The notes under the pieces: model-generated | The model's input: only the letters and a program-made list of their open reading frames with translations | Told to the model about the DNA's origin: nothing | Databases searched by the model: none | Part shown: piece by piece, positions 1-23,911 of the stretch | Numbering within the stretch: the first letter of the stretch is position 1 | How the letters are laid out: each line of letters starts with the position of its first letter | Position numbers and translations under genes: made by a program | Assembly (NCBI RefSeq): GCF_006345805.1 | Contig: NW_021836500.1 | Span: 1-23,911 of the forward strand | From: Octopus sinensis | Lineage: Eukaryota | Length of the DNA: 23,911 nucleotides | Direction of reading: 5' to 3'

Positions 1-146
1 AGCATTTAGATTTTTTCTCATTATTCTAAAATATCAATTATAAATTTTAAAATATTATTTTTATTTATGAATCGGTTTTAAAGCTCATTCTGCTTTGGCA
101 TCGATTTTTATTTTTGTTATCGAATATATTTAATCCCAAATACAAG

Positions 147-159
147 CCTGGGTATTTGT
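147..159 (+). repeat. Left target-site duplication of the LINE (CCTGGGTATTTGT)
   Basis: Exact copy at 4142-4154, directly after the CTTC tail. Confidence 0.9.
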
Positions 160-164
160 AATTG

Positions 165-196
165 GCCGAAAAAAAAAAAAAATTTTTTTTTTCGGC
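165..196. repeat. Inverted repeat GCCG-A14-T10-CGGC at the LINE 5' end
   Basis: Read directly from the sequence, 5 nt inside the left TSD. Confidence 0.85.
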
Positions 197-254
197 ATGA
201 CACGTTTCGTTTCTCGTGGTGCAAAAATAAAACTATCAAAACTCAAAATCTTCT

Positions 255-1360
255 GTGTCTCAAGAGCTTGAACGCAAAGATGAAATCCGTATCAAGATGA
301 GGAGGGGTCACACTCCTCTCAATCTCTTTGAACAATCCAACTGTACTGAGTCTCTTGTCCTCTTCGCGTCTGATAAAAAATTATGCGATTGGACGAATAA
401 AGTCTTTAATATTCTAACCAAATCCGAGACTGCACAGAAGGCCCGAATTACTGCCAGGAAGTCTGGGGACTTTACCCTCGAATTCTCAAATTCTAGTGAT
501 AGGGACTCGTTTGTGAATGACTTCGAGTATAACAAACCATTTGGCCAGGACGGCCATTATATTTCTGCGTGCAGTCTGCAACCATCGACCGTAGTCTTGA
601 AGGGAATACCATCTTGGGTCTCCGAGGAAGACCTGGATCTTTACCTCAAAGAAATTCTCAACCCCGGTTTTACTTTCCAACGGTTCTACAAAAATGGACG
701 GAGTATACCTGTTGGAAAGTTGAGTCTGAATTCGAGGGCAGAAGCCACTTCGCTTGTAAGGATGGGAATCGAAGTGGGATTTCAAAAAATACGATGCGAA
801 TGGTTTAAAAACCCAGCAACTAGATGCTTTCGCTGCCAACAATTTGGTCACATTGCTAACTTCTGCAAAGAAGTGGAAAGATGTCTTTTCTGTGGTGGTG
901 ATCATAATATGAAAATGTGCCCGATTAAAGGAAAAACTGAGAAAAAATTTATAACTGCGGTCTGAGTGGGCATTTGGCTTGCTACGGTGGCTGCTCTTCA
1001 GCTAAGGCAGCCACTGAACAACTAAAAAAGCAGCTCAGTGCCAGGGACAGACTGGCCAAAGCAGAACACTCAAAAACTGTATGGTCAAAAGCGGAGGCCG
1101 TTGAATCTGTATGGCGAAAACCCACAATTTCCCGCTGTTTTGACTCCTCAACCGCAAACAGATGTTAGTGAAGACGCAACTTTGCCTCCCAATACACACA
1201 CACAGAGCCTCCAACCCGCTTTAAGAGGAAAGCACCAACTATCGACGTTGAGCTTACCTCTATGATTCGCAAAATAATCGCTATATGCGATGAAAAAGGC
1301 CTCGATATCAACAATCTGTTGTCCCTTTCTCTTGGAAGGGAAAGGATTGATCAGGCGTGA
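255..1360 (+). pseudogene. LINE ORF1 (gag-like nucleic-acid-binding protein), frameshifted
   Basis: Knuckles CFRCQQFGHIANFC and CLFCGGDHNMKMC. A third knuckle (YNCGLSGHLACYGGC) lies in another frame after the A-run near 945. Further frameshifts follow; the last piece ends in TGA at 1358-1360, overlapping the ORF2 start. Confidence 0.85.
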
Positions 1361-3981
1361 GCCCCTTTCTGTCTATTATCGCTGTGAACGCACGTTCTCT
1401 AAAGAGAAGGCGTTCAGAGATTGAGGATATGTTATCCCATAACCCCGTGGACCTTTTGATCGTAAACGAAACAAAAATCAAAAAACATGATGATTACTAC
1501 TTGGATGGCTATCGTTCCCTTGATATTAAGTGGAAGCCGGGCTCGATCGCTGGAACAGGCACTTCTATCTACTACAAATCAACTCTAAGGGTGAAAAATC
1601 TAAAAATTGTGTCCGAGGAATTGTGTGAATTCCTCACAATCGACGTCCTTCTGGAAAAAGGGTGGGTAACAATCGGAGGGATGTACTCAAAATCCCTTTC
1701 CAATTATTCATCGCTTATCAAGGACTTTTTTGCCGATAAACACAATCATTTGTCAATACTCCTCGGGGATCTAAATGCCAAATGCACATCTTTTGGCTGT
1801 CTGAGAACCAACAGGGATGGCATCATTCTTAAGAAGCTTTCAGAATCTCTCAGTTTCTCGGTCATCACATCAAACCCCAAATCATCATTACTCACCAGGA
1901 GGGTGGGACTATTTGGGCGTAGCATTGGTCTCTATGTCTACTCTTCAATTTATGGAACAACCGTACACCTTAAATGATATTGGAAGTGACCATCTACCAA
2001 TTTTATACAAACTCAACCTTGGACCTTTAAAGGGTAAACCAACTTTTATACGATATAACCTCTCGACTATAAACTGGGAACACTACCGAAAATGTTTTAC
2101 ACTTTATCTGAGCAATTTCGCTCCTAAACTTGACGAAAATTCTTCATCTGAGGACCTCGAGAAGTCTAGCAATTCCCTTATTGGATACATAAAGTCTTAT
2201 CTGGAAACATATTCTACAAAATCGTCTCAAACAATAGGAAAACTCACATGCCAAACATGAATGTTGAAATCCTACTAAGGAAAAAACAATGTCTAAGGAA
2301 ACAAACTCCCGGCGCTGCGCAGATTTTCGTGACCGGTCCGTTTTGGAAAGTGAAATCTTCACCATTACGGAAGAAATAAGAAATCGGCGAAGGTGGCGAA
2401 GGATAAAAAATGAATACTGAGTGCAAAAAGCTACATAAAGGAAGTCCAAATTTTTGGAAGGTCTACTCGAAATTAACCTCGACGTCTGAGAAAACTATAC
2501 CTAAACTGCTAAAACAAGATGGATCCCCTGCATCTCATGAAGAAATCCCGAACATATTTGCTGATAGTCTCAAAAGAACAAGAAGTCAATCCGGATACAA
2601 ATCTATCTGATTCAGCTTTGTTTGATATGGAAAAAGAGTTGGAAGACAATCTTAGCTCATTACCAATGTGCTCGGAATCTATAACGTGCAAAGACGTGGA
2701 AAATGCAGTTAGATACTCCAAAAATAACGCTCCGGGAAAGGACAAGATAACCATGCGCATGTTCAAAGAAGCTCCCAAGCAACTTTACGAATATTGGGAT
2801 GTCTCTTCTCCCGCAGTGTGAGCTGGGATACGTCCCTTCTTCATGGAAACTGACGGAGGTAAGGATGATACGGAAGCCTGGAAAACCTGGTTACTTGGCG
2901 ACAAGTTATAGGCCTATAAGCCTAATTCCTACCATCAGTCGAATAATGGAAAGGGTAATGTTTGAACGACTCTCTGAACACGTCGAGAGAAATGGTTATC
3001 TCAAAGACGTGCAGTGGGGCTTTCGGAGGGGTCGTTCCTGTGCTGACTGTCTTTATACACTCAATTCGTCGATTGTAAAGGCTCTGGATTTCAAAGAGTG
3101 TCTGACAATTGTGTCTCTAGACATCTCAAAAGCCTTTGATATGGTTTGGCACCTCGGTCTCCTTAGACATCTGGCGAAGTGTCACATAGACAAAGGACTA
3201 TTCCTATGGCTAAAAGACTTCCTCCGCGACAGGCGCTCTGTGATAAGCTTTCTGAACTATGACTCGGATGAACTGAAACTTAAAAGAGGCGTCCCTCAAG
3301 GATCAGTCCTCAGTCCTCTATTATTCAACATTGTGATGAGCAATCTGCCGTCTCCTGTCAACACACGGACGGAAATTTTGATATACGCCGATGATGTTGT
3401 AATCCTTGACATTTCATCGAAACCTGCCTTATCCGAACAAAGGATTATATCATTATGAATACAGTGGAGCAATGGTGCGATGAAAATATGTTCATTATTG
3501 CGCGTGAGAAGTCCGCATTACTGAGAATCACAGAAAGCAGAAATTTAATAAATTAACCGTGCCTGATCAAGAACATACCTCGACAAAACTCAATTAAATA
3601 TCTTGGCTTGTTCATCGATGAAAAGGGAAACTATCTCGAAAACGCAAAATTAAGTAAAAGGAAAGCAACTAATGCTCTGTTCTGCCTGAGGAAGTTAAAT
3701 TTGGAGCCTGATACTTTCCTCTACGTTTTCAATACGGTGATCCTACCGGGACTACTATACGGAAAAGAGGGATGGTACTTCTCTAAAAAGAAGGACACCA
3801 TCTTAACTAATTTGAAAAGTCTCGCAGGCTCGCTTTGAAGCTTGCTTACCACCAAAAAGTTGAAGATCCAATCCCCCTGTGGCTTGAAAGTAAATCCTCC
3901 ATGGTCGGTGAAACTGTCAAAAAAGCTATAAGTGGTTATAAATCCAACTCAATTGTCACTGGGACGTACCTGCAGAGGTAG
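1357..3981 (+). pseudogene. LINE ORF2 (APE endonuclease + reverse transcriptase), multiply frameshifted
   Basis: APE motifs AVNARSL, LIVNETK, LGDLNAK, GSDHLP. RT motifs YRPISL, QWGFRRGRS, LDISKAFD, GVPQGSVLSPLLF, YADD. Motifs are spread over several reading frames. Confidence 0.92.
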
Positions 3982-3985
3982 AAAG

Positions 3986-4016
<31 letters not shown>
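3986..4016 (+). repeat. Internal poly(A)31 tract in the LINE 3' UTR
   Basis: A-run just after the putative ORF2 stop, about 125 nt upstream of the TSD-defined end. Confidence 0.9.
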
Positions 4017-4019
<3 letters not shown>

Positions 4020-4141
4020 ACTTGAGGGGTCTCTTTTTTTTTCTGGGAAGAAGTCGATAGGGTAGTCCTATTGTTTCATTATACAAACTCCCCCCTAACC
4101 TTTACCCTTCTCTGTTTCCAATAAAACTTCCTTCCTTCCTT

Positions 4142-4154
4142 CCTGGGTATTTGT
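4142..4154 (+). repeat. Right target-site duplication of the LINE
   Basis: Identical to 147-159; its first C overlaps the last CTTC unit. Confidence 0.9.
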
Positions 4155-4205
4155 CAATTTATAGATTTTTTGATTGATCGGATCTAGAAATTGAGTGGCG
4201 GTCGC

Positions 4206-4287
4206 GCTCGCTGCGCTCGGTCGCTCGCTGCGCTCGGTCGCTCGCTGCGCTCGGTCGCTCGCTGCGCTCGGTCGCTCGCTGCGCTCG
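4206..4287. repeat. GC-rich 17-bp tandem repeat (GCTCGCTGCGCTCGGTC) x4.8
   Basis: Four perfect units plus 14 bp, bracketed by the inverted hexamer GTCGCG (4201-4206) / CGCGAC (4286-4291). Confidence 0.95.
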
Positions 4288-4299
4288 CGACATAATAGA

Positions 4300-4590
4300 A
4301 TTAGGTTTATCTCCAAACATCATCTGCATAACTGCCACACGATCAGAACCCGCTATGTTCTAGTCATCAAATTGTATAATGACGGTGTACTGCAAACCTC
4401 AGACTATGTGTCGACAAGTGCATGGTAGGTATAATATAAAAATTACCGGCAAGTGTGATGTTTTTCTCAGTCGTCTTCGTCTCTTGGAAAAGGCAGACAC
4501 TGACATGGTGATTCCAGAGATCCCGTGCAAGTTGGTGCTGCTTGTAAATGAATTTCAGTCATCTTGTGTTATAAGCTCCAAAGTGAAAAC
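4300..4590 (-). mobile_element. Degenerate APE endonuclease N-terminus of an RTE-like LINE
   Basis: Minus-strand translation FGAYNTR*LKFIYKQHQLARDL...VSVCLFQETK...LRFAVH, then SDRVAVMQ after a frameshift. Resembles the RTE-type APE N-terminus. Confidence 0.65.
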
Positions 4591-4655
4591 GTGGGGGACG
4601 TCGCGAAAGTTGTAAAACCGCGAAAAAGACATATCCGTAACAGACAGAGGCATTC

Positions 4656-4872
4656 CGAGGAAGACCAAAGACAACACTTTTATCGGTGCTAAATCAGGAT
4701 CTCAAAATTATTGGGAGGAAACTCGAAACTGCTGATGACCTCGACAACCTGAGAGAATTGGAAAAGAGGAGAGGCACCTGGAGAAGTTTGTGGGACAGTA
4801 TTGTTCTTCACGCGACACAAGGGAAGCTTATTAGTTTAATGACTTCTCGGGAGTGCTTTTAATAATAATAAT
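4656..4872 (+). mobile_element. 3' end of an RTE-like LINE with (TAA)n tail
   Basis: RGRPKTTLLSVLNQDLK...DLDNLREL...WRSL resembles the RTE C-terminus; ends in TAATAATAATAAT at 4860-4872. Confidence 0.72.
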
Positions 4873-4974
4873 CAGCATGGCAATTGTCAATTCTTTCTTC
4901 TCGCCTTTTCGTTCTTTCAGGCTTATGACTTGCACTGTCTGAAGTGTCAGCTAGGACAGCATGTTGTTATGTAG

Positions 4975-5890
4975 ACCTGTCAGGACGTTTTCCGTCTACA
5001 CGGTCTAGCCTACTGGCTCCAGTACTGAAGGGAATTCAATAAAAGTCAAAATCAAATGGATTATAAACCATAATGACTCTTATTTAAAATCATAAAAAAG
5101 AAAATCAACTTTCAAATCGATTGGGCCGGGAGTCGGTAAATACTTTTTGCGAAGAGTGAATTTTAGACATTTTTGGAAACTCCGATAAATTGAAGATACA
5201 TCTTGTACCATTTGTCCAAATCAAAAATTCTATAATAATTATGAATTCATTATTATAGAGAGTTTAATAACAGACAAGGCTGAAGTTGTCTATAAAAAAC
5301 ATCTTCGATCTTTATTTTGCATTGCATTACCATTTTTATTGCAGTAAGTAAATTTCGTATGTGCACACTACAATGTGGTTGAAAGGATCCTAGTTTTATG
5401 TGAGCAATTAAGCTAAAAACATCATGTGCACGTATAAAGATATTATTTTTGTCGAAAGTGATGAGATTGGCTGAGAAGAGTATGTGACAAATAGCATCCG
5501 GTAGATTTCCTTGGAGTGGTTGAATTATCAGACAAATAATTGATTTGAACAACGTTTACCGGGCCTATCCACGGTGTGGGAAATTAGATCCTCGGTCATC
5601 CATTGGAGTCTGAGCAGTATTTCCGAGCCATGAAGGAGTGGATGTTTTTCTTTATTCGGGTGGTTAAAGATGTTTCGATCAGATTTCATAGAGGCATCGA
5701 GAGCCAAGGGATAAATCTCAGAAGACGGATCCAGTCCTGTTTAGACAAGGTCACAGCGTCGATACATGTTGATAGAGCATCGGCCGAAGTAGCTCGTCCA
5801 GCCTTGGAGATCTTACATATGTAGCGAGATTTGCGCCTATCCATATGAGCTTCAGCATGGAAATAGGGTCGGACGGCACCCGGTTGCAAA
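4975..5890 (-). mobile_element. Heavily deleted CRE-like (RLE) non-LTR retrotransposon relic
   Basis: N-terminal KAGRATSADAL...WIRLLRF (about 5700-5850), RT-region LQGNLPDAICHILFSANLITF (about 5430-5520), and RLE-region FPSVLEPVG/LDRVDGKRPD (4975-5037). Confidence 0.65.
5127..5185 (-). mobile_element. Solo hAT right end, related to the 17366-19390 element
   Basis: Reverse complement ...TTTCCAAAAATGTCTAAAATTCACTCTTCGCAAAAAGTATTTACCGACTCCCG aligns to 19338-19390. Confidence 0.65.
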
Positions 5891-5919
5891 TGTTACAAAA
5901 GTTCACACATAAAGCACCA

Positions 5920-6600
5920 ATTCGCGTAGCCCTTCATAGTGTAATTATAATTCACATATTCTTGATAATATTGACATAACGTCCAAAACAACTTTTTTAT
6001 TCACTAGTGATGAAATCCAACCTTTTACACTCTTGTTAACTTAAAATTTATACAGAAAACACCTTTCTATTTTTCCCTGTACCAAGGGCCTTGTGGTCCT
6101 GCAAATATGTGTCAAAAATTATACTTCCGTATATTTTCCATTTTGGATTTCTTAAATTCTTTTCCGTTCGATGATAGGTGGTCCAAAAAAATAAATAATC
6201 CGTTTTAAGCTAGAAGCCACTTCATCTGCAGATTTCGTTCTAATAACCTCAACCACGGCATATTTTGAAAAAGAATTTATCACATGTAATACCTAACTAC
6301 TTATTAATATTATAAAACCCATGAATATGAGTCGTTTGTCTTCGAATAACGTCGTAAATTGACTAAGTCTGCAATATATCGACACGTGGTGTGATCTCTG
6401 CTTTGGTGTTCACTGATCATTAACGAGAATGTAAGAAATTTCATTCTTAAAGACAATTGACCTGGCTATTCTGTCAAGCCGCATTCGCTAGGACTTGCTA
6501 TTGCTATCGAAAACACTCAAATCCTCTTCATTTAACTTTTATTCTTTGATAATTTCCAATTCTTCCTGAGATAGTGTTCTAAATTTAATTATTTTATCAG
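5920..6600 (-). mobile_element. Ginger2/KRBA2-like DDE integrase relic with a 26-nt intron (6293-6318)
   Basis: RYIADLVNLRRYSKTNDSYSW|VLHVINSFSKYA...KSADEV...FFGPP, then VQGKIER after a frameshift. Removing the GT..AG segment restores the integrase core motif. Confidence 0.75.
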
Positions 6601-7188
6601 TTTTAATAGAAATTTATACATAAATAAACGACTTTTTCCTGAAAATTATTTCTTTTTATTTTTTTAATTTGACTAATCTATTTTGTTTGTTTTTATCAAC
6701 AAAACAAGAAACAAAGGTAATCAGGTACAAGCCGTATAAAGAATTGAGAAACTGTTTCTTTTAAGAACAGCTGCTGAGAAACCCTGTTAAGACCACAGGT
6801 CTTCAGCTGGCACAGAAGCTAAGTACCTCGAGCAGACGTTTTACAATGCTATTGAGCTTCACTTGCCTGGGGATCCTCCCAAGGCTTTTAAGTCTATTGA
6901 CTTTTATTGATTTCTTATCTGTGGCTTTTTTTTGGCCTGGGAGTTTTAAAAATGAAATTAGATCTGAATTATAAAAAATAGAATTTTAGCCATCTGATGG
7001 GGAATTTCCAAGCAGGCGTTTCACGATGCGACTAATCTCCACGTTCATAAGGAATCTTCCAGGGATTTTCCGTCTATCTTTTTATATTTTTTAGAGAGCT
7101 TTTTGTACAATTACCCAACTGGTTTTGAAATTATCCCAGGGACAAAGCAATAAGTGTCCACCAAAGAAGTAGATTTTGCGATTTTCGT

Positions 7189-7245
7189 TCCAGTCGGTAA
7201 ATACTTTTGGCAAAAAGCCAATTTTTCACATTCTTGAAATTCAGA
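7189..7245 (-). mobile_element. Second solo hAT right end
   Basis: CAGTCGGTAAATACTTTTGGCAAAAAGCCAATTTTTCACATTCTTGAAATT aligns to the reverse complement of 19338-19388. Confidence 0.6.
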
Positions 7246-7589
7246 CAAATTGAGGAGCCATCCTCTTCTTAGTAGCATCAACATGAGAGATCCAAGTGGA
7301 TTCAGAGCCGTCGACATAACTGATGATAACTACCAATAAGTGGAGGTTTGTTGGCATCTTTCTAACTCCATCAATAGGAGTAATCACGAAATTTTCCGTA
7401 AATTTCGTACACCCCGACAGAAAAATTTCCTGCTTCCTCGAGACTCGTACTGTTATTTTCTGCAGGGGCGCCCATATGATTAACCTTCCATAAAAAGCAA
7501 AATTTACAACTAAAATTTAATAATATTTAAGAATTCATTAAAAAATAAAATTGATTTGTCTCATTACCAAATATTTTATAACAATAAGC

Positions 7590-8508
7590 AGGGTGGCATT
7601 ATAACGCGACCCCGCTAAAATTAATTAAACACAAATTTATTAAAAAACTCCATAATCGTTGACTGTCTATAACTATTTCATCCATTGAAAAACATATACG
7701 TTGACATCCATCTCATCATTAATATTCAATGTTGAATCAGTTGACTCAATTGATTTTGATCAACAATTTTTTCTCGAATTTTTAGCCGTAGTTTTCGGTA
7801 ATGTGCCTTAAAACTATGTATCATTCCGGAATCCAATGGTTGTAAGTGACTTGTTGTTAGAGGCAAAAAGTGCACTTCAATATTCGATAACGTCGGAATA
7901 ATGTGACATGGACAGTCGTCCATAATTAGAAGTATTTTTCCCCCACATCTCATTTGATTATCCAACCCATTTATCTAATCTTGAAATATCATTGATGTCA
8001 TTTATGATTTAGTATTAAATCTGTAATCCGAATATAAATGATAATTGAAGCCTTTGAAACAAAGCGGATTATTAGATTTCCAATCACAAGTGGACAGAGT
8101 TCTTTGCTCCCATCTGAATTACAACAGAAAACAATTGTAATTCTTTCTTTATATTTTTTAACATTTTCAAAATATGGTTGGTTTATTAAAATTATCTTTA
8201 GTTTTATCCGGAGTTGTTAATGATTTTGACGGAATCATTTTATAGCAAAGACAAGTCTTATCTAAAAAAATATCATTTCCATTATATTTGGCACAAATTT
8301 AGTTTGATTTTTCAATCCTTTATAAACTGTCTCAGGATCCACTTAAAAATAATAATTTAAAAACTTTAATGGCGTTATATCGGATAAGGCACATAATTTG
8401 GCGTGGCAATAACTGAGTGGCGGGGTTTGGCATTATAAAGAGAAATTTAAAGAACCAAAAAACGGGGCAATAAGCGGGGTTGCATTATAAGATAGAGGGG
8501 TTTAAGTG
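7590..8508 (-). mobile_element. pogo/Tigger-like transposon relic (DDE_1 fragment plus one terminus)
   Basis: KILLIMDDCPCH...IEVHFLP.TTSHLQPLDSGMIHSFKAHY at 7726-7965. GC-rich subterminal repeats and a TA-flanked end near 8508. Confidence 0.75.
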
Positions 8509-8748
8509 TATTAGAATAACAAAAAAGACATTAGAAAGCATGCGTCCGGAATACAAAATCTCAGCTACTGCGGCAAATAAGTATTTTAATGGATGCCAAT
8601 ACTTATTGTCGTACGTGCCATCCAGATATTATCTTCTCTAGGATCTCAGGAAGGCCTTTGAGAAACAATTCTTAGGCGTCCGAGAGCTGCTTTCGCCATC
8701 TTAAGCCATGTGCTAGGTAGTAGGATTTGTTAGTAAATCACTAAAAAC

Positions 8749-8823
8749 GCCTCGGTGGTGTGTAGCGGTTATCACGCTCGCCTAACACGCGAGAGGGTCT
8801 GGGTTCAACTCCCAGTCGAGGTA
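8749..8823 (+). tRNA. tRNA-Val (AAC)
   Basis: Acceptor stem GCCTCGG/TCGAGGT. D-stem GTG/CAC. Anticodon stem CTCGC/GCGAG with loop CT-AAC-AC. T-arm CTGGG-TTCAACT-CCCAG. A downstream T-run would serve as Pol III terminator. Confidence 0.92.
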
Positions 8824-9199
8824 ATTTGATTTTATTTTTTTCAAATTTATTTTTAATAGATACAAATTAGACTTATCTTTTGTCATTTAAAATATTTTTA
8901 AACCACCTTTTTACAATTTAAATAAATTTTAGCATTTAAAACCATTGAAGAAATTAAAATAGTAAATTTCCCCGGAAATTAATTTTCTCTATTCACTACA
9001 GGACCAACCTTGTGATAGAAATTACAATTTATTTATTTTACTAGTTAGGAAGACAGGAAAAACTAGCCATTATTGACGACGGGAAATTTTAAAAAGAATC
9101 AGGCACCGGAGTGTCTCTACTGAGCAGCATATTTCCCTGATGGACACTTTAGATATCCGACGTCCACTACAAAAACAACCGCGCCTTCTCCAGGATTCA

Positions 9200-9450
9200 T
9201 ATGAGTTATCTAATTTTTCTTTGAGATCGAGACCGTAGGCCAACTTAATGGCGTAACGCCTCTTTTTCTCAAGTTTGTTGATTAGACAAACCCTCTCACC
9301 TGTATCATACCAGCCCTCAAACCCGTAGGTGAAAATCGGTTGTACACATGTCCTGTATATGTAGATGTGTATGTTCTGGACTCAGATGAAATTGATCAAG
9401 CTTCGTAGGATTTTAACGGCTCTCTTTCTTTGGGTATTAGAAAATGAAAC
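9200..9450 (-). mobile_element. Degenerate LINE ORF2 C-terminal fragment
   Basis: IYRTCVQPIFTYGFEGWY...KLE...YAIKLAYG, similar in style to 3700-3860 of the full-length LINE (VILPGLLYGKEGWY). Confidence 0.7.
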
Positions 9451-9810
9451 GATGGCTTATATTTAGTTAGTCGTGCAGCAGAATGCTCTGGGGAGGAATA
9501 AAAGTCGACAAAAACCATCCATTTCTACGCAAAAACAAACTTTAAAGAGCTACAACTAGAGAATAATTTTGATCTTCCTTGAGGATTAATAACTGAATAC
9601 AAGTGCATATTCTTTCTGTTTTAGATGGTCCTAAGAGAAGAAGACTAGCCAGAAAATCGACAGATAAATCTTAAAAATGTATTAGTTATTCAAAACAATA
9701 ATCTAAAATAATTCTTGTGAGTTTTTCTTAATAAGACAAGTGATGTCATCCGTCTATATTATTAAAAGAGTAATATGATTGTTCATACACATATAGCAAA
9801 GTCCATGGCA

Positions 9811-9945
9811 TTCGTGTGATGGGATGGACTGGTCACCAAATACCACATGCGGTACTTAAGACAGTTGGGTGTAGATAAGTCTCTACAGGCTTATATACAG
9901 TCAATGTTCTTAAGAGGACTCTGGAGAATGTCTCGTTTGGTGCTT
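9811..9945 (+). mobile_element. R4/Dong-like RLE retrotransposon 3' fragment
   Basis: WDGLVTKYHMRYLRQLGVDKSLQAYIQS, matching the TWDGxVT...YIQS motif. Confidence 0.7.
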
Positions 9946-10184
9946 CCCGATCCAGCCTTTCTTGACCAGAGAAAAGGAGGAAGAAGGGGAGGAGGTGCGT
10001 GGAGTGCCATCCTCTGCTCACTTTGAAGGCTCTGGATTTTGAAAAATTACTTAGTTAATTAGTTTCCTTTTATTAATAAAGTTCTCAAACACTTGTATTC
10101 TATTAATAAATATAAGAACCCTCTAAACATAGAAAATAGGCGAAATATCAAATTTAGAAGTACAGAATCTAGTAAACAAATTCA

Positions 10185-10978
10185 TTAAATGATTAGTAGA
10201 TTATTTAGAGATATTATATTAAACATCTTTGGGATATTAGCAAATATTCCAAGACTCTAGATATCATTGAATTAAAATCGATAACTGTTAGAATGCAAAT
10301 CAGAACTGCTCCAATGATTAAATAAATTTTATATTTCGTTAATAAAGCGTCAAATCGTGCCACGCATCCCTAAAAATATATTCATTATTAAATTACAGTG
10401 CTATATGTAATCGCGTTTTTTGAATAACAACTTTGAGGTGGGACAATCAACGGCAAATAATCGGCTGTGGAGTCTGCACCACAACATTTAAACGTGTTTT
10501 GAATAAAATCAAGATTTTTCGTATTAGAATTGAAATTTTTAATTTCTCGCAGCAGTTCTTTCCGTATCAAGTTTATTATCTACAGTTAAGACTATAGTCT
10601 TTAACTTGTGGTTTTTTCACACAATAAATAATTGTTGCGGCCAAGACAAGCGAAAATATGCACAATAGACAAATCGAGAACTAGTTGTTATATTTATTTT
10701 CAATTTTTTACAAAAATACTGCAGCATCGATTATTTTTAAAAGAATAACAAATTCCAGACAACATTCCTATAAATCCAAATATTCCTGCAAAGAGAATTA
10801 TAATTCCAGGTGTTTGTAAATAACTATTATTTAGCATGTTTCTCTGAATAGTATCTTTTAATATCACTACTCCCGCATAGCTGCCCAGTCCTCCAATGAC
10901 CTGTTTTTATAATTATTAGAAATCTACCCCCAATAGGACTATATTTATTATGATCAGAAATTTAGTACAAAACGCCAT
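10185..10978 (-). CDS. Tetraspanin (CD63-like, 4-Cys large extracellular loop), about 217 aa, six exons
   Basis: Exons 10978-10928, 10900-10712, 10680-10606, 10579-10397, 10369-10286, 10256-10185. GT-AG introns of 27, 31, 26, 27 and 29 nt, all phase 0. The spliced product has four hydrophobic TM segments plus FKCCG, PQSC and GC motifs and no internal stop. Confidence 0.9.
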
Positions 10979-11234
10979 AACTTCTGTAATTTGAACGCTA
11001 TTTTTATTTTTTAATCATTTAAATCATTGATGCGTATTTTGACCACATTTTAATAACCTGAAATATATATCCTGAATTAAGTCTTTTATTTATTTACTGA
11101 GTACAGTAAAACCTCTCAAACTCTCTGATTTCAATATCCGCAGCTTCTCAAACCCGATTGTTTTAATCAAAAATTTAAACTTTCTTATGGATAATTCTCA
11201 AATCTGTTTGTTTTTCGAATCCGCTTTTCAAGTA

Positions 11235-11598
11235 CAGTCTAACCTTATTTGGAATAGTTTTCGGTATGGAACACTTTGTACGATCTCTGCCTAGAATTAA
11301 TAATTTCTTTTAAATTTGAAACTCGTTTTGGAGAAAAATTTTTTATTATTTTTTATTTCTAGTCATTAAACAAATTAATTAATTAGGAATAAAAAAACTC
11401 GACGCTTAATCACTATGAGTCATATTACGAGAAAAAAAGTTGAAAGTGCTCGACAACTAAAAAGTCATTCACACAGAATACTTTTTTGTAAATATGAAAT
11501 CAGCATTGGTATAATTGATGTAATAAAAACGAAATATTAATTTTTTGACAGAACCTCGGTTTTTGGAACTCTTAGTGTTCCAATTTAAGGTCGTACTA
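11235..11598. mobile_element. Nested Tigger-type MITE
   Basis: TA-flanked imperfect TIRs CAGTCTAACCTTATTTGGAA / TTCCAATTTAAGGTCGTACTA; AT-rich non-coding interior. Confidence 0.55.
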
Positions 11599-12768
11599 TA
11601 TTATGGAAAAGTATTTTATATAATTGTAAGTTAAATTATCATTACATTCTAAAATGTGTTTTTCTGTGATGTCTCGTTGTGTTAGTCTTTTTATAAACAA
11701 AAAATTTCTATACTACGCTATAATTCTGACAACCAATTTGCTTAGGCACTTCAAATTTCTAGGATTTTCTCTTTACGATTTAAAAAGAAACTTTCCTCGA
11801 GAACTATAAACGATCTCAAATCGAATTCGGATCCTTTGAATATGACCGATATCAAAAATTAAACATAACGAAAATTACAAAACTCAAATTCAGTGAACTT
11901 GATGAGCGATTAAACATGTATTGACTTAATGAAATCTAGTAAAGCAATTCAATCAGATTCGATGTTAATTGTAAAAGCTCTTAAATTTTGAAAAAATAAT
12001 CCAGAATTAAGAAATGGTTTCAAGTTAAGAAATTTTTAGAAGACAGTGGATCTGTAAATCATGATAAAAAAACTTATTGCTAATTATAATGACACAATCA
12101 GTTTAAAAATTGATCAATATGGATTGGAAAATGTTTATAATGTAGATTAACCCGTTTTTTTACAAGGCGATTACTTGTAATATCCGGTTCTGGAAAAAAA
12201 GGCCCATAACGATGGGAAGATTTAAAACTCAAAGGTGTTGTTAAAAATTTTAACATTATGTTATCTACACCATTCCAATAAGCATGAAAAATTTCAACAT
12301 TTGAAATTATGTTATCCACACCCATTCTAATAAAGCATAAATGAACCGTTAAATTTTTAATAAATGGCTCAGTGATTGTGAACTTGTAAAGAAAAAAAAA
12401 AAAAAAATTTAGTTGCAATAGATCGATGCTCATCTCATCAAATTACTTTTACGTTAAACTCTATTAAAATTTTCTTATTGCCTTCAAGAACTTCCTCGGT
12501 CTTGCAACGAATGGATCAAGGAATTATAAAATCCTTTAAAGCCAATTTGAAAATAAATGATATGATCAAAAAGATCGAGGCGGGGAAAATTGTTAGAATG
12601 AAAATAATGCAATTACGCTTAAAGCTGTTGCCACATTAACATTCTTTGGTTAGAATAAAGTAACTCCTGAGTCATCAAAACTTGCTTTCGTCATGCTCAA
12701 TTGATAAAATGTGAGAAAATTATAATTAACAGTGAATCTAAGAACTACGAAAATAATTATGAAGAAAT

Positions 12769-14968
12769 TAACATTGGGGATTTATTAGAATAAGAAATCA
12801 ATTAATCTAATGTACATGTATGTAAAGAAGAACTGATGGCGATCCTGTTTCCCCTCACTATTGCTTGGGACACGTTCTGGAGCCCGAGGCATTCAGCTCT
12901 CAACGACGTTATAAGAAGAGGTCTCGATTCAATCGGATTCCCATCAGTGCTGGAACCACCTGGATTGGACCGAGGAGATGGAAAACGCCCAGACGGGATG
13001 ACTATCTTTCCGTTTTTGGAAGGAAAGCCTCTCGTATGGGATTCAACATGTTCCGACTCCTTGTCCAAGACAAACATGTTGGAAAATGCCTTCAATGCCG
13101 GCACAGCTGCGGATAAAGCAGAGGACATCAAGAAGAAGAAATATAATGTCACAGTCGGATAAATGGACACGCGAATAAATGGACACTTTCAAAATTTCCA
13201 CATCCAAAAAATGATGATTGTTTTGCATATTCAGATTTAAAAAAATTTACTCTTTATTTCCTAGAATCACCTTTCTAGAAACGCCTATCATAAATTGATT
13301 TGTATAGATTTTTTGTTAAAAAAATTTGGCAAGTGGAAATTTCAGAAATACAATCTCCTTGCAAATTAATTGTCGATTCTCTATGAAACAGAAATAAATA
13401 TTGTTATCGCAGTCTTTATTTCAGATATCTGGACCATCATTGAGATATCCCCTCTGGTATTTACACTGTTTATAAGCTACTAGGTAGAATTGTGTTTTAA
13501 TTAAAATTATCTTAATTTTTAGTTACCCAATTATTAATAGAAAACATAATAAATTGTGGCACGTGTGAGCACTCTTTTGACATACCTTGTTGTCCTGTTG
13601 CATTATTTGGTCAATCTTTATTTTTTTATTTAATTGGATTAGAAGGAATATTTTGCGATGTAGTTTCTTTTAATTAATAAATTATCTGAAATTTCATCAT
13701 TTTGTAATATTTGCGAGTTTATTCTTTCAATCTGTTTATATTGCTTATTTGAAATCTTCTCATTTATCTTTATTCATCGAATTTCACCTTATTTTTTGAT
13801 AGAAAGTTCTATTCTTTATATTCTTATGGCAAACTTTTATTTATTTGTTCCCGGATTTGGCGATCTTTTATTTTAGCGCCCTAAAATCTAAAATGATCAA
13901 TTTCTACCAAATTTTAATCATTATTGGAATGATACTTTTTGGATTACTCAACAAAATTTCGGAATGATACTTTTTTATTATATAAATTTTTTCCCTTCAG
14001 AACTTGCAAAATTCGGGGGTGATCGAGAGGACTAATATTTGTTATAAACGAGAGGATAGTATTAGCTCTCGGGACCATAGTTTTGACACGATTCTTAACG
14101 ATCGCAAATTCTTCAGTTGTCAAATGGGGGTGAAAACGCATCCTTTTCCTCAGTCGCATCAAAATCTCGTCGTAAATTGATTTTGGCCTGGCGTGTCTCT
14201 TCAGCCCGGTCCATGGACCTCTTGAAGATCTTCAGTGCGTAGACTCCCTTGTTCATTACGTTTTTGGCTTCGTTACTGTGTGTCGGCGTGTACACACGTT
14301 GCGCAACCTCATTTATTCGGGCTTTGGAAGCAGTTGGCGACTTGGATAGGAGGTTAAATCTCTTGATCTTTCCAAGTGCCGGGTTTTCGATACTCAGAGA
14401 ATATGTGAGGCTTGAGCTGTTAGGCTCAGTTGTCGTCTGATGGGATTGGGTCTCACTGTGTTTTTGAAGCACAGTAGGGTTCGGAAGTTCGGTGGGATAT
14501 TTAGCTTTGATGGGTTCGCAAAAGGGCTGGGGCTTTACCGCTGTTCGTCTAATGTGTTTTCTTCTTGGTTTTCTTTGATTTTTTTGATTTTTTCAATAAT
14601 TTCTTTGCTGAGCTTCACAATACGCATAGTTCCACGCTTTTTTTATAAATTAAAAAGTAGAATATTTCTCTAAAATATTTAACTAATTGTTAATATTGAT
14701 GTATAAAATAACTATTTATATATTTTTTAAATATTTTTAAGCCAGGTGTTTATTTATTCGCTTGTCCATTTATCCGACTGTGACATATAATGGGCTCACC
14801 GATCGTTACGTTTTCCGGCCGGTTGCTGTCGAAACCCTGGGATCGATTGGGAAGGAGTCGTTGTGCTTCCTCAAGTGTATTGGACGTCTCAAGACCTTGA
14901 GAACACACAATCCTCTGGAGACGAGATGGCTCCTCCAGAACGTGTCCCAAGCAATAGTGGGGGGAAAC
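12769..14968. mobile_element. 5'-truncated, 5'-inverted CRE-like retrotransposon insertion (about 556 bp before the nested insert)
   Basis: 13-bp TSD ATTATGAAGAAAT at 12756-12768 and 14969-14981. The true 3' end (LQNVSQAIVRGN..stop..AATAAA) is on - at 12769-12882. The inverted RLE part on + reads SPRHSALNDVI..GLDRGDGKRPDG..KKYN|GLTDRYVFRPVAVETLG. Confidence 0.85.
13147..14785. mobile_element. TIR element with TGT...ACA ends and 5-bp TSD (Ginger-like, apparently non-autonomous)
   Basis: 34-bp TIRs with one mismatch (13147-13180 / 14752-14785). TSD TATAA at 13142-13146 and 14786-14790. Removing the element restores the CRE frame KKKKYNGLTDRY. Confidence 0.85.
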
Positions 14969-15560
14969 ATTATGAAGAAATAATTAAGAAATTTCACAAA
15001 ATCTATGCTTCTCAGGAAAATGAAAATATAGGTGATCGCTAAAATATTATGAAAATGTTAGGAAAGTCAGATAAAAAACATAAATTTTTTTATTTTTATA
15101 AATATTTTATGTTTTCAGTCATTTTTGTATAAAAAATATTTAATCTATATTGTGAGTTCATGTTTCAACTATAAAATATTATTCAAATTGCCTTTCGCAT
15201 CCGCAGATTTTTTGATCAAAATCGGCGGATTTGAAAGGTTTTATTGTATTTAGTCTTATTTAATTTGTGACGACAATTAAAGATCCTTTTTTATTTGTTC
15301 TCTCAGTGCAGGCTGTACCCCTGTCAAAAATAAACAATATTGGACATTGAGTATTTTGTATAAAAATTAATTACTTTTTTAACTTAAGTTTGGTTAGTAT
15401 TTTTGTTGTTAGAGTATTTTAAGAGAATCCAAATTGAATTGTTTATAATCTAGATTCTTAATGTCAAAATTCTTTAACAAATAACGAAAACGGAAACTGA
15501 ATAACTATTAATTATAATCCATTAATATATACGAATCTAGATTCCTAACGAAAATAAAAA

Positions 15561-15720
15561 TTGTCTGTCGTTATGACCTGGGACAAAATTGTGTCAAAAT
15601 TCTTAATGAACCATCTGAAGGTGCTCGAAAGGGTGAAGGCATATATTCAGATACTGGTGTTGCGAAAAATCTTAGAGAGTTTGCAAGCCGAGACGAAGCA
15701 CGGATTATCGATGCCTGTTG
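15561..15720 (+). mobile_element. R4/Dong-like RLE retrotransposon 3' fragment
   Basis: VVMTWDKIVSKF...KAYIQILVLRKILES. Confidence 0.7.
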
Positions 15721-16179
15721 AGTGCGTACCCCCTGAATTTAGACTGCGCGTCGACATGTATCTGCCCATCCGTGCTGTAAACGTAGGTCTTAAGAGGACG
15801 ACGTTGATGTAAAAAATTGACCTTGGCCGACTGAACCACTAATGGTTCCCAAAAAAATTTTAGTGGACCCAGGAATTTTGAAAAAATAAAAATATATATA
15901 AGTTAAAACTAATTGTATAATTAATTATAATACAATAGACATTAAAATTAGTCTGATTTGATTAGCGTGGTTTATTATTCTACTTATTATTAACAAGAAT
16001 TGTCGTTTTTGGTCGGATTGTTACGTTGAATTTGGATTCACCAAATTTATTGCCTCAAATAATGAAATAAATAGAAAATACAAAATTTTCCATAAAATTA
16101 TGGGAAACAATCCACTGAACCCCTCTAACATAGGAGTCAAAAAGAGTCTGAACACTCAGAAAATTGTTGCTCACATAAA

Positions 16180-16520
16180 TTTTTTAAAGTCATAAGAACG
16201 AAATTTGATTCGCAGCCAAAGCTTGGATTCATATAATAAATCTCAAGATAAACCGAGGTTAGAAGCATCATATGTTGTAATTTTAACCTAAAACAAATAG
16301 ATCTCTAATTTTTATTCTGTTTGGAGATGGATACACTTGTGGAGTGGAAATCCTCAATATTTTTGACACTTCTATGAAGACAAATAATTAATTATGCTTG
16401 CGGGTTGTTAACCCATGGAAACAATTCCCCCGACTGAAGCAGGCCTGTCACTACTGCAAGACCGAAATTTGTTTTTCAATAACGGAGAGATTAAATGCAG
16501 CCACTGCAACTTGGCAAGTC
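16180..16520 (+). mobile_element. R4/Dong-like retrotransposon fragment (post-RT and zinc-knuckle region)
   Basis: HKNEI..., then PPTEAGLSLLQDRNLFFNNGEIKCSHC. Confidence 0.65.
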
Positions 16521-17522
16521 AAATCGACAGTGAGAAAACTTGATTATCAAAGACCGATCCCTAAACTGGAGTCTCTGCTCCGCGTATGGGCATATGGAAT
16601 GTCTAATTAATAGACTTTTAAAGTCTTTTTGGCTTTATTCCTGCTCGGATTATTTTGGCTGGCAATTCTGATGTCACTTTTGTTAAATTAATTGTGTGAC
16701 ATTCACTTTTAGGGGATAGAACTCTACATACTTAAAAAGGAAATAGAAAAATAAGATCAATTAAACAAACAAAGTGTACACGACTGTATCCCCTTTATTT
16801 GAATTATATTTCAAAACTTGTCCTAGGACTGAATGTCAAATCGGGATATGCCAAAAGAGTTCATAAAACAAACTCTTAAAATGAAAAGAAAAATTTAAAA
16901 ATAATCTAAGGATAATTTAGCGGACATCTGTGCTTGTAAAGTCCGACCATTGCATGGTCCAAACCAAGGTCTTCTGATTGTAGCAAAGCAACCCGGATTG
17001 TTTTGGTAAGAAAGATATTGAAGATCCTTTTGGTTTATCGTGTTTACGCAAGAGACACCAAAAAAATATTGGAAACAAGTTAAATTTAAATTTTGTTTAC
17101 TCCTCTTCTACAATGCCTAAAACAGGTTTCTATCACTAAGCGAATTTCTTCTATTGTTAATCTTCATTGGATGGAAAATTATTCCGCAAATTATGTATTT
17201 TCCATTTTGCTCTGCCAGAAAGTTAATTTTTTTGTTCATTTCGTAATTATAAATAATATAAAAGCAAAAAATTTATAAACTATCTGAGATATCAAATTAT
17301 ACAATCCAATTTGCTGAAGGAGAGACGGGATTGTATTAAAAGAAAAGGCTCATCATCATTTAGACCAGGGGTCGGCAAAAGCAGGCTCGCGAGCCTTTGA
17401 AGGCTCTTTAACTCTTACGGTAGGCTCTTTCAATTTTTAACTATTTTTTTGTGTTGTTAATAACAAAAAATCTTTGCACGTTTAACATTAATTTTTTGTG
17501 GTACATCGATATATGCCTAGCA

Positions 17523-17590
17523 CGGGGGTGTCAAAGATACGGCCCCCGGGCCAGAGCTGGCCCGCGGACGATCTCAAATGGCCCGCGGTA
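17523..17590 (+). mobile_element. Second, different hAT left end nested inside the 17366 element
   Basis: CGGGGGTGTCAAAGATACGGCCCCCGGGCCAGAGCTGGCCCGCGG resembles Charlie-type CAGGGGTGTCAAA ends with GGCCCGC repeats. Preceded by GCCTAGCA (central TA). Confidence 0.7.
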
Positions 17591-17709
17591 AAAGTTTAAA
17601 AGTGTATTTAAAATCTAAAATTATTATTTAACACCAAATAAAAATACAAGAATCTAGATTCTAGAATATAAATAAAAATAAAAAAATTATTGCTCATGAA
17701 TACAATAAT

Positions 17710-19151
17710 TTGATGGGAAAAATTAGAAAAGAGAAGTACGATGCACTACTTGCATGTTTCGATAATGCGCGACATTTTCAATCAAACTGGACTGAAACTT
17801 TTGCATTCACGTCTAATTCAGAACAACTACCGAAATGTCTCATTTGCCAGGAAACTTTGAATCAAAATAAAAAGTCAAATTTAGAGAGACACTTTAACAC
17901 AAAACACTCAAATTTCGCCAAAAAATATCCAATTGGTGATTCCCAAAAGAAAGCTGTAGAAGAACTTACAAAGAATATTCAATTCGAGAATTCTGCTTTT
18001 AAATGTTGGTCTGACAATGCCAGGACTGCAAATATTGCCAGTTTTTTGATAAGCCAAGAGATCGCAAAAAGGGGAAAACCATTTACCGATGTGGAATTTA
18101 TAAAGGCATGTTTCATTAAAACCTCTGAAGAACTTTTTCACGATTTTTCAAATAAGGCAGAAATCGTGAATAAGATAATGAATATACCTTTATTCGCGAA
18201 AATAGTAGCCGACAGGACTTTTAAGATGTCTTCGAATGTATCTGTTCAACAAGTTTCTGACATGAAATTGTCTAATTCAATTTCAATAGCAATAGATGAA
18301 TCATGTGATATAAATGACATTGCACAAGTATCATTGTTCATGTCATACTTAGGTGTCTCTGTTTGTTCGTTATGTGTCTCGAGGTTTCCTGAGGCAAGAA
18401 CTTTTGGCATTATTGCCTCTAAAGGGTCAAACCCGTGGTGAAGATCTTGTTGGCGCAGTCGTAGAATATTTTGAAACGAATTATATTCCTCTTAATAAAA
18501 TCGTTTCAATTTCAACTGACGGTGCTGAAAGCATGCTGGGATCGAGAAAGGGATTTATAACTTTAATTAAAATAAGAATTGATCATGAAGTGATTACTCT
18601 ACATTGTATTATCCACCAAGAAGCACTATCTGCGCAAACGTTTAAGGATTTTAGAAAAGAAAAAGCAACACTATCGTTCGTTATAAACCCTCTACGTGCT
18701 AAAGTCAGCAATTTAAATTTATTGCCATTTGAAATCAACGCAGCTGAGTTCGAAATGCAGCTATTGGACTTGACATGTAAGGAATTATGGGCATCAAAAT
18801 TTATTCGCCTTTCAGAATTACTTGAAACCTTGGAACAGAAACATTGTCTGGTAAAATTAAAAATGATATTAATGTTATACAAAAGAAACTTGAAGATGTG
18901 ATTCTCGAAACTTGGAATTCTCTTCCAGATTCTTATTATGAATTAAAAAAATTTGCATACGGAATTTTGACAATATTCGGGTCCACTTATATGTGTGAAC
19001 AAAGTTTTCTCATATGAATTATATAAAATTGAAATATAGGAACAAAATTACAGATTCGAATTTGGAATCTAACCTCAGATTAAAATTAACGACTTGCGAC
19101 CCAGACATTAACCAACTCTCCAAAGAAATGAGGAATCACATTTCTCATTAA
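17710..19151 (+). pseudogene. hAT transposase, deleted and frameshifted, with a 25-nt intron (18328-18352)
   Basis: BED finger CLIC...LERHFNTKH; AIDESCD; ISTDGAESM; HCIIHQEAL; STYMCEQSF. A large deletion follows HQEAL. Frameshifts near 18860 and 19005. Confidence 0.88.
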
Positions 19152-19729
19152 TGCGTCTAATTAATTTAATTTTTTAAAATGAATTTTTAATTATTTTTTA
19201 AATTAATGTTTATTTAATTTTATGAATTTCTCAAATCAATCTCTTCTCTGAATTTATTAACTGACATTATTAATAATGAAAATATTGAATTTAAATTTTT
19301 GACAAGTGGTAAAAGGTGGCTCTTCAATTTTTCGAAATTTCCAAAAATGTTCAAAATTGGCTCTTCTCCAAAAGTATTTGCCGACCCCTGATTTAGACTA
19401 ATAGAATCCTTGAAGGATCGATGTATCCAATATGCACCAGGATTGACGACTGACGCCGTTATCAGTGTTATCGCTGCGGAATCGGATGTCTTAATCGGCC
19501 ACACAACAAAAAATGGGGAGGGGTAACAAGATGAAGCAGAAGAGACACATGACTTTATTTTGATTAGTTAGTTCCTTGGTAACGTGTTCTCTTTCTGTCT
19601 TGTTCTTTTTATAAAAAAAGTGTGCCCGGCCTGGGCGACATGTCAATATTCGCGGAAGGGATATTTACGATTTTTACGCAACTCCTTGCCGGATCAACTA
19701 TTTTTTTAAGACAAGTGAAATTCTTTTGC

Positions 19730-20200
19730 ATGTATTCGTTGTGGAAGAAGATGAACAGAGAGGATATTTGTTGTAAATGTTCACCTTGAAAATGGACATC
19801 TTTATCTTTATAGGTTTCTTCTCTTTTAAAGAATTTAGTCTATGAATCTCGCAGAGATGAAGTTATGATTGTGCTCAGGTCTTGTCCACAATGTCTTGCT
19901 AGACGACTTAGGAAACTCGATCGAGTATAACACCAATAGAGCATATACAGTGAGAGAAAGATAGTAAGTATGTATTCTAATATCAGATATCTTTTTGATT
20001 GAGTTAATGCACGCCAATATTCAAATTCCAATGGCAACCAAATATGCACTTCTCCTACGAATTCATTGATGTTCGATTTTGTACTACATTAAAGAATCTG
20101 CCGAATATCGATGTGGGACCTGAACGGGAGCAAACAAACCAGCCCAAGTCCAATATTTGTCGACAAATAAACCAATTATTGGGTTGTGACACCCGAATGA
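19730..20200 (+). mobile_element. Second Ginger2/KRBA2-like integrase relic
   Basis: HLENGH...RDEVMIVLRSCPQC (H2C2 zinc finger), ITPI, then ER.YLFD*VNARQYSNSNG and IDV in shifted frames. Confidence 0.6.
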
Positions 20201-20449
20201 ATTTTGACAGTAGTGTCAGAAAGTATGACACCATCTAAAATCCTAGTCTCGTCATTACCCGACTATCGTCTTCCGTGATGATACAGTATAAAGTATATCC
20301 CGAGTATAAAGTAACAATCCAGGTTGTGTGACATTCAATTAATAAGTTTTAAATTAACGACTTTAAATTTATTTATTAAACTGAAAGCGTTTTTTATTTT
20401 TTAAACAAGCGTTCGACTTTATCTTTTTATATTTGCATCACCAATACAT

Positions 20450-21235
20450 TATGAATAAAAAATCAAACTTTTACCGGTCCTCCAGTACGAGAATCTTTGT
20501 TAGTGGCGTTTCTGATAGTTGTCCGGGAGTGGTCTATTTGCTTACAATCACGGAATACCTCAAGCGCAAATATACATTCCATGAAACTGGAAATCTTTTT
20601 TTGAACATGCTGAGAGAATTGCAGAAGAACTTTATGATTGAGCAAATAAAGAATAAACAATTGCATGCAACTCTCTCAGATTTTTTAAATGATCTAAGCG
20701 TCGATGTTGCTAATTTTCCAGTTGATTATTGCATAGAAAAAACTTACCGAAAACAGTGAAGGCTCTCTGTTTCATACAGAAAAGTATTCTATTTTTTATA
20801 ATGCTAGAATAATGTGCAGTCACCGTAACTCAGCCAAGAAGACGGTTGATCACTTGGCGACAAGGTGTGATTGAATGCTAGTGACTATTTACAAAGACAC
20901 AACTATGTTGTGCAGGTAGTATAGAATTACGAAATCGAAGGTTGAAAATCTATTCTTTTTAGTCGAAGAGTGCGAATTACTCTGTGAAGATTCGTATCGA
21001 TGCAACAATAAATACAAATACGAAAGTCCAGAGTAACGAGGCGAACATGAGAAGCACAATCTGCTTATAGAGATTGTGATGATCTCCCAAAAAGACCTGA
21101 TCGATCAAAAAGTGCAGATTGTAGGAATTTTTGAGTAACCAGCCCATCCCATGTTAATACAATAGGTACATGAACCACATGTCTGACTCTGCAGTTCCTT
21201 GCGTAATTCGCAGAATTACTGTGGCAATGTTGTAA
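20450..21235 (+). mobile_element. R4/Dong-like RLE retrotransposon 3' half with an inverted terminal segment
   Basis: + strand: LTITEYLKRKY..., CSHRNSAKKTVDHLATRCD, YLQRHN, KIRIDATI, LIEIVMISQ. The next motif, VPIVLTWDGLVT, lies on - at about 21125-21235. Confidence 0.75.
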
Positions 21236-21269
21236 TTAGAATATGGTTTATTTTTTTATTAATTATTGT

Positions 21270-21520
21270 TTAATTATCCTAATTTTTAATGGTAAACCTA
21301 ATAAATTATTCCACGTGTGAGCACGCAGTTGATTCACCTTGTGGTGATGTTTATATAATTAACCCTTTTCTTAATTTTTTATATAATTGGATTTAGTGGG
21401 AATATTTCGAGATGCAGTTTCTTTTAATGATTAAATTATTTGAAATTTCATCATTTTGTGATATTTTTCGAATTTATTCCTATAATTTGTTTCTTTTACT
21501 CATTTTGAAATTTCTGTAAC
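21270..21520. repeat. Diverged copy of the interior of the 13147-14785 element (about 13500-13750)
   Basis: Shared blocks in the same order: CACGTGTGAGCAC, AATTGGATT, GGAATATTT, GAAATTTCATCATTTTGT. Confidence 0.75.
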
Positions 21521-21889
21521 GCTAATATCTTTTGAAATATTTATTTATTCAATTTTTAATCATTTTTGGTACTTTTTCATATACTTATCTTTTTCCCACG
21601 ACCAGTTAAGTTTTTTATATACAGTATAAAATCCATTTGGGGCATCAATTTTGTAAAATTGCCTGAAATTTTTTTCATTTTTATAAACATAACATTTTTT
21701 AAGTACTACAAATTTTCATTCTATTGACGAGTTTTTCGTAATCATTTGTAACGGTGAGTCATGTAATATGTGACATGAGCCAAAAGATATTTATCCGATG
21801 CGCGTTACACTGACCTTCAATTAATGTTAATCTGTCAATTTTTTTTGCTATTTGATAATAACTACAAGTTAATTAATTAAAAGCTTCAT

Positions 21890-22225
21890 GGCGGGAAGCC
21901 GACGCGACCGAGAAAGAATTGGAGCGCACTATCGCAAGGGATATCCGCTCGAAAAACCATCTCGATTCGCGGGCGTCGCCTGTGATAGCAGACATTTTTT
22001 TTTATTTTTCAAATTGAAAGAAAAAAGAGAGAATAAAATAGTTATTACAAGTCGCATCCCATAACAGAGACTTGCCGAACTCAAACGGGAAAGTCGAAAG
22101 ACCGTAGGGTCTTTTTCCGTCTCCCCTCGCAAGCCCAACGGGTTCAAGGATTGATGGAATTCCAGCGGCCGTGAGCCCCCTCTGAATAACGTCGTTAAGT
22201 GCTGCATGGCGTGGTGCGCGCCCTG
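21890..22225 (-). mobile_element. CRE-like RLE fragment with internal deletion
   Basis: [36 protein letters not shown] (22045-22225), a short AT-rich spacer, then TGDARESRWFFERISLAIVRSN (21890-21997). Confidence 0.8.
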
Positions 22226-22293
22226 TCAATTTATCGATAAACTTCAAACAATCTTGTTATTGATTTATCGACTAGAGTCTAGTTGAGTCTATC

Positions 22294-22459
22294 AAATGGT
22301 TTTTCTTTTTTGCGATCTCGTGGCTTATCAAAAAATTGGTAATATTTGCAGTCCTGGCATTGTGATACCAATATTTAAAAGCGGAATCTCAATCTGATTA
22401 TTCTTTGCAAGTTCTTCTACAGCTTTGTTTCGCAAATCACCAATTGGATATTTTTTTGC
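22294..22459 (-). mobile_element. Fragment of the same hAT transposase family as 17710-19151
   Basis: Reverse complement aligns closely with about 17920-18087 (AAAAAATATCCAATTGGTGAT...GACTGCAAATATT...GAGATCGCAAAAA). Confidence 0.85.
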
Positions 22460-22576
22460 TTTTTTATTCTTTCAATCTTGAAATATGTACGTCAGTTACA
22501 GTGTTCCCTTTATCGTCTTCTAGAACATACAAATTTCCATTAACGGTTCTGACATAATAAAGTGTAGTATCTAGTC

Positions 22577-23332
22577 CATAGGTTTTCACGAGAAATTTCT
22601 CGCGGCGCAAATGCTAATAAAAAATAATCTCGCGGCACATAATCAAATATCAAAACATAATTCTAAAATTCAAAATTTATTATTTTTACATATTTTTTCT
22701 ATGTCTGGCTCAATATTTGATAAGGCCAGTCGCATTTCTGAATCCAAATCCAGTAGATTTTCTCGCTTATTTGTTTTAATGTTTTGTAATGCAGAAAATC
22801 CCTTTTCACAAAAATAAGTTGTTGCAAATTGTAGAATTATCCGCATTGCTTTATCTGTTATGTTTGGAAATCTAGAACGAATTTTGATCCAAAATTCGCC
22901 AATATTTAATTCCGTATGTGATAATTTTAAGGTACGATCATTAAATAGTTCAATAAGCTCCATATTTTCGAACGGTGATAATTCATTACTATGACTAACC
23001 AAAAATGGATTCCGTATCTAAAACTAATTATTTAAAATAAATACCCAATCATATTTTCCAATGTCTATGTCTATTAATTATATTTTTCAATTGTACGAGG
23101 TTTCATTTTTTAATTCTTTAAAATAATCAATTGAATAATCTTTATATTCCGGGTGCTTAGATGAAAAATGTCTACGAAGTTTAGATGGAACCATTGATTC
23201 ATTCGACAACACCTCCATGCAAATCAGGCACTGTGGTAAACTATTTCCAGTGCCACAACAGTCAAAACCCATAGATAAAAAAGATGATTTGTAATGACGA
23301 ATACTCCGATACACAAACATAACAAATAGCAA
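22577..23332 (-). mobile_element. Buster/ZBED5-like hAT relic, internally deleted, with a 27-nt intron (23018-23044)
   Basis: BED finger PQCLICMEVLSNESMVPSKLRRHFSSKH. YDW|IRNPF after splicing. Dimerisation region FWI...FATTYFCEKGFSAL. Degenerate end near 22577 preceded by ATCTAGTC. Confidence 0.85.
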
Positions 23333-23354
23333 CGTGATTATAATTTATTATAAT

Positions 23355-23911
23355 CGTCCCCTCTGTCCAATCCAACTGGTTCAAGCACGTTGGGGAAGCC
23401 AGCAGCGTTGAGAGCTCTTGAGATTACGTCGTTGATTGCTCCATGGCGAGGCGAGCGGCCTGCGCTCCGGCGGCAGGAAAGGGGGTGAAGGCCTTTCACG
23501 TCCACCGTACCTCCGCATCGACAGGGATGAGAGGCGCAGACATCGAGCCCCAGCCGAAGAGCGACCCCGATACGCAGTGTTTCGTTGTCCAATAGGGAAC
23601 CCGTCGATGACGTTGGGTAAGCGTCGAGCCAGGATCCACTATGCGCGTGTGCTGCCGAAAGCAGGCACGCTAGCCGGTGTTGGTCTAGCTCTGGTTTCAT
23701 CTTCGAAAACGAGTCGGCGGCCCATATTTCATCCCATTCCCGTTGCACAGACATGTCGAACGGGAGAGGTAGGTTAGCGTCAGTCCAGAATTCCAGAAGG
23801 TCGGCAGTCGGCAACTCCAGAGAGAGTTCGTTGAAGGGGAGTAGAACCTCTCGGACAAGTTGCCGGCTTCTGGAAATTGAAGAGAAGTGTGCATGTGGAG
23901 CCAGATCTTTT
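23355..23911 (-). mobile_element. CRE-like non-LTR retrotransposon, C-terminal part (continues beyond the window)
   Basis: SGSWLDAYP...LRIGVALRLG...CRCGGTVDVKGLHPLSC...RHGAINDVI...LEPVGLDRGD; truncated on its 3' side near 23355. Confidence 0.88.

What the first reader, a model, noticed from the sequence alone, without database searches (positions are those of the whole stretch)
18328..18352. Candidate intron birth by tandem duplication inside a hAT transposase
The 25-nt segment GTATCATTGTTCATGTCATACTTAG has GT..AG ends, and removing it joins the 17710 and 18353 ORFs in frame (DIAQ|VSLFVRYV). Read through, it encodes VSLFMSYL, a near copy of the VSLFVRYV that follows, with only synonymous differences in the first four codons. 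This is what intron gain by duplication of exonic sequence would leave. It is plausible only where about 25 nt is a normal intron size. The alternative is an out-of-register recombination junction between two related transposases, consistent with the double left end.
Basis: partly seen in the sequence, partly recalled or inferred. Interest (0 to 1): 0.82.

Follow-up and report, generated by a model that had tools for sequence, protein, structure and literature searches.

The report
Ultra-short intron in parasite transposon
The 25-base GT..AG segment is most likely a real, newly gained mini-intron in a hAT transposon gene, because this scaffold comes not from the octopus but from a co-assembled parasite-type genome (probably a dicyemid) whose normal introns are 24-30 bases long.

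Summary
18328-18352 is GT..AG, and removing it joins the two ORFs into DIAQ|VSLFVRYV with no gap against ten intact relatives.

The context changes the verdict. The window is an unplaced scaffold of the Octopus sinensis assembly. Three of its transposon families occur only on unplaced contigs. Actin and tubulin genes on those contigs, two of which also carry this hAT family, have 24-34-nt introns (median 27, n=26). That is the dicyemid hallmark, so 25 nt is a normal intron size here.

Every copy that spans the site carries the segment, including copies 14-23% diverged. The majority consensus of the young copies reads as one 454-aa ORF only if this segment and a second GT..AG segment (18851-18885, 35 nt) are removed. 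The master lineage kept conserved residues on both sides (211 losses in old copies against 19) and shows excess synonymous change (p=0.001). The gene was therefore selected while carrying the segment.

A duplication origin is plausible but not clean. The resemblance to the next exon is codon-structured, not that of a drifting copy. The "double left end" is a private insertion from another hAT family and is unrelated. No RNA evidence could be obtained.

The parts
17358..17365 (+). Left target-site duplication ATTTAGAC
   Evidence: the same 8 bp recur at 19391-19398.
17366..17379 (+). True 5' terminal inverted repeat of the family (CAGGGGTCGGCAAA)
   Evidence: Its reverse complement ends the element at 19377-19390. 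Homology among copies runs upstream of 17521.
17513..17521 (+). Start of the family ORF (ATG CCT AGC = MPS)
   Evidence: In typical copies it continues AAG AAA AAA ATT AAT AAA AAA ATC GAT AAT..., in frame with exon 1.
17522..17759 (+). Private insert: fragment of an unrelated hAT family (left end ..CGGGGGTGTCAAAGATACGGCCC plus part of its ORF). It replaces 22 nt of the typical copy.
   Evidence: only the window copy and L020 (C8698:402580) carry it. L075 and L076 show the donor family with a different transposase.
17760..18327 (+). Exon 1 of the transposase gene: zinc-finger region up to DESCDINDIAQ
   Evidence: 58-63% identical to intact relatives.
18328..18352 (+). Intron 1 (the finding): 25 nt, GT..AG, phase 0. 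Read in frame it mimics the first 8 codons of exon 2.
18353..18850 (+). Exon 2 (VSLFVRYV...LEQKHCL). It contains the in-frame internal deletion junction of about 185 aa near 18640-18644 (SAQTF|KDFRKE).
   Evidence: the older copy L066 retains most of the deleted region.
18851..18885 (+). Candidate intron 2: 35 nt, GTAAAATT..CAAAAG. Its removal joins HCL|KLEDVILETWNS in frame.
   Evidence: the spliced product lacks 14 aa present in relatives, and the read-through frame matches none of the conserved SQHKWSALKDL.
18886..19151 (+). Exon 3: hAT C-terminal dimerisation region, stop TAA at 19149-19151. This copy has a private 1-nt deletion in the T run at 19005-19008.
   Evidence: PF05699; most other copies have TTTTT (11 of the 15 aligned; 5 of 8 in the pile-up).
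19377..19390 (+). 3' terminal inverted repeat (TTTGCCGACCCCTG)
   Evidence: all copies end here and their flanks diverge beyond it.
19391..19398 (+). Right target-site duplication ATTTAGAC

Best explanation
The window is not octopus DNA proper. It is a scaffold of a second animal genome co-assembled with Octopus sinensis, most likely a dicyemid kidney parasite, whose spliceosomal introns are 24-30 nt long.

In that genome lives a hAT (GTF2IRD2/Charlie-like) transposon family. Its transposase gene carries two lineage-specific ultra-short GT-AG introns: 18328-18352 (25 nt, phase 0) and 18851-18885 (35 nt). The 25-nt segment is removed by the ordinary spliceosome, restoring ...DINDIAQ|VSLFVRYV..., the beta-strand that follows the DESCD motif.

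Shown:
- the segment's sequence and ends;
- its presence in all copies;
- the normal intron size in this genome;
- that the consensus ORF is open only when both segments are removed;
- slower, synonymous-biased evolution of the master lineage on both sides of the segment.

Inferred:
- that it is actually spliced;
- that the host is a dicyemid.

The intron derives from sequence homologous to the first eight codons of the next exon. This could be a 25-nt tandem duplication or an out-of-register join between diverged copies. I cannot tell which.

The window copy itself is a dead, non-autonomous derivative. It has a deletion of about 185 aa, a private foreign insert at its 5' end and a private 1-nt deletion.
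For: 1. Host context. The hAT family, the unrelated hAT left end and the LINE at 231-3838 occur only on unplaced contigs, never on C1-C30.

2. Intron size in that genome.
- C7755 and C8698 carry copies of this family. They also carry beta- and alpha-tubulin genes with introns of 26-27 and 30 nt.
- Actins on C8460, C12602 and C8911 have 24-34-nt introns. The chromosomal actin on C2 has an intron of about 2.3 kb.
- Over n=26 introns the median is 27 nt.
- Published dicyemid values are 26.2 +/- 1.9 nt (PMC2222250) and median 27 (PMC6543705). Among animals, introns this short are known only from Dicyema and myxobolids (PMC13644364). D. japonicum was collected from O. sinensis (PMC6736024).

3. The splice restores the protein. 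Removal gives a gapless alignment with ten intact relatives. Their ORFs are uninterrupted: 616-645 aa on contigs of 2.1-3.2 kb.

4. Consensus ORF. The majority consensus of young copies with both segments removed is one 454-aa ORF from ATG to the natural stop, without a stop codon. With neither removed it stops at residue 237; with only the 25-nt removed it stops at 382.

5. Age. All old copies carry the segment, including L066, which keeps most of the region deleted in the young subfamily. It therefore predates the deletion derivatives.

6. Selection.
- Master-branch changes are 17 synonymous to 14 non-synonymous. Old copies show 60 to 185 (Fisher p=0.001).
- Residues conserved in outgroups were lost only by the old copy 211 times and only by the master 19 times. 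The asymmetry holds upstream (67:7), between the two segments (90:5) and downstream (54:7).
- Young copies are only 2.3% from their consensus, with changes spread evenly over codon positions.

7. Splice-motif score. The segment scores within the range of real introns and above 86% of decoy GT..AG pairs in the ORF.
Against: - No RNA evidence. No spliced or unspliced product of this family is in the protein collections.
- No intact autonomous copy was found in the assembly. The best other hATs are 38% identical or less.
- The splice-motif score is only at the 27th percentile of real introns. The 35-nt candidate is near the bottom of that range.
- Downstream of the 25 nt, the synonymous excess alone is marginal: 8 of 18, p=0.05.
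- The relative-rate argument assumes that old copies and the master lineage share a mutation rate, and that parsimony places the segment in their common ancestor.
- The dicyemid identity rests on intron size, host and literature. No named marker was obtained. The actin is at most 89% identical to anything named, and no parasite COX1 was found.
- The present upstream exon ends CAA rather than CAG, so the classical AG|GT duplication signature is absent.
Confidence: 0.7

Rival explanations
1. The segment is a frameshifting 25-nt insertion (imperfect local duplication or filler DNA) in an already dead element. The dead element was then amplified in trans. It is never spliced, and its intron-like size and ends are coincidence.
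For: - The window's subfamily is non-autonomous, with a deletion of about 185 aa.
- Individual copies evolve neutrally.
- No transcript evidence was found.
- GT..AG pairs 24-30 nt apart are not rare: 22 in this ORF.
- The GT follows automatically from a Val codon.
Against: - The consensus ORF is intact apart from exactly two GT..AG segments.
- The master lineage kept conserved residues downstream of the segment as well as upstream (90:5 and 54:7) and shows a synonymous excess.
- The segment was already present in the full-length progenitor of independently deleted lineages.
- A dead progenitor would have collected stops during the time in which old copies diverged 14-23%.
Confidence: 0.18
2. 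The segment is an out-of-register junction between two diverged but related transposase genes (template switch or recombination). The left half comes from one parent and the right half from another, and the junction is not an intron.
For: - The two 8-codon copies differ mostly at third codon positions (matches by position 4/7/1, p=0.0026).
- All four single differences in codons 1-4 are synonymous, as if both had been coding while they diverged.
- Internal deletions and foreign filler do occur in this family.
Against: - Both halves have the same nearest relatives at similar identity: 58-63% and 58-66%.
- No element in the genome carries either half without the junction. No other locus encodes VSLFMSYL.
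- The 'double left end' is a private fragment of an unrelated family present in 2 copies.
- The copy inside the segment has Ser where every relative has an invariant Arg.
- An unspliced junction would not explain the selection seen downstream.

As the origin of a segment that is then spliced, this remains open; I put that at roughly 0.3.
Confidence: 0.08
3. The frame is restored at translation rather than by splicing: a programmed +1 frameshift over ..TAC TTA G GTG.. would give a protein with an 8-residue repeat.
For: The read-through peptide VSLFMSYL is protein-like, and a CTTAGG string is present.
Against: - CTT AGG is not in the zero frame.
- The repeat would double a core beta-strand with an invariant Arg replaced.
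- Ordinary 24-30-nt splicing in this genome explains the segment without special machinery.
Confidence: 0.02

Closest known systems
Ultra-short spliceosomal introns of dicyemids (Dicyema acuticephalum, D. japonicum, Dicyema sp.; PMC2222250, PMC6543705, PMC6736024, PMC13644364)
   Same: GT..AG ends, a length of 25 nt inside the narrow 24-30-nt mode, weak splice-site motifs, and a host genome rich in LINEs at about 33-37% GC. Introns measured here on linked contigs have the same median (27 nt).
   Different: Published dicyemid introns lie mostly at ancient, conserved positions in host genes. This one sits in a transposase gene at a position that is intron-free in all relatives, so it is a gain.
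Intron gain by tandem or segmental duplication of exon sequence containing AG|GT (PMC3265369; potato RdRp case PMC4974935)
   Same: The intron is in register with, and resembles, the start of the following exon. It is absent from relatives. A duplicate of intron length would be spliceable at once in a genome with 25-nt introns.
   Different: The present exon end is CAA|GT, not CAG|GT. Nucleotide identity is only 12/25. The matches are codon-structured, which a neutrally drifting intronic copy does not predict.
hAT-superfamily DNA transposons of the GTF2IRD2 / ZBED / Charlie-like group
   Same: 8-bp TSD, CAGGGG... terminal inverted repeats, BED-like zinc-finger region, DESCD..STDG..CEQ catalytic motifs, and the C-terminal hAT dimerisation domain. 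It is 58-66% identical to copies in bats, fish, frogs, insects and spiders.
   Different: Relatives are single uninterrupted ORFs. This family has two mini-introns, and the amplified form has an in-frame deletion of about 185 aa.
Splicing-regulated transposons such as the Drosophila P element (retention of intron 3 gives a truncated repressor) and maize Ac (transposase gene with introns). This comparison is from general knowledge and was not tested here.
   Same: A DNA transposon whose transposase needs splicing. Retaining intron 1 would give a truncated N-terminal DNA-binding product ending 29 codons after the intron.
   Different: There is no evidence here of regulated retention or of a repressor.

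Membership tests
hAT superfamily transposon | 8-bp target-site duplication | tested here: met
   ATTTAGAC at 17358-17365 and at 19391-19398. Other copies have different 8-bp flanks of the nnCTAGnn type.
hAT superfamily transposon | Short terminal inverted repeats | tested here: met
   CAGGGGTCGGCAAA at 17366, with its reverse complement ending at 19390.
hAT superfamily transposon | Transposase with the hAT C-terminal dimerisation domain and homology to known hAT transposases | tested here: met
   PF05699 scores 25.5 bits against a cut-off of 21.4. There are 189 homologues, the best about 60% identical and named GTF2IRD2, ZBED or 'HAT C-terminal dimerisation domain-containing'.
hAT superfamily transposon | BED-type zinc finger | tested here: inconclusive
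   PF02892 scores 17.6 bits (cut-off 20.6) and PF18658 scores 21.9 bits (cut-off 27.3). The CxxC..HxxxxH pattern is visible in the sequence.
hAT superfamily transposon | Autonomy (complete transposase) | tested here: not met
   An in-frame deletion of about 185 aa after SAQTF relative to P0004. This copy also has a foreign 5' insert and a 1-nt deletion.
U2-type GT-AG spliceosomal intron | GT and AG termini | tested here: met
   Both are kept in the consensus and in most copies.
U2-type GT-AG spliceosomal intron | Length within the host genome's intron-length distribution | tested here: met
   The segment is 25 nt. Real introns on linked contigs are 24-34 nt, median 27, n=26.
U2-type GT-AG spliceosomal intron | Removal restores a continuous, conserved reading frame | tested here: met
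   Gapless alignment to ten outgroups. The consensus ORF of 454 aa is open only after removal.
U2-type GT-AG spliceosomal intron | Coding sequence on both sides under purifying selection while the segment is present | tested here: met
   211 against 19 losses of conserved residues, and 17:14 against 60:185 synonymous to non-synonymous changes (p=0.001). This is indirect and depends on parsimony.
U2-type GT-AG spliceosomal intron | Spliced junction observed in RNA | not testable with these tools
   No read data are available. The protein collections hold no product of this family other than the mis-modelled P0054.
U2-type GT-AG spliceosomal intron | Splice-site and branch-site motifs | tested here: inconclusive
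   The PWM score is -1.11, at the 27th percentile of real introns and above 86% of decoys. A TTCAT (YTNAY) motif lies 12 nt before the 3' end. Dicyemid motifs are reported to be weak (PMC13644364).
Intron gain by tandem duplication | Intron absent at the homologous position in relatives | tested here: met
   Other hAT ORFs on the same class of contigs are uninterrupted at 607-621 aa.
Intron gain by tandem duplication | Intron homologous, in register, to the adjacent exon | tested here: inconclusive
   12/25 nt, p about 0.05. At the peptide level BLOSUM62 = 26, p about 8e-5.
Intron gain by tandem duplication | AG|GT protosplice site at the duplicated boundary | tested here: not met
   The upstream exon ends ..GCACAA|GT in young and old copies. 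This would require a later synonymous G-to-A change.
Intron gain by tandem duplication | Differences between the copies spread as under neutral drift of the intronic copy | tested here: not met
   Matches by codon position are 4/7/1 of 8, p=0.0026.
Dicyemid (Dicyemida) genome | Uniformly ultra-short introns (about 26-27 nt) in conserved animal genes | tested here: met
   compared with PMC2222250 and PMC6543705.
Dicyemid (Dicyemida) genome | Association with a cephalopod host while being separate from the host chromosomes | tested here: met
   P0054 is labelled Octopus sinensis and its contig is 23,911 bp long. The three repeat families occur only on unplaced contigs.
Dicyemid (Dicyemida) genome | A marker gene matching a named dicyemid sequence | tested here: inconclusive
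   The actin is at most 89% identical to any named protein, and no dicyemid-labelled hit appeared. Only octopus COX1 and nuclear copies of it were found.
Recombinant of two transposase families | Family affinity switches at the junction, and parental families lack the segment | tested here: not met
   The nearest relatives are the same for both halves. No junction-free copies exist. The second left end is private and from an unrelated family.

The most novel reading that the evidence does not exclude
The intron was created in one step, when 25 nt homologous to the start of the next exon were placed out of register in front of it. It is also not merely spliced out. In transcripts that retain it, translation runs through its protein-like codons (VSLFMSYL) and ends 29 codons later. 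That would yield a truncated DNA-binding protein acting as a splicing-controlled regulator of transposition, as in the P element. Such translation would explain why the intron's first codons differ from the exon only synonymously.
Probability: 0.07. Interest if true: 0.8.

Novelty: new member of a known kind. Interest (0 to 1): 0.62.

Why it matters
Documented intron gains in animals are very rare, and the source sequence can seldom still be read. Here a transposase gene that is intron-free in bats, fish, insects and spiders has acquired two mini-introns inside a genome whose spliceosome handles 25-nt introns. One of them still resembles the adjacent exon. If splicing is confirmed, it shows that in such genomes a duplication or misjoin of about 25 nt is enough to make a working intron, and that transposons can record such events in many dated copies.

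There is also a practical point. The public Octopus sinensis assembly and its RefSeq annotation appear to contain many contigs of a parasite-type genome. At least one gene model there, LOC115232163, is stitched together from transposon pieces.

Tried and rejected
- Octopus intron. Rejected once it was clear that the family and two other repeat families are absent from C1-C30.
- Chimera supported by the double left end. Rejected: 17522-17759 is a private fragment of another hAT family.
- Affinity switch between the halves. None was found.
- Donor search. Exact and 3-mismatch patterns for both segments, and a degenerate back-translation of VSLFMSYL, hit only family copies. One chromosome-2 hit is a chance match with no homology to the element.
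- Codon-position counts between single copies. They looked neutral and at first argued against function. Polarising the changes with several old lineages and protein outgroups was needed to see the master branch.
- Spliced product in protein collections. None was found. An exact look-up of the unspliced ORF was not on record.
- Naming the organism through actin and COX1. Both were uninformative.
- Third frame break near 19005 as an intron. Rejected: it is a 1-nt deletion seen in only a few copies, including this one.
- The NCBI model P0054, which uses 18353 and 18850 as exon ends. This is not independent evidence, because a TAG stop directly precedes 18353 in that frame and the predictor cannot model 25-nt introns.
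- Assembly artefact. Rejected because the segment recurs in 23 or more copies.

Full report
**The observation**

Positions 18328-18352 read GTATCATTGTTCATGTCATACTTAG, followed by GTGTCTCTGTTTGTTCGTTATGTG. The frame from the left ends ...AIDESCDINDIAQ at 18327. The frame to the right starts VSLFVRYVSRGF at 18353. Removing the 25 nt joins them in phase 0. Read through, the segment gives VSLFMSYL. Its first four codons differ from those of the next exon only synonymously. The description is therefore correct.

**What the element is**

The conceptual protein hits the hAT dimerisation domain above Pfam's cut-off. It also gives weak hits to zinc-finger and DUF4371 models. It has 189 homologues, the best about 60% identical. 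These are named GTF2IRD2-like, ZBED or hAT proteins and come from bats, fish, frogs, insects and spiders.

The true ends are CAGGGGTCGGCAAA at 17366 and its reverse complement ending at 19390. Both are flanked by the 8-bp duplication ATTTAGAC.

All other copies share the sequence upstream of 17521. They then read CCTAGCAAGAAAAAAATTAATAAAAAAATCGATAATGCG. That puts an ATG at 17513 in frame with the transposase, giving MPSKKKINKKIDNARHF...

The stretch at about 17522-17759 includes the 'second left end' and the apparent start MGKIRKEKY. It occurs only in this copy and one other. It matches the left end and part of the ORF of a different hAT family. It has nothing to do with the 25 nt.

**Where the window comes from**

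One database protein is encoded here: LOC115232163 of Octopus sinensis, on a contig of exactly 23,911 bp. The genome is 2.72 Gb in 13,516 contigs.

Three repeat families are found only on unplaced contigs and never on C1-C30:
- this family;
- the unrelated hAT left end;
- the LINE at 231-3838, with 40 copies 99-100% identical.

Actin genes on such contigs are interrupted by gaps of only tens of bases. A chromosomal actin has an intron of about 2.3 kb. Spliced alignment gives the following:
- actin introns of 24, 26, 26 nt; 28, 27, 24/25, 28, 28/29 nt; and 30, 34 nt;
- tubulin introns mostly of 26-30 nt. The greedy aligner also returned a few outliers (17, 21 and 37 nt), which were left out of the 26-intron set.

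Two of these tubulin genes lie on C7755 and C8698, contigs that also carry copies of this hAT family with the 25-nt segment.

Over 26 introns the median is 27 nt. Published values for dicyemids are 26.2 +/- 1.9 nt (PMC2222250) and median 27 (PMC6543705). Among animals, such introns are known only in Dicyema and myxobolid myxozoans (PMC13644364). D. japonicum, whose genome is 36.7% GC and 49% repeats including LINEs, was collected from O. sinensis (PMC6736024).

I infer that the window belongs to a dicyemid-type genome co-assembled with the octopus. I could not obtain a named marker.

**Is the segment an intron?**

Several results bear on this.

- *Size and ends.* Both are those of real introns in this genome. 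Its weak-motif score lies within their range and above 86% of decoy GT..AG pairs in the ORF.
- *Fit to relatives.* Removal gives a gapless alignment to ten intact relatives. Those relatives are uninterrupted ORFs.
- *Presence in all copies.* Every copy spanning the site has it. There are 23 hits to the segment genome-wide at up to 3 mismatches (21 exact), always next to the exon-2 start. Degraded versions occur in old copies 14-23% diverged. One of these, L066, still holds most of the roughly 185-aa region deleted in the young subfamily. The segment therefore predates the deletion derivatives.
- *Consensus ORF.* Take the majority consensus of the young copies. Remove 18328-18352 and a second GT..AG segment, 18851-18885. 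The result reads as one 454-aa ORF from ATG to the natural stop, with no stop codon. Otherwise it stops at residue 237 or 382. The third frame break in the window, near 19005, is a 1-nt deletion seen in only a few copies.
- *Selection.* Changes were polarised using several old lineages. The branch leading to the young consensus has 17 synonymous and 14 non-synonymous changes. The old copies have 60 and 185 (Fisher p=0.001).
- *Conserved residues.* At residues conserved in ten outgroups, only the old copy has lost the residue 211 times and only the master 19 times. The same asymmetry holds upstream of the 25 nt (67:7), between the two segments (90:5) and after the second (54:7).
- *Young copies.* They are only 2.3% from their consensus, with changes spread evenly over codon positions. 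The short, synonymous-biased master branch is therefore not an effect of recent consensus-building.

Together these results indicate that the gene was kept functional while it carried the segment. In a genome with 24-30-nt introns, the simplest way for that to happen is splicing. This step is inferred. No RNA data could be consulted, and the protein collections hold no product of the family.

**The second segment**

Removing 18851-18885 joins HCL|KLEDVILETWNS in frame. This leaves a 14-residue gap against relatives. The alternative is a 1-nt shift with read-through, but that reading matches none of the conserved SQHKWSALKDL residues. Elsewhere the consensus matches 256 of 340 conserved positions. 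I read the segment as a second, longer mini-intron that replaced or was carved out of coding sequence. Its motif score is poor.

**Origin of the 25 nt**

The resemblance to the next exon is weak at nucleotide level: 12/25, p about 0.05. It is still higher than for any of the 16 putative tubulin introns. At peptide level it is strong, with p about 8e-5.

The matches sit at second codon positions (7/8) and avoid third positions (1/8), p=0.0026. A tandem copy drifting neutrally as an intron should not show this pattern. The present exon end is CAA|GT in all copies, so the AG|GT signature of the classical model (PMC3265369, PMC4974935) is missing.

An out-of-register join between two diverged coding copies would fit the codon pattern. 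However:
- both halves have the same nearest relatives;
- no junction-free parent or other VSLFMSYL-coding locus exists in the assembly;
- the intronic copy has Ser where all relatives have an invariant Arg.

I conclude that the intron is probably homologous to the exon start. The mechanism remains open.

**Verdict**

The 25 nt is most likely a real, lineage-specific mini-intron. Its birth from exon-like sequence is plausible but unproven. The recombination alternative is not supported as a non-spliced explanation, and the double left end is irrelevant. The window copy itself is a dead derivative.

Noticed in passing
whole window; G000 contigs C7755, C8698, C8460, C12602, C8911, C8702, C1794 and others: The Octopus sinensis assembly seems to contain many unplaced contigs, up to more than 1 Mb, of a second animal genome with 24-30-nt introns, probably a dicyemid parasite. 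Three repeat families of the window are confined to these contigs. I found no paper reporting this.
   Followed up: partly
window 12998-13153, about 13998-14177, 18353-18850, 19814-19927: The NCBI gene model LOC115232163 (P0054, 313 aa) is stitched from a retrotransposon-like ORF, an unrelated piece, the middle exon of the hAT gene and a downstream piece. Its exon 3 uses exactly the two mini-intron borders. It is probably an artefact of annotating a tiny-intron genome with octopus parameters.
   Followed up: partly
window 231-3838 (+): A non-LTR retrotransposon with a CCHC gag-like ORF, an endonuclease and a reverse transcriptase. At least 40 copies are 99-100% identical, all on unplaced contigs. 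ORF2 in this copy is split over several frames. That is odd for so young a family and may reflect indel errors in low-coverage contigs.
   Followed up: no
window 17522-17759; L075 (C11397), L076 (C12604): The fragment comes from a second hAT family (left end ..CGGGGGTGTCAAAGATACGGCCCCCGGGCC). In the window it is 262 nt shorter than in the donor copies. It replaces 22 nt at the 5' end of the ORF in just two copies, so it looks like filler from template switching during repair.
   Followed up: yes
window 22300-22459 (-), 22670-23017 (-), 23087-23344 (-): A further fragment of the same hAT family lies in inverted orientation, 81-89% identical to 17917-18077. Next to it are the zinc-finger and C-terminal parts of yet another hAT-like ORF.
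   Followed up: no
L029 and L030 (C1794:465579, C10696:64651), equivalent to window about 18360-18470: Two copies repeat ATTGTTCATGTCAT after the exon-2 start and then jump to about 18470. This is a rearrangement at the TTGTTC microhomology shared by the intron and the exon.
   Followed up: no
window 4188-4306: A tandem array of a GC-rich 17-nt unit (CGCTCGCTGCGCTCGGT), about six copies, downstream of the LINE.
   Followed up: no
transposase relatives: The nearest intact relatives (58-66% aa) are scattered over bats, a bichir, frogs, beetles, aphids and spiders. No close mollusc copy was seen. This patchy spread suggests horizontal transfer of this hAT lineage.
   Followed up: no
L061 and L062 (C9300:117600-119900, C10777:27000-29300), at the point equivalent to window 18289: In one old subfamily, the end of another CAGGGGTGTCAAACATGCGGCCCGCGGGCC-type element abuts the internal sequence just upstream of the intron. 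This is a nested insertion or a truncation.
   Followed up: no

Follow-up and report, generated by a model that had tools for sequence, protein, structure and literature searches.

Buster transposons belong to the hAT superfamily, and transposase genes with introns are familiar from several other mobile elements. The P element of Drosophila has three introns of roughly 50 to 60 nt, the third of which is spliced only in the germ line; the Tc1 and Tc3 elements of C. elegans have one intron each of ca. 40 to 50 nt, and the transposase gene of maize Ac contains introns as well. Sardine, Thon, and Anchois, three elements of the Tc1/mariner group in Paramecium, likewise have predicted introns in their ORFs (PMC3464196). 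Among the dicyemid mesozoans, Dicyema sp. has a median intron length of 27 bp with two thirds of all introns below 30 bp (PMC6543705), and introns of this size are predicted in gene models that agree with an earlier survey of 40 genes of D. japonicum (PMC6543705, PMC6736024). The latter species, whose host is Octopus sinensis, is described with a mean intron length of 38 bp, a GC content of 36.7%, and 49% repeats (PMC6736024).

The DNA that we analyzed is a stretch of 23,911 nt filed under Octopus sinensis (contig NW_021836500.1, positions 1 to 23,911; the window), and it contains a 27-nt segment on the minus strand at 23018-23044 whose coding-strand sequence is GTATTTATTTTAAATAATTAGTTTTAG, the reverse complement of the window letters. 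Read in coding direction (23044..23018), the segment has GT..AG ends (GTATTT...TTTTAG), is preceded by ...GGA AAA TAT GAT TGG (GKYDW) and followed by ATA CGG AAT CCA TTT (IRNPF), lies in phase 0, and has two TAG codons in frame, its length being divisible by three. Reading through it gives YDW-VFILNN-stop-F-stop-IRNPF and taking it out gives GKYDWIRNPF, with a predicted exon-exon join of TATGATTGG to ATACGGAAT. An initial annotation of this DNA had placed the segment exactly between YDW and IRNPF, and the minus-strand reading, the GT..AG ends, and the motif joined upon removal bear this out. It is very probable, as judged from the DNA sequence, that the segment is a genuine but ordinary spliceosomal (GT-AG) mini-intron of a size normal for its host—most likely a dicyemid—and that it stems from the master copy of a Buster family (Buster-B) with four such introns; we infer that it would be spliced in vivo.

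The same annotation described the motif as contiguous in Buster/ZBED5-type proteins, which is true of every relative that we examined. An exhaustive HMMER search based on the spliced 126-aa C-terminus retrieved 2,856 proteins at E<=1e-3, and most of the best 150 of these 2,856 show a single-stretch match that begins upstream of the YDW/IRNPF junction. The motif reads YDWVRNPF, YDWLRNPF, YKWVRNPF, YDWIRNPF, FDWVRNPF, and similar in nine retrieved relatives. In a 12-sequence alignment, the junction is ungapped and W465, R467, and P469 around it are invariant, as are C535, E536, F539, and S540 farther downstream.

What surrounds the segment in the window is a heavily damaged element on the minus strand. 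Exon 5 (22670..23017), which runs from IRNPF to KNNKF and a TGA stop, codes for the hAT C-terminal dimerization region including the invariant C-E...F-S motif; it matches PF05699 Dimer_Tnp_hAT above the cut-off (E 5.7e-7), and its residues 3-125 share 44-52% identity with Buster proteins. On the upstream side of the 27-nt segment, the preceding exon is reduced to 28 nt (exon 4 remnant, ..DIDIGKYDW, 23045..23072), which align to L001 6938-6964 in the sister copy described below. Next follow the deletion junctions (23073..23110), composed of an exon 2 piece and a short filler of unassigned origin; they were placed by alignment and by k-mers that map to L001 5674-5688, from 5823 on, and from 6938 on. 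The exon 2 piece comprises ca. 20 nt (AAAATGAAACCTCGTACAATTG) of the KKMKPHTIAE region, and ca. 134 bp and ca. 1.08 kb of the element, including introns 1-3, are missing at these junctions. Exon 1 (23111..23320) is nearly complete, begins with M-FVYRSIRHYKSSFLSMGFD, and contains a CLIC...H..KH zinc finger with weak matches to zf-C2H2_12 and zf-BED; it matches residues ~49-116 of the proteins P0009 and P0173 by tblastn, its region shares 96.5% identity with L001 5443-5695, and in-frame stops follow after the zinc finger.

A 5' leader remnant (23321..23357) extends to the point at which homology ends (window 23357, L001 5443) and a different repeat abuts the window copy; the 5' inverted repeat is absent there, whereas L001 runs on to its own 5' repeat at ~5319. 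At the other end, the 3' untranslated and subterminal region (22577..22669) has GCCGCG motifs and closes with the 3' terminal inverted repeat (CATAGGTTTTCA on the plus strand, 22577-22588), the sole repeat left in this copy. Window and sister copies share the same 3' end base (22577 in the window), and their flanks diverge past that point. The Buster transposase named by the initial annotation holds as a Buster coding remnant, but not as a working gene: the window copy is a dead deletion derivative, 5'-truncated, deprived of ca. 1.2 kb of its interior, and marked by stop codons. Because this copy is dead, the intron in it is a fossil without a current role.

A representative protein search led via the near-identical protein P0004 to contig VCDQ01009621.1 of assembly GCA_006345805.1, filed under Octopus sinensis, which contains the only sister copy that we found. 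This copy is 96% identical to the one in the window and can be followed from end to end (L001 ~5319-7438), with inverted repeats (CAGAGGTTTTCA / CATAGGTTTTCA) and with CTATAGAG on both sides as an 8-bp target duplication. It contains the same segment as the window copy with one base deleted (intron 4, L001 6965-6990, 26 nt), and the alignment of relatives is ungapped at this junction. Protein searches aimed at spliced transcripts or additional copies, with spliced queries of 126 aa and 209 aa, returned almost nothing and missed even the near-identical P0004, so they were uninformative, and exact protein look-ups of 13 window ORFs gave no match.

Three further segments with GT..AG ends interrupt the gene, and these introns 1-3 are known from the sister copy alone. 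Intron 1 (L001 5702-5736) measures 35 nt, or 32 nt with another donor site, and its exact ends are uncertain because it lies in a poorly conserved stretch. Intron 2 (L001 6267-6295, 29 nt) joins GRLNGL/VSLLKAQ upon removal, and intron 3 (L001 6827-6858, 32 nt) joins MFPKTN/DSDG. All three are AT-rich and have lengths not divisible by three, and the removal of each restores the frame relative to full-length Buster proteins. Intron 3 contains a CTAAT ca. 16 nt from its 3' end when read by eye; in the 27-nt intron of the window, the same reading finds only loose TTAAT/TAAT-like matches as branch-point candidates.

The sister copy additionally has four single-base frameshifts and stops. When the four segments are taken out and the four 1-nt frameshifts bridged, a conceptual transposase of 580 aa results, which covers 98-99% of full-length ZBED5-like/SCAND3-like Buster transposases at ca. 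50% identity (E 5e-181). When it is aligned, no gap falls at junctions 2 and 4 and hardly any at junctions 1 and 3, where the sequence is variable, and its relatives carry PF14291, PF27073, and PF27046. Both Buster-B copies are dead family members with no intact transposase ORF in either, and an intact, undamaged copy was not seen among the two that we found; an active, spliced Buster-B transposase gene is thus presumed from their sequences and not observed. The sister contig contains further Buster remnants (L001 ~8007-9543 and 1544-2205) that are uninterrupted where Buster-B has its introns, and the Buster-B introns are therefore lineage-specific.

In principle, the segment could be a 27-bp in-frame insertion that arose by chance in a decaying copy, has GT and AG ends by accident, and was never spliced. 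The window copy is, after all, a pseudogene with many lesions, the length of the segment is divisible by three so that the frame alone does not require its removal, and it is as AT-rich as its surroundings. However, just 0.24% of all 27-mers on both strands of the window start with GT and end with AG, and even with a boundary that slides by one base (G/G) the a priori chance at a single site rises only to ca. 0.5%. The sister copy has the same segment at a different locus, the gene contains three other GT..AG segments that shift the frame and must be removed for collinearity, and both size and end letters are identical to those of the introns in host genes. The four frameshifts of the sister copy are ordinary decay, damage of another kind than the GT..AG insertions. 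Given three more such segments elsewhere in the transposase gene and another nine in genes of the host, the role of chance is negligible, and we regard a fortuitous insertion as very unlikely.

The host genes in question are a tetraspanin gene in the window and an IQUB gene beside the sister copy. Coding stretches of the window were listed as stop-to-stop segments, and the tetraspanin gene (10217..10978, minus strand, ATG at 10978) was assembled across four GT..AG introns read from the sequence (10901-10927, 27 nt; 10681-10711, 31 nt; 10580-10605, 26 nt; 10370-10396, 27 nt). Residues 7-196 of its spliced product match positions 4-211 of the 225-position PF00335 profile in one stretch (E 3.4e-23), while the largest exon alone matches with E 7.9e-8. 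Five GT..AG introns were resolved in the IQUB gene (L002 20045-20071, 27 nt; 19787-19833, 47 nt; 19580-19607, 28 nt; 19183-19208, 26 nt; 18912-18933, 22 nt), and one more junction remained unresolved. The spliced product corresponds to positions 1-134 of 140 of PF25805 (E 4e-33), and one ORF of it to positions 29-82 (E 1e-14). The gene model of this neighbor spans more than 4 kb, and its remainder overlaps sequence similar to the reverse transcriptase of a LINE.

Together, the nine host introns of the tetraspanin and IQUB genes measure 22-47 nt with a median of 27 nt, in line with the host-sized intron that the initial annotation had proposed for the Buster gene. In a compilation of 15 introns (six in transposons and nine in host genes), every one starts with GT(A/T), 13 of the 15 end with (T/C)AG, and GC contents range from 6 to 39%. 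An in-frame stop is found, by reading of the sequence, in all four introns of 27 nt (one in a transposon and three in host genes). In Paramecium, introns of 3n length without stops are depleted since their retention escapes nonsense-mediated decay (summarized in PMC3464196), and the stops in all four 27-nt introns fit this pattern. Such genes will be fragmented by any gene finder or repeat annotator whose minimum intron length exceeds ca. 20 nt.

Size and composition alone would also match removal at the level of DNA, similar to the internal eliminated sequences of ciliates or as a dicyemid-specific form of elimination, instead of RNA splicing. Indeed, AT-rich segments of 26-30 bp are of the modal size of the eliminated sequences of Paramecium (PMC3464196), and a Dicyema assembly was reported with many circular contigs (PMC6543705). 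The ends are GT..AG and not TA..TA, however, the same GT..AG segments are present in host genes at these loci, and the published dicyemid introns of such size are gene-model predictions that match an earlier survey (PMC6543705, PMC6736024), so that we give DNA elimination hardly any credence.

Whose genome contains these introns? Based on gene architecture and the link to an octopus assembly, and not on a marker gene, we infer that the window and the sister contig are most likely DNA of a mini-intron genome, that of a dicyemid mesozoan (Dicyema). The sister contig is probably dicyemid because its host-gene introns, like those of the window in the range of 22-47 nt, are dicyemid-like and unlike those of octopus, and the authors of the D. 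japonicum genome stated that a full separation of the parasite from octopus cells was not possible (PMC6736024). If, instead, the window and the sister contig were true octopus DNA, then a transposon with dicyemid-sized introns would have to have jumped horizontally from the parasite to its cephalopod host. Such a jump would agree with the filing of the sole near-identical sequence found under Octopus sinensis (GCA_006345805.1, VCDQ01009621.1), with the fact that D. japonicum inhabits this very animal (PMC6736024), and with the presence of Buster elements in very diverse animals. Yet ordinary genes at both loci (tetraspanin and IQUB) have introns of 22-47 nt throughout, whereas the median intron length of octopus is 1,520-2,467 bp (PMC10700109). 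Both loci look dicyemid and therefore no transfer is required, which leaves horizontal transfer into octopus highly improbable; we had ourselves considered octopus as the host and dropped this idea once first the IQUB and then the tetraspanin gene resolved into mini-intron genes.

With a dicyemid as the most likely source, the RefSeq-annotated assembly of Octopus sinensis appears to include a 188-kb contig of dicyemid DNA. In the literature, we found no paper on dicyemid contamination of the O. sinensis assembly or on mini-introns in octopus. Separately, at least one "octopus" protein record on the sister contig is a chimeric model of transposon remnants.

How would an intact Buster-B element be expressed? 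The host spliceosome would remove all four introns to give a transcript that codes for the transposase. With intron 4 gone, W465 would be followed directly by I466 within the conserved W-(I/V)-R-N-P-F motif, and the last exon would come into frame to supply the hAT dimerization region and the invariant C-E motif, whose E we take to be the third catalytic acidic residue by analogy with Hermes. If intron 4 were retained, its seventh codon (TAG) would stop translation ahead of this exon.

The initial annotation had raised the possibility that transposase production is controlled through host splicing. This would be a regulated intron as in the case of IVS3 of the P element, with retention limiting transposase to certain cells or stages and with the unspliced RNA giving rise to a truncated zinc-finger protein that might act as a repressor. 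Besides the IVS3 precedent itself, regulation would agree with the position of the in-frame TAG before the dimerization/catalytic exon and with the presence of four introns in 1.8 kb, which would offer several control points. However, introns of this kind occur in host genes at similar density and with matching splice-site letters, nothing sets the transposon introns apart, and in the window copy—which is dead—there is nothing to control. Regulated retention, which would add to the best explanation and not replace it, seems unlikely to us; read most simply, the transposase gene just resembles a host gene, all genes of this genome having introns of this type.

Two other sites of the window had been grouped with the 27-nt segment as evidence that three unrelated DNA-transposon genes carry introns of host size. 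The segments themselves hold up at both sites, but two of the three genes are Busters and the third gives only a sub-threshold match to an integrase core. The first site (18328..18352, plus strand, 25 nt, GT..AG) lies in a second Buster lineage (Buster-A, ~17710-19150), and its removal joins DESCDINDIAQ/VSLFVRYVS, which restores the frame, and relatives then align to the product without gaps. The second (6293..6318, minus strand, 26 nt, GT..AG) lies in a remnant of an integrase-core (rve-like) gene, in which removal joins ..NDSYSW/VLHVINSFSKY and again restores the frame; the rve match across this junction reaches E 8e-5 and 23 bits against a cut-off of 32.6. The 1.3 kb upstream of this remnant yielded neither a reverse transcriptase nor any other domain, and the element may be a Ginger-like DNA transposon or a fragment of a retroelement. 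The initial annotation had further set these introns against retroelements in which it saw none, but intronless retroelements are expected for elements that copy themselves through processed RNA and reveal nothing special about the genome.

In sum, at least six GT..AG introns of 25-35 nt interrupt three lineages of transposon genes at six different positions, and the closest relatives of these lineages elsewhere lack introns. For Buster-B, P0173 and P0178 as the closest relatives each consist of one uninterrupted ORF, which makes a gain of introns plausible, and all four of its introns were likely gained in the dicyemid lineage, given these intronless relatives and the dicyemid size of the introns. 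It is a tentative step from there to the proposition that dicyemid genomes are still gaining mini-introns and that their cut-and-paste transposons record it, which we consider possible but rather doubtful. If the gain is real and recent, dicyemid transposons would be a record of intron gain and a tractable one for the origin of new introns in an animal.

Concerning such an origin, we tried and rejected tandem duplication of the flanking exon. The ungapped identity of each of the 15 introns to its own flanks is no better than that of shuffled sequences (p 0.6 for the 27-nt intron), with the Buster-A intron alone borderline (p 0.06), and no similarity was seen among the 15 introns or to their flanks. 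As an observation apart, the in-frame translation of the Buster-A segment 18328-18352 (VSLFMSYL) resembles the first eight residues of the next exon, a near-copy that looks as if it had been made by local duplication; the similarity at the nucleotide level is not significant (p 0.06).

Among described mobile elements, Buster-B is closest to the Buster transposons of the hAT superfamily. It shares with the ZBED5-like/SCAND3-like proteins the N-terminal zinc finger, the DUF4371/FAM200-ZBED5 RNase-like core, and the hAT dimerization region, and this likeness extends at ca. 50% identity over 98-99% of the length; the sister copy also displays the short inverted repeats and an 8-bp target duplication with central TA. 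Unlike most of its relatives, Buster-B is devoid of an N-terminal extension of ca. 50 aa, and it has four introns of 27-35 nt where the relatives found are single uninterrupted ORFs. Introner elements likewise connect mobile DNA to the origin of introns, but they create introns in host genes, whereas here the reverse is seen—the transposon's own gene has introns, and these are not copies of each other. The Buster-B introns, as judged by these features, are not introners.

The P element, Tc1/Tc3, Ac, and the Paramecium elements are similar to Buster-B in that their introns are of host-typical size and that transposase production depends on the host spliceosome, while here the introns measure 25-35 nt, the host is most likely a dicyemid, and the family is Buster. 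Host-sized introns in transposase genes are already known, and Buster-B is a further case; with a dead copy in the window and a kind familiar from these elements, the finding by itself is of little weight. We found no paper on transposon introns in dicyemids, and DNA transposons go unmentioned in both dicyemid genome papers (no word in PMC6543705 or PMC6736024 begins with "transpos").

Compared with the dicyemid mini-introns themselves, Buster-B intron 4 has the same length of 27 nt, the same GT..AG ends, and the same AT-richness. The published dicyemid introns sit in conserved host genes, and Ogino et al. 2010 (cited in PMC6543705) speak in their title of a "conservative exon/intron structure", whereas the Buster-B introns sit in a mobile element and were presumably gained. 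Dicyemid DNA transposons would then carry the extreme 25-35-nt introns of this lineage although their relatives are intronless, and the presumed gain bears on whether such tiny introns can originate de novo or are always older introns that have shrunk.

The sequence around the 3' end of the window copy of Buster-B, a hAT-superfamily transposon, is a mosaic of nested fragments. Two of these lie just past the 3' end of the element, namely a fragment belonging to the other Buster lineage (166 bp at 22294-22459, minus strand; 87.5% identity to 17917-18084) and a short ORF (22464-22610, minus strand) that has no Pfam match but, judged by eye from its sequence, looks like the C-terminal end of an integrase from an LTR retrotransposon. 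On its other side, Buster-B is truncated at 23357 by an abutting copy of a conserved protein module with the pattern ...RH.ALNDV..R.L..AG.P..LEP.GL.R.DGKRPDG..., of which the window holds four diverged copies (12836-13162 on the plus strand; 14746-14983, 22005-22256, and 23338-23814 on the minus strand). This module gave no match to Pfam and is probably part of a repeat family; the sister contig carries related copies as well, at about 558-1311 of L002.

The 25-nt intron of Buster-A, the second Buster lineage in the window, lies at 18328-18352 (plus strand) and reads in frame as VSLFMSYL, close to VSLFVRYV of the following exon. The nucleotide similarity between the two is not significant (p 0.06), and third codon positions differ in 7 of 8 codons. 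This likeness of intron and exon might reflect origin by local duplication or, alternatively, the junction of two diverged copies.

Other transposon remnants in the window include pogo/Tigger-type DDE_1 transposase sequences at 7729-8216 (minus strand) and 12382-12636 (plus strand), with no mini-intron evident within the part that was read. In the former, two conserved tryptophan positions are occupied by TAA and TAG (KS*MTS and QD*INGLD), implying G-to-A changes. A non-LTR retrotransposon (255-4016, plus strand) encodes a zinc-knuckle ORF1 and an endonuclease/reverse transcriptase ORF2 that is interrupted by frameshifts, and ends in a 35-nt poly(A) stretch (3982-4016) followed, at 4205-4287, by a perfect tandem repeat of 4.9 copies of a 17-bp unit (CGCTCGCTGCGCTCGGT). 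An AT-rich direct repeat of ca. 250 bp is present at 13512-13760 and 21263-21515 (77% identity). Only one gene in the window was clearly recognisable as belonging to the host; it encodes a tetraspanin with the CCG motif (10217-10978, minus strand) and has introns of 27, 31, 26, and 27 nt; a possible fifth intron of 29 nt (10257-10285) may be present and would alter the C-terminus.

The RefSeq model XP_029654508.1 (P0004, the near-identical protein match to Buster-B; L001, 6001-8885), named [quoted passage not shown], joins pieces from two different decayed Buster elements and is not a real gene. On the same contig, the annotated span of an IQUB gene (>4 kb) overlaps a LINE reverse transcriptase-like stretch. 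This 188-kb contig of the octopus assembly (VCDQ01009621.1; GCA_006345805.1, filed under "Octopus sinensis") looks like parasite DNA because the introns of its IQUB gene (L002, 18900-20300, minus strand), at 22-47 nt, are similar in size to those of dicyemids.
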